From contig JBHLME010000012.1 of assembly GCA_048938445.1 (NCBI GenBank), positions 1 to 52,107 of the forward strand: 52,107 bases of DNA. The letters are read 5' to 3'. Source of the DNA: Promethearchaeota archaeon. Lineage in GTDB: Archaea; Asgardarchaeota; Lokiarchaeia; Sigyniarchaeales; SOKP01. The notes beneath the pieces were generated by a model. The model worked only from the letters and a program-made list of their open reading frames with translations, was not told the DNA's origin and searched no databases. Position numbers and translations under genes: made by a program. This document shows positions 1 to 52,107 of this stretch, piece after piece; the stretch's first letter is position 1; the number at the start of each line of letters is the position of its first letter.

Positions 1-1310
1 TAAAACGTTATATCACTTCTTTGTTTGAACCAAGTGGCAATATACCAAATGGTAAAAAGCAATGCTCCAATTCCAGTAGCGACTAATAGCCAAATTGCTA
101 TAGTGCTTGTAATTCCTATATTATACAGGGGTGATAAAGCTTGATCGATTATGGACACTACACCTGAAATATTAGCAAAACTCTGTGGGAGCCAGTAGGT
201 AAAAGTTAGAAAAGTTACCGCACCTACACCAGCATTGATCGCGGCAAAAATCCACCACGTGGACTTCTTTTTGATGGTTACTTTTTCAGGTATGGGTTGA
301 TTTACGTCTTTAAAGAACTTGATTTTCATTAAGAGCACGCCAAATGGAAGTATAGACATGATTAAAAATAAGGTTGCTAATAATCCAAAAGCCTCCGAAT
401 ATATCCATATTTGACCAGAGGGATTTGCAATAGCCCATGCTTCTGCTTCCGATTTTCCTTGGAGTGCTTGCAAAAACCATGCAACTTTTTCTGATATGGC
501 TTTAGTATTCGCAGTAAGACCAGGATGAGTTGTTGGAATGAGTGCGTGTCTTCTCATTGAACCATCTGCCCATCCACCTGCAGTTAAATTATATGTGGTG
601 TCAAAATTTGCAGTTCCCGATAGATTATAATTAGCATCTATTGTGCCTAATCCTTCAGCAATCCAATCAGGAAGCGTTGTATTACTCTCTAATTGGAATT
701 CTTCTTTTTCTGCCCATATATGAAGGACGTTTTTAAAAACAACGAGATTATTTAAATAAGGCCAATAGCTTGGACCAAAAGTTTCAAGCACCATGGCATT
801 GCATCCATCAAAAGCAATTGGAGTAATACCGTAACTACCAGATAATAAACACAAGTAGTAATAAATTTCAAGAGCACCCATAGAATGTCCCATTATACCT
901 AAATTGGTATTATCAACGTAATCTAATTTATCATGTAAATAATTCCATGCCGCAAGATAGCTAGAATTGCCAGGATTATCCCAATTCTCAGAAAATGAAC
1001 CATCAGATAAGCCGTGTCCATTCTGATCAATGCAAAAGACAACAAATCCTGCACGAGCCAGTTCAATAGCTGATGGTCTATATACATCTTTATCATTATT
1101 AAATCCATGTATTGCAAGGATTCCCGGAGCTTTATTAATGCTTGTCGCTGTTATTGGTCTATAAACTTTACCAACTAAATTTTCGTTATCGAGACCAGCA
1201 AAATTAATTATTTGGACATCAATAGTCCCAAATCCGCTCTGGGCGAAACTTGAAAAGGATATTGAAAATATTGATATTGCCATGCAACATATAAACAATG
1301 AGTGGTCCAT
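1..1310 (-). CDS. Membrane-associated alpha/beta hydrolase (partial, runs off the left edge)
   Basis: Not in the ORF track because no stop lies in the window. Manual translation: MDHSLFICCMAISIFS...PGILAIHGFNN...ELARAGFVVFCIDQNGHG...LGIMGHSMGA (GxSxG nucleophile elbow), then hydrophobic segments. Start uncertain (1310, or 1356 with a frameshift). Confidence 0.8.
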   Translation of the reverse strand, partial: MDHSLFICCMAISIFSISFSSFAQSGFGTIDVQIINFAGLDNENLVGKVYRPITATSINKAPGILAIHGFNNDKDVYRPSAIELARAGFVVFCIDQNGHGLSDGSFSENWDNPGNSSYLAAWNYLHDKLDYVDNTNLGIMGHSMGALEIYYYLCLLSGSYGITPIAFDGCNAMVLETFGPSYWPYLNNLVVFKNVLHIWAEKEEFQLESNTTLPDWIAEGLGTIDANYNLSGTANFDTTYNLTAGGWADGSMRRHALIPTTHPGLTANTKAISEKVAWFLQALQGKSEAEAWAIANPSGQIWIYSEAFGLLATLFLIMSILPFGVLLMKIKFFKDVNQPIPEKVTIKKKSTWWIFAAINAGVGAVTFLTFTYWLPQSFANISGVVSIIDQALSPLYNIGITSTIAIWLLVATGIGALLFTIWYIATWFKQRSDITF

Positions 1311-1657
1311 TAGTCTTTAAATTTTTTAAATTTAGATTTTTTAATTTTTCAACCATTTTCTTTCATTTTATTTTGTAATAGATTTATTATTATTACATTT
1401 GTAAAACAATTGGATATAGTTGATTTACAAGTGTAAAAAATTTAGTAAATATTTCGAGTTTTTGATCTTTTAAAAACCTTATTGAATACTCCTTCAAAAA
1501 CTAAATTACTTACGTAATATTTACAAGCATAGATAAATCTAAAATCATTATTAAGCAGAATTAAAATAAAATTTTTATGAGATAATTTAGGTTTTAATTC
1601 AAGATATATAAAAAATAGAAAATATTCTATTATTAATAATATTGGATTATAACCAAA

Positions 1658-2518
1658 TTAATTTGTTAATGCTAGAGCTAGATATAATGCGCCAGTGATT
1701 TCTGAAATATTTCCTACTCTTGAGGTATCTATGATTATATAATTAGTGTCTAAATATATCGCCCCATACGCTTTTCCTCCCCCTAAATGAACTAAAGTTC
1801 GATAAATTAAATTTCCAGAAATCCCATCTGGAGCGATGATTAAATTTGACCTTTTTTCTATTGACTTTTCGATTAAAATTTCATCATGGTCAATGATGAG
1901 TGAAGGATATTCTCTTTTAAAAAAATTAACAACATCATTCGCTAATGTTATTGATTTATCAACTGCCTCATCCCTTCCGATATCTCCTTTTCTCCCACCA
2001 GATAGGATGCTGACTTTAAGATCAATTTTAAGTAAATTAAATATAGGAATTGCCTTTAAAATAAAATCTCTTTTCTTTTCAAATGTGTTGCACTCATCTA
2101 TCCCAACAGGACCATAAAAAAATTGATATCCATCATACGTTTCAAGTAAGGTTAATCTGTGGATTTCTGAAAAATTTAAAATTTCCTTTATACTTTTCAA
2201 AAAATTACTTGAACTTAAAGAACCTCTAATTACTGCTCTAATTTTCCCATCTTTTAGAAAAGATATGATTGTTTTCTCTGGATCTTCATTTTTAATAAAT
2301 TTTAGATTATTTTTGTCAATTTTTTTATTATGACTGCGTATTAGATAATCAATTGCGCTTTTTTTTCCAAATAAATAAATATTTAGCTCATAATTACCCA
2401 AAATATCTAATATAGCATTCAAAATTTTAAAATTATGAGAATCTTGCTCACCTATGCCAATCCCAATAGTAACATTTTTGCCTTCGCCAATTACTTTAAA
2501 TTTCTCTAAGATATTCAT
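1658..2518 (-). CDS. mtxX: MtxX / methanogenesis marker protein 4 family (phosphate acyltransferase-like fold)
   Basis: Motifs AVIRGSLSS, PVGIDE, ILSGGRKGDIGR, IIAPDGISGNLIYRTL and DTSR match the MtxX/Mmp4 family. Confidence 0.8.
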   Translation of the reverse strand: MNILEKFKVIGEGKNVTIGIGIGEQDSHNFKILNAILDILGNYELNIYLFGKKSAIDYLIRSHNKKIDKNNLKFIKNEDPEKTIISFLKDGKIRAVIRGSLSSSNFLKSIKEILNFSEIHRLTLLETYDGYQFFYGPVGIDECNTFEKKRDFILKAIPIFNLLKIDLKVSILSGGRKGDIGRDEAVDKSITLANDVVNFFKREYPSLIIDHDEILIEKSIEKRSNLIIAPDGISGNLIYRTLVHLGGGKAYGAIYLDTNYIIIDTSRVGNISEITGALYLALALTN

Positions 2519-2563
2519 ATAAATGTAATCAATTTATTTTTTTCAAATCGGAAGTATTCCAAA

Positions 2564-3700
2564 TTAGATTAAGAATCCGGTTAATACTGTCAAGATTATT
2601 AAAAATGAATTATAAACACCATGCATTATCATTACAGCAATTAAATTTTCATTTCGCCAGTAGAACACCATTCCTAATCCCAATGAAATAACGAAATACA
2701 GAGGGAAACTGATAAAAAGGGTATATAAATCAAATGCTACTGAATGTATCCCCGCAAAAATTAAAGCCGTGATTACAATACCACCCCATTTTTTCAATTT
2801 ACTCCTGACTAATCCTTTTTGTAAGAAACCTCTAAATACTATTTCCTCCGTAGGGCCAACTACTGCTATCATTACAACGGCTAATAAGAATAGCTGAATT
2901 ATTAACTGGAAGATTTGAAAGGAATCTAAAGGAAAAGAAAACGTACCAAAGGATTCAAAATATTCTCTCCCGTACAGAGAATAGTCTATTGGGGTGCTTA
3001 TTAACCAAATTATGAAACCCGCACTTAATCCACAAGCTACACCCCAGCCTATTTCTTTAAATACTCCTTTTATAGAATAACCTCTCGCAGTAAATCCAAA
3101 TAGAGCAAGACGATTTTTAAAAGATGGTCGCTTAAGGAATCTTCCTACATAGATAACAGGAATTAAAATAAGTGAGAATTCTAGTAGGGACGAAATTATA
3201 AGGAAATATAAATTCGATTCCAAATTAACTAGTTCTTCCGATAATGACTCAAGAGCATCTGCAAAAGATTCAAGACTTATAGGATAGATTGTTAAAGGAT
3301 TAATTAATATTAAAAGAATAATCAAGACTAAAACTATTGATAATCCAGTTAATATTGCTAAAGATAGTAAAGAAAATCCAATAGATTGTCCAGCTCCCCA
3401 AAGTCTTCTATCAGATTTCTCATAAATTTCTTCATCTGATAACTTCGGTAGTTCATGTTTAATTGGTGTAAATTTATACTGAATCACACTACTTGATTGC
3501 ATCACCGTTGATTTTTTTAATTGATTTACATTTGAGAAATCTAATCCACATTTAATACAAAATCTAGCATTTGGTATATCTGGGATTTTTTGTCCGCAAT
3601 TCGTGCAAAAATTCAATTTTCTATCCTTTGATGGTTGCAAATAGTAATTCATGTCCAATATAATAGGAAACCATTTTTCTTTAAGAAGTTTATTGTTCAA
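2564..3700 (-). CDS. CPBP (CAAX protease/Abi) intramembrane glutamic endopeptidase with N-terminal zinc ribbon
   Basis: EEIVFRG, FAGIH and HGVYN motifs; multiple TM segments; N-terminal CTNCG...FCIKCG. Confidence 0.85.
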   Translation of the reverse strand: MNNKLLKEKWFPIILDMNYYLQPSKDRKLNFCTNCGQKIPDIPNARFCIKCGLDFSNVNQLKKSTVMQSSSVIQYKFTPIKHELPKLSDEEIYEKSDRRLWGAGQSIGFSLLSLAILTGLSIVLVLIILLILINPLTIYPISLESFADALESLSEELVNLESNLYFLIISSLLEFSLILIPVIYVGRFLKRPSFKNRLALFGFTARGYSIKGVFKEIGWGVACGLSAGFIIWLISTPIDYSLYGREYFESFGTFSFPLDSFQIFQLIIQLFLLAVVMIAVVGPTEEIVFRGFLQKGLVRSKLKKWGGIVITALIFAGIHSVAFDLYTLFISFPLYFVISLGLGMVFYWRNENLIAVMIMHGVYNSFLIILTVLTGFLI

Positions 3701-3710
3701 AAACGAATCA

Positions 3711-5492
3711 TCAATGGGTGAAATAACATTTAAGTTCTTTATTTTCTAATTTGATTGGGTTTACAAACCCATATCTCTCAAATTGTATTACAATATTCAT
3801 CGGTATTTTTAGAAGGTTAATTTCTCCATAACCCTTGCTATAAGTTCCATCTGGTTTTAATATTGATACTTTAACATTTTGTTCTTTCGGTACCCATTGA
3901 ATTATTTTTAAATCACTGTCTACTTCGCGATCTAATTCTAAACTGTGCCAATATGCCTTAATTTCTTTTTTGTTAGGAATTATTGAAAGAATTTGAATAT
4001 TTACTAAATCTTTTAAACGTATTATCTGACCAACTTTAATTTTTTGAGCATCTGATTTATCTATAAATACAATGATTTGACCTTTTTTATTTTTAACACC
4101 CTTAATAATTCTCTTTCCTTTCTTTGGATCAGATGGTAATAAAAGTGGTTCAGCAATATATTCTTCTAATATTTTTGGAGCCTTTTCAATAATAACAGAA
4201 AAAGGATCTTCGACAAAAAAATATCTGTTTGAAATTGAGTCAATTATTTCTTGATTTTTAGCATATAATTTCTTAACTTCAAAGGTTATACCTGACATGG
4301 AAAGTCTTGCTTCTAGTAGTGTTTTTCTTAACGCTTCGGGTCTTATGCCTCTTTTTTTAAGTGATTGAAGACTCCAAGTTCTTGGATCATCCCATCCTTC
4401 ATAAATCCCATTTTGAATGTTATTTCTTGCTTCGGTCTTACTTAGTTTCATGTTTGGAAATTTTATCCTTCCGTAATGCGTGAATTCTGCTTTTTTCCAT
4501 TTGAAATGCTCCCAAATAAAATCTTCTATAAAATCTTCTTTAACTAAATCAGCTCCTCTTACAATATGGCTTACTCCAATGAGATAATCATCAATCGCCC
4601 ATGAAAACTCCAACATTGGCCATACAATATATTTTTTTCCAACTCTCGGATGCTCTGCTTCGGAAATTCTCATTATAATTTGGTCTCGTAATGCTGGATC
4701 CTTTTGATCCATTCCTGTTTTTAAACGGATTACTAATTTCATTTCTTGATACTGACCAGAAAGCATGTTTTCCCATTCTTCAAGATTATCCTTGATTGAA
4801 GTGTCTCTATGCGGACATGGTTTTCCGGTTTTTTTATATTTTTCTCTAAACTCACCAGGATCACAGAAGCATGCATATGCTAGTCCATCATTTATGAGTT
4901 TTTCACAATATTCATAAAAAATACTTAAACGATCGCTTTTATAATATACTTTTGAATACTTCACTCCAAGCCATTCCAAACCTTCTTCTATTAAAGTATA
5001 TGCTTCTGGAAGGACATATTTTGCCTTTGGTGTATTTCTTAATGATCTTGGACTACCAATTGTATCATCAAAAAAAAGAATTAGTTCTCCATTATATTTT
5101 TTTACATATTCATCATTTAAAACAATCATCCGGGCATTTCCAACGTGTAATGCCCCGCTCGGATAAGGAGCTAGCCGCATTATTACCTTTTCATAGTTAT
5201 TCACATTTGGCAAGGGAGGTAATCCTAATTCTTCTTCTTGAGCTTTTTCCTCTTTTAACGCCTCTGGATTCAATTTTAATAGTTTTTTTATTCGCTCTTT
5301 ATGACCTATGCTCTCAATTTTAGGGATTATTTCATCTAATTTTATTTTTATTTTTTTTGCCTCATTCCGTAATTCTGGAAACATTCCTATTATTTTTTTC
5401 ATTATCGCTCCTAATTGAGGAACACTTTCATGTTTAACAGCATTCTTAAGAGCAAAAATCCATAAAAATTTCTCTAACTCCTCATCATCCAT
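3711..5492 (-). CDS. gltX: Glutamate--tRNA ligase (archaeal type)
   Basis: RLAPYPSGALHVGN (HIGH), KLSKT (KMSKS), GWDDPR, QFERYGF; archaeal N-terminal ALKNAVKH domain. Confidence 0.97.
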   Translation of the reverse strand: MDDEELEKFLWIFALKNAVKHESVPQLGAIMKKIIGMFPELRNEAKKIKIKLDEIIPKIESIGHKERIKKLLKLNPEALKEEKAQEEELGLPPLPNVNNYEKVIMRLAPYPSGALHVGNARMIVLNDEYVKKYNGELILFFDDTIGSPRSLRNTPKAKYVLPEAYTLIEEGLEWLGVKYSKVYYKSDRLSIFYEYCEKLINDGLAYACFCDPGEFREKYKKTGKPCPHRDTSIKDNLEEWENMLSGQYQEMKLVIRLKTGMDQKDPALRDQIIMRISEAEHPRVGKKYIVWPMLEFSWAIDDYLIGVSHIVRGADLVKEDFIEDFIWEHFKWKKAEFTHYGRIKFPNMKLSKTEARNNIQNGIYEGWDDPRTWSLQSLKKRGIRPEALRKTLLEARLSMSGITFEVKKLYAKNQEIIDSISNRYFFVEDPFSVIIEKAPKILEEYIAEPLLLPSDPKKGKRIIKGVKNKKGQIIVFIDKSDAQKIKVGQIIRLKDLVNIQILSIIPNKKEIKAYWHSLELDREVDSDLKIIQWVPKEQNVKVSILKPDGTYSKGYGEINLLKIPMNIVIQFERYGFVNPIKLENKELKCYFTH

Positions 5493-5641
5493 AAATTTCT
5501 TTCAACTTTTTTATTTTTTTCTTAGATCACTTAATAATCAGCAAATGTAAGAATAAATAATATAGTATTTCAAAAAAAATAAACCATTATTAAGAATTCT
5601 TAAATATGAAACATTCTAAACAGATAGTATACTAAAACAAG

Positions 5642-5935
5642 GTGTTTAAAATTTATTATCGTGGTTATATATTAATTCGACTGAAAACAATTGGAAAAGA
5701 ATGGGAAATTGTTAAAAAATTAAAGGGAAAGACATCAACCGAAGAGGGTGAGGATTGGAAGATCACTTATGTCACTCCAGTATACGGAGGGTGGGATTTA
5801 ATCGTTGAGTGCAGTTTTAGCAAATTAAAAGATCTTGATAAAATCGTGACATATTGTAGAGTAGATCCTGATCTGAGTGCATGGATCGAGGAAACTACTA
5901 CTTTAATGGGGTCTCGTAATGACTATACTGAGTAA
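5642..5935 (+). CDS. Stand-alone Lrp/AsnC ligand-binding (RAM) domain protein
   Basis: GYILI...VYGGWDLIV...IEETTT pattern; no HTH. Confidence 0.7.
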   Translation: MFKIYYRGYILIRLKTIGKEWEIVKKLKGKTSTEEGEDWKITYVTPVYGGWDLIVECSFSKLKDLDKIVTYCRVDPDLSAWIEETTTLMGSRNDYTE

Positions 5936-6054
5936 TTTTAAAAATTTTACTCATTATAAGAAAAATATTTGATTTTAAACTAGTTTTTCAAATTCTATTT
6001 AATTTTTATCTGAATAAAGATAAAAATATAAATGAATGATTAGAAATAGAAAAA

Positions 6055-7344
6055 TCAAGAATTCATTCTCAAGTTTTTTCTCAATTCTTTTGCCTTCTGT
6101 TTAAGTTGAGAGGCTCCATTGTTTATTATGTTTGATGCTATAAAAGAAGGTTCTTCTCTTGCTATTTTTTTCAATAATTGTTGTTTTAAACTAATTGTTT
6201 CTAGATATAATTCTTGGGAACATAAATCTTCTCCTCCATTAATAATAATATCAAGCACGTGAAGTGCTAACTGATGTTTTCCTACGATATTAAGACTTTT
6301 TGCGTGTTCCAAGTATTTTTCAGGACTATTTACCTTTAATAGTTCCTTAGCTATATCGGAAGATTTTGAGGGGAACAAGTCTGTTGGATTTCCCGTGTCA
6401 TACCATCCATGATAAAGTCTATAAGTTGCATGGATTGCAAAACGGTAACATCCATAGATGGGTTGTAAATAAGGAAATTTATCAAATTTTTCGGGGTAAA
6501 TCTCAAGCATTTCATGAAATATCTCTTCAAACCATTTTCCTTGGTTCAATCTTTTTACCACCTCATCATGAACAAAATGTAATGCTTCTGAAGTTATTGA
6601 TAGATGCTCTCTTACCGTTTCGTTTCCTTGAATGGGTTTACCGTGTCCAATCACGAGGTATTCCGGATTCTTTTCTAACATCTTTTCTAATGCAATTGCC
6701 CAATCTTTTGGATATCTTTGGACTTTATATGGATTTCCCACGTTAGGATAACTAATTTGCACTAAATCACCCGTGTAAATTACTTTTTTTTCTGGTACCC
6801 ATAGCCATATGGAATCATCTGTCTCACCTTTATCGTGATATAATTCGAATGTGCAATTTCCTAGTTTAAAACTATACTCATCACGCACTAAAATAGTAGG
6901 ATCAAGGGTTTCATGAGCTGAAACTCCTGATTCTTTTACTATAGATGAAAATTGCATTGAATTAATCCAATCATGATAATCATCCAACATTGCATATTTT
7001 TTGAATCTTAAAAGTAAGTTTTCATGAGCAATAACTTGAGGCATTTCCCACCCATTTTTTTTACACTCTTCAATAAAAGGAGCATATCCAAAACAGTGGT
7101 CAAAGTGACCATGGGAGTAAATGATAAATTTAACTGGTTTTTTAGTTAATTCTCTCACTCTCATAAAAATTCTTGGTCCTTGGTTCCTTATAGGGAGATC
7201 AAAGATAACAAGCCCCTCCTCAGTATTTATTACGCCTGTAGTTCCCATTGAACCAAAGGCCGAACATGTACCATCTCCTAAGGAGACATAAGGGACATCC
7301 CATTCACCTAACCACTCAAATATATTTTCATTATCTAAATTCAT
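6055..7344 (-). CDS. MBL-fold hydrolase, alkyl sulfatase-like
   Basis: SHGHFDH, GETDD, TGD, PNVGNP and GWYDTGNPTDL motifs. Confidence 0.85.
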   Translation of the reverse strand: MNLDNENIFEWLGEWDVPYVSLGDGTCSAFGSMGTTGVINTEEGLVIFDLPIRNQGPRIFMRVRELTKKPVKFIIYSHGHFDHCFGYAPFIEECKKNGWEMPQVIAHENLLLRFKKYAMLDDYHDWINSMQFSSIVKESGVSAHETLDPTILVRDEYSFKLGNCTFELYHDKGETDDSIWLWVPEKKVIYTGDLVQISYPNVGNPYKVQRYPKDWAIALEKMLEKNPEYLVIGHGKPIQGNETVREHLSITSEALHFVHDEVVKRLNQGKWFEEIFHEMLEIYPEKFDKFPYLQPIYGCYRFAIHATYRLYHGWYDTGNPTDLFPSKSSDIAKELLKVNSPEKYLEHAKSLNIVGKHQLALHVLDIIINGGEDLCSQELYLETISLKQQLLKKIAREEPSFIASNIINNGASQLKQKAKELRKNLRMNS

Positions 7345-7371
7345 ACCTATTACCCAATCTTGTTTTTTATT

Positions 7372-8055
7372 TTAACTATAAGGATCGAGAAGTTCAAATT
7401 TTTCCCCAATTATTTCTTTAATAGCATCCTCAAAAATTATAAAACCCATTTGCTTGTAACCCTCAACAGAAAAATGCAACCCGTCTATGTAAGCACACTC
7501 TTTTCTTAAATTACCATGAATGTCACGCATTTTATTGTATAAATCTACAAAGGGAATGTCATTTTCATTATAATATGATTTTAATAACTTGTTTAACTGA
7601 ATTTTTGATTTATTGTATTCTATATTAGATTGCTCCATTCTTATTGGAGGTATGGTAGCACCTATGGAAATTATATCATTTTTTCGGGAAATTTCATGTA
7701 ATTTCTTTATATTTTCAAAAATTTCCTCAATTCTACGACCCCACCCTAAATCATTAGTTCCCCCTATAATTATTGAATAATCTGGTTTTGGTTTAACACT
7801 AATTAAATCAACTTGGATTCTTGCTAAAAGATCACTTGTAAGTTCACCGGGAATTCCCTTGTTAATGAATATTAACTCTTTATATATGTTCAAATCCTTA
7901 CCTTCATTTTCCCACATGAATTCAATGCATTTCTGTTTTAACCAAAATTCGTACTGAGAATTATTATTGCCATACCCTTGCGAAATTCCATCATATGAAG
8001 GATTATACCCCGGATAACCTGCCGTTAAGGAGTCACCTAAACAGAGAAAAATCAT
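7372..8055 (-). CDS. SGNH/GDSL hydrolase
   Basis: GDSLTAG, NKGIPG, GGTND and DGLHF blocks. Confidence 0.92.
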   Translation of the reverse strand: MIFLCLGDSLTAGYPGYNPSYDGISQGYGNNNSQYEFWLKQKCIEFMWENEGKDLNIYKELIFINKGIPGELTSDLLARIQVDLISVKPKPDYSIIIGGTNDLGWGRRIEEIFENIKKLHEISRKNDIISIGATIPPIRMEQSNIEYNKSKIQLNKLLKSYYNENDIPFVDLYNKMRDIHGNLRKECAYIDGLHFSVEGYKQMGFIIFEDAIKEIIGEKFELLDPYS

Positions 8056-8136
8056 AGATTCAAATTATTCTTTTTATAACTATTATTAATAAGAGTTTAC
8101 AAATAGATTTAAATAATTAGTCATTTTTCTTTCTTA

Positions 8137-8733
8137 TTGAAAATGGGACACGTTGAACCTTACTTTGAAATTGACAAAAAAGGAAGAGTAATATGTAAAC
8201 TCCATTCAAATTATGACCATATCAAGTCTTTATGCGAGACTTATACTCAAGATGTTAGATGTGATCAAAATTTAACATGTAAGACTTGTTCGAGTTATAC
8301 TAATGATGAATGTTATTTCCAGAAATCAAGAATCGACGAAATTGAGCATGATAGACTAAAAAAAAAGGATTATGCTTGTAAATTGTGTGGTAATCGAATT
8401 CATAGAATGTGGACCGTAATATATAGCATCTATTATAAGGAGAAATTTAATATTAAAATTCCTTTACTATGTTGTTCATGTTATGATTCCCTTAAAAATG
8501 AAACATTCATGGATAAATATAAGACAAGAACATTTTCCATTAAATTCTATCTCATTTTATCAATTTTAATCATTATAGATAGTCTTTTTTACATAGATCC
8601 CTTTTATTTAGTCTTTAGTATAATTAATATATGTTTTGCCGTGTTCTGTGTCATAATCTACGTTAAATATTTAAAAAAATTGAAAAAAGGCAGAGATTAT
8701 TATCAAGAACATTTTATGAAAGAACAACCTTAA
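8137..8733 (+). CDS. Cys-rich (putative zinc-binding) membrane protein
   Basis: CKLH, CKTC, CKLC and CCSC motifs followed by two hydrophobic helices. Confidence 0.6.
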   Translation: MKMGHVEPYFEIDKKGRVICKLHSNYDHIKSLCETYTQDVRCDQNLTCKTCSSYTNDECYFQKSRIDEIEHDRLKKKDYACKLCGNRIHRMWTVIYSIYYKEKFNIKIPLLCCSCYDSLKNETFMDKYKTRTFSIKFYLILSILIIIDSLFYIDPFYLVFSIINICFAVFCVIIYVKYLKKLKKGRDYYQEHFMKEQP

Positions 8734-8867
8734 AATATTTTAATTATTTTTTATGATTCGATATTAAATTCTTATGGTATTCTGCCGTTTTACTCATTAA
8801 ATAATTTTAACTATGACGTAGAATTATATTGTTATAAAAAAAAATTTTTTCCCATTAAATTATTTGT

Positions 8868-8968
8868 GACCTGGTAATCTAGCTTGGATAGATTTGAATT
8901 TGCGATTCGAAGTCTTAGGTGCTGGCTTGCGGAGCCAGATATCGGGGGTTCAAATCCCTCCCAGGTCA
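8868..8968 (+). tRNA. tRNA-Arg(GCG) with a 26-nt intron (8892-8917) in the D-arm (about position 22/23)
   Basis: Acceptor GACCTGG/CCAGGTC; anticodon arm CTGGC-TTGCGGA-GCCAG; T arm GGGGG-TTCAAAT-CCCTC. BHB-like motif GGAT-AGA-TTTGAAT...ATTCGAA-GTCT-TAG. Splicing gives a 75-nt cloverleaf. Confidence 0.92.
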
Positions 8969-8973
8969 TTTTT

Positions 8974-9741
8974 TTAAACATATGCTAATAATTCAGAGAT
9001 ATCCTTAATAGTAATATAATTAGAGATCTCAATGTCTCGTTCAAAAGGGAATTTATATTCTCTCTTACACAGAAATAATTGTAAACCTACTTGATGACCA
9101 CCTATGATGTCGGCATATTCATCTCCACAGATAATACATTGACTAGCATTATCTTCCAAGCCAATTTTTTGTAATGCGTATTTAAATATATCTGGATTTG
9201 GCTTTCTTTTTCCAAATTTAGCAGAAGTTATAATTTTATCAAAATATTCATCCAATTCATATTTTTTTAAGAGATTCTTAATTGTTGAATGGTGTGGATG
9301 GTTTGAAAGGACTACCATTTTAATATCTTTTTGTAATAATTGGTCCAATGTGCTTTTTGTGTGCTCATATGGTATCCATTCATCTTCCTCACAAGAATGA
9401 TATATATCCGCTAATTTCATAAGATTTTTATCATTGATATCATCGTTAGAATTTATTAAATCATTTTCAATCATCAAATCCAATACATTTTTAAAGATAA
9501 AAACTGTTGGATATTCATTTTTCGTTTTTAGACTTTCCCTAAAGAAAAAATTTCTTTTCTCAAGAAAATATTTTGTTAGTTTTTTTGCTGTTTTGTCGTC
9601 TATTTCAATGTTTGATTCTCTAAGATGTTGAATTGATAACTGCAACCCATGTTTATAGCAATCAAGATATTTTTCTAACGATACATCTTTAAAATAAAAA
9701 AGCGTGAATCCAAAATCAAATATTATTCCCTTTATGTTCAT
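8974..9741 (-). CDS. HAD-superfamily hydrolase
   Basis: IIFDFGFTL motif I, LSN motif II, KPNP and GD motifs III/IV. Confidence 0.88.
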   Translation of the reverse strand: MNIKGIIFDFGFTLFYFKDVSLEKYLDCYKHGLQLSIQHLRESNIEIDDKTAKKLTKYFLEKRNFFFRESLKTKNEYPTVFIFKNVLDLMIENDLINSNDDINDKNLMKLADIYHSCEEDEWIPYEHTKSTLDQLLQKDIKMVVLSNHPHHSTIKNLLKKYELDEYFDKIITSAKFGKRKPNPDIFKYALQKIGLEDNASQCIICGDEYADIIGGHQVGLQLFLCKREYKFPFERDIEISNYITIKDISELLAYV

Positions 9742-9918
9742 CGTAAAGATTAAATAAATAAATCCCTATAAAATTATGTATTTAGTCTTATAACTTGAAT
9801 AGGACCAATTTAATTTTATTAAATTAAAAATTTCATGCCCATTTTTTATTTAAATATATCAAGTTATATTAATTTCTCAAGAATCTACAAGCAATAATTA
9901 CTATTAAAAGAAAAAATC

Positions 9919-10446
9919 TTGAATTGGATAACATTCTTCATCATTATCGGAGGATTTGTCTTTTTTGTAATTTTAATTTATTATATATATAAATTTGTAA
10001 GAAAATCAAAGAAAAAAATCACCATTTCAAGTTTTAAATGCATTGATGGACACGTAGTAAAATCTAAAGGAGAACTTATTATAGACAATTATCTACACAT
10101 TAATGGAATAAAACATGTTTATGAGAAAATTATTAAAGTAAATGGACATCCAATTAAATGTGATTGGTACTTGCCAGAAATTAAATTATATATTGAATAT
10201 TGGGGCTTTTTTGGAAAAGAGTACGAAGAGAGAAAAAAAGAGAAAATCAAGTTGTATAAAAAAGGAAGATTACATTTATTATCGATTGAAAACCACATGT
10301 TTAATGATATCTATCAAAATTTAAGAGAAAATTTAAAGGATTTTATCGATTTCAAAGAACCAAGTAATCAGTTAAAATATTGTCCTAATTGTGGTGTCAA
10401 TTTAGATGATAGATTCATAGAAAAATCGAATTCAATTAATATATAA
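9919..10446 (+). CDS. Membrane-anchored PD-(D/E)xK-like domain protein with C-terminal zinc ribbon
   Basis: N-terminal TM; GHVVKSKGELIIDNYL...CDWYL...YIEYWG core; C-terminal CPNCG. Confidence 0.6.
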   Translation: MNWITFFIIIGGFVFFVILIYYIYKFVRKSKKKITISSFKCIDGHVVKSKGELIIDNYLHINGIKHVYEKIIKVNGHPIKCDWYLPEIKLYIEYWGFFGKEYEERKKEKIKLYKKGRLHLLSIENHMFNDIYQNLRENLKDFIDFKEPSNQLKYCPNCGVNLDDRFIEKSNSINI

Positions 10447-10577
10447 TTTAAAACTCTATGTAAGATGAATATTGTTCAATCTCGAGCAATATTTAATTCT
10501 GTTATATAAATATCTAAATTCATTCTTTCTTTTATAAAAAACTCAGGCTTTTTATATTTTATTTTAAAGATGTATAC

Positions 10578-10877
10578 ATGTCATCATCAGATCAAAAATT
10601 ACTCTGTGAAATATTATTCCGAGATTTTAGAACAAATAAACTATTAAAAATAACAGGGAAAACCGATATTGATAAATTGATGTCACCAAAAAAGAAATTT
10701 GTCATATTAGAAAATAATTTATTTCAAAATCAACAATGGAAGAAAATTTCATGTAAAATACCAAAAGTGGATATAATAAGAATATGTGCATTCAAAGCTC
10801 AAGTCTTATTAAATTATGAAAAAGGAAATCTCATCATTGATCAAAACCAATTACAAGAAGTTAAAGGTATTAGTTAA
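10578..10877 (+). CDS. Hypothetical protein
   Basis: 99-aa ATG ORF, non-overlapping, preceded by TTTTATAT. Confidence 0.55.
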   Translation: MSSSDQKLLCEILFRDFRTNKLLKITGKTDIDKLMSPKKKFVILENNLFQNQQWKKISCKIPKVDIIRICAFKAQVLLNYEKGNLIIDQNQLQEVKGIS

Positions 10878-11538
10878 TATAAAAACTCAACTCTGGTAGT
10901 TCAATCGTTAGATTCATTAACTAGCAAGATTTAAAAATAGTACCCCCTAATAAATGGATCTTTTTATGGGGGTTTGGTCAACCTGGTTGTATTTTTGTCT
11001 TTTGTTTCTCCTTATCCTATTTCATTTAGCTCTTCTATCATTCTTTTGGTTGGGAGAATCACTTTATATCATGTTAAATCATAAAAATTAACACGACTAA
11101 AGTTATATTAATAATTTCATGCGAGATATTTAAATGAATATGGTAAAAAATTGCACTAGCATTTTCTCAAAAACCATTTCTTTTTATTAATTTTGTCTTA
11201 TTCTAAAATATTGAGGAAAATCAATTATATATTTAGTAATTGGATAATATTATTTCCAATAAAACTCCTTTAATTAATCTAATTAGATATAATAATAACA
11301 AATGGGAAATATATTTGATATTATCTCCAAAAGAGTCCCTATTCTTTATATTAACTATATTTTATTTATTAATAGTTTAAAGTGATTAGCCAGAGAGACA
11401 ATAAATTTTAACTAAATTTAAAAAAGAATTACTCTCTAGCATTTTTTTATTATGTTTTGACTATTAGATTAGATTATAGCTATTAAGAGATTAACAAGAA
11501 ATAAAATATATGTATACGAATAATTCTTTATTGATAAA

Positions 11539-12057
11539 ATGACCATAGATAAATGGATGACAGATGAAAGTGTAACAATAGAGAAGAAAAAGAGAGATGA
11601 GAAATTTAATTCACTTTCAATAGAAAAAAAAGAAGACTTGAAAAAAAAGCAAATCCGAAAATTATTGAAAAATAACTCGGAAATTAATAATGACACAGAT
11701 AAACGTGAAGATATTTTATGCCAAATCATTAAGTTTAAGGACTGGTTAAATAATAGGAATTATTTAAAGGGGGATATAGAAAAAATCGAAGTTTGGATAA
11801 AAAATTTAAATGAACTCATTATTTTAGAACAAAATCGAAAACAAACTATAGATATTTTTAAACGAAAGGAGCTATTCAAGGAGATCCCTCCAAATTTTCT
11901 AGATGAGAAGTTTAGAATGATAATAAATAAGAAAATAAATGCTAAATCGCTTAATAATTCAGATCGATATTATCTTAAAAAATTAAAGACCATGATACAA
12001 AAAAAATTAAAGGAAGCCCGATATTATGAGATTTTAAAAAAAATATTAGAAGACTAA
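11539..12057 (+). CDS. Hypothetical Lys-rich helical protein
   Basis: 172-aa ORF co-oriented with and 27 nt upstream of the next ORF. Confidence 0.7.
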   Translation: MTIDKWMTDESVTIEKKKRDEKFNSLSIEKKEDLKKKQIRKLLKNNSEINNDTDKREDILCQIIKFKDWLNNRNYLKGDIEKIEVWIKNLNELIILEQNRKQTIDIFKRKELFKEIPPNFLDEKFRMIINKKINAKSLNNSDRYYLKKLKTMIQKKLKEARYYEILKKILED

Positions 12058-12084
12058 TAATTCAAATTCTTTTTAATTAATCAC

Positions 12085-13194
12085 TTGTTATTATTATTTA
12101 TAATGTGGATTGTCTGTCCTATTGCTGGTGTGGGAAAAAGACTTCAACCTTTTACTTATTCAAAACCCAGGACATTCTTAAAAATTGCTGGAAGCAAAGT
12201 CATTGATCATATTTTAATAAAATTAAAGAAGACATTTCCTAAAGGAACTACAATTTGTTTCATTGTAGGTTATAAGAAGAGGCAGACAATGGATTATCTT
12301 ATAAAACATTATTCTGATTACTTCAATTTGGAGTTTAAGGTGCAAAAACCACGGGGATATGAAGCAGATACCCCCTATTTCTCTGGTTTAGGAGATGCCA
12401 TATTATTAGCAAAAGATCTTGTAAATAATGATGATTGTTTCATATTATTAAGTGACATGCTTCCAATGGAAGATTATTCATCAATTTTACTTAAATTCCA
12501 TCAAGGAGATTGTGATGGAGTTATTAATGTGAAAAAAGTTAAAAATCCAGAATATTATGGAGTAACCTTATTAGATGATAAAAAGGAATATATAACTCGG
12601 ATAATAGAGAAACCTAAAGAATATATTTCGCACTATGGTGTATGTGGTGCATATATCTTAAGTAAACTGGTAATGCCACGGCTAATCGACTTATTAGAAG
12701 AACAAAGTAAAATTGAACTTGACAATGGAGAAGAACATGAATTTACTCCCATTTTAGATCAATTAATTGATGAAGGCTATAAATTTTCGATAAATGAAAT
12801 GAAAGAAGAGATCTTAGATTTTGGAAGACCTGAAGGATTATTAGAAGGAAATCAATATTTACTTTCTGAAATGAGAGTTCAAGGTCCTCGTATCGAGGAA
12901 CTTATTCAATCTGGCAATATTGTTGATTCAAAAATTGTTTCTCCAGTATATATTGGTGAAAATGTAGAAATTAACAATTCCGTAATAGGGCCTAATGTAT
13001 CAATAGGAGATGATGTACACTTACATAAATGTGTCATTTCTGAGTCAGTCATCGGGGATGGGGCTCATTTAAATAAAATAATAACTTCAAATAGCATAAT
13101 TGGAGATTATTCCGTATTAGAAGATTTAATTAAAAAAGAAATTACTATTGGAGATTCATCCTATATAGCTACTTCTGATATGAGATCTTTTTAA
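12085..13194 (+). CDS. Sugar-phosphate nucleotidyltransferase with left-handed beta-helix C-terminus
   Basis: AGVGKRLQPFTYSKP, GLGDAI, IIEKP, DFGRPE, hexapeptide repeats; likely start ATG 12103. Confidence 0.9.
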   Translation: MLLLFIMWIVCPIAGVGKRLQPFTYSKPRTFLKIAGSKVIDHILIKLKKTFPKGTTICFIVGYKKRQTMDYLIKHYSDYFNLEFKVQKPRGYEADTPYFSGLGDAILLAKDLVNNDDCFILLSDMLPMEDYSSILLKFHQGDCDGVINVKKVKNPEYYGVTLLDDKKEYITRIIEKPKEYISHYGVCGAYILSKLVMPRLIDLLEEQSKIELDNGEEHEFTPILDQLIDEGYKFSINEMKEEILDFGRPEGLLEGNQYLLSEMRVQGPRIEELIQSGNIVDSKIVSPVYIGENVEINNSVIGPNVSIGDDVHLHKCVISESVIGDGAHLNKIITSNSIIGDYSVLEDLIKKEITIGDSSYIATSDMRSF

Positions 13195-13231
13195 AAATTA
13201 AGTATTAAAAAAGTAAATAAGAAAAGATGTT

Positions 13232-14662
13232 TTATTGAAAATTTGGTCTTTTTTCTTGCCAAGGCGCTATTTCTTCAAATGCTTTAGATATTTGAAGAAC
13301 TGTTTTCTCATCATATCTTTTACCAACGATTTGCATTCCTATTGGTAACCCTTCTTCCGACCAGCCACAAGGAATTGAAGCAGCAGGATGACCAGTTAGG
13401 TTAAAAGGATAAGTAAAAGAAATCCAACTTGTAGCTGATAACTCTCTACCCTTGACACTTGGGTATTTAGTTCCTGTGTCTAACCACTCTACTTTAAAAG
13501 CAGGAATTGGAGTGGTAGGTGTAATTAATATGTCATATTCTTTAAAATAATTGTACATTTGGTCATATAATTGTCCCTGTTGAGCTTTAGCATTTATTAT
13601 ATCAGATCCTTTATATGTTGAACCTGCCTTGATAATATTTCTAAGGTCAATACTCAGATCTTCTGGATGTTTTTCATATTCTTCTTGCATATCATGTGCA
13701 AAACCAGAAGTAATAATTTTAATCACTGTAGATTCAGGTCTTTTTAATTTTAATTTTACATTTTCTACAGACCAGTCAAATTGAGTGAATTTTTCAGCAT
13801 TATCAATCACAATTTTCTCGACCTCTTCATCCAAGGCTTTAAAAAAACCTAAAGTCATTGAATATCCAATCTTTATTTTTTTTGGTTTTTCTTTAAGAAT
13901 ATCAACGTAATCTATATCTCTATCAGGAAAAGAACTGCTGTCAGCAGGATGGAAACTTTTTACAACGTCGAGCATTAAAGCAGCATCCTTTACGCATCTT
14001 GCGATTGGACCATAATGTTCCATAGACTTAAAAGCATTTCCAATTTGGGGGTATATGGGGATTCTACCAAAATTAGGTTTTAAACCATATACTCCGCATA
14101 AACTACTTGGTACTCTAATTGAACCACCACCATCAGAACCTAAAGAAATTGGACCTAAACCACTAGCTACTGCTGAAGCAGATCCTCCACTTGAACCTCC
14201 CGAATTCCGATCTAAATTCCATGGATTTTTTGTTTCACCAAATATTTTATTGTTTGTCAGAGCAATATGTCCAAATTCTGAAGTGTTTACTTTACCAAGC
14301 ATTACACAACCAGCCTCTTTTAATCTTTGAACAGCAATATCATCTACTTCAGGGATGAAATTTTCATGAAATTTAGAACCAAATGTTGTCTTGATACCCT
14401 TAGTCATCATCAGATCTTTAATACTTAGGGGAATACCATTTAATAATCCTAGTTTTTCTCTGTTTTTCACGGCATCATCTGCTTTTAGAGCCATTTCTCT
14501 TGCTAAATCGAAAGTAGTTGTACAATAAGCATTTACAAAGGGATTTATTTTTTCTATTCGCTCAATAATAGTTTCCGTAATTTCAAGTGAACTCAATTCT
14601 TGCGTCTTTATCTTCTCTCTCATGTCACATGCTGACATATAGCATATATCTTCTTTATTCAT
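13232..14662 (-). CDS. Amidase signature family protein
   Basis: IKDL (catalytic K), GGSSGGSA, GSDGGGSIRVP. Confidence 0.93.
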   Translation of the reverse strand: MNKEDICYMSACDMREKIKTQELSSLEITETIIERIEKINPFVNAYCTTTFDLAREMALKADDAVKNREKLGLLNGIPLSIKDLMMTKGIKTTFGSKFHENFIPEVDDIAVQRLKEAGCVMLGKVNTSEFGHIALTNNKIFGETKNPWNLDRNSGGSSGGSASAVASGLGPISLGSDGGGSIRVPSSLCGVYGLKPNFGRIPIYPQIGNAFKSMEHYGPIARCVKDAALMLDVVKSFHPADSSSFPDRDIDYVDILKEKPKKIKIGYSMTLGFFKALDEEVEKIVIDNAEKFTQFDWSVENVKLKLKRPESTVIKIITSGFAHDMQEEYEKHPEDLSIDLRNIIKAGSTYKGSDIINAKAQQGQLYDQMYNYFKEYDILITPTTPIPAFKVEWLDTGTKYPSVKGRELSATSWISFTYPFNLTGHPAASIPCGWSEEGLPIGMQIVGKRYDEKTVLQISKAFEEIAPWQEKRPNFQ

Positions 14663-14838
14663 ACTATTTTCAACTTTATTATTATAAACAATATATTAGA
14701 CGTATCTCTATAAATAACTTACATCAATGTTGGAATTCAATAGCATTAATGTTGAAAATTTGACACTGTTTCCAAAATAAAAACAAGGTTATATATTTTA
14801 ACATGGTCTATTATAAAGTATCAAAATCATAAAATTTA

Positions 14839-16512
14839 ATGTTAAGAATTTCAATGGCAGATCTCACTCTTAAAAAACTGGATAAATTTTCTGGTAGAGA
14901 AGGTCCTCTCGTTTTAATCATAATGGATGGAATTGGCTTAGGGGAAAAAGATGATAAAAATGCGTTTTATTTAGCAAAGACTCCTTTTTTAGATAAAATT
15001 CAATCTGAATGGCCTAAGAAAAAGTTATATGTAGAATTAAAAGCTCATGGAACGGCTGTTGGATTACCTAGTGATGATGAAATGGGTAATTCAGAAGTTG
15101 GCCATAATGCCATTGGCGCTGGTAATGTTGTTAAACAAAGAGCAGTTTTAGCAAAAGAAGCAATTGAATCAAAAACATTATTTAAGACTCAAAAATGGAA
15201 TGATCTTGTTAGTCCTATAATTAAAAAGAAAAAATCACTCCATCTTATCGGTCTTTTATCCGATGGATATGTCCATAGCCATATTTCACATTTAATTGGA
15301 TTATTACGTGGTGCAAGAGATTCTGGGATTGAAAAAGTGCGCATCCATACTTTATTTGATGGAAGAGATGTCCCTCCAAAATCAGCACTGAAATATGTTG
15401 ACGAATTAGAGAGAGAATTGGAAGAAATCAATAATGCTCAGAATTTTGATTATCGAATTGCATCTGGTGGTGGTAGAATGAGGGTCACGATGGATAGATA
15501 TAATTCAGATTGGGGTGTTGTGCAAAGAGGTTGGGAAGCTCATGTTTGTGGATTTCCCGAAATTTTTCCTAATTATGAAGGTTATTTCACATCTACTAGA
15601 GAAGCTGTCAAACGGGCACGAAGCACTGATTCTAATCTCACTGATCAATACTTACCTTCTTTCGTGATTGTAGATAAACACAAACAAGCAATTGGTGTAA
15701 TGGAAAATGGAGATGGGGTTCTATTCTTTAATTACAGGGGAGATAGGGCAATTCAAATTTCAAGAGCATTTGATGAAACTGAAGAATTCAATGAATTTCT
15801 AAAAATATGTGAACCCCAAGTAGTCTATTATGGACTTCTCCAATATGATGAGAAAGAACACATACCAAAAAATTATTTAATTGATCCTCCTAAAATGAAA
15901 ACGTCTTTAACACGATATTTATGTGCAGAACACGTGAAGCAATTTGCTACTGCAGAAACACATAAATATGGACACGTGACCTATTTTTATAATGGAAATA
16001 AGGAAGGGTATGTTGATGAAAATTATGAAAAATACATTGAAGTCAAGTCTTATCCCTCAGAAACCATTAAAACCAATCCAAAAATGAAAGCTTATGAAGT
16101 GAGAAATGTATTAGTAAAAGCGATTAATTCTAATGAATATAAATACTTACGGGTTAATTTTGCCAATGGTGACATGGTTGGTCATACGGGAGATGTGAAT
16201 GCTGCAATAATAGCAGCAGAAACTGTCGATGAATGTGTAAAGGATGTGGTTGAAGTAGTCAATAGCAAAAACGGTATCACGATTATAACAGCAGACCATG
16301 GAAACCTTGAAGAAATGAAAGGTAAATTTGAGACTGCTCATACTTTAAATCCCGTGATGTTTTCCATCATAGACTCAGGTTATAATAATGAATATATGAT
16401 AAATGAGAGCATTGATACTCCTGATCTAGGAAATATAGCAGCAACAATATTGAACTTATTAGGTTATGAAAAACCTGATACCTTTAAAGAGTCAATGATT
16501 AAATTTGTATAA
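14839..16512 (+). CDS. gpmI: 2,3-bisphosphoglycerate-independent phosphoglycerate mutase
   Basis: MGNSEVGH, DGRD, ETHKYGHVTYF, NFANGDMVGHTG, TADHGN. Confidence 0.96.
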   Translation: MLRISMADLTLKKLDKFSGREGPLVLIIMDGIGLGEKDDKNAFYLAKTPFLDKIQSEWPKKKLYVELKAHGTAVGLPSDDEMGNSEVGHNAIGAGNVVKQRAVLAKEAIESKTLFKTQKWNDLVSPIIKKKKSLHLIGLLSDGYVHSHISHLIGLLRGARDSGIEKVRIHTLFDGRDVPPKSALKYVDELERELEEINNAQNFDYRIASGGGRMRVTMDRYNSDWGVVQRGWEAHVCGFPEIFPNYEGYFTSTREAVKRARSTDSNLTDQYLPSFVIVDKHKQAIGVMENGDGVLFFNYRGDRAIQISRAFDETEEFNEFLKICEPQVVYYGLLQYDEKEHIPKNYLIDPPKMKTSLTRYLCAEHVKQFATAETHKYGHVTYFYNGNKEGYVDENYEKYIEVKSYPSETIKTNPKMKAYEVRNVLVKAINSNEYKYLRVNFANGDMVGHTGDVNAAIIAAETVDECVKDVVEVVNSKNGITIITADHGNLEEMKGKFETAHTLNPVMFSIIDSGYNNEYMINESIDTPDLGNIAATILNLLGYEKPDTFKESMIKFV

Positions 16513-16553
16513 ATTAAATCTTATTATCTTGAATATATTTAAAGTTAGGGTGG

Positions 16554-17027
16554 ATGTATATGAGTGAATTTAATAAAGAAATGAGTAATGAAGAAAAAAT
16601 TTTACATTATCATAAATTAGAGAATGCATATTACTCTTCTCCAAATAATGTCTTTTTTGATCCAATACTAAAAATTTCAGAGGGTCGTGCTGAAGTAAGA
16701 ATTAATATTTTAGAGAAACATTATCATTTTTTCGGAGCCGCACATGGATTCTTATATTTTAAAGCACTTGATGATGCTTCATTTTACAGTGCAAACTCAT
16801 TAGAATTTCAAAATATTTTATTAACTTCAAATTTAAATGTTTATCTCACGAGGCCAATTAAATCTGGTGAAATGAAAGCTGTAGGGAAAGTAGTAAATAG
16901 GACTAAAAGCACTTTTTTAGCAGAAGCTCTACTCTATGATTCAAAAAATCAGATAATTGGAAAGGGAATAGGATCATTTGTCAAATCTCAAAAAAAATTA
17001 TCTGATACAAATTACTATAAGATTTAA
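16554..17027 (+). CDS. PaaI family thioesterase (hot-dog fold)
   Basis: GAAHG...KALDDA motif, LTRP, size 157 aa. Confidence 0.85.
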   Translation: MYMSEFNKEMSNEEKILHYHKLENAYYSSPNNVFFDPILKISEGRAEVRINILEKHYHFFGAAHGFLYFKALDDASFYSANSLEFQNILLTSNLNVYLTRPIKSGEMKAVGKVVNRTKSTFLAEALLYDSKNQIIGKGIGSFVKSQKKLSDTNYYKI

Positions 17028-17125
17028 TAAATCATTTTTATCCATTTTCAATCAAACATTAATATTCTTTATAAAAAGTTCTATTAGTTATATAACGTTA
17101 ATAAATAAAAAATATAAATTTCATA

Positions 17126-17339
17126 GATTTTTTACAAAAATGTAAAGGCTTTTATATTAAGAAAAAACAAAATAATTCATCCAATTTGGTCATTGTTCTG
17201 ATATAGGCATTTTTAATATAAAAAAGATTATATTCTTTGATTTTTGACAAAAATGTCAAAGCTTATATATTAAGTTACAATAATATAGTTCATTCATATT
17301 TGGTCATTGATCCGATAATTGTATTTTTAATATAAAAAA
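17126..17339 (+). promoter_or_regulatory. Tandem duplicated (~113 bp period) promoter module, each copy with a palindrome just upstream of a TATA box
   Basis: Copy 1 (17126-17225): TTTACA-AAAA-TGTAAA then TTTTATAT. Copy 2 (17239-17339): TTTGACA-AAAA-TGTCAAA then TTATATAT. Both continue ATTTGGTCATTG...TTTTTAATATAAAAA. Confidence 0.7.
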
Positions 17340-17465
17340 TCACTGAAAGATCAGTCAAAATCAATAATTAATTTTAGATCAAATTATGGATAAAAAAATT
17401 TCACAAAAACTGAATAAAAGTATAATCAATTAAAAGAAAATAATCAAAAATTTGGTGAATGAAAT

Positions 17466-20210
17466 ATGAAAAGAAAAACTATGTCAATAATATTATCTTT
17501 AACGTTAGTAATGGTCTCATTTATGATAGCAACGACGAATGTGAGCCTGGTTTCACCATCAGAACAAATTATTATATTAGTACCACCGATTGTAAGTTCG
17601 GTCACTGAGGAGCAAATTGAACAGGCAATAGAAGAGGGAATAGCTTGGCTTGCTGATAATCAAGAAATTGATGGAAGTTGGCCTGCATTTCCTCCAGAAT
17701 ACCAAGATGATGTAGCAACAACAGGTCTTGCTGTTTTAAAACTTGAAACCTATGCATATGAAGCAGGTTATGAATCACCATTTGATCCTGCCTATCCATA
17801 TTATGAGAATGTCACTGCTGGTTTAGATTATCTATTTGGATCATCAGTGATGCTTACGGAGATTTTATCATTACAGGATCATACAGCTGGTGCTACAGGA
17901 ACAATTGATGACCCAGATGTTAGAAATAATGATATTGGTGTATATACACATATTTCTTATTATCCCTTTGACGTCTATGACACAGGGATAGTATTAGCAG
18001 CGATATCAGCTAGTGGAACACCTGATAGAACGGTGAATGTACCTGGGAGTAATGTCAATGGATGGAAATATAGCGAAATAGCACAAGATATGGTTGATTG
18101 GATATCATATGCTCAGGTAGATCTAGGAGTAGGACAAGGCGGATGGGAATATAAAGCTACAAACAACGGTGCAGGTATATACCCTTTAGATCCCAATGCA
18201 AAATCATGGTATGGTCCAGATAACTCCAACTCAGGATATGCAGTGTTAGGACTTGCTTATGCTCAAGACTTTGGATGCATGGTTCCACAGTGGGTGAAAA
18301 TAGAACTTAATTCATATATCAACAATATTCAAGATCCCGTTAATGGAGAACCCAATGATGGTGGATCATGGTATACCGCTTATAGTACAGCAATCGGGAC
18401 AAATATCTTGAAAACGGGAAACCTTATCTTTGAAATGGCACTTGTTGGAGATATTCCAACAACACCAAGAGTTGTTGATGCTTTAAACTATCTTGTAAAT
18501 CATTGGGGTGATGCTAGCGGAATTAATTCGCCAGCCGGATGGGATGGAAACCCTGCACAATATCAAACAATGTTCTGTGCGATGAAAGGTCTTGAATACA
18601 TAGGAATTGATACCTTTGATGGCATAGATTGGTATCAAGATTTTGCTGAAAAAATTGTTAATCAACAAAACCTTGATGGGTCATGGTCGGCATCATCAGG
18701 ACGTGGCAATCCTACGATAATCACAGCCTGGGCACTACTTGTCCTTGAAAAAGCTGCTCCTCCTCCACCAGAAGAAGTCCTTCCACCTACAGTTACAAAG
18801 ACTGTTAGCCCAGAAGATATTGTTATTGGAACTGGAGAGAAAGCAACTGTTACTCTTGAAGTAACCGGTGCTGGGGGTACTTCTACAACAATTACACCTA
18901 TGGATATTATATTTGCTATAGACAGCTCTGGAAGTATGGACTGGAATGATCCGAGTAATCTCCGATTGACAGCAGCGAAAAATTTCGTTGATAAAATGAA
19001 TAATACACGAGATCAAGCAGGAGTAGTAAGCTGGGACAGTAATATAGATTTTACTTTTGGCCTTTCTAATGATTTTGATGATATAGATGGTGTAAAATAC
19101 TGGATTGATGAAGTTGATGCTGATGGAGGGACTAACCTTGACATTGGTCTCAATGAGTCAATAGACATGCTTGATGACAATAGCCGTGTTGGTCCGTCCA
19201 AGGAAGTAATAATATTCCTTACCGACGGAATCGGAGCTTATACACCTTCAGGTACTACAGGATCACCTGCTGACGCTGCCGCGGACAAGGGCTACATAAT
19301 CTATTCTATAGGACTAGGTGATGATCCAATTGAAGAAAATTTAGAGGATATGGCAGACGCGACAGGAGGAACATATTATCCCTCTCCTAGTGCAGAAAAC
19401 CTTGATGAAATTTACGATGCAATATATGAAGAAATAGTTACAAGCACCATACCACATTATGTCAATGTTACTGAAGTTACAGAGAGTTATATCGTTGTTG
19501 ATGAAACTAGCTTTAACATTTTTCCAGACAGTATTACCCATAACCCTGATGGAACCACAACTATGTTTTGGGAAAATATCGGCACGTATGCTGATGGTGA
19601 TCCTGATTTAGATGCCGGTGAAATCGTGACTCTAACTTTTGGTATAAAATCCAGAATATGCGGAGATGATTTAGAAGTTGATGTTGATGGAGAAGCAATA
19701 GTTGAATACGGCGATAAAGACGGGAATTATATCGGATATGTTGAAATTCCACAAGCTACAATCAATGTTCTTCCATTTATCACAGATTTAATAGCAGGGG
19801 GTGGAAATCCTCAAAGTGCCATTGATGTTGGTGATGTTATCATTTGGAATGACGAGGATTTTCTCTATATCACATATGAAACGAGCGATGATTGGTTTAT
19901 GACTGAGACACATTTACATGTGGCTGACTCTTTAGAGGATATTCCTCAAACTAAGAAGGGTAACCCCATCCCTGGACATTTTGACTACATAGATTATCAT
20001 AATCCAGCTGTACAGGTATATACCTACAATATTTCATGGACTTGGGATCCAGGAACAACATTATACATTGCAGCTCACGCGGTAGTGCGGAAAATCATCG
20101 GTTATGATGAATATTGCAATCCTATATACCAAATTGAAACCGCTTGGGGAGATGGTATAGATTTCGATGGCAAAAACTGGGCAACATACATAGTATATGA
20201 AGATCCTTAA
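17466..20210 (+). CDS. Secreted protein: alpha/alpha-barrel (prenyltransferase/squalene-oxidase-like repeats) plus vWA domain plus beta-rich C-terminus
   Basis: Signal peptide; QEIDGSW and QNLDGSW QW-like repeats; MIDAS DSSGS...GGT...FLTDG; Pro-rich linker APPPPEEV. Confidence 0.85.
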   Translation: MKRKTMSIILSLTLVMVSFMIATTNVSLVSPSEQIIILVPPIVSSVTEEQIEQAIEEGIAWLADNQEIDGSWPAFPPEYQDDVATTGLAVLKLETYAYEAGYESPFDPAYPYYENVTAGLDYLFGSSVMLTEILSLQDHTAGATGTIDDPDVRNNDIGVYTHISYYPFDVYDTGIVLAAISASGTPDRTVNVPGSNVNGWKYSEIAQDMVDWISYAQVDLGVGQGGWEYKATNNGAGIYPLDPNAKSWYGPDNSNSGYAVLGLAYAQDFGCMVPQWVKIELNSYINNIQDPVNGEPNDGGSWYTAYSTAIGTNILKTGNLIFEMALVGDIPTTPRVVDALNYLVNHWGDASGINSPAGWDGNPAQYQTMFCAMKGLEYIGIDTFDGIDWYQDFAEKIVNQQNLDGSWSASSGRGNPTIITAWALLVLEKAAPPPPEEVLPPTVTKTVSPEDIVIGTGEKATVTLEVTGAGGTSTTITPMDIIFAIDSSGSMDWNDPSNLRLTAAKNFVDKMNNTRDQAGVVSWDSNIDFTFGLSNDFDDIDGVKYWIDEVDADGGTNLDIGLNESIDMLDDNSRVGPSKEVIIFLTDGIGAYTPSGTTGSPADAAADKGYIIYSIGLGDDPIEENLEDMADATGGTYYPSPSAENLDEIYDAIYEEIVTSTIPHYVNVTEVTESYIVVDETSFNIFPDSITHNPDGTTTMFWENIGTYADGDPDLDAGEIVTLTFGIKSRICGDDLEVDVDGEAIVEYGDKDGNYIGYVEIPQATINVLPFITDLIAGGGNPQSAIDVGDVIIWNDEDFLYITYETSDDWFMTETHLHVADSLEDIPQTKKGNPIPGHFDYIDYHNPAVQVYTYNISWTWDPGTTLYIAAHAVVRKIIGYDEYCNPIYQIETAWGDGIDFDGKNWATYIVYEDP

Positions 20211-20240
20211 AGAAAGGACTAATTGACCTAAAAAACAACA

Positions 20241-20279
20241 AGGATAATAGCTCAAATTATCCTACAATTTCTTTTTTTT
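20241..20279 (+). terminator. Hairpin plus T-tract downstream of the vWA gene
   Basis: AGGATAAT-agctcaa-ATTATCCT followed by TTTCTTTTTTTT. Confidence 0.5.
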
Positions 20280-20420
20280 ATTTTAAGCATTAGATTTAAT
20301 ATAATTTTATGATTTAATTCAAAGTAGTATTAGAGCAAGATATATCCCAAAAGAGTTTACCTTAAGATTGAAGATGAAGTATGTAAAAAATGGAATGATA
20401 GGAAAGTTGATTCGCTTATG

Positions 20421-20471
20421 TTTGTGAAATCTCAGAAGAAATTATCTGAGATAAAATATTATAAGATTTAA
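20421..20471 (+). pseudogene. Orphan diverged copy of the last 17 codons of the PaaI gene
   Basis: Encodes FVKSQKKLSEIKYYKI* versus PaaI FVKSQKKLSDTNYYKI* (16977-17027); 44/51 nt identical. Confidence 0.8.
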
Positions 20472-20501
20472 TTTCAAAATAAATCTTAATATTAGTATCC
20501 T

Positions 20502-21494
20502 TTATTCTTCTTTATAATAATGGAGTAATCTTCGTTTTTCTTTTAATAGTGCTTTTTTTTTTTCTTTTTCTTTAAAAATTTTAAATTTTTTTATTGCTTT
20601 TTCAATTTGAATGTCAACATTATTAAAAATTGAAAAATTTTTAACTCCTGTAGCTCTTTCATTTATGTTTGCTATAATAGCTTTTACATTCTCTCTTGAT
20701 GTAGCAATAAATAAACATTTTAACATATCATTAAAAAAGACATTATTATGTTTCCATAAGGACCTTATATTGTTCAATTTATCCTCAAAACCTTTTTGAA
20801 AGGCTATAAATAAGTTATCATAATCATCAAAATATTCTTCTGGCAACTGTATAATTAAAGAATAAAATGCTAAAGCAATCTCATCCTTATCTATTGTAGA
20901 GTTAAATAGTCTTTTTGATGGAAACTCCTCAAAATCTATGTTTAAAATCGGTTCAGAATTTTTTGTCAGGCTAAATAGTTGATAAAGATCTTCAATTTCT
21001 CTGCAATGCATTCTTTCATTATGACCACGATCTCCTATTCCTAATACATATGCAACGCAAGAACATTTTCCCAACCAATAAAAAATTAACTTAATATATT
21101 TATTTTTAGTCAGAAATATGCTTGGTAAATTAAGTACATCAAATCCGGGTAAATATTTTTCACTTATACAACCTAACGATTGGTGATAAATCACGTCAAA
21201 ATCGAAATTATGAACTTTTGTTAGAATTTTATTACAATAAACCTCATTCCACGCTTGTTCAGGTAATAATCTTTTAATTACAATTCCATAGGGTAATGTT
21301 CCTGAAAAAAGCACGAATTTAGGAAAATGTCGAGACGCAAGATATTTGTACATGATCATTATTTTCTTTTTTTCTGGAAAACGCTCAATGAGAACAGAAT
21401 TTATTAATTCATACTCTTTATCCGATTTAAAGAGTGGAAAAAGGGCCTCAGGTAAAGCATGACTGTAATTTTTATTTGTATTATTATGTTGCAT
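20502..21494 (-). CDS. Putative atypical kinase of PI3K/PI4K-like (also LanM-like) fold
   Basis: Motifs GIVIKR, NE, GCISEKYLPG, CVAYVLGIGDRGHN and ILNIDFEEF occur in kinase order. Confidence 0.6.
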   Translation of the reverse strand: MQHNNTNKNYSHALPEALFPLFKSDKEYELINSVLIERFPEKKKIMIMYKYLASRHFPKFVLFSGTLPYGIVIKRLLPEQAWNEVYCNKILTKVHNFDFDVIYHQSLGCISEKYLPGFDVLNLPSIFLTKNKYIKLIFYWLGKCSCVAYVLGIGDRGHNERMHCREIEDLYQLFSLTKNSEPILNIDFEEFPSKRLFNSTIDKDEIALAFYSLIIQLPEEYFDDYDNLFIAFQKGFEDKLNNIRSLWKHNNVFFNDMLKCLFIATSRENVKAIIANINERATGVKNFSIFNNVDIQIEKAIKKFKIFKEKEKKKALLKEKRRLLHYYKEE

Positions 21495-21590
21495 TTAAGC
21501 AATGACTCTTTTAATATCTATAATTGTTATGTATCTTTTCTATTTTATATTGGCCAACTATTTTAATATAATCAAAAAAAAGGAATTTTT

Positions 21591-21758
21591 TTAACTATAT
21601 ACTTGTTCCTCAGTATCGTCTCCTAATTCAACGTCCTCATTTGATATCTTATCAACTTCACTTTCACTATTATCTTCTTCTCCTTCAAACTCATCTCCAT
21701 ATACATCCGATTCAATTTTTTTCTTTTTTTTTGATTCTTTCTTCTCCTTTTTGTTCAT
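21591..21758 (-). CDS. Small 55-aa basic/acidic peptide (below the ORF-track cutoff)
   Basis: MNKKEKKESKKKKKIESDVYGDEFEGEEDNSESEVDKISNEDVELGDDTEEQVYS*; AAGGTG SD-like motif ~10 nt upstream; co-oriented between hsp20 and the kinase. Confidence 0.65.
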   Translation of the reverse strand: MNKKEKKESKKKKKIESDVYGDEFEGEEDNSESEVDKISNEDVELGDDTEEQVYS

Positions 21759-21882
21759 ATTTTTAAACACCTTTTAATTTAAAAAGTTTGAATATAATAA
21801 ACGTAGTATCAAATAAAATTTAGAAATTTATAAATTATTAATATCAGAAGGTAAAAATTATGGAAAAAAAATATAATGCTTT

Positions 21883-22458
21883 TTATTTAACTTCAATAGT
21901 TTTTTTTTCCAATTTTTTTGGCTCTACTTTAGGGATCTTTACTGTTAAAACTCCTTTTTCTAAACTTGCTTCTATTTGATCATCATTGATATTTTCCGGC
22001 AAGCTAAAACATCGGTAATAACTCGAAGAATGGTATTCTCTTCTAACTAATTCACCTTTTTTTTCTTCTTTTTTTTCTTCTTTAACTTCACCTTTAATTT
22101 CTAAATTACCATCATGGATACTAATAGTAATATCCCCCTTATTTAAACCAGGCATTTCCGCAACTATATTGAAATTCTTTTCATCTTCAGTAACATTCGT
22201 TAAAGGTGTTCGAAAAAAAGGTTTTCTTTCTATTATGGATGAACTTAAAGGAGACCACCGTCTATAACTAAATGGCCACATCCAATCATCAAAAAATCTT
22301 CTACTTAAATCATCGAAATAACGATCCATTTCTTGAAATAATGAAAAGGGCTTTTCTCGTTTAATTGCTAACTCTCTTGATTCCTTATCTTCCTTCTCTT
22401 TCTTTTTACTTTTTTCTTTTTTAATTTGAATTTGTTCACTCATCCTATCCACCTTCAA
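21883..22458 (-). CDS. hsp20: Small heat shock protein (Hsp20/alpha-crystallin)
   Basis: AEMPG, RCFSLP, ASLEKGVLTVKIPK, C-terminal IEV motif; likely start ATG 22443 after GAAGGTGG. Confidence 0.95.
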   Translation of the reverse strand: MKVDRMSEQIQIKKEKSKKKEKEDKESRELAIKREKPFSLFQEMDRYFDDLSRRFFDDWMWPFSYRRWSPLSSSIIERKPFFRTPLTNVTEDEKNFNIVAEMPGLNKGDITISIHDGNLEIKGEVKEEKKEEKKGELVRREYHSSSYYRCFSLPENINDDQIEASLEKGVLTVKIPKVEPKKLEKKTIEVK

Positions 22459-22676
22459 ATAACTTCTATTACTAAATAATTGAATTGGATCAAAAAATCA
22501 GTAAGATTGTTGTATATTTAAATTTTTTTTCCACAAAAATGGCACCTATAAGGTAATTGACCTAATATATATAATCTAGTTTTAAGACTTCTAATTATGA
22601 AATTTTATTATTTTAAAGATTAATTATCAAAATAGGTGATATCCTACGACCTGAATTTAATAAATTGTGTGATGAT

Positions 22677-23105
22677 TTATTTCTTAAAAAGACCTATAAG
22701 TTCAGCTGTATCGATCGTATGATCATCAATTATCTCAAAAAAATTCTTCTTTATTACTCCTTCTAATTTATTCGTGTCAAGACCATATATTTTAAAAAAA
22801 TACCTATGAGTTCCGCTTGGTGGTGCTGGACCTCCATATCCTTTTTTTCCAAAATCATTCATAAGTTCTGTACCTGGAACCGGACCTCCTTGGGGAATTT
22901 CTCTAATACTTGCTGAAATATTGATTATTAACCAATGGATCCAATCTCCTGCTGGAGCATCATGGTCATTACAAGATAATGCAAAACTTTTAACTTTAGG
23001 AGAGACCTTGTCCCATTTCAGATGAGGAGAAATATTCTTATTTTTATATCCAAATTTTCCATCCATTAATCCATTATGTTTAAAATCATTACTAATTAGT
23101 TTCAT
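22677..23105 (-). CDS. YbhB/YbcL (PEBP/RKIP-like) protein
   Basis: NISPHLKW, DHDAP...WIHW, GYGGPAPPSGTHRYFF. Confidence 0.92.
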   Translation of the reverse strand: MKLISNDFKHNGLMDGKFGYKNKNISPHLKWDKVSPKVKSFALSCNDHDAPAGDWIHWLIINISASIREIPQGGPVPGTELMNDFGKKGYGGPAPPSGTHRYFFKIYGLDTNKLEGVIKKNFFEIIDDHTIDTAELIGLFKK

Positions 23106-23329
23106 AAGTTTTTTTTAAATCAATTGTGTATTTAATTTTTTTCATGACATACATTCTCAGTTTGGGAGGTAAAAATAAGCATAAATTTTTTCTTAAAAAT
23201 TATTAAGAATTGTATAATAATTTCAAAATAATATCTGGAATCATATTTAAATATTATTTAAATATAGTTGATAATTCTTGAAACTCAGCCATCAATCCTT
23301 TTATAGGCATAATTTGGGTATAATAGAAT

Positions 23330-23788
23330 TTATTCTTGGAAATTATTTTTACAGTTGTGTTTTTTTAAATATTTAATTGCTTTTATAAGTATAAAAGGAT
23401 TTTCTTTAGAAAAATTTAAAATATTATTACAATAATGGCATAATAATCCTCTAATTTTTCCGCTTTTATGACAATGATCAATATGAGTCATATTTAATTT
23501 TTTCAAATCCAAGGATTTCCTACATATTGGACAGGAATTATTTTGTATATCTAATAACTGCTTAAATTCCTCATTATTAATCTTATAGGTTTTTAAAATA
23601 TGATATTTTTTATCCCATCTTCTTTTACATTCCTTGCACCATGAATCAAAACCATCTGGACTATTTTTTCTTCGATAGAAAAAAATAGATGTTTTGGGTT
23701 TATTTTCCTTGCAATTTAAACAAATTTTATATCTTACTTTATTAAGATTGCTATTTTTATTAGTTCCCATTATTATTTTTTCTTCCAT
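23330..23788 (-). CDS. Endonuclease VII (His-Me finger) domain protein with N-terminal Cys4 finger
   Basis: CLNC...WCKEC; QNNSCPIC...HIDHCHKSGKIRGLLCHYCNNIL. Confidence 0.88.
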   Translation of the reverse strand: MEEKIIMGTNKNSNLNKVRYKICLNCKENKPKTSIFFYRRKNSPDGFDSWCKECKRRWDKKYHILKTYKINNEEFKQLLDIQNNSCPICRKSLDLKKLNMTHIDHCHKSGKIRGLLCHYCNNILNFSKENPFILIKAIKYLKKHNCKNNFQE

Positions 23789-24176
23789 TATATTTTAAAT
23801 AATGAATTGCATTTGTTAAAGTGTATATACTATCAAAAGCATATCCTAAAAGGAGATTACAATTATTACATAGAAGTTCTCTTAAATTATTATTTTTATG
23901 ATTATGATCCACAAATGGTTGATAAGGAAATTTATTAGTAAAAGTAATACCACAAATTGCACATCGATTTTCCTGTTTTTTTTTCATTTTGTTAAAATCA
24001 TAGTTAGATAATCCATACTTATATTTTTTATATCTAGACTTGTCATATTCTTTTTTACAACTTTTACACCAACCATCTAGACCTGATTTTTGAGTACGAT
24101 TTTTATAAAAAAATTCCGATGTAGCTGGTAATATTAATTTACATTTACAACATTTTTTTTTTTCAGATTTCTCCAT
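23760..24176 (-). CDS. Endonuclease VII (His-Me finger) domain protein, paralog of the adjacent gene
   Basis: CCKC...WCKSC; QENRCAIC...VDHNHKNNNLRELLCNNCNLLLG; overlaps the next gene by 29 nt. Confidence 0.88.
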   Translation of the reverse strand: MEKSEKKKCCKCKLILPATSEFFYKNRTQKSGLDGWCKSCKKEYDKSRYKKYKYGLSNYDFNKMKKKQENRCAICGITFTNKFPYQPFVDHNHKNNNLRELLCNNCNLLLGYAFDSIYTLTNAIHYLKYNGRKNNNGN

Positions 24177-24769
24177 TAAATCAATATATTTCTATTTTAA
24201 TTCTTATTATTTTTTTAAAAAAGACTATATAAAATTATTTAATTTTTAAAATTATTTAAAGAAAAAAAGAGAAGTTTAGAAATATTATATTTATCATTAA
24301 GATTTACTCTCTGATTTTAATTAAATTGATATCATTTAGGTTTTATGATAGAAAATCTGTAATATTATCATAAAAATAACTTAACGATAAAATACGTAAA
24401 TCTCGTATTTAAAGGGGAAATAGAGACAGCTAAGAATATTTGATTACTTTTTAACTTATTTTAAATAAAGTAACACTGCTGATTTTTTAATATACGTATA
24501 TCTTTAGGTATACCATTTGAAGAAAATGCAATCAAAACCGCATTTATCTTTACTTTTTTAAAATGGGTGTCTTAACTCATAATAGGATGAGACTTGAAGC
24601 CGTCTCTTCATATATAACACATAAAATGAACAATTTTTTTCAGTCATACTTAAATAGCTGAAATTTATTTAATTAAATATTTGAGCGGTCTAAACATATT
24701 TTATATTATTAGAGGACTTCATATTTCAATAGAGAAATGTTTATATAGAAAAAAAATTAAATTAGGGTA

Positions 24770-24960
24770 TGGTGCAGGTTAAATAATATTCACCGTCCAA
24801 GTGTTTTATACCTGTGCCAATCAATTATAAAGGAAATATTGAGGTGTCTTGAATATAAATCTTTCAAGCCCTCTACATTTCCGTCTGAAGGTTCGATCAA
24901 TTAGAAGATCCCCATTGGAGAGAAAGAATTTCTCAGTTACATATAGGTAAATTCCAACTG
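24770..24960 (+). ncRNA. Candidate structured non-coding RNA
   Basis: BRE/TATA-like GAGAAATG-TTTATATA (TATA 24740-24747) about 23 nt upstream. Stems TGGTGCAGGT/ACCTGTGCCA; nested GGAAAT/ATTTCC, GAGG/CCTC, CTTGAA/TTCAAG; TTGGA/TCCAA enclosing GAGAAA/TTTCTC and TTAC/GTAA. Confidence 0.45.
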
Positions 24961-25282
24961 CTCGAATAATAAATTCATACATATCTGGGTTAGAGTAATG
25001 TTACATTAAAAATCTTAATATTAGTGTTTTAATAACATTCTATTGTTATCTATTTAAAAATAAAATATAATATAGTGAATTTGAAGAAATATTAACTTTC
25101 ATAATATTTAACTATGTCTCTTTTTCTTAATCATATTCAATCAGATAGAATATACTATATTTGTATTACTTTTGCTTAACAAATGTGGCACAGATTTTAA
25201 TGGGATTTGCCGAGATGTGTCGGTTTTTATCGACTTTTTTTAAAAAAAAATTGAGGATATCAATTTTCTAATTTTTTATTAT

Positions 25283-25313
25283 GGTGTCATTTCGACACCG
25301 ATAAATTTATATA
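25283..25313. promoter_or_regulatory. Palindrome adjacent to a TATA-like box
   Basis: GGTGTC-ATTTC-GACACC (25283-25299) followed by TTTATATA (25306-25313). Confidence 0.45.
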
Positions 25314-25645
25314 ACTCAGCTTTCACGAAAAAACATATAGATTCAAATTTTTTTAACTATTTATTAAATAAAATATCTTATCAATTCTTTCATATTGATT
25401 TGGATATTAACCACATAGAATTTCTAACTTTCCAACCATACTTACTATGATATATCTTACACATTCAGTGTATAACAAACTGTAATATTTTTTTTCTTCT
25501 GAATTAATAATTCACTTTAATTAATAGATTGTGTTGATACATTAGATATCTTAAAACTTTTATTTGTCTACACTACTAGATATACGTCTGTAAATAAGAT
25601 TATGAAAATTACTTAAATTATAAAGGGAATTAAATCGTAGAAATA

Positions 25646-26497
25646 ATGGTAGACGTAGAAGTAAGATGCCCATCATGTAAAAAAGTAGGAAAAATAGATG
25701 TTCAAGAGAATGTAATATTAAATTCTCAGCGAGGGATTACAACAATTTGTGTAGAACAATCTTTAATATGCAATCATTCCTTTGTTGCATATATTGATAC
25801 AAATTTAGATGTAAGAGACTATATCCTCTCTGATTTTACAGTAGAATTACCGGAATTACAAAAAGATCAGAAAGGAGAATACTTATTTATCCCCGAGGCT
25901 AATTTTGTAGATTTGTTTTTGTTAACAATAAATCTTGGAGTACAAAGACTAGTATATATCATCCGTGCAATTTTTATGGGAAAAAAAGTAGTTTTAATCA
26001 ATGATTTAGAGTCTTTAAGTAAACATGTTGAAAATCTTCTAAATTTTGTCATTCAAGATACTTTTGAATATGAAATATTAATTATTTCGTGTGCAAATTA
26101 TAGAAATGATAAAAAGAATTATAAAAATCATATTATCATTGAAAATAATAAAGTATTAAACGATAAAAGTAAATTACTAGCGGAGAATAGAATTAAAATT
26201 GAAAACACTATTATTGAAAAATTTTTAGGAGAAAATAATAGTACCACTGCTCTATTAATTTTCAAGAACGAATTTTGGAAAGCTAGAGAGATATCCAATG
26301 AAGTAATGAATATTTTAAATAATTATAAGGGGAAAAATAAAATGAGTAAGAAAGAACTTATAACTAAGTTACGCGAGAAATTTTCTATTAATATATCTTT
26401 TCTTTATTTAGAATTTATATTAGAAATTTTAAAAAATTATGAAAAATTTGATTTAAATGTTTTATCCAGTTATTACATACCTGGTTTGGGTGTATAA
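25646..26497 (+). CDS. Zn-ribbon protein with DENN-like central domain (Lokiarchaeal-type family)
   Basis: CPSC...CNHSFVAYID N-terminus; LVYIIRAIFMGKKVVLIND...LSKHVENLLNFV resembles the cDENN core. Confidence 0.55.
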   Translation: MVDVEVRCPSCKKVGKIDVQENVILNSQRGITTICVEQSLICNHSFVAYIDTNLDVRDYILSDFTVELPELQKDQKGEYLFIPEANFVDLFLLTINLGVQRLVYIIRAIFMGKKVVLINDLESLSKHVENLLNFVIQDTFEYEILIISCANYRNDKKNYKNHIIIENNKVLNDKSKLLAENRIKIENTIIEKFLGENNSTTALLIFKNEFWKAREISNEVMNILNNYKGKNKMSKKELITKLREKFSINISFLYLEFILEILKNYEKFDLNVLSSYYIPGLGV

Positions 26498-26614
26498 TTC
26501 TTTTTTTTTAATATTTTGATGCCCTTTAAGCAGGAAAAAATCTGATAATGTAATATTTAAATATGCTAATAATAATGATAACTATAATATTAGATAAATC
26601 AAAGCAAGATTAAA

Positions 26615-27244
26615 ATGGACATACTTGAATACATTTTCTTTTTTATCATTATGGGAGGATATAATGTATTATTTATATGGAAACTCCCAACTGTTGAAGA
26701 GCAATTAAAGTATTATTATTATGGGATTATCTCGTTTAATTTCCTTTGGACATTAGGACAATTCTTCTGGCTTTTAATGGAACAATTCTCTCTAGGACTT
26801 GCATATAATATCTTTTATGGTTTAGGAAACTTTTTTAGTTATATGGCAGCGACAATATTAATGTTCTCCGTTGAAAGATATGTATTTAAAAAACTTAAAT
26901 ATATACCAACTTTACTTTTAGCTTTTTTTACTATATTTGCTGTGGCGGTTGTTCAATATTATGGTACTTTTATGCAAATAGTACCTACAATAGGAGCTAC
27001 TGCACTAATTTTTATCATTCCGATTATATATTATAAAATAGCTGCTGAAACTGAAAGTAAAACCCGTATAAAAGCTATATTAATGGGATCTTCATTAATT
27101 ATTTTTGGATTTGGAGTCATATTTAATACATATTTTTTTCAATCTTTAATACCTATAATGGAATATGTAGCACCAATCATCCAATTAGTGGGAGCAGGTA
27201 TTTTTAATTACACTTTCATCTTTTATAATATTTCAAATAAATAA
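26615..27244 (+). CDS. Polytopic (~7 TM) membrane protein
   Basis: About seven hydrophobic segments, short loops, no soluble domain. Confidence 0.7.
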   Translation: MDILEYIFFFIIMGGYNVLFIWKLPTVEEQLKYYYYGIISFNFLWTLGQFFWLLMEQFSLGLAYNIFYGLGNFFSYMAATILMFSVERYVFKKLKYIPTLLLAFFTIFAVAVVQYYGTFMQIVPTIGATALIFIIPIIYYKIAAETESKTRIKAILMGSSLIIFGFGVIFNTYFFQSLIPIMEYVAPIIQLVGAGIFNYTFIFYNISNK

Positions 27245-27314
27245 ATTACTTTTAAATTATTATTTTTTTGAATTTTTATGTGGTTTGCTTTTATGAATAA
27301 ATCTACTCATTATT

Positions 27315-27554
27315 TTATTTTAAATGTTTTAATTCAAAAATAAGCTTATTGACTCTTTCATGTTGATTTGGAAACAAATCTTGAGGAACTTCAGAACTAC
27401 CAACAATATTCGCCATTACAAATCTTGCACATTCTTTAAAACCTGAATTACAATATTTTGCTTTAAATAAAACACTTGTTGCGGGCATTTTAACCATTTT
27501 ATCATTAAAAAATGGACATTTTTTTAAATTATTACATTCAACCATAATATTCAT
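27315..27554 (-). CDS. Small Cys4 protein
   Basis: C-x5-CPFF...KYC...CARF...VPQDLFPNQ. Confidence 0.7.
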   Translation of the reverse strand: MNIMVECNNLKKCPFFNDKMVKMPATSVLFKAKYCNSGFKECARFVMANIVGSSEVPQDLFPNQHERVNKLIFELKHLK

Positions 27555-27697
27555 TAAAAGAAATTATCTATTAAATAACAAATCAATAGAAAAATACTTA
27601 AAATTAATACAATAGGACGTTAGTTTGTTATACCATAACACACATTTTTAAAATTTTAAAATATCATTGTTCGATTTGAAAATTATATCAAGAATTT

Positions 27698-28495
27698 TTA
27701 TTTCCCTTTAAAATTTGGTTTTCTTTTCTGGAAAAATGAATTGACTCCTTTTTGAAAATCTTCTGTGGCGGCATTCATGCTGACATGTTTTAGTTCTTCT
27801 TCTAAATGTGCATTCAAATCATTGGTAAATGATTTTGAAAAGAGATATTTAGTGCTTCCAAACGCCAATGTAGGGCCATTACTTATTTTTTGTGCGATTT
27901 TTTTGATTTCTTCTAAAAACGGAGTGTCACCACCAATAATTTGGGAAACTAAATTATATTTTTCTGCTTCTTCTGATGTTAGTATACGGTTTAGAAGTGC
28001 CATTTCATTAGCTAATGGTAAACCCACGATTTTTGGTAGATGATATGTTAAAGAAGAATCAGGGGATAATCCAACAGATGTAAAAGCAACACTAAATTTC
28101 GCATTATTAGTACAAAATCTTAGATCACATGCACAAGCTAAACTTAAACCAACTCCAAAACATGGTCCATTTATGGCAGCGATACTTGGGGTGTTTATTG
28201 ATTTCAGAATCTTAATACTTTTATGAAAATTTGAAGCTAAATCATATAGAAAATTGCCAGGTGCATCTGACTGCTGAAATTCAACTAAATCCCCTCCCGC
28301 ACAAAAAGCCTTTCCCCTTCCAGTAATGATTAAACAACGGATAAAATCTTTTTTGGAGACTTCTTCAATGGCAAGATAAAAATCATCACATAATTGATTA
28401 TTGAGGGCATTTAATTGATCAGGACGGTTTAAATATATGATTGCAAACCCTTCAGATTCAAAAATTTCTAATTCTATTGTTTTATATTGATTCAT
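27698..28495 (-). CDS. Enoyl-CoA hydratase/isomerase (crotonase; PaaG-like)
   Basis: LNRPDQLNAL, AFCAGGDL, AAINGPCFGVG, GLSPD, KRKPNFKG. Confidence 0.93.
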   Translation of the reverse strand: MNQYKTIELEIFESEGFAIIYLNRPDQLNALNNQLCDDFYLAIEEVSKKDFIRCLIITGRGKAFCAGGDLVEFQQSDAPGNFLYDLASNFHKSIKILKSINTPSIAAINGPCFGVGLSLACACDLRFCTNNAKFSVAFTSVGLSPDSSLTYHLPKIVGLPLANEMALLNRILTSEEAEKYNLVSQIIGGDTPFLEEIKKIAQKISNGPTLAFGSTKYLFSKSFTNDLNAHLEEELKHVSMNAATEDFQKGVNSFFQKRKPNFKGK

Positions 28496-28695
28496 TTCAC
28501 TAATTACCTGATTTACTTTTTGATTTTTATTTTAGCATAAAAAAAAATAACTTAAAAGCTTTAACATATTTGTCTCCTTTTGATTGTTTTTTAAAAAAAA
28601 ATAACTCTAATATGAAAAAAATACTTAATTAAAGAAGATGAAACGAATTTTAAAGTTTATAAAAAAATTTAACATATATTCTTAAATCCAGGGAT

Positions 28696-29547
28696 TTATT
28701 CTAGTTTTCTTATTTCACTTATTAATTTTGATGCTTCTTTACATTTTTTTTTTAGTAAGTCAATATAATCTCGTTCGTCCTCTTCCACGGCTTCCTTTAA
28801 TTTTAATAAATCCGTAGTACTTAATAAAACCTGTAAAATATTTCCTAAGTCATGAGAATATTGATCTTTTAATTTATTTTTGAGAAATGTACTGTTATTA
28901 TATTCAATGTGTATTAAAAAGATAACGATTAAAATAGTCGTTGCTATGGAAGGTATATAATTTAAAATAATAACAAATTCATTGTTTACATCATATAAAC
29001 CATAACTAAAACCTTGAAGAAAAATTATGAAGGAAATCGGAAGATATGTGAAAAAACTTAACAAAACTCCATAATACCAACGTATACTTTTACCCACTTG
29101 CTTTTTAAAAGATTTCAATCTAAATAAGGGACCTATAAAAGCTAAAATGTAAGCTAAATTATGAAATAAAAGAGCTAATTTAATAGCATTTGTGATGCCT
29201 AAGATTAATGAAGTAAGAATTGGGATGAAAATGACTATTATTATAAGAATTATTAATACATTCTTAGAGATTTTCATAAAATAAGCAAATAGTCCAAATA
29301 CTATAAATATTGTGGCAATTGATGCAAAAATAGCATTGAGTAGCAGAAAAATGTCTGATATTAAAACATCATATATACTATCAGAAATGATGGGAAAGAA
29401 TGGTGCAAAAATCCACATTAACCAAGCGATTATAAAAGTTATAAATTTTAAATTTTTTGTACTAAAATAGAAATCAATCGATGCTAGCAATCCAATAGTC
29501 CTTATAACAATAAATATTAATAAACTATAAAATACAAGATAATGCAT
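28696..29547 (-). CDS. 7TM sensor with HisKA-like phosphoacceptor helix, lacking an HATPase domain
   Basis: About 7 TM segments, then YSHDLGNILQ (H-box); the ORF ends ~50 aa later. Confidence 0.7.
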   Translation of the reverse strand: MHYLVFYSLLIFIVIRTIGLLASIDFYFSTKNLKFITFIIAWLMWIFAPFFPIISDSIYDVLISDIFLLLNAIFASIATIFIVFGLFAYFMKISKNVLIILIIIVIFIPILTSLILGITNAIKLALLFHNLAYILAFIGPLFRLKSFKKQVGKSIRWYYGVLLSFFTYLPISFIIFLQGFSYGLYDVNNEFVIILNYIPSIATTILIVIFLIHIEYNNSTFLKNKLKDQYSHDLGNILQVLLSTTDLLKLKEAVEEDERDYIDLLKKKCKEASKLISEIRKLE

Positions 29548-29793
29548 TTTAATACTTTGTACCTATACCCTCATTAATCTTATTTTAAAGATTAATAATC
29601 TAAAAACGTATCTTATTTATAAATTTCTCTCTACCAACTAATTTTTAATTTTATGTTAAATAAGGAGTGGAACTTTATGAAATAGTTATAATTTATCGGG
29701 AGAGATGATTTGAACTAAGGGAACTAAAATATAAAAAAGAAATTTATATTATAGATTTTTATTTGTAATTTATATACATAATTCATTGAATCC

Positions 29794-31518
29794 TCAATTC
29801 CAATATGCCCCTATATACTGAAATTTCAGTACACTACCATCAGAACCTATCGTGAATATATCACCATCTCCATTAACCGCTAAAGGCGCAGGAGCGTCCC
29901 AAATTAGAGGATAAGGATAATATGTAGTGTGATCTATTGGAAGATTTGATGCGATTACATCAATATGTAAATTCTCCATGTTTACTTCTATAAGTCTTTT
30001 CATAGCTGTATCAATGATGAGTAAATTCCCATTATAATCCCAAGCGAGACCTTTAGGTTTTCCCGTGTAACCATTGAGAAATATTTCTTTAACTCCACTT
30101 GCTATATTAATCTTAGTAATCCGTCCAGCAAGTGATTCAGCTACATAAAGATAACCATCCTTGAGGATTATGTCTATTGGTCCAGATAAATCTCCAGCGA
30201 CTACTCTTCTATCTCCTGATGTTAAGTTAATTTCTATGACTTGTCCTTCACCATATTCTGCAACATATAACATTAGATTATCGTCATCTAGTTCCATACC
30301 CGCGGGGCTTGAAACAGGGTAAGCAACAGGAGTCCATTCCTCAGCAATATTAGGATTTACGTTAACTACAATACCATCTATAAAATCAGCAGTAAAGAGT
30401 GATTCTCCTATCCCATTTGTCATGGTTATAGGCAAGGGATAACCAGTCGATGATAACCAAGCATTAGCCCATGTTTTATATAGATTACCCTCTTCATCCA
30501 TCTTCCTTATCATTATAGAATCGCATAAATAAAGCTGATCTTCTTTTACTACAATGCTGGCTACTGAATTTATCCCCATGGGGAATAACATACTATAATC
30601 ACCACTATCGGGATCTACCTTCCAAATCGTGCAGTCATGATAACTGCTAATATAGAGATTACCATCTGGTCCAAATGCTAGATTGTCTAATCCCGGAAGC
30701 AGATTAGCTATTGTTTCTATCTCCAAACCATCGGGACTAATTTTTTTAACCGCACCAGTAGCTATTTCAATTGTATAGATATATCCATCTGGACCAATCT
30801 TCAATGCTACAGGGGTGATTAGACCTTCAGTTACAAGATATGTAGTATCACCAGTATCCATATCCACCTCAACTATCGACCATGTTCCAAGATCAGGAAT
30901 GACGAGTTTATTATTCCGAATATCAAATCCTTCAGGTACTGCTAAGGAATCAGTTACTAATCGTGGTGGGGTCCCACCTTCTGGATCTAATTCCCATACA
31001 CGGTTACCCCAAAAGCATTCAGTCATAAATAAGCGTCCAGATGCTAAATCATAACTGATACCATTTGGACCACTCAAACCACGAACTATGACTTCCTTCA
31101 TTCCATCTGAGTCAATTTTATATACTTCTCCGGTAATTGCACTAGTTGCATAAAAATTTTCCTTATCATCAACAGTAATATCATCGGGGCAAATTACTCC
31201 ATAATAAGGTTCTACAAATGTTTTTACTCGAGGGGGTCCAATCGCGCTTAAGGTAATTCTAGAAATAGTATTTGCACTTGATTGACATACATAAAGAGCA
31301 CCATCCATACCAAAAATGAGACCATTGCAACCCCTTAATGGAGTAGATTCGATTAAAGTTACTTTTCTGTAGCCTCTATCAACAAAAATTCTCTCTTTAC
31401 ATGATGAGTTAATTGACCACGACACGGCATTAACCGAAATCAACACTGAAGTAGATAAGAAAACTGTCATAATAATAACCAATTTCATTTTTTTTTTCAA
31501 ATTTGATAACACCTTCAA
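29794..31518 (-). CDS. Secreted beta-propeller protein (SMP-30/gluconolactonase/NHL-like repeats)
   Basis: Repeated PxGI/L...GPDGxLY blades; signal peptide from likely ATG 31488. Confidence 0.82.
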   Translation of the reverse strand: MKVLSNLKKKMKLVIIMTVFLSTSVLISVNAVSWSINSSCKERIFVDRGYRKVTLIESTPLRGCNGLIFGMDGALYVCQSSANTISRITLSAIGPPRVKTFVEPYYGVICPDDITVDDKENFYATSAITGEVYKIDSDGMKEVIVRGLSGPNGISYDLASGRLFMTECFWGNRVWELDPEGGTPPRLVTDSLAVPEGFDIRNNKLVIPDLGTWSIVEVDMDTGDTTYLVTEGLITPVALKIGPDGYIYTIEIATGAVKKISPDGLEIETIANLLPGLDNLAFGPDGNLYISSYHDCTIWKVDPDSGDYSMLFPMGINSVASIVVKEDQLYLCDSIMIRKMDEEGNLYKTWANAWLSSTGYPLPITMTNGIGESLFTADFIDGIVVNVNPNIAEEWTPVAYPVSSPAGMELDDDNLMLYVAEYGEGQVIEINLTSGDRRVVAGDLSGPIDIILKDGYLYVAESLAGRITKINIASGVKEIFLNGYTGKPKGLAWDYNGNLLIIDTAMKRLIEVNMENLHIDVIASNLPIDHTTYYPYPLIWDAPAPLAVNGDGDIFTIGSDGSVLKFQYIGAYWN

Positions 31519-31782
31519 CTAATTGTTTAAAATTAGCAAGAAAAAATTAAGGATTTTTTATATAAATAGCTTTACTTTTATGTCAAAAAACTATTTTCCA
31601 ATAGAATTCTTGACTTTAAAAAAAAATTAGATTGTTTTATTTATAACTATTAAGTAAATAAAAAATCTAAATAGTAATGGAGTTTTTCCTCTTCCTGAAA
31701 TTATCCCTGAAATTCCTTTTCAAGTTTTTTTTATAATTTCTATACTATTCAAATTAAAATTCCATAAAATATATTTATTTAG

Positions 31783-31886
31783 TGGGAGAGGGGGGAATTG
31801 AACCCCCGACCACTTGGCCCCCAGCCAATTCGATAAATTTGGCTAAATGACAAATTATGTATCATACCAAGCTAGACCACCCTCCC
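31783..31886 (-). tRNA. tRNA-Pro(GGG) with a 30-nt intron (31829-31858) at about position 27/28
   Basis: Acceptor GGGAGGG/CTCTCCC; spliced anticodon arm CTTGG-CTGGGGG-CCAAG; T arm GGGGG-TTCAATT-CCCCC. Relaxed BHB TGAT-ACA...ATCG-AAT; 74 nt after splicing. Confidence 0.9.
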
Positions 31887-32080
31887 ACGTTGAGAAAGAG
31901 TGTCTTATTATTATGGAAGATAATCAATCTTTCAAATTAAAATTTGTTTTATTAATGTTAATAAATTGTTAAAAATAAAAAATTTAAAAAGTAAATTCAA
32001 ATTACCTAAAAGCAAGGTCTTTTATTAAACCGGGAATCCTTTTAAAAAAAATATACACTAATTAAAGAGTGTAATAAATA

Positions 32081-34063
32081 ATGACAGAAATGAATAATTT
32101 AAATAGTGATGATTTACAAGTTTTAAAAGATATTGGTGCTTTATCTCGATTCAAAGTCCCTGTTCCTGAAAAAAAAGCAACAACCAATAAGGGATTTTGT
32201 TATACAGCGGAAAATAATAGGGTTGTGGAACTTACTTTAATTTCAAGCGGATTAAATATTCTTCCTGAATCTATTGGGAATCTTAATTCACTCAAAACCC
32301 TAATAATAAAAATTAATGAGCTAAATGAACTTCCAGAATCTATTGGTAAACTCAACTCGCTAGAGACTTTAGATCTTAGTGGAAACATGTTAAAAACTTT
32401 ACCTAACTCTATTGGGGATCTCAACTCCTTGAAAACTTTAATCTTAGCCAATAATCGAGGATTACAAATACCAGAAGTAATTGGAAATATTTCAGCGCTT
32501 AAAACCTTGGATATTAGTTCCTTGAATTTAACATCAGTACCTGAGGCAATTGGAAACCTTTCTTCACTTGAATCTTTGGATCTAGCAGGAAACAATACTT
32601 TAGTTGAATTACCAAACTCAATTGGGCAATTAAAATCATTAAAATTTATTAATTTAAATAGCAACGCCAAACTCAAGTCTCTCCCAGAATCAATTGGAAC
32701 GCTCAGTTCACTTGAAATATTGAATTGCTCTGGAAACTTTTTATTTGAATCTCTTCCAGAATCAATCGGAAATTTAAGCTCTCTTAGAGAATTAGATTTA
32801 GAAAGAAATAAAAAATTAATTCTATTGCCAAATTCAATTGGAAATCTTTCTTTACTCCGGAAAATAAACCTAAATGGAGTTAGCCTAACAAACCTACCCG
32901 AATCAATAGGTAATCTTGAATCACTTGAACAATTATATTTATCTCGAAATCAACTGAAATTTCTTCCAAACTCGATTGGGCAATTAAAACTCCTTCAAAT
33001 TTTGGACTTATCTGATAATCAACTTGAATCCATTCCTAATTCTATTGGTAATTTATCAATGCTACGGGAATTATTATTAGCTGGTAACAATTTAAAAAAA
33101 ATGCCTGAAAGCATGTCAAATCTTACAAATCTCGAATTACTAACATTAGGACAAAATCAATTCGAACAGATACCAGATTGGATTGGTGACCTTGGTTCAC
33201 TTAAAAAATTAAGTTTTTTAAAAAATAACCTAACATTACTTCCTCGATCTATAGGCAGATTGATTGACTTGGATTATCTAGATTTAAGAATGAATCAGTT
33301 TATGGAGCTACCTGGACCACTATGGCCTTTAAAAAATTTAAAAGAATTGAAACTTGAAAACAATCCGTGGACAGAAGAATCCAAATATATAATTGACAAA
33401 CAAGATCTTCCTTTATTGCTCAATAATTGTAGAAAAAATGCCACGATAAATGTCTTTTTAAGCCATGCGGTTGCGGATTTTGATTATTTTAAAATTGATA
33501 AATTTTCTAATTACTTAGAAAAACAAAATGAGATATATACAGCATTTTATTGTGAAGAAGATTTAACAGGTAATATTGATGCATTTATGAATGAAAAAGT
33601 TCCCGAGTGCCAAATTTTAATTTTCTTTGCATCTCAAAAATCAGTTTTTAATTCTGTTGATTGTGCTCATGAACTTGACTTAGCTCGCCAATATGAAATA
33701 CAAATTGTTCCGATAAAAGGTGCTGATATTACATGGGAGGATATGAATAAAATAAATTTAAGTCGAGAATTAGGTCACGAATTTAGAATTGATGATTTTG
33801 ACGCATTCATTGCAGAAATTTTTGACTATATTAAAAAATTGAAAGAAAACGTTAATTTATTTGATACCAAGGAAGCAAAAATCGATAAGGAAAAGTTAAA
33901 CTTAAAAAATACAATCAACCACTTGATAAATTCTAAAGAATTTAGAGCGCAAATTTTTTCATCAGTAGATGAATTGAGAGGACTTTTTGAAGATTTAAGT
34001 AATAATAAAATAACTACGTTGGAGTACTTCCTTAAAAGCGCCCAAATTCTTTCTAAAAAATAA
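32081..34063 (+). CDS. Leucine-rich repeat protein with C-terminal TIR-like domain
   Basis: About 16 LRRs of consensus LPESIGNLxxLxxLxLxxNxL; then INVFLSHA...ILIFFASQKSVFNSVDCAHELDLA...IVPI (TIR betaA, betaC, alphaC Glu, betaD). Confidence 0.88.
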   Translation: MTEMNNLNSDDLQVLKDIGALSRFKVPVPEKKATTNKGFCYTAENNRVVELTLISSGLNILPESIGNLNSLKTLIIKINELNELPESIGKLNSLETLDLSGNMLKTLPNSIGDLNSLKTLILANNRGLQIPEVIGNISALKTLDISSLNLTSVPEAIGNLSSLESLDLAGNNTLVELPNSIGQLKSLKFINLNSNAKLKSLPESIGTLSSLEILNCSGNFLFESLPESIGNLSSLRELDLERNKKLILLPNSIGNLSLLRKINLNGVSLTNLPESIGNLESLEQLYLSRNQLKFLPNSIGQLKLLQILDLSDNQLESIPNSIGNLSMLRELLLAGNNLKKMPESMSNLTNLELLTLGQNQFEQIPDWIGDLGSLKKLSFLKNNLTLLPRSIGRLIDLDYLDLRMNQFMELPGPLWPLKNLKELKLENNPWTEESKYIIDKQDLPLLLNNCRKNATINVFLSHAVADFDYFKIDKFSNYLEKQNEIYTAFYCEEDLTGNIDAFMNEKVPECQILIFFASQKSVFNSVDCAHELDLARQYEIQIVPIKGADITWEDMNKINLSRELGHEFRIDDFDAFIAEIFDYIKKLKENVNLFDTKEAKIDKEKLNLKNTINHLINSKEFRAQIFSSVDELRGLFEDLSNNKITTLEYFLKSAQILSKK

Positions 34064-34283
34064 GAAAGAAAAAAAAAGTGTTCATATATAGTTTCAATAT
34101 TTTTTTAAATATCTAATTTTTAAATATTAACTTAAAACTATACTAAATAATCTTCTCTCAATTTATAGAGATAATTTTTCTCTAAATTAAATTAAAATTA
34201 TTGATTTGGGAAAGTTTATACCTTAATTATTTTTATTTAGCTATTCTTATCATTATATACCATAATTTAGAAGGAAGGAAATT

Positions 34284-34601
34284 ATGAAACAAGGAAAAAA
34301 AATCTTAATTGGAATTTGTTTGGTTTCAGCTATAATTTCTTTAGGGACTTTAAGTACTGTAGCAGCAGTTAATCCATTTCTATTAGAAATGAGCGGAGAT
34401 ATGAACCAAGATCAGGACCAAGACCGAATCCAAGAATGTGATCAAGATTGCGATCAAGAATGTTGCCAAGATTGTGATCAGGATCAGAACCAAGATCGAG
34501 ATCAAGACCAAGATCAAGACCAGGATCAAGACCAGGATCAAGACCAGGATCAAGACCAGGATCAAGATCAGGATCAAGATCAAGATTGTAATCCTGTATA
34601 A
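34284..34601 (+). CDS. Secreted Gln-Asp repeat protein
   Basis: SD-like GAAGGAAGGA; signal peptide MKQGKKILIGICLVSAIISLG; CD/QD repeats. Confidence 0.75.
   Translation: MKQGKKILIGICLVSAIISLGTLSTVAAVNPFLLEMSGDMNQDQDQDRIQECDQDCDQECCQDCDQDQNQDRDQDQDQDQDQDQDQDQDQDQDQDQDQDQDCNPV
34407..34586 (+). repeat. Hexanucleotide (CARGAY)n coding tandem repeat
   Basis: 14 uninterrupted QD units at 34503-34586, including (CAAGACCAGGAT)x4, preceded by degenerate units. Confidence 0.95.
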
Positions 34602-34708
34602 GGTGATATTTGTTTTAGTGATTTAATTTATAAGATAAATAATAAAAAATATTACCTTTTTTTTTTTTTAAAAACAAGTAAAAAAGGGTTCGATATAGAG
34701 GTTTGTCC

Positions 34709-35212
34709 TTAACTAACATTCCACATCATTGCGCATTCCCCAACTCCACCTTTTTGAACACCCTCGTATCTTAGATTCCTGAATCCAAACTTACTTTTTA
34801 CCTTTGATAAAATTCCCATCATAACTTGCGGAAACATGCAAGATGGATTTCCATGATCATGATACCTAAAATAAGTATTAGCAAAGCACATTTTGCAGCT
34901 ATCTTGTCGAGCTATAAGTTTTAGAACTTGGCCATTATCATCCTTAATTGTTTCTACTTTAGCATTATCTGTTATTGCCCATTCTTGTTCTAAGAATTGT
35001 TCCAACCTTGCCATTAAATCATCAATCGTTTCAATACCTTCATCATTGAATTCCCTTCCGATTGTTCTACCGATTTTTGTAAGGATTTCTCCTTTTTTTT
35101 CAGGGGGAAGTGATTTTTGAACAGCATACCATAGTTTAAAAAATGTACTATAAGGAACTGTTTCAAACTGTGTTGGTAGATTTTTAACTTCTTTTTCTGT
35201 TAATATTCCCAT
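34709..35212 (-). CDS. V4R/4VR-like domain protein
   Basis: KIGRTIGREF helix, CKMC...SCMFP..MMGIL...ECAM Cys pattern. Confidence 0.55.
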   Translation of the reverse strand: MGILTEKEVKNLPTQFETVPYSTFFKLWYAVQKSLPPEKKGEILTKIGRTIGREFNDEGIETIDDLMARLEQFLEQEWAITDNAKVETIKDDNGQVLKLIARQDSCKMCFANTYFRYHDHGNPSCMFPQVMMGILSKVKSKFGFRNLRYEGVQKGGVGECAMMWNVS

Positions 35213-35497
35213 TTTTATTCCTCGTATATTGTTTTAATTTTAATTTATTTTTTTAAAAAAAAAACCTATTTATTATATAATATGAAAAATTAAACCTGAG
35301 AGCTTAGGTTAAAAAATCTGAAGTAAACTAGAAATTATAAGAAATAAATTATCTTTTTATAAAACAGAAAAATATAGCATTACCAATTTAAAATTAAATA
35401 TTAAAGCAATAATTTTTATATTTAGTAGAGCGTTTTCTATCATAACATAAAAAGCAATGAATTCTCTTTTTTATAAAAAATAACAAGCAATAAACCC

Positions 35498-35794
35498 ATG
35501 CGTACTAGAAGTCCTTTTCACATATACTGGCCTCAATATTTTGATTTAAAACGAAGTAGAAGTAATGGAAGGCGCCTACCAAAAAAGTATGCTATTGATA
35601 AAGTGTCTTTAGATTTAATTGCTAAAGCTGCCAGAAGATTAGGATATAATACTGAAATAGAAAAGAGTTATAGATACCCTAGGACTTGGTGGGATGAACC
35701 TGGGAGAGTTTTAATTGATACCAAAGGGAAAAATAAATCGAAAGTATTGCTTGAAATTGCTAAAGAAATGAAAAAAATGCGAACAAAAAAATAA
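35498..35794 (+). CDS. srp19: Signal recognition particle protein SRP19
   Basis: YWPQYFD..RSRSNGRRLPK, YPRTWW..GRVLI, KSKVL. Confidence 0.95.
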   Translation: MRTRSPFHIYWPQYFDLKRSRSNGRRLPKKYAIDKVSLDLIAKAARRLGYNTEIEKSYRYPRTWWDEPGRVLIDTKGKNKSKVLLEIAKEMKKMRTKK

Positions 35795-35809
35795 AAAAAA
35801 TTATTTATC

Positions 35810-36181
35810 ATGCATGAATTCGCGTTTGCTTATGATATTTTTAAAGTTGCTGAGGCTACAGCAAGAAAATATAATGCTAGAAAAATTACTGAAGTAGTTC
35901 TAGAAATCGGAGAATTAACTTTAATCGTTCCCGAACTTTTACGAAAATCTTTTGAAATGGCTACAACAGGATCAATTGCCGAAGGTGCCTATTTAAATAT
36001 TCAAATAGTTCCAGGAAAAATTAAATGCAAGGAATGTAATAAGATTTCATATGTAACTTTAACAGAAGAAGCACAATTAACAGGTTTACAATTATTTAGA
36101 TGCACTTTTTGCGAAAGTCCTAATACTGAAGTTATAGATGGAAAAAAAGCAAACGTCAAAAACATAAAAATACAAGAATAA
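35810..36181 (+). CDS. hypA: Hydrogenase maturation nickel metallochaperone HypA
   Basis: MHE N-terminus, IGELT, CxxC...CxxC, VIDGK. Confidence 0.93.
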   Translation: MHEFAFAYDIFKVAEATARKYNARKITEVVLEIGELTLIVPELLRKSFEMATTGSIAEGAYLNIQIVPGKIKCKECNKISYVTLTEEAQLTGLQLFRCTFCESPNTEVIDGKKANVKNIKIQE

Positions 36182-36201
36182 GTTTAAAATTAAAGACTAA
36201 A

Positions 36202-36579
36202 TTATACTAAAATTGCGTTCATTACTCCATGTTGTCCAGGTCTACTCGTTACTCTAGCTTTTCCTAACTCAGTATCAACTATGGTTCCCTTTGTTATTAT
36301 ATGCCTTCTATTCAAGTCCTTAGAAGCAGTATTACTTTCAAATCTGAGGATTTTAGTTTTAGAAGTTTTATTTGTATTTGGATCTGTCACGTTAATGTAT
36401 TGAGTAGCAAATAATTTTAACTTGAAATTTCCACCCATAGTTCGCTGTTTTTTCTTTTTTTCTTCCCCTATTTCTGTATTTATTGGGGGTCTTGCTAATT
36501 CTCTCTTTCTTTTTTTATGAGAATGCTTGTACTTTTTTCCGGTGTATTTTCTTTTTGAACGAGCCTGTGATCTGGCCAT
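36202..36579 (-). CDS. rps8e: 30S ribosomal protein S8e
   Basis: RSKRKYTG, RTMGGNFK, IITKG, ARVTSRPGQHG. Confidence 0.97.
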   Translation of the reverse strand: MARSQARSKRKYTGKKYKHSHKKRKRELARPPINTEIGEEKKKKQRTMGGNFKLKLFATQYINVTDPNTNKTSKTKILRFESNTASKDLNRRHIITKGTIVDTELGKARVTSRPGQHGVMNAILV

Positions 36580-36621
36580 ATCAACTAAACCATACTACAT
36601 TTAAAATTATAGTATAGAAAA

Positions 36622-37365
36622 ATGAATGATGTCTTTAATATTTTTACATTAGACATAAATAAAAGTAAATTAAATATAAATCCAATTTTTATTAATAATA
36701 TATCATTATCAAATAATAGAATTAATATGATGCAAAATAGAGATATTACAAAGATTGATAAAACAAGCATGGATAACGTTATTAAGAGCAGCACAACAAC
36801 CGTTGGAGTAATGGTGAAGGATGCGGTTGTAATTGGAACAGAATCCCAAGCAACGGCAGGTTTTACCGTAGCAACAAAAACAGCTCAAAAACTCTTCCAG
36901 ATTAATGATTATTGTGCCGCAACTATTTCAGGGGGTGTTGCTGACTGCCAATATGTCATCAATCAATTACAAGCATTATCTAGACTAAAACAAGTAGAAG
37001 AAAATGAAGTCCCTGAACCAAAATATATTGCGAATATTACCAGGAATATCTTATTTCAAGGACGCTCTTATTTTGTTGCAATGATGATTGTTGGAGGATA
37101 TTCTGTCAAAGAAAAAGCTGGAAAACTTTATGGAATTGATTTATTAGGAACTTTATATGAAGAGAGTAATTTTTTATCATATGGTTCTGGTTCCCCATTT
37201 TCCTTGGGCGTTTTGGAAGCTGATTGGAAACCTGATATGACAAAAGAAGAAGGAATTGATTTGATAAAAAATGCAATCACCAGTTCTAGGGAACGCGATG
37301 CGGGTTCAGGTTTTGCTCTACAAATCTGTACGATAGATAAAGATGGATTCACACAAATTCAGTAA
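36622..37365 (+). CDS. psmB: Proteasome beta subunit
   Basis: TTTVGV N-terminal nucleophile after a propeptide, ISGGVAD, GSGS, RDAGSG; true start probably ATG 36727/36730. Confidence 0.95.
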   Translation: MNDVFNIFTLDINKSKLNINPIFINNISLSNNRINMMQNRDITKIDKTSMDNVIKSSTTTVGVMVKDAVVIGTESQATAGFTVATKTAQKLFQINDYCAATISGGVADCQYVINQLQALSRLKQVEENEVPEPKYIANITRNILFQGRSYFVAMMIVGGYSVKEKAGKLYGIDLLGTLYEESNFLSYGSGSPFSLGVLEADWKPDMTKEEGIDLIKNAITSSRERDAGSGFALQICTIDKDGFTQIQ

Positions 37366-37471
37366 ATATATTCTTTTCAAATTATTTTATTAATAAATTA
37401 ATTTTAAACGATTTTGAGATTATTTTAATTTTGGTATTTTAAAAAAAATAAAATTAAAAATATTAAGATTT

Positions 37472-38011
37472 TTAATATGCTATTTCAAATATATCATACC
37501 ACGGGGATTTAAAAGTAAACACGCCAAATTCTGCTATAGAAATTATTATTAGAATTATGATCACAATCTTTACTAGTAAGTTATATTCGAATTTTTCATA
37601 CCACTTTTCAAGAATGAGGACAGGAAATACTGAAATAAAACACATTAAAATCGAATAAATTGCTTCTAATGCAAGAATAGTAATTGGATCTCCAAACATG
37701 GAACCAATTAGATAGAAAAACATACTCATGTACGGAATGAGAAATGTTGAAAGCAGTCTTGAAAACAAAAATTTTTCCTTATCTTCTATTTGGTTTCTAA
37801 AAATAACATATTCAATTATGCTAAGAAAAATATAGACGTAAAATCCAATCTTCATGTGCTGATATATTGATTCATTAGTACCGCTAAAAATTGCAATTAT
37901 TATATTTGGAAACCAATCATATAAGTAATGAAATAGCATGAATAGTAGTAAAAATACGATTGCCTTACCGAGAATGTAAAACTTATTCTCTATTTTTAAT
38001 TTGATATCCAT
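37472..38011 (-). CDS. Membrane protein (DUF6512-like)
   Basis: LFHYLYDW...NESIYQHMK motif, about 5 TM. Confidence 0.6.
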   Translation of the reverse strand: MDIKLKIENKFYILGKAIVFLLLFMLFHYLYDWFPNIIIAIFSGTNESIYQHMKIGFYVYIFLSIIEYVIFRNQIEDKEKFLFSRLLSTFLIPYMSMFFYLIGSMFGDPITILALEAIYSILMCFISVFPVLILEKWYEKFEYNLLVKIVIIILIIISIAEFGVFTFKSPWYDIFEIAY

Positions 38012-38060
38012 TCTAATCTCCTAAAATTTAGTGAATTTAATGTTTAATTTTATAATAATA

Positions 38061-38795
38061 TTAATTCGTCAAGAACCTTTTTATTCTTTCAGGTAAAATA
38101 AAACCAAAGTAAAATTCGATAGCGCTTGACATTAAAAGTAATCTAAGAATAACTAATGAGCTAGCATTCGTTGGTAGAATCGCATCTAAAAGGCCTCCAA
38201 TTGCGAAGGATGGAAATGCAATTAATAGAAAAACACCTTTCCATTTTGTTTCAGACTCACCAATTTTAATGGTTTTAATTGCAAATGCAATCCCACTAAT
38301 CATAATTATTACAATAATAATTATTATAAATGAAGCCATTTCTATGCTTTTACTGCTTGTATCAACAGCAGATTCTTTATCTGCTATTAAATTTACATCA
38401 AGAATTAGATAAATTACAAAAAGGGTATAAAAAACTACTGAATAAATAATGATACTTAGAAGAATCAATTTCTGTCGCTTCTTTAACATGAAGTTAGTAA
38501 ATGCCATCATCCAAGAGACTACTCCTATAGGTAATGGTATAAAATTTATCAATAATATTGCCTCAAGTGGAAGGCCTTCCCCTCCATTAAAAAATGACCA
38601 AATAAAAGAAACACTTGTTCCATACCATCCTGAACAAAAAAAAATCCAAGCTATTCCAACATAAAGAAGATTGATATTTTTATTCTTAAAATATTTAATA
38701 ACGATACTTAATCCAACAATAATAGTAATCGATACAAATATAAGACCTAATATTCCATTTGCAATATCTAAGGGTTCTAAAGGTGCCATTTTCAA
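38061..38795 (-). CDS. Polytopic (~7 TM) membrane protein
   Basis: Seven hydrophobic segments, C-terminal YFGFILP. Confidence 0.7.
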   Translation of the reverse strand: MKMAPLEPLDIANGILGLIFVSITIIVGLSIVIKYFKNKNINLLYVGIAWIFFCSGWYGTSVSFIWSFFNGGEGLPLEAILLINFIPLPIGVVSWMMAFTNFMLKKRQKLILLSIIIYSVVFYTLFVIYLILDVNLIADKESAVDTSSKSIEMASFIIIIIVIIMISGIAFAIKTIKIGESETKWKGVFLLIAFPSFAIGGLLDAILPTNASSLVILRLLLMSSAIEFYFGFILPERIKRFLTN

Positions 38796-38933
38796 ATTCC
38801 CATTTTATTATTCTTTTAAAAAAATATAGCTGAACAATTATTTAAATCTTAATTTATCACAAATTTTGATATTAATTTTATATCTAAACACTTTTTACTT
38901 TTAAAATTATATTTTGTCAAATCAAGAAATAGA

Positions 38934-39419
38934 TTAGTCTAAAATTTTCACATCTACTTGCATTAACTCTTTATTGAAATAGATAAATCCATTCAATTTA
39001 AATGATCGAGCACTCATTATTGTCCAAATCTGATTTTTAAACGCTTTATTGCCACAATCATCCAAATATTCCATATTTCCGTGATCTGTTCCACTTGGAT
39101 GCGCTCCGGATGGATGGGAGTGAAAAATACTGACCATTCGTAAATTATAGTGTTGCGCTGCCTCTTTAAAAATTGAATTTAACTTCTCGATATCATTGAT
39201 TAGAAAAGCAACAGGAGATTTTTTATTGGATTCAATGCAATTGAATTGTTTTCCAATATAATATATTTCATATACTTCTGAATCGGGACTTTGAACTTGT
39301 TTGATATCTCCAAAAATTAGTCCACAAGCTTCGTTTGGTCTTGCATTTTTTACACAAGTCTTTAATTTGGTCAGAATTTGCTGATTAATAACAATCTTAA
39401 TATATGATTCAAATTTCAC
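38934..39419 (-). CDS. JAB/MPN+ (JAMM) metalloisopeptidase
   Basis: PNEACG and FHSHPSGAHPSGTD (E...HxH-x7-S-x2-D-type motif). Confidence 0.9.
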   Translation of the reverse strand: MKFESYIKIVINQQILTKLKTCVKNARPNEACGLIFGDIKQVQSPDSEVYEIYYIGKQFNCIESNKKSPVAFLINDIEKLNSIFKEAAQHYNLRMVSIFHSHPSGAHPSGTDHGNMEYLDDCGNKAFKNQIWTIMSARSFKLNGFIYFNKELMQVDVKILD

Positions 39420-39437
39420 TATTATAAACCTTCATTG

Positions 39438-40112
39438 TTATATTAAAGTTAATGCAGCATTTAATGCCGCTAATCTTGCTTTTTGTGGACTATCACCTAA
39501 TCCAATTATTATCACATCATTAGATTTCAAATTTGCATCCACTAATTCTTTTTTAAAATATTGTTGGACGTTGTTATTTATCTCTATTTGATCCATATCG
39601 CTATCTGAAGAAACTATAGAAGGAAATATGAATTGATTACCGTTATAAATGAGACAAGTTGCCCCTGAACCATCTATTTTAATAGCTGCGTCCCTTTGAG
39701 CAATACCATCTGTGATTTTATTTGCTGCGTTTTTAATTAAGCAGAAATATGAGTTCATATCTTCTTTTTCTATTAAAATTTCTTTTAGAATTAAAGAATT
39801 CCCTTCTTTCAAAATGGGAACTACATTTTTAATTTTCTTTAAAAAAATTTGTCCTTTGTTAGTTAATTTATGTCCTTTTTTTTGATTTTTATTAGTTACT
39901 ACAGAAATAAAATTAATTTTTTTATTTAATTTAGTAATTAATGATTTCACTGTTCCAGATCCAATTAATAGTTCCTCTTTTAGACGATATCTGCCCATTC
40001 CTTCCTGATCTTTAAGTTCTCCAAAAAGATAAATAGCTAAAATTATGTGAATATAATCAAATGAAGGTTTTATAGTCGCACTATCAAATAAATCGTCTAA
40101 TTCTTCAAACAA
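39438..40112 (-). CDS. wHTH plus DUF4443-like protein
   Basis: MGRYRLKEELLIGSGTVKSL HTH; GIAQRDAAIKIDGSGAT. Confidence 0.7.
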   Translation of the reverse strand: MFEELDDLFDSATIKPSFDYIHIILAIYLFGELKDQEGMGRYRLKEELLIGSGTVKSLITKLNKKINFISVVTNKNQKKGHKLTNKGQIFLKKIKNVVPILKEGNSLILKEILIEKEDMNSYFCLIKNAANKITDGIAQRDAAIKIDGSGATCLIYNGNQFIFPSIVSSDSDMDQIEINNNVQQYFKKELVDANLKSNDVIIIGLGDSPQKARLAALNAALTLI

Positions 40113-40417
40113 GAGCCGTCCTTAATGCTTTAATTTAAGTTCTATTATTTTAACTTAATTATACATTAAAATATAAAGGTTTTGATGCGTTGTTTTATGA
40201 ATATGAAAAAAATATTGCTTAAAAATTTAGAAAAATATGTTAGAATTCAATTATATATTTATTAGATATATGTAATATATTGCATATATCCAATATGGAA
40301 GAATTGAAATTTAAAAAAAATAGAACATTAATCGTAAATTCTATTGTAAAAAAATTTATGCTTTAAATATTATCAATTAATTACAGAAATAAAATCATAA
40401 GATGAGTTATTTATATC

Positions 40418-41413
40418 ATGACAGATAATCTACATAAAATTCAGGAACTTGTTCTTTTTAAAGAAAAAAAATCTCAATTTGAAGCAATTAAAAAAGAAGA
40501 TAAGTATAAATTTGAAAAGGAAGAGCAAGAAGATAAAATTCAAATTAGATATGAATTAAAACCTATTGGTAGATACTATCGATATTCATTTATGGTCATT
40601 AATTCTAATAAATCTCCGATAACTGAAGTTAAAATTAAAATAATACTTCCTAATTTCATGGAAGTTTATCGTTCTTCACCACCAACAGCTGAAACCGAGA
40701 TACTAAAAAAAAATGAAACTGAAGTTAAAGTAAAGTTTAATGAAATAGAAGGTAGATCAAATAAACAAATAAATTTATATTTAATTCCGTTAAATTTAAA
40801 CAAGGATGGAGAAATTCGCAGTTTTCTTACTTTTATAAATACCAAGGATTTAGTGAGAGTAATTAATTCTGATCCAATAAAAATATACATTCCTGAATTA
40901 GCTATTGAAAATCTGATCATCCCAAGTTCAAAAATACCTGAAATATATCAGGATAAGAGATTTAAAAAATCTTTAATTAGCTTAGGGGTAGTAACAAAAC
41001 GCACTCAAGATTTACAAGTTTACTTGGACAACATGGAACGTAAATTAAAACTATTAAATTTTCAATTTATTACTCGAGATATTGATAACAAAGTTACATG
41101 GTATTTTGGTACATGTTGGAATAAAAATAAGATTGAAACAACAAAACAATATGAAGTGCTTTTGATTGGACAAATTATATCAGGTAAAATTGAGTTTTTA
41201 CTACTATGTGAAAATCAAGACTATTTAGTCTCACTTTCAACTTTAGTATTTAATGAATTTAAATCTGTAATCATGCATAAAAGTTCGATTAAATCTGAGA
41301 ATCAGATCTTGAATCTAGAATGTAAATCTTGTGGAGTAGTACTACCTTATTTACCTGATAAAGGAGAAAAAATTACATGTAATAAATGTCAATATCAGCA
41401 AGTTATTTGGTAA
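40418..41413 (+). CDS. Hypothetical protein: Ig-like beta-sandwich, alpha/beta platform and C-terminal zinc ribbon
   Basis: Beta-strand pattern YRYSFMVINSNKSPITEVKIKIILP; C-terminal CKSCG...CNKC. Confidence 0.6.
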   Translation: MTDNLHKIQELVLFKEKKSQFEAIKKEDKYKFEKEEQEDKIQIRYELKPIGRYYRYSFMVINSNKSPITEVKIKIILPNFMEVYRSSPPTAETEILKKNETEVKVKFNEIEGRSNKQINLYLIPLNLNKDGEIRSFLTFINTKDLVRVINSDPIKIYIPELAIENLIIPSSKIPEIYQDKRFKKSLISLGVVTKRTQDLQVYLDNMERKLKLLNFQFITRDIDNKVTWYFGTCWNKNKIETTKQYEVLLIGQIISGKIEFLLLCENQDYLVSLSTLVFNEFKSVIMHKSSIKSENQILNLECKSCGVVLPYLPDKGEKITCNKCQYQQVIW

Positions 41414-41421
41414 GATATTTG

Positions 41422-42171
41422 CTATTTATTTCTATCTATTAATTTACTAATTTCATCATACGAACCTAATAATTTTCTCACTTCAGAGTTATTCAAACCT
41501 TCTGATGGAGAACCTTCAAAAACATATTGTCCATTATCTATTACTAACATCTTAGTAGCCCAGTTTTCTACGAAGAATAAGTTATGTGAAGTAAAAAGTA
41601 TAGTCATTTTTTCAGATTTTCTCAATTCTTCGATGATTTTTAAATGGTTATAAATTGATATAAAATCAAGATTGGCAAAAGGTTCATCCAATATCAATAA
41701 TTTAGGTTTCATGACGAGCAATCCTGCTAATGCTGCTCTCTTTTTTTGACCCCAAGAAAGATTGAATGGCGATTGAGATTTAAATTCTAATAAATTTACG
41801 GCTTTAAGTGCCCAATCAACTCTATTTTTAACTTCTTTTTCATCAAGTTTTAAATTTCTTGCTGCAAATCCCACATCCTCTTGTATTGTTGGGGCAAATA
41901 ACTGGTCATCGGGATTTTGGAATAAAAATCCAATCTGTTGTCTGATTTTCCATAATTCTTGTTTATTTCTAGTTAGGGATTCTCCATAGATCTTTATAGT
42001 TCCTGAATCAGGTTTTAGTAGACCAACTAATAAACGAAGCAGTGTAGTTTTACCTGCACCGTTATTTCCCGTTAACGCAAAAATAGAATTTTCCTCAATT
42101 TTAAATGACAGGTCCTTGATTCCAAAATCTGAGTTTTCCTTTATATTGTATTTAAAATTTAGCTCATCCAC
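41422..42171 (-). CDS. cbiO: ECF transporter ATPase
   Basis: GNNGAGKTT, FQNPDDQLFAPT, LSWGQKKR, ILDEP. Confidence 0.92.
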   Translation of the reverse strand: MDELNFKYNIKENSDFGIKDLSFKIEENSIFALTGNNGAGKTTLLRLLVGLLKPDSGTIKIYGESLTRNKQELWKIRQQIGFLFQNPDDQLFAPTIQEDVGFAARNLKLDEKEVKNRVDWALKAVNLLEFKSQSPFNLSWGQKKRAALAGLLVMKPKLLILDEPFANLDFISIYNHLKIIEELRKSEKMTILFTSHNLFFVENWATKMLVIDNGQYVFEGSPSEGLNNSEVRKLLGSYDEISKLIDRNK

Positions 42172-42173
42172 AT

Positions 42174-42965
42174 CTATGGCAAAAATAATCCAACAACTCC
42201 TGTATATATTGCTCGTAAATCGATAAGAACGAAAAAAATCATCGAGGAAATAAGTACAATCAAAATAAGAACATCAAAAAACTTAATTTTCCTTGCAGCA
42301 AAGGTGATCTTACCGGAATATCCTCTCATCTTTAAGCTCTCATATAATCTTTCACTTCGTTCCATGTTCATTACTATACTTTTACCCATTATATAAGCAT
42401 GGGTTTTTAGTTTTTCTTTATATGTAGTAATTTTTTTTCCTCTCAATTCTTGGGCTATTAGAATTTTCTTATTCGAATTAGCTAAAATTGGAATGTAATG
42501 AAGCATGATGATGAAACTTCCAATAAAAAAGGAAGGTAACCTTAATTTTGTAAGAGTTTCAATGAATTCAGAATAGGTTAAAGAAGAAAAAAAAGTTAAA
42601 AATACAAATATTGCCCCAAAAATTCTTAACAAGAGAAGTATAGCAAATTCTAAACCTTCTCTATATACAGTAAACACACCTAGTTGTAAAATTACGGAAG
42701 ATCCAAAATAAAATGGTATAAAAATGGTCATAAGTAAGACAAAAGGAATTATTTTCTTTATTCGAGACAATACTCTTAAGATTTTAATCCGAATAATCAA
42801 CCCAATTATTAAAGTAATGACTATTATAGTACATGTTAAATAAATGTCATTCACAATCAGAAAAGGTATGACTAATATGAATGGAATTAGAAAGTTAATA
42901 ATCGGATGAATTCTTTTTAGCAGACAAGGTTCCTCTTCGTGTCTAAATGGTAAGGTTGCGTCCAA
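42174..42965 (-). CDS. cbiQ: ECF transporter T component
   Basis: TM helices, AQELRG and ERSERLYESLKMRGY. Confidence 0.88.
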   Translation of the reverse strand: MDATLPFRHEEEPCLLKRIHPIINFLIPFILVIPFLIVNDIYLTCTIIVITLIIGLIIRIKILRVLSRIKKIIPFVLLMTIFIPFYFGSSVILQLGVFTVYREGLEFAILLLLRIFGAIFVFLTFFSSLTYSEFIETLTKLRLPSFFIGSFIIMLHYIPILANSNKKILIAQELRGKKITTYKEKLKTHAYIMGKSIVMNMERSERLYESLKMRGYSGKITFAARKIKFFDVLILIVLISSMIFFVLIDLRAIYTGVVGLFLP

Positions 42966-43049
42966 ACCTGCAATTCTCTTATAATTATTATATTAATTTG
43001 TTAAATAATTTATGAATTGTTAAATACTTAGTTCTTTTTATATATTAGA

Positions 43050-43171
43050 ATATGAAATAATTTTGGATTCACTTTCATATGTATTTTTATAATTTAAATA
43101 AATAATCTAAAACCTAAATGTTTATATATAAAAGTATCATTCTTCATACTAAATTAGAAATTCTTCATACT
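43050..43171. promoter_or_regulatory. Putative metalloregulator sites in the divergent cbiQO / cbiMN promoter
   Basis: Inverted repeat ATATGAAA-N15-TTTCATAT (43050-43080); TATA 43121-43128; direct repeat ATTCTTCATACT at 43139 and 43160. Confidence 0.5.
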
Positions 43172-43206
43172 CAAATAAAAAAACATTTAATAGGAGGAAA
43201 TTTAAA

Positions 43207-43890
43207 ATGCATTTACCGGATGGATACTTAAGTCCTATTACTTTAATCATTTTATGGATTATAACAATTTCCATTATGATAATAGGATTCTATAGGATTG
43301 GAAATAGTAAATTTTTTGTTGAAGAAGAATCTGATAAATTAATCCCATATATTGGAGTAATCGCTGCAGTCATTTTTGCTTTTCAGTTCGTTAATTATCC
43401 TATTCCTGGGGGCACATCTGGCCATTTAGTTGGAGGCACGCTTGTTGCTGTAATCCTTGGTCCTTGGGCTTCAGTTATTGTACTATTTTTAGTCTTATTG
43501 GTTCAAAGCTTTTTCGGTGATGGTGGTATTACTGCATTGGGTGCAAATGCCTTTAATATGGGGATTATCGGTGGAATAATAGGGCTTTTTATCGTTAAAG
43601 GAATTATTAAATTATTAAATCTTACAAAAATTAAGAAAGAATATAAGGTTACAATAGCAACAGCTATAGGTTCTTTTATTGCTATCGTATTTGCTGCTGC
43701 CATTTGCGGTCTTGAACTAGCAATATCATATCCGCTTGAATATCCAATACAATTGGTTATACCTGGAATGGTTTTTTGGCATTTGCTAATAGGAATAGGT
43801 GAAGCAGTGATCTCAGCTTTGATTGTCTTTTATATATATAATACCAAGCCATCGCTGATATTGACTGAAACTTTCTTAGGGGTGAATTAA
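43207..43890 (+). CDS. cbiM: ECF Ni/Co transporter S component CbiM/NikM
   Basis: MHLPDG N-terminus, GTSGHLVG, GDGGITALGAN, IGIGEA. Confidence 0.93.
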   Translation: MHLPDGYLSPITLIILWIITISIMIIGFYRIGNSKFFVEEESDKLIPYIGVIAAVIFAFQFVNYPIPGGTSGHLVGGTLVAVILGPWASVIVLFLVLLVQSFFGDGGITALGANAFNMGIIGGIIGLFIVKGIIKLLNLTKIKKEYKVTIATAIGSFIAIVFAAAICGLELAISYPLEYPIQLVIPGMVFWHLLIGIGEAVISALIVFYIYNTKPSLILTETFLGVN

Positions 43891-43893
43891 AAA

Positions 43894-44199
43894 ATGTCTT
43901 ATTTGAAACGATATAAAATACCTTTAATTACGATATTTGTTGTTACATTTGGTTTAATATTAATGATGACTTTTGGATATGCAATTGGAATACTATCAGG
44001 AGCTCCTGATGGTCTTGAAAGAGTAATGAATGATATAGGAGCTGAAGAACCAGTATCACCATTTGCACCACTTTTAGGTTTCATAGAGAATGATTATGTA
44101 ATAGCCATCTTAGGTATTTCACTAATAATATCGATTACAGTTGTTTCTTTCTATCTAATAGGATTTATAAAAAAAAAAAGAATTAATAATCAGATTTAA
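43894..44199 (+). CDS. PDGLE-domain protein (NikN-like)
   Basis: PDGLE motif between two TM helices. Confidence 0.85.
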   Translation: MSYLKRYKIPLITIFVVTFGLILMMTFGYAIGILSGAPDGLERVMNDIGAEEPVSPFAPLLGFIENDYVIAILGISLIISITVVSFYLIGFIKKKRINNQI

Positions 44200-44330
44200 T
44201 ATTTTTTTATTAACTCATTTTTTTTATTAATAGACCTATTGGTTCTATTTAGAAAAAAGATATTTTTATTAACTTTAAATCCTAATTATTTACTTAATTC
44301 TTTAATACAATATAGGAAATAGAATAGAAT

Positions 44331-44726
44331 ATGATATTTGCAAATCCACTTCCCTGGTTCTTAAGTCAAGATACAATCACATTATTGTTAATTATACTCA
44401 TTTGGTTTTTAATTAACCTATTGATCACGACAATTTTTCTTAAAATAGCTTTAGCAATTGTAGGAGCAAAGCATACGGATTTTGGTGAAGTTTTTGTTAC
44501 TGCTTTAGTAGTCACGCTCCTTTGTTCTTTATTGTTCATATACTGGTGGCTTACCATAATAACACTTATTTTAGTATTTTATTTCATAGGTAAACGTCAT
44601 GAGATAGGATTTTGCATGGCAATAATCGTGACAATATTAGCTATAATAATTGCTTTTCTAGTGATATTTTTACTCATAATTGTTTTAGGAGCACTAGGAC
44701 TAACCATCCAATATCTCTTCTTTTAA
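44331..44726 (+). CDS. Small polytopic membrane protein
   Basis: Highly hydrophobic 131-aa ORF. Confidence 0.7.
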   Translation: MIFANPLPWFLSQDTITLLLIILIWFLINLLITTIFLKIALAIVGAKHTDFGEVFVTALVVTLLCSLLFIYWWLTIITLILVFYFIGKRHEIGFCMAIIVTILAIIIAFLVIFLLIIVLGALGLTIQYLFF

Positions 44727-44760
44727 TTTTTTTTTAAAATCTTTTGTTGGTTAATTTAAT

Positions 44761-46203
44761 ATGAAAAAATCTGAGAATTATTCTGACATAGTGCCTTTGA
44801 AGCAAAAATTGGTATATGGTTTCTCGGCATTTCCTTATACTTTTTATGGTGCTGTAATGGCATTAATTCAATCATTCTTTTATGGTTGGATGGGTCTCCA
44901 AAATTTTTGGATTGTAATTGCTCAGATAATATACTCTTTATGGAATGTCATAAATGATCCGATATTTGGTAATAAGATTTCAAATACGCGCTATTATGAT
45001 AAGAGAAAAAGAAAAAATCAAAGATACATGCCCTACATAAAATATGGTGCTCCATTTCTTTCATTATTTTTTGCGATCACCTTTTTTCCTCCTGGATCGT
45101 GGAGAGGGGGTCAAGGAACTATCCAATTTTGGCTTTTTGCATGGTACCTCTGCTTTCAATTAGCTTACGATACTTTTTTTACGATCGTTGTAGGCAGTCA
45201 GATAGCACTTTTACCTCAATTGACCTTAAATCAGCGAGAAAGAGAAAAGATTCAAGGAATTAGCACGATATTTTATTTGCCGGCTAGCTTAATGGGATTC
45301 TTTATTCCAACCGCTTTATTAGCTGATCCTACAACAGAATCTGTTATGATTTTTCAAATAATCGTGATTATCTTGGCATTTTTTGGAATATTTCCTTACT
45401 TTCTTTTATACAGGTACATCCCAGAACATCAAGAACACATACCCGAGAAACGAGAAGGGCTCTGGAAATCCTTGAAACTTGCATCAAAAAATCAATCTTT
45501 TTTAATCTACGTGATTTATGATGGAATAACTGTATTTATTTTAAATTTATTAATAACAACATTACCTTTTTATATTACTTGGGTGTTAGCTCCTATAGAA
45601 GGATTTAACATCCTTTTATTTTTGATTGGACCAATTATATGTTTCATTATATCAGTTAAAATGACTTTTTATCTTTCTAAAAAATATTCTACAAAAGCTT
45701 CTTTGAGTTATTATTTTGGTATATCAATTATTGGATATTTTTTTACATTTTTTGCCGGAATTTTAGGTAATTGGGTGTTGATCAGTATGGGTTTCTCAAT
45801 TATAATGCTAGGTTTTGCGGGCGACTTTATCCAACATGAACCAATGCGTTCTGATACTATAGACTATGATTTCTGGAAAATTTCAGGTGAAAGAAGAGAA
45901 GGTCTTTATACAGGAATCGGAGCACTATTTAGTAAACCAATGATTAGTGTGGCGTTAATAACCCCGACTACTCTAATGACATTATTTGGATTAATTTCTG
46001 TAGGGGGTAATCTTGTAGCAACACAAGGTATGGCAATGGCCTCATTAAGCTTGAATATAGCACTTGGGCTTATTCCAGGATTAGTAAGTTTGATTGGTTT
46101 TATTATATGGGTAAAATTTTACCCTTTAACAAAAGATATTGTAATTCAAATGAAAAAGGAATTACATATCATCCACGAGCAAAGGAGAAAAGGTATAAAA
46201 TAA
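44761..46203 (+). CDS. MFS transporter, GPH/MelB-like family
   Basis: WNVINDPIFG, DTIDYD...GERREGLYTG, YPLT; about 12 TM. Confidence 0.88.
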   Translation: MKKSENYSDIVPLKQKLVYGFSAFPYTFYGAVMALIQSFFYGWMGLQNFWIVIAQIIYSLWNVINDPIFGNKISNTRYYDKRKRKNQRYMPYIKYGAPFLSLFFAITFFPPGSWRGGQGTIQFWLFAWYLCFQLAYDTFFTIVVGSQIALLPQLTLNQREREKIQGISTIFYLPASLMGFFIPTALLADPTTESVMIFQIIVIILAFFGIFPYFLLYRYIPEHQEHIPEKREGLWKSLKLASKNQSFLIYVIYDGITVFILNLLITTLPFYITWVLAPIEGFNILLFLIGPIICFIISVKMTFYLSKKYSTKASLSYYFGISIIGYFFTFFAGILGNWVLISMGFSIIMLGFAGDFIQHEPMRSDTIDYDFWKISGERREGLYTGIGALFSKPMISVALITPTTLMTLFGLISVGGNLVATQGMAMASLSLNIALGLIPGLVSLIGFIIWVKFYPLTKDIVIQMKKELHIIHEQRRKGIK

Positions 46204-46209
46204 CCCTAT

Positions 46210-47100
46210 TTGATCATGTTGAGGAAAAGAATTAACGCTAAGAAAGGAGATGTCATACTAACTTCGAATTATCCATTAACTTACCAAGTTGTTAGTGTAT
46301 TTGGAGGGTATTGGGGTCATTGTGGGATGATAATGGATGATAAGGGAACAACTATTAGACATTGTAATTTTCACATGGATCAAGTAAAGATGGAATGGAA
46401 TATTATATTTGGTGTTAAAATTTTCCCTAAACGATTCATTCCAAGTAGTTTAAGCAATGGAATGCCTGGATTTATAACTCAAACAATTGATGAGGCTTTT
46501 TTCGGTAAAAATCCTGATTTTTTTATTGAAAATGGATTTGTTCTAAAACCATTACCAGAAAACGAAGAAAAATATAGGCCACTTCTTCATGAAGTTGCTG
46601 ATAAAATGGCTGATTTAGATGGATATTACCGGTTAAATTCATATATGCATTTAGACCAGCAAGATAATTCAAATCAAAGAAGACTTGGGAGGGGTACGGC
46701 ATGCACAGCCGCAATCTATTTTGCCCATAAATTCTGCGGAAAGGAAATGAACCTCGCGGAAATATCAGCTGAAATGGTCAAAAAAGCTTCTAAAAATTTA
46801 TACAATTATTTATGGACAATTGCCCTAGAAAAGTATGGAGTTGTAGGTAGTTCAATTCTGAAAGTAACTGATGTAGGGCGAAGAATGGGAAATCAAGTGG
46901 TTAACACCTATTTAGCAGATAGATCATCTGATATGACTGATTGGTGGAAACATAATATTAGATCAACGATCAATATTGCCCCTGATCACTTGCTTCCAAG
47001 AGAAGTTAAAAATCCAGATGGTAATGATGTAGGTGTTCAAGATGAAAACTCCTCTTATTATGGTGAAATTATTCCGATTATAATAAGTGAGATATCATAA
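46210..47100 (+). CDS. Permuted papain-like (NlpC/P60, YiiX/YebB-like) enzyme
   Basis: KKGDVIL...YWGHCGM (His) precedes ACTAAI (Cys); late IAPDHL motif. Confidence 0.6.
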   Translation: MIMLRKRINAKKGDVILTSNYPLTYQVVSVFGGYWGHCGMIMDDKGTTIRHCNFHMDQVKMEWNIIFGVKIFPKRFIPSSLSNGMPGFITQTIDEAFFGKNPDFFIENGFVLKPLPENEEKYRPLLHEVADKMADLDGYYRLNSYMHLDQQDNSNQRRLGRGTACTAAIYFAHKFCGKEMNLAEISAEMVKKASKNLYNYLWTIALEKYGVVGSSILKVTDVGRRMGNQVVNTYLADRSSDMTDWWKHNIRSTINIAPDHLLPREVKNPDGNDVGVQDENSSYYGEIIPIIISEIS

Positions 47101-47534
47101 TGATGATATTCAAGTTAAAATTATTTTATTTAATTTTTTCTACTTTTGTATGAACATTTTTTAACTTTAAATTAATTTTATCAAATGACAAATACCACAA
47201 AATTTCATTAAATAGCGTTCCAGAATTTGATCATTTTTTCCTTTTTTTCCTAATTCTCCACCCAATTTAAAAAAATGCAGAAAATATAATACTTTTTACA
47301 CTATATTAAAACAATTCTCTGAAAGAATGATTAATCCGTGAAATTATTCTAACTTACACCAGATTAATCAACTTTACAATTCTGAATTTTGTCGCGAAAT
47401 TTTTTTCATTTTTTTCTTGGAATTTTTCTGAATATACCAAAATCTTTAAATATATGAAAGCTGTTTTCTTTATTATACAACATTAAAAATTTTAAATACC
47501 TATTAAAAATTAATTTGTGGAGGAATGAAAAAAA

Positions 47535-47744
47535 ATGTCTGATTATATTTCCTGGAGTCCAATTCGAAGGTTAATGAAACACAATGGTGCTTTAATCGTA
47601 GCTCGAGACGCAGTCGATGAATTAGTTGACTGGATGGGCAAGAGTGCTGAAAGAATTACCAAAACTGCATTACAATTAACCAAACACTCCAAGAGAAAGA
47701 AAATTACTCGTGACGACATCTTACTCGCAATTAAATACTTTTAA
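47535..47744 (+). CDS. Archaeal histone (HMf-like)
   Basis: SPIRRLMK...A..V..DA...HSKRKKITRDDILLA; SD GGAGG. Confidence 0.93.
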   Translation: MSDYISWSPIRRLMKHNGALIVARDAVDELVDWMGKSAERITKTALQLTKHSKRKKITRDDILLAIKYF

Positions 47745-47905
47745 ACGTGAGTTATAACGTCAAAAACTTAATTTTTCTTTTTTTTTTAAATTTTATATGG
47801 TTCTAGTAAATTATTTCAATTTTATTTAACATAAAAGTTAAATATAATACAGAAATAAAAAGATATAATTGCTTTTATAGAATTATTATAAACCAGTCCT
47901 AAAAG

Positions 47906-48595
47906 ATGAAAAAAATTAGATCAAAATCAATAATCTCAATTTGCTTTTTATTTTTACTTGGAATAACTATGGTTGTTCCTGTAAATGGAGCAACTGCAAT
48001 CGTGTCTACAGAAGCAGATAAAGATAGTCATGTGAACTCTGCTGATGTAACAACTAATTACGGAGGAGAATATATGTTATATATTGGAGAATTAGATATT
48101 AATTCTTATGAAGCTTATTTGCATTTTACGTTCACTGATAAACCATTTAATTGGACAAAAGCATATATAATAATTGATGTTATGGCAATTTATATGACAG
48201 CTTCTATTAATCTTATTGTTAGTTTAATAAGCGATAGTTGGACAGAGACAGGAATTACTTGGTTAAATAAACCTGATCATAGGCAAGTAATTACCACGCT
48301 TTCGGTGTCTGAAGTGAAAGTCTACTGGATTGATGTGAGTAGTTTTATATCTGGGACGGACATTTCTATTTGTATCAATGCTTCTTCTCCTGCAGGTGGA
48401 TCTGTTATGGCAAGATCAAGAGAGGACGTGGGTCACCCACTTACTCCCTGCCCCCAGTTAGTTTGGATTTATGAAGCATCTGATAGTGAAGGGCGCATTC
48501 CAAGTTATAACGTGATCATACTTGTATCTTCTATAATTGGAATAACATGTATCATCATAATTAAAAAAAAAAAGCTAAAAACATTAAGAAAATAA
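47906..48595 (+). CDS. Secreted DNRLRE-like domain protein with Loki-CTERM-like anchor
   Basis: Signal peptide; ADKDSHV...NYG, WTETGITWLNKP, SRE...PQL; C-terminal IPSY + TM + KKKK. Confidence 0.78.
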   Translation: MKKIRSKSIISICFLFLLGITMVVPVNGATAIVSTEADKDSHVNSADVTTNYGGEYMLYIGELDINSYEAYLHFTFTDKPFNWTKAYIIIDVMAIYMTASINLIVSLISDSWTETGITWLNKPDHRQVITTLSVSEVKVYWIDVSSFISGTDISICINASSPAGGSVMARSREDVGHPLTPCPQLVWIYEASDSEGRIPSYNVIILVSSIIGITCIIIIKKKKLKTLRK

Positions 48596-48653
48596 TTTTT
48601 TTTTAATTTAATAGAATTCAAATGAAGTATTAATCTATTTTTTACTTTAATTA

Positions 48654-48944
48654 TTATTTATTTTGATAATAGAGATTTTTTGAGAAATAAGACATTTTTG
48701 AAGCATCATTAGAAATAGGATCTGAATGCTCATGCTTTTTGACAAATAAGAATTTATTTTTCTTTTTTTTTATGCTCCACGATAAAACTTCTTTTATGAT
48801 TCCTTTTTGAACATCCCTACACCATTGAAGCTTACATGATTGCCTACAAAACACCAATTTTGGATTGGTTTGACAAATATTTTCATGAATATGACAATCA
48901 ATTTTACATTTTCTAATTTTTTTCTTACAATAATCACAAATCAT
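48654..48944 (-). CDS. Small zinc-finger protein (TRASH/zf-FCS-like)
   Basis: CDYC...C..H...C...FCRQSC. Confidence 0.6.
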   Translation of the reverse strand: MICDYCKKKIRKCKIDCHIHENICQTNPKLVFCRQSCKLQWCRDVQKGIIKEVLSWSIKKKKNKFLFVKKHEHSDPISNDASKMSYFSKNLYYQNK

Positions 48945-49040
48945 TAGCTAAATATTTCATTGATTATGAAGTTTAATATACAAATTTCTTGAAATTATTT
49001 AAACAAAAAACAAGCTTGATAGAAGCAGACTCAAAAATAT

Positions 49041-49493
49041 TTACAATATAATTCGAACTTCATCTAAAAAATAAGTAACTTTGGTACTCGCGCCACATAT
49101 TTTTCCAATAGCAATAATGAATAATTGCATTAATTTTTCTTTCTCGTTTATCGGTTTAATGAAGTTTCCATCAAATATCAATATAAATTCATTCATTATG
49201 GTTTTCAAAAGCTCTACTATTTTCTTTCTATTTGCAGTTTTCTCGCTTTTTATTACGAATAAAATGCCTTTGACCTTATCTTGAAGTGTAAATATGACAC
49301 TATTGCCTATTTCGACAGAACTAATCTCATCTTCACCCAAACTTCGTGCAAGAGATTTAACTAATGAAAGAAAATCGGATAAAGCTTCAGGATGATAGAT
49401 TTGGGTGTTTTGAACTTTAAATTCTTGAACATAAATAAGCTTGCGTTCGCTATTAAAGATGTATATGTTTTCTAGTCCTTCTATGTTCTTCAT
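49041..49493 (-). CDS. Longin-like domain protein
   Basis: NIYIFNSERKLIY beta-hairpin, helix LSDFLSLVKSLA, ILFVI strand, helix LLKTIMNEF. Confidence 0.65.
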   Translation of the reverse strand: MKNIEGLENIYIFNSERKLIYVQEFKVQNTQIYHPEALSDFLSLVKSLARSLGEDEISSVEIGNSVIFTLQDKVKGILFVIKSEKTANRKKIVELLKTIMNEFILIFDGNFIKPINEKEKLMQLFIIAIGKICGASTKVTYFLDEVRIIL

Positions 49494-49819
49494 GATATAA
49501 TTTATTTAATGATTAAAATAACTATTCAATTATTTAATGCTATAAATTTAGAATTATTTACCTTCTTAATATATTAAGTCTTTAGATCTGATAAATAATC
49601 AATATTTATGAAATCATAATGTTCAATAAAATTAAAAATTTGTTAATATAGGGAGATTAATGTGTTTATTTTTGAAAAAAATGAGACATGTTCGTGGTAT
49701 CCTCTATAACAATTAAAAAAAAGATATCGATTTATATATCATAATTCAGTTTTTACTGTTGTAAAATGATGTTTTTTTAATTTTTAAAAATTCAATGTCT
49801 TTTTCACGGGGTTTTACAC

Positions 49820-50764
49820 ATGGGTCTTTATACTAAGAAAACTCAAAATAATCATAAAAACACGAAGAATGAAGATCTTTTCTTCGAAGAGTATGAAGAA
49901 AGAGCTTGTTGTGTAGAACCCGAAATAGGTGAAGAGGATGGTTATTATGTGTGCATGAATTGTGGTTTTATTCATTCTAAAATTTTTGAAAGCTCTCCAA
50001 GAAGGGCATATACTCCCCAAGATAAAAGAAATCGACAGATTCATGAAGTAGTGCGAACAAATATAGGACCTAGAACTGTCATTAGGGGTAGGAGAGATGC
50101 ATCGGGAGGGTTATTAACATCTGATGTTGCTTCTAAATTTGCACGCTTATCAAAGATCCAAAATTCTATTTTTGATTCTTTTGAAAGAAACTTAAAAATA
50201 GCAGTTCCACTTTTAGAAAATGTTAGAGAAAGATTACATATTCCTAAAGTTGTCGCTAGAAATGCGCTCAACATATATCAATGTGTTGTGAAACAGAAGC
50301 TAACGATTGGTCGCAGTATAGAATCATTATTATCTGCCTCAATGTTTGCTGCCATGCGCATAAATTCGATTCCATTGACAATGGATGAAATATTAGAAAT
50401 TACTAAAATTCCTAAGAAGCAATGTGTCAAGAATTTCAAGTTAATCCAATTAAAAGTATTGCCTAATCTAAACTTCAAAGTCAAGACCCTAGATCCTGAT
50501 ATGTATATTGACAGGTTTGTAAATGATTTAAAATTACCAATGGAATGCAGGAATTACGCGGTAAAATTACTTAATGAGGCAAAAGATAGAGGCTATAACA
50601 TTTCAGGTAAGGATCCTAAAGGATTAGCAGCTGCCTTAATTTATACTGCTTCAAAAGTATGTGGTGAAAAAAGAACCCAACGTGAAATTTGTGATATATC
50701 TCAAATCACCCAATTGACTTTAAGGAAACGTAGGACCGAGTTATCCAAATATATAGTCGTTTAA
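49820..50764 (+). CDS. tfb: Transcription initiation factor IIB (TFB paralog)
   Basis: Zn ribbon CC...CMNCG, ERNL, GRSIE, GKDPKGLAAALIY, TQREI. Confidence 0.93.
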   Translation: MGLYTKKTQNNHKNTKNEDLFFEEYEERACCVEPEIGEEDGYYVCMNCGFIHSKIFESSPRRAYTPQDKRNRQIHEVVRTNIGPRTVIRGRRDASGGLLTSDVASKFARLSKIQNSIFDSFERNLKIAVPLLENVRERLHIPKVVARNALNIYQCVVKQKLTIGRSIESLLSASMFAAMRINSIPLTMDEILEITKIPKKQCVKNFKLIQLKVLPNLNFKVKTLDPDMYIDRFVNDLKLPMECRNYAVKLLNEAKDRGYNISGKDPKGLAAALIYTASKVCGEKRTQREICDISQITQLTLRKRRTELSKYIVV

Positions 50765-50851
50765 ACAGAGAAAAAAATCGAATTCCTAAATTTTAATTGT
50801 TAATATTAATTTTTACAAAAGAGAATCACTAATTCTATCAGTGAATGTTTA

Positions 50852-51865
50852 ATGAAAGAAATATTTCCTGGGATTTTTTTGATAACAGAGAAAGGAGCAT
50901 TTGGAGTAATAAAACCGCCATTAAATATATATATAATTGCAGGAGAACAAGGATTAATTTATGATGCTGGTTATGGTAAAAGAAATGCTGTTAAGTATCT
51001 CATTAAGGAAATTAATAAAATTAAAACAAATTATAATAATCAAAATAAGGACTTTAATCTTGTTCGAATAATTCCTAGTCATGCACATCCAGACCATTTT
51101 TCAGGACTGAAAAAAATTAGAGACAAATTAGATGTTAAAGTGGCGATCACGCAAAAAATGGCTGAAATCGTGAGTGACAAACTTGCTTTTTATAAATCAT
51201 TTGAAGATACTCACGAAGATTATTTCCTGATTCAAAAAAAAAGGAAAAAAGAGAGCATTGGCATTAAATTAAGGAGATTTATTACAAGAACATTCTACAG
51301 GCGCGGTTATGGGGTTGCTTACATCAATAATCCTGATGAAATCATCGAGGAAAACATCGAATTTGTCATAAATAATGATAAATGGAAAGTTTTGCATACA
51401 CCTGGACATTCAATAGATCATATTTCACTTTATAATGAAAAAAAGGGTATATTACTTGCGGGAGACAATATCTTGAGGACTAAAACAACGTGGTTAGGTC
51501 CTCCAGGTAGTAACATTCAAGATTATCTTAATTCCCTTAAAAAAATTCATGAGTTACCAAAACTAGAAATAATTCTTCCTTCTCATGGTAGTCACATTGA
51601 AAATCCTAAAGAAAGAATAGAAGAAATTATATCTCATCGTAATAATAGGACACAACAGGTTTTAGATATGATTAATGAGTTTTCAGATATAGGAATTACA
51701 CTAAAAGATATTATTCGAAATTTATATCCCAAACATTCTCGATTTATGCATAATGTAGCACGTGGATGGGTATGCCTTACATTAAAAATGTTGGAAGATG
51801 AGAAATTAATTAGGAAAGAAATAAGCAGAATTAATAGAGAATATCAATTCTTTCCAATGATGTAG
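50852..51865 (+). CDS. MBL-fold hydrolase with C-terminal winged helix (LACTB2-like)
   Basis: SHAHPDH, TPGHS, AGD, PSHG motifs. Confidence 0.88.
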   Translation: MKEIFPGIFLITEKGAFGVIKPPLNIYIIAGEQGLIYDAGYGKRNAVKYLIKEINKIKTNYNNQNKDFNLVRIIPSHAHPDHFSGLKKIRDKLDVKVAITQKMAEIVSDKLAFYKSFEDTHEDYFLIQKKRKKESIGIKLRRFITRTFYRRGYGVAYINNPDEIIEENIEFVINNDKWKVLHTPGHSIDHISLYNEKKGILLAGDNILRTKTTWLGPPGSNIQDYLNSLKKIHELPKLEIILPSHGSHIENPKERIEEIISHRNNRTQQVLDMINEFSDIGITLKDIIRNLYPKHSRFMHNVARGWVCLTLKMLEDEKLIRKEISRINREYQFFPMM

Positions 51866-52107
51866 TTATATTTTATAACAATAATTTTATTTCTAATTTT
51901 AAAATTCTTAGGAAATCTAAAATTTCCCTTAAAAGAATAAGATATAGAATTAAATTTGTAATACGCTTTAATATCTTGGATGCATTACCATATAACATTT
52001 TTTTTTTCATGACTATGATATTACTTCTTTTTAATCATAGTCATTTTTTTTTTAAAATAGATTAAAAAATCTAAAGGGATATAGTATTTTAAATAATTTA
52101 TTCTAGA

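Follow-up and report, generated by a model that had tools for sequence, protein, structure and literature searches.

A candidate NAD-cleaving LRR-TIR sensor from a large gene family of Asgard archaea

Few immune modules occur in bacteria, plants and animals alike, and the TIR domain is one of them; no archaea known are closer to eukaryotes than the Asgard group. Plant TIR-NLRs are built in the order TIR-NB-ARC-LRR, animal TLRs carry LRRs followed by TIR, and SARM1 contains ARM repeats, tandem SAM domains that assemble into an octamer, and a TIR domain. Among the TIR_2-type NADase effectors of prokaryotes, AbTir and TcpO have a coiled coil beside the TIR domain. We know of no adaptor TIR system in archaea. 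In planta, the archaeal TIR protein TcpO reduces NAD+ and triggers cell death, the latter effect being dependent on its conserved glutamate (PMC10022894). A survey of Asgard defence systems, its supplementary tables aside, lists TIR only within the systems 'Rst2TM TIR-NLR' and '2TM 1TM TIR' (PMC11291487). No treatment of an Asgard LRR-TIR family was found in the literature searched.

The window analysed here is a stretch of 52,107 nucleotides from a Promethearchaeota archaeon (contig JBHLME010000012.1), and it contains a gene whose product combines an LRR array with TIR and a helical tail in a single chain. The product is a member of a large Asgard gene family, apparently unstudied, and a putative NAD-cleaving sensor. 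With somewhat better than even confidence, we consider it a cytosolic single-chain sensor-effector in which an LRR sensor, a putative NADase TIR domain and a dimerising tail act as a stand-alone unit with a role in conflict or defence. Such a role fits the paralog-rich and patchily distributed family described below. The features of the gene are as follows.

32081..34063, plus strand: LRR-TIR-tail gene, 660 codons and stop (ORF list and translation)
32081..32221, plus strand: N-terminal 47 residues ahead of the repeats, polar (sequence and hydropathy)
32222..33370, plus strand: LRR solenoid, residues 48-430 (Pfam LRR_14, LRR_8); repeat 17 and the cap extend to about residue 443
33371..33442, plus strand: linker, residues 431-454, with one helix 440-453 (DSSP of the AF2 model, construct residues 6-19)
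33443..33853, plus strand: TIR domain, residues 455-591, betaA to alphaE (Pfam TIR_2, Foldseek, VIA-align)
33662..33673, plus strand: Cys528-Ala-His-Glu531, the catalytic-type Glu and a near-invariant Cys three residues before it
33854..34060, plus strand: helical tail, residues 592-660, three helices, predicted homodimerisation module

The ORF starts with ATG and encodes 660 amino acids without internal stops. The start codon is backed by the lengths of the orthologs (660, 661 and 663 aa), which are 57-71% identical to the LRR-TIR protein over the full length. An earlier note, made from the sequence of the window, had proposed the order LRR, TIR, helical tail, and the same order emerges from Pfam, the AF2 model and the structural matches. 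The note had also seen no signal peptide, transmembrane segment or NTPase domain, and on all three counts we agree. Hydropathy reveals neither a signal peptide nor a transmembrane segment (the N-terminus is polar, and the Kyte-Doolittle mean over 19-mers reaches 1.11 at most). No NTPase family is listed by Pfam (E<=1) or NCBIfam, the matches in the latter scan being LRR-driven and far under the cut-offs. There is no room for a STAND NTPase, because the only part of residues 48-591 outside the LRR and TIR regions is the soluble 24-residue linker. Judged from these data, the protein looks cytosolic and intact. The full-length AF2 model was built from a single sequence; in it the N-terminal 47 residues have low pLDDT, and residues 427-627 have pLDDT <50, so that the model is silent on the packing of the LRR and TIR domains.

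The Toll-like or NLR-like architecture suggested in the earlier note applies to the domain content only. As in animal TLRs, the LRRs precede the TIR domain. However, unlike TLRs, the protein lacks both a signal peptide and a TM helix, so that both domains should be cytosolic, and neither an extracellular LRR region nor the single TM segment before TIR was observed. The repeats of 23-24 residues are of the intracellular or bacterial type. Plant TIR-NLRs likewise contain both LRR and TIR and have a similar Cys-x-x-Glu near alphaC, and their TIR domains (RUN1, RPV1, RPS4, L6, RPP1) have the same fold, with VIA-align Z of 14.6-13.2. In contrast to them, the order here is reversed, there is no NB-ARC, NACHT or other STAND NTPase and no extended alphaD, and Pfam PF01582 does not match. 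Like SARM1, the LRR-TIR protein joins a repeat domain, a self-association module and TIR in one soluble chain; here the repeats are LRRs and the association module is a three-helix tail following TIR and predicted to dimerise.

The LRR region is recognized by Pfam with high significance (LRR_14, 1.8e-60; LRR_8, 1e-35), and in the single-sequence AF2 model it forms a regular strand/helix solenoid (pLDDT 74-95, approximately residues 41-400). An LRR array had been expected in this place, with about 16 repeats. The array was confirmed; as laid out here, it comprises 17 repeats (residues 48-443), each 23-24 residues long, with the consensus LxxLxLxxNxLxxLPxSIGxL. Among the four orthologs the LRR region is 53-69% identical, compared with 74-80% for TIR. 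The variability is concentrated on the concave face, where 11 of the 85 x positions are invariant versus 133 of the 298 other LRR positions (Fisher p 2.7e-8). Thus, the concave LRR face is hypervariable among the four orthologs and the TIR domain is conserved, which is newly reported here. On the other hand, solvent-exposed positions vary in any LRR protein, so that a variable concave face does not by itself prove an arms race.

The C-terminal domain has a TIR fold, as judged from the model and profile matches. The whole-protein Pfam scan (E<=1) lists no TIR family. When the C-terminus is isolated, it matches TIR_2 (PF13676) with E 3.4e-6 over profile positions 1-109 of 122, and the score of 28.0 bits lies exactly at the gathering cut-off of 28, a borderline match obtained for the isolated C-terminus only. 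PF01582 does not match the isolated C-terminus, leaving the prokaryote-type TIR_2 alone. The same family is recognized in 63 of the 95 family representatives (best E 5.4e-31). The AF2 model of TIR with the tail (pLDDT 87.9) has the flavodoxin-like five-strand TIR fold. Its best Foldseek matches are the TIR domains of SARM1, MyD88, RPS4, Roq1, AbTir and SPARTA, with probability 1.00 and TM by target 0.58-0.74. VIA-align of model residues 20-157 gives Z of 15.1 with the SPARTA TIR 8ifl_A (rmsd 2.4 A over 127 aa), 14.6 with RPV1, 14.4 with RUN1, 13.7 with SARM1 (rmsd 2.9 A over 125 aa) and 12.9 with AbTir, the range for SPARTA, plant and SARM1 TIRs being 15.1-12.6; scores no more than 1 Z unit apart count as equal, so that Z does not separate bacterial, plant and animal TIRs. 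At the sequence level the domain is too dissimilar from solved TIRs to be detected by HMMER: phmmer with the C-terminus finds no matches among PDB sequences, and the family profile finds no TIR in PDB, only two non-TIR matches with E 0.5 and 1.3. The TIR-like domain of the earlier note is thus upheld by the TIR_2 match at threshold, the AF2 model and Z of 13-15 to known TIRs.

The structural matches include chains of DNPH1 (Z 12.6, Foldseek E 1.3e-3), which are not far under the TIR rows. The domain could then be another Rossmann-like enzyme acting on nucleosides or nucleotides, similar to DNPH1 or nucleoside 2-deoxyribosyltransferase, rather than TIR proper. However, each of the 48 VIA-align rows above DNPH1 is a TIR domain, TIR_2 is the family that Pfam assigns to both this protein and the representatives mentioned above, and the neighbours in ESM Atlas are TIR_2 clusters. 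We consider this possibility highly improbable.

The glutamate that the earlier note had placed in the CAHEL motif is indeed there: codon 33671-33673 is GAA and encodes Glu531, which in the AF2 model lies on helix alphaC after the third strand, betaC. In three alignments of related TIR domains Glu531 is conserved in 61/61, 38/38 and 206/211 domains. The betaA, BB-loop and alphaC segments are conserved too, with S461, E492, S521, S525, C528 and W552 each retained in at least 183 of the 211 domains, a pattern more usual for enzymes than for bare scaffolds. Two of the four Glu-substituted copies come second in proteins that have two TIR domains, which suggests that Glu normally matters. Glu531 can be placed in the Glu column of the SPARTA TIR through a WD40-TIR protein of the same genome; the first step is a BLASTP match to this TIR_2 protein (2e-14), and the second one is weak (E 0.046). 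A conserved glutamate alone is not sufficient for TIR activity. Still, we infer that the TIR domain is most likely a NAD+-cleaving enzyme, putatively using Glu531.

In addition to the glutamate, Cys528 is conserved in 199 of the 211 related domains, and its spacing from Glu531 is, we assume, the same as that of the cysteine from Glu in the plant L7 TIR. In L7, a cysteine next to the catalytic Glu is important chiefly for the 2',3'-cNMP synthetase activity (PMC9153377), and decapping of NAD-RNA by TIR proteins of bacteria and one archaeon is reported elsewhere (PMC10937652). The substrate could therefore differ from free NAD+, the domain acting in NAD-RNA decapping or, in the way described for plant TIRs, in 2',3'-cNMP synthesis or the cleavage of nucleic acids, under the control of the LRR region. 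However, the extended alphaD region of the plant type is absent, the helix there comprising residues 552-556 only in the AF2 model, and no nucleic-acid-binding domain is found by Pfam. We consider a different substrate quite improbable.

Among the prokaryotic TIR_2-type NADase effectors, SPARTA, AbTir and TcpO share with the LRR-TIR protein the Pfam family and the catalytic-type Glu. The TIR-APAZ chain of SPARTA is the best structural match (Z 15.1-14.1, compared with 12.9 for AbTir), and the betaA motif FxSHA is as in the SPARTA chain. The predicted helical pairing module beside TIR is reminiscent of AbTir and TcpO with their coiled coil. The differences are that the sensor here is a covalently fused array of 17 LRRs and that the pairing module is C-terminal to TIR.

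A domain of this fold could also serve as a scaffold or adaptor that does not cleave NAD+. As in the TLR/MyD88 signalling of animals, homotypic contacts would then link the LRR-TIR protein to its TIR paralogs within a network that is not necessarily immune. Partners for TIR-TIR contacts would be available, as the same genome encodes six further matches to the C-terminus of the LRR-TIR protein and another TIR_2 protein. The scaffold TIRs of MyD88 and Hydra TRR-2 score almost like enzymatic TIRs (Foldseek rank 2; Z 13.7). Moreover, many Asgard proteins carry heads of the signalling type on the same TIR (in the family these are LRR, in 64 of the 95 representatives, WD40, LVIVD, Roc/Ras with LRR, and GNAT with LRR), and there is no defence-island context at the locus. 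On the other hand, a pure scaffold would need neither the near-invariant Glu nor the other near-invariant pocket residues, and the position of two of the substituted copies in second TIR domains is not in its favour. Finally, the catalytic Glu is absent from some TIRs (PMC9153377), so that its retention across so diverse a family is informative and tells against the scaffold. Overall, a scaffold role seems rather unlikely.

The helical tail, another element of the earlier note, was recovered by DSSP as three helices (596-616, 619-640 and 646-658; pLDDT 81-95 in the AF2 model). A prediction of the complex of two copies gave ipSAE of 0.59 (0.54, 0.63 and 0.59 in individual runs), compared with 0.00 in the best of three controls. 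Among proteins of solved structure, 20 of 30 that consist of two copies of one chain attain the ipSAE mark, compared with 1 of 23 that are single chains; these counts are only roughly valid here because our own alignment was used. All confident contacts of the dimer are made by the tail (protein residues 597-658, construct residues 163-224), and no TIR-TIR interface was observed in the two-copy prediction. Between runs, 91% or more of the contacts coincide, and pLDDT of the partner is at least 81. Hence the prediction for the tail is a homodimer with symmetry, which is newly reported here. A search of the same genome with the tail alone (E<=0.1) produced no second copy, and in ESM Atlas the tail had no usable feature match, only rows of generic short helical structures.

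Taken together, the parts suggest how the sensor-effector that we favour might work. The array of 17 LRRs with its fast-changing concave face would be the ligand-binding part, and TIR would be the output part, cleaving NAD+ via Glu531. The three-helix tail would hold the protein in the form of a constitutive dimer, in which the resting TIR domains are tethered and the composite active site is not formed. Binding of a ligand, probably a foreign or stress-related protein, to the LRRs would allow the TIR domains to pack together or with the TIR domains of neighbouring dimers. Then NAD+ would be depleted or converted to ADPR-type signal molecules, and growth would stop. The gene itself would be a stand-alone unit that has no operon partner. 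In this scheme the dimer of tails comes from modelling; the NADase chemistry, activation by ligand and the defence role are what we infer.

At the locus, the gene occupies a variable slot, the left border of which is formed by a tRNA gene.

31782..31886, minus strand: tRNA-Pro(GGG) with a non-canonical intron of about 30 nt after the D arm

The tRNA gene is divergent and lies 194 bp upstream of the LRR-TIR gene, which agrees with the neighbouring tRNA of the earlier note. Near the LRR-TIR gene it is found neither by default ARAGORN nor by the Rfam scan at the gathering threshold. The Rfam scan by E-value gives a match to the tRNA clan (29.9 bits, E 2.2e-9), and intron-aware ARAGORN reports a tRNA at c[31782,31886], mislabelled as Trp. 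When the gene is aligned with six orthologs, all tRNA-Pro(GGG), both its identity and the position of the intron become clear, and the Trp label is ruled out. On the other side, the slot is bordered by the conserved block SRP19-HypA-S8e-proteasome. In two relatives without the family (G009 and G012) the slot is empty and the tRNA abuts SRP19, and in a further genome (G001) it carries different content. Thus, the slot beside tRNA-Pro(GGG) is variable, which is newly reported here. The accessory character ascribed to the region in the earlier note is retained in this comparative sense only: no GC anomaly was observed at the locus, and the slot contains AT-rich and LRR-internal repeats and no att-like duplications of the tRNA. 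The LRR-TIR gene is not obviously mobile, as it is syntenic in three congeneric genomes.

The neighbours include an NHL propeller gene, a small ORF with DQ repeats, an ORF of 167 aa that has no Pfam match, and SRP19; the NHL propeller and SRP19, like ECH, a HisKA membrane protein, HypA, S8e and proteasome beta, are housekeeping or unrelated. A defence island at this locus was considered and rejected given such neighbours. PADLOC with the whole protein and with the C-terminus gave rows at chance level only (CARF_TM, E 0.019; Cas9, E 0.26), and no partner gene was seen among the neighbours examined. In the Thoeris system ThsB is likewise of the TIR_2 type, and ThsB_TIR clusters are found at 0.89-0.91 by ESM Atlas features. 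However, ThsB has no LRRs, there is no adjoining gene of the ThsA type (SIR2/SLOG or Macro) here, and PADLOC gives no Thoeris match. Similarly, in contrast to SPARTA, where a TIR-APAZ fusion is paired with a short Argonaute, neither the protein nor its neighbours contain a signal of APAZ or of Argonaute.

The earlier note had further suggested that the protein bears on how innate immunity of eukaryotes arose, and that similar Asgard proteins may exist unstudied. Nothing specific was found in favour of the former: Pfam gives TIR_2 only, the nearest ESM Atlas clusters by language-model features are bacterial TIR_2/ThsB_TIR, and the structural Z are tied, so that no special tie to eukaryotic TIRs is seen in any of the three. 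The latter proved correct, the family comprising 1075 clusters, nearly all of them labelled Asgard. It is present in 15 of the 31 related genomes, with 0-14 matches per genome. A large Asgard family thus joins LRR sensors directly to TIR domains with a catalytic-type Glu and a predicted built-in pairing module. If its members are active NADases triggered via the LRR region, they would provide a simple system for NTPase-free switching of TIR by a ligand and an archaeal data point on the origin of eukaryotic LRR/TIR immunity.

Analysis of 85 family loci revealed no universal neighbour and no effector partner conserved across the family; in several ortholog groups the synteny is specific to the group. 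Certain groups of paralogs adjoin NUDIX, isochorismatase-like, PNP or CHAT genes. A more speculative and, as a whole, unlikely extension is that the family is a distinct class of cytosolic pattern receptors of Asgard archaea that dispense with the STAND NTPase. The C-terminal helical module would pair two chains in advance, the hypervariable LRR face would read a viral or foreign protein, and the TIR domains would make a signal derived from NAD or deplete NAD+. At the paralogous loci, unlinked or loosely linked genes for NUDIX, nicotinamidase-like, PNP or CHAT-protease proteins would read or buffer the output. If this were true, the closest archaeal relatives of eukaryotes would already have joined LRR sensing and TIR output within a single chain and have done so with no STAND switch. 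Three of 78 loci (L022, L052 and L077) bear bacterial labels. In two of them, L052 and L077, the genes are arranged as at Asgard loci, and for this reason their bacterial labels are probably binning errors.

The earlier reading of the sequence, an LRR-TIR-tail protein, soluble and NTPase-free, encoded beside a tRNA, is confirmed as a whole. The gene is as follows.

32081-34063, plus strand: LRR-TIR-tail gene, ATG start, open frame, 660 residues

Three orthologs from other Asgard genome bins (660, 661 and 663 residues) align with the product end to end at 57-71% identity, and thus both ends of the frame are sound. By label, the closest protein relatives belong to Promethearchaeota and other Asgard lineages, and the genes around it, for SRP19, HypA, ribosomal protein S8e and proteasome beta, mark the window as archaeal. 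No signal peptide, transmembrane segment or NTPase domain had been seen earlier. Indeed, the N-terminus is polar, no hydrophobic segment is present in the protein (the Kyte-Doolittle 19-residue mean peaks at 1.11), and Pfam and NCBIfam scans found no NTPase family. The architecture is LRR-TIR-tail, soluble and without an NTPase. The likeness to TLRs and NLRs proposed earlier is therefore one of domain content only.

The Pfam scan of the whole protein yielded only LRR families above the threshold (LRR_14 at 1.8e-60, LRR_8 at 1e-35, and others); TIR was not listed. The LRR array reported earlier stands, its number changing from about 16 to 17 on a count by hand: repeats of 23-24 residues cover positions 48 to about 443 with the consensus LxxLxLxxNxLxxLPxSIGxL. 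An AlphaFold model from the single sequence shows a regular strand-helix solenoid over roughly residues 41-400 (pLDDT 74-95). Within the set of four orthologs, the LRR is 53-69% identical to that of the window protein, the TIR 74-80% and the tail 51-71%. Columns invariant in all four are distributed as follows.

x positions of LxxLxLxxN on the concave face: 11 of 85
Remaining LRR positions: 133 of 298
TIR: 74 of 121
Tail: 23 of 85

The concave x positions differ from other LRR positions in invariance (Fisher p 2.7e-8, four orthologs). This column pattern is consistent with a putative binding face that diversifies while the output stays conserved, with the reservation that exposed residues are variable in LRR proteins of any kind and that dN/dS would need more, and less diverged, orthologs than these four.

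By sequence, the C-terminal domain is a divergent TIR. The isolated C-terminus matches TIR_2 in Pfam at E 3.4e-6, its score of 28.0 bits being equal to the gathering cut-off, and 63 of the 95 family representatives match it as well (best E 5.4e-31). HMMER found no solved TIR with either the single sequence or a 38-sequence family profile. For residues 435-660, AlphaFold2 with 61 sequences gave a model of mean pLDDT 87.9 and pTM 0.75. The top Foldseek matches of this model in the PDB are SARM1, MyD88, RPS4, Roq1, L7, AbTir and SPARTA TIRs (E 1e-4 to 1e-3, TM by target 0.58-0.74), which bears out the earlier TIR-like call. In VIA-align, SPARTA TIR-APAZ 8ifl_A has Z 15.1 (rmsd 2.4 A over 127 residues), followed by RPV1 (14.6), RUN1 (14.4), SARM1 and Hydra TRR-2 (both 13.7) and AbTir (12.9). 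The matches span model residues 20-157, that is, protein residues 454-591. DNPH1 stands at Z 12.6 with 48 TIR rows above it. Since rows at most one Z unit apart count as tied, this order does not tell which kingdom has the closest TIRs. The feature neighbours in the ESM Atlas are bacterial TIR_2/ThsB_TIR clusters (0.89-0.91), and the first structure neighbour is a Promethearchaeota TIR_2 cluster. No evidence in these comparisons links the domain specifically to eukaryotic TIRs, and the suggested relevance to the origin of eukaryotic innate immunity is not upheld.

The glutamate noticed earlier in CAHEL is Glu531 (GAA codon, 33671-33673). In the AlphaFold2 model it lies on the helix after the third strand (helix 92-103 after strand 78-83, numbered from residue 435 as 1), the site of the catalytic glutamate in enzymatic TIRs. 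The alignment was bridged through a WD40-TIR protein of the same genome, itself a TIR_2 match at 53.6 bits: the window domain aligns with it Glu on Glu (BLASTP 2e-14), and it aligns Glu on Glu, weakly (E 0.046), with SPARTA chain 8qlo_A. The column is invariant in 61/61 and 38/38 aligned relatives and retains Glu in 206 of 211 TIR domains from 200 proteins. In the remaining five, K, I, M, A and a gap take its place; two of these are the second TIR of a two-TIR protein. Near-invariant residues also fall in the pocket-lining segments of known TIRs: Ser461 (193/211), His462 (172/211), Cys491 (167/211), Glu492 (183/211), Ser521 (196/211), Ser525 (202/211), Cys528 (199/211) and Trp552 (193/211).

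The archaeal TIR protein TcpO lowers NAD+ in planta, and its cell-death effect needs the catalytic Glu (PMC10022894). The TLR2 and adaptor TIRs examined in another study showed no NADase activity; according to the same source, TIR self-association builds the catalytic site, and a cysteine adjoining the catalytic Glu is important for 2',3'-cNMP synthesis in a plant TIR (PMC9153377). Given the retained glutamate and near-invariant pocket residues, a scaffold role for the window TIR is unlikely. Action of the window TIR on substrates other than NAD+ is more doubtful still. The protein is most likely a pre-dimerised, ligand-gated, NAD+-cleaving putative sensor. Taken as a whole, this enzymatic sensor reading, its function being predicted, is slightly favoured; a putative role in antiviral defence is less probable than that.

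The helical tail described earlier appears in the AlphaFold2 model as three helices, 596-616, 619-640 and 646-658, beyond alphaE (573-590), with pLDDT 81-95. No Pfam family, second copy in its own genome or informative ESM Atlas neighbour was found for it. The 226-residue C-terminal construct was modelled as a pair to test for self-association, alongside three controls. The pair scored 0.59 (runs 0.54, 0.63 and 0.59), the best control 0.00. For comparison, 20 of 30 proteins solved as same-chain pairs and 1 of 23 solved single chains attain the score mark, counts that apply only approximately here because a custom alignment was used. The runs share at least 91% of contacts, with partner pLDDT at least 81. 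All confident contacts are symmetric and lie in construct residues 163-224 (protein residues 597-658), none of them in the TIR. The prediction supports, but does not prove, a tail-mediated dimer.

That similar Asgard proteins may exist had been anticipated, and they are numerous. The C-terminus as a query found 60 proteins; precomputed Pfam assigns PF13676 to 21 of them, and for two the source gives the name 'TIR domain-containing protein'. Searching 1.84 billion representatives with a profile brought up 1075 clusters at E<=1e-3; the count falls to 578 at <=1e-10 and to 205 at <=1e-30. The 78 loci kept from species-representative genomes are, by title, 61 Asgard-named, 14 'uncultured archaeon' and three bacterial, two of the last sharing gene order with Asgard loci. 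The window's own genome has seven matches, including the window gene; 15 of 31 related genomes have a match (0-14 each), and several 96-100% complete genomes have none. The head on the TIR is an LRR in 64 of 95 representatives, more rarely WD40, LVIVD or TSP3 repeats; Roc/Ras+LRR and GNAT+LRR forms also occur. Full-text literature searches found no paper treating the Asgard LRR-TIR family, and passages of an Asgard defence survey name TIR only within 'Rst2TM TIR-NLR' and '2TM 1TM TIR' (PMC11291487). In-frame stop codons interrupt the TIR region of some members (L020:6279-6911, L021:1366-1926, G018:C4:23136-23648; L denotes loci in other genomes, G related genomes), which may be pseudogenes or assembly errors.

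No neighbour is common to all family loci. Three recurrent sets were seen.

L003, L005, L009, L010, L011, L013: CHAT protease, radical-SAM and PNP genes
L006, L007, L012, L017, L047, L054, L077: WD40 and isochorismatase (nicotinamidase-family)-like genes
L059, L060, L062, L064, L065: gene for a 575-aa NUDIX protein (e.g. L064:1848-3572)

The NUDIX and isochorismatase-like neighbours suggest ADP-ribose or nicotinamide handling; such sets within ortholog groups may reflect mere shared ancestry. In the CHAT group, a 449-aa LRR-TIR paralog always follows a same-strand gene for a 1147-aa CHAT (caspase-like) protease (e.g. L013:3837-7277), with radical-SAM and PNP_UDP_1 phosphorylase genes downstream. 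This arrangement may mark a functional unit, or merely common descent.

The tRNA mentioned in the earlier note is real, although ARAGORN at default settings and the Rfam gathering scan missed it. An Rfam E-value scan gave a tRNA-clan match at 31780-31886 (minus strand, 29.9 bits), intron-aware ARAGORN a tRNA at c[31782,31886], and alignment with six orthologous genes defined it.

31782-31886, minus strand: tRNA-Pro(GGG) with an intron of about 30 nt past the D arm

The stretch between this tRNA and the SRP19-HypA-S8e-proteasome beta block was compared across genomes.

L001, L002: same tRNA 213-228 bp upstream of the LRR-TIR gene
L015: same tRNA about 900 bp upstream of the LRR-TIR gene
L002, L015, downstream side: SRP19-HypA-S8e-proteasome beta next, as in the window
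G009, G012 (97% and 100% complete): tRNA adjoins SRP19 directly, gaps 174 and 127 bp
G007: enoyl-CoA hydratase gene between tRNA and SRP19
G001 (congener, 74% complete): two unrelated genes upstream of SRP19
L007, L017: tRNA array, longer LRR-TIR gene, WD40 gene, isochorismatase-like gene and another LRR gene

G009 and G012 have no match to the window C-terminus at E<=1e-5. Since the contents differ among these genomes, the LRR-TIR gene occupies a variable slot beside the tRNA. No GC anomaly, att-like repeat or integrase was found at the locus, and the gene has no operon partner there.

Intron positions in the orthologous tRNA-Pro(GGG) genes (L001:1386-1489, L002:2919-3022, L015:5636-5770, L088:7735-7840, L089:5587-5662, L090:3379-3480) differ among Asgard genomes: past the D arm in the window and L015, the latter with a second intron in the anticodon loop; at the variable-loop/T-arm junction in L001 and L002; in the anticodon loop in L088; in the D loop in L090; and none in L089. 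Intron-aware ARAGORN mislabels several of them. The sole window tRNA from the Rfam gathering scan is an intron-containing tRNA-Ala(TGC) (8867-8969, plus strand).

On the far side of the tRNA, genes for a membrane protein with a HisKA-like C-terminus and a secreted 574-aa NHL/SGL beta-propeller (28696-31518, minus strand) separate it from the enoyl-CoA hydratase gene. They are absent from L001, where the hydratase gene directly adjoins the tRNA, and thus this side is variable too. Just downstream of the LRR-TIR gene, a candidate 105-aa ORF (34284-34601, plus strand) starts with a hydrophobic N-terminus, and a 12-nt tandem repeat (34386-34597) codes for the Cys/Asp/Gln and (DQ)n repeats that come after it. 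Neither this ORF nor a Cys-rich 167-aa ORF (34709-35212, minus strand) has a Pfam match; the latter is kept at 83% identity adjoining SRP19 in a congeneric genome (L086).
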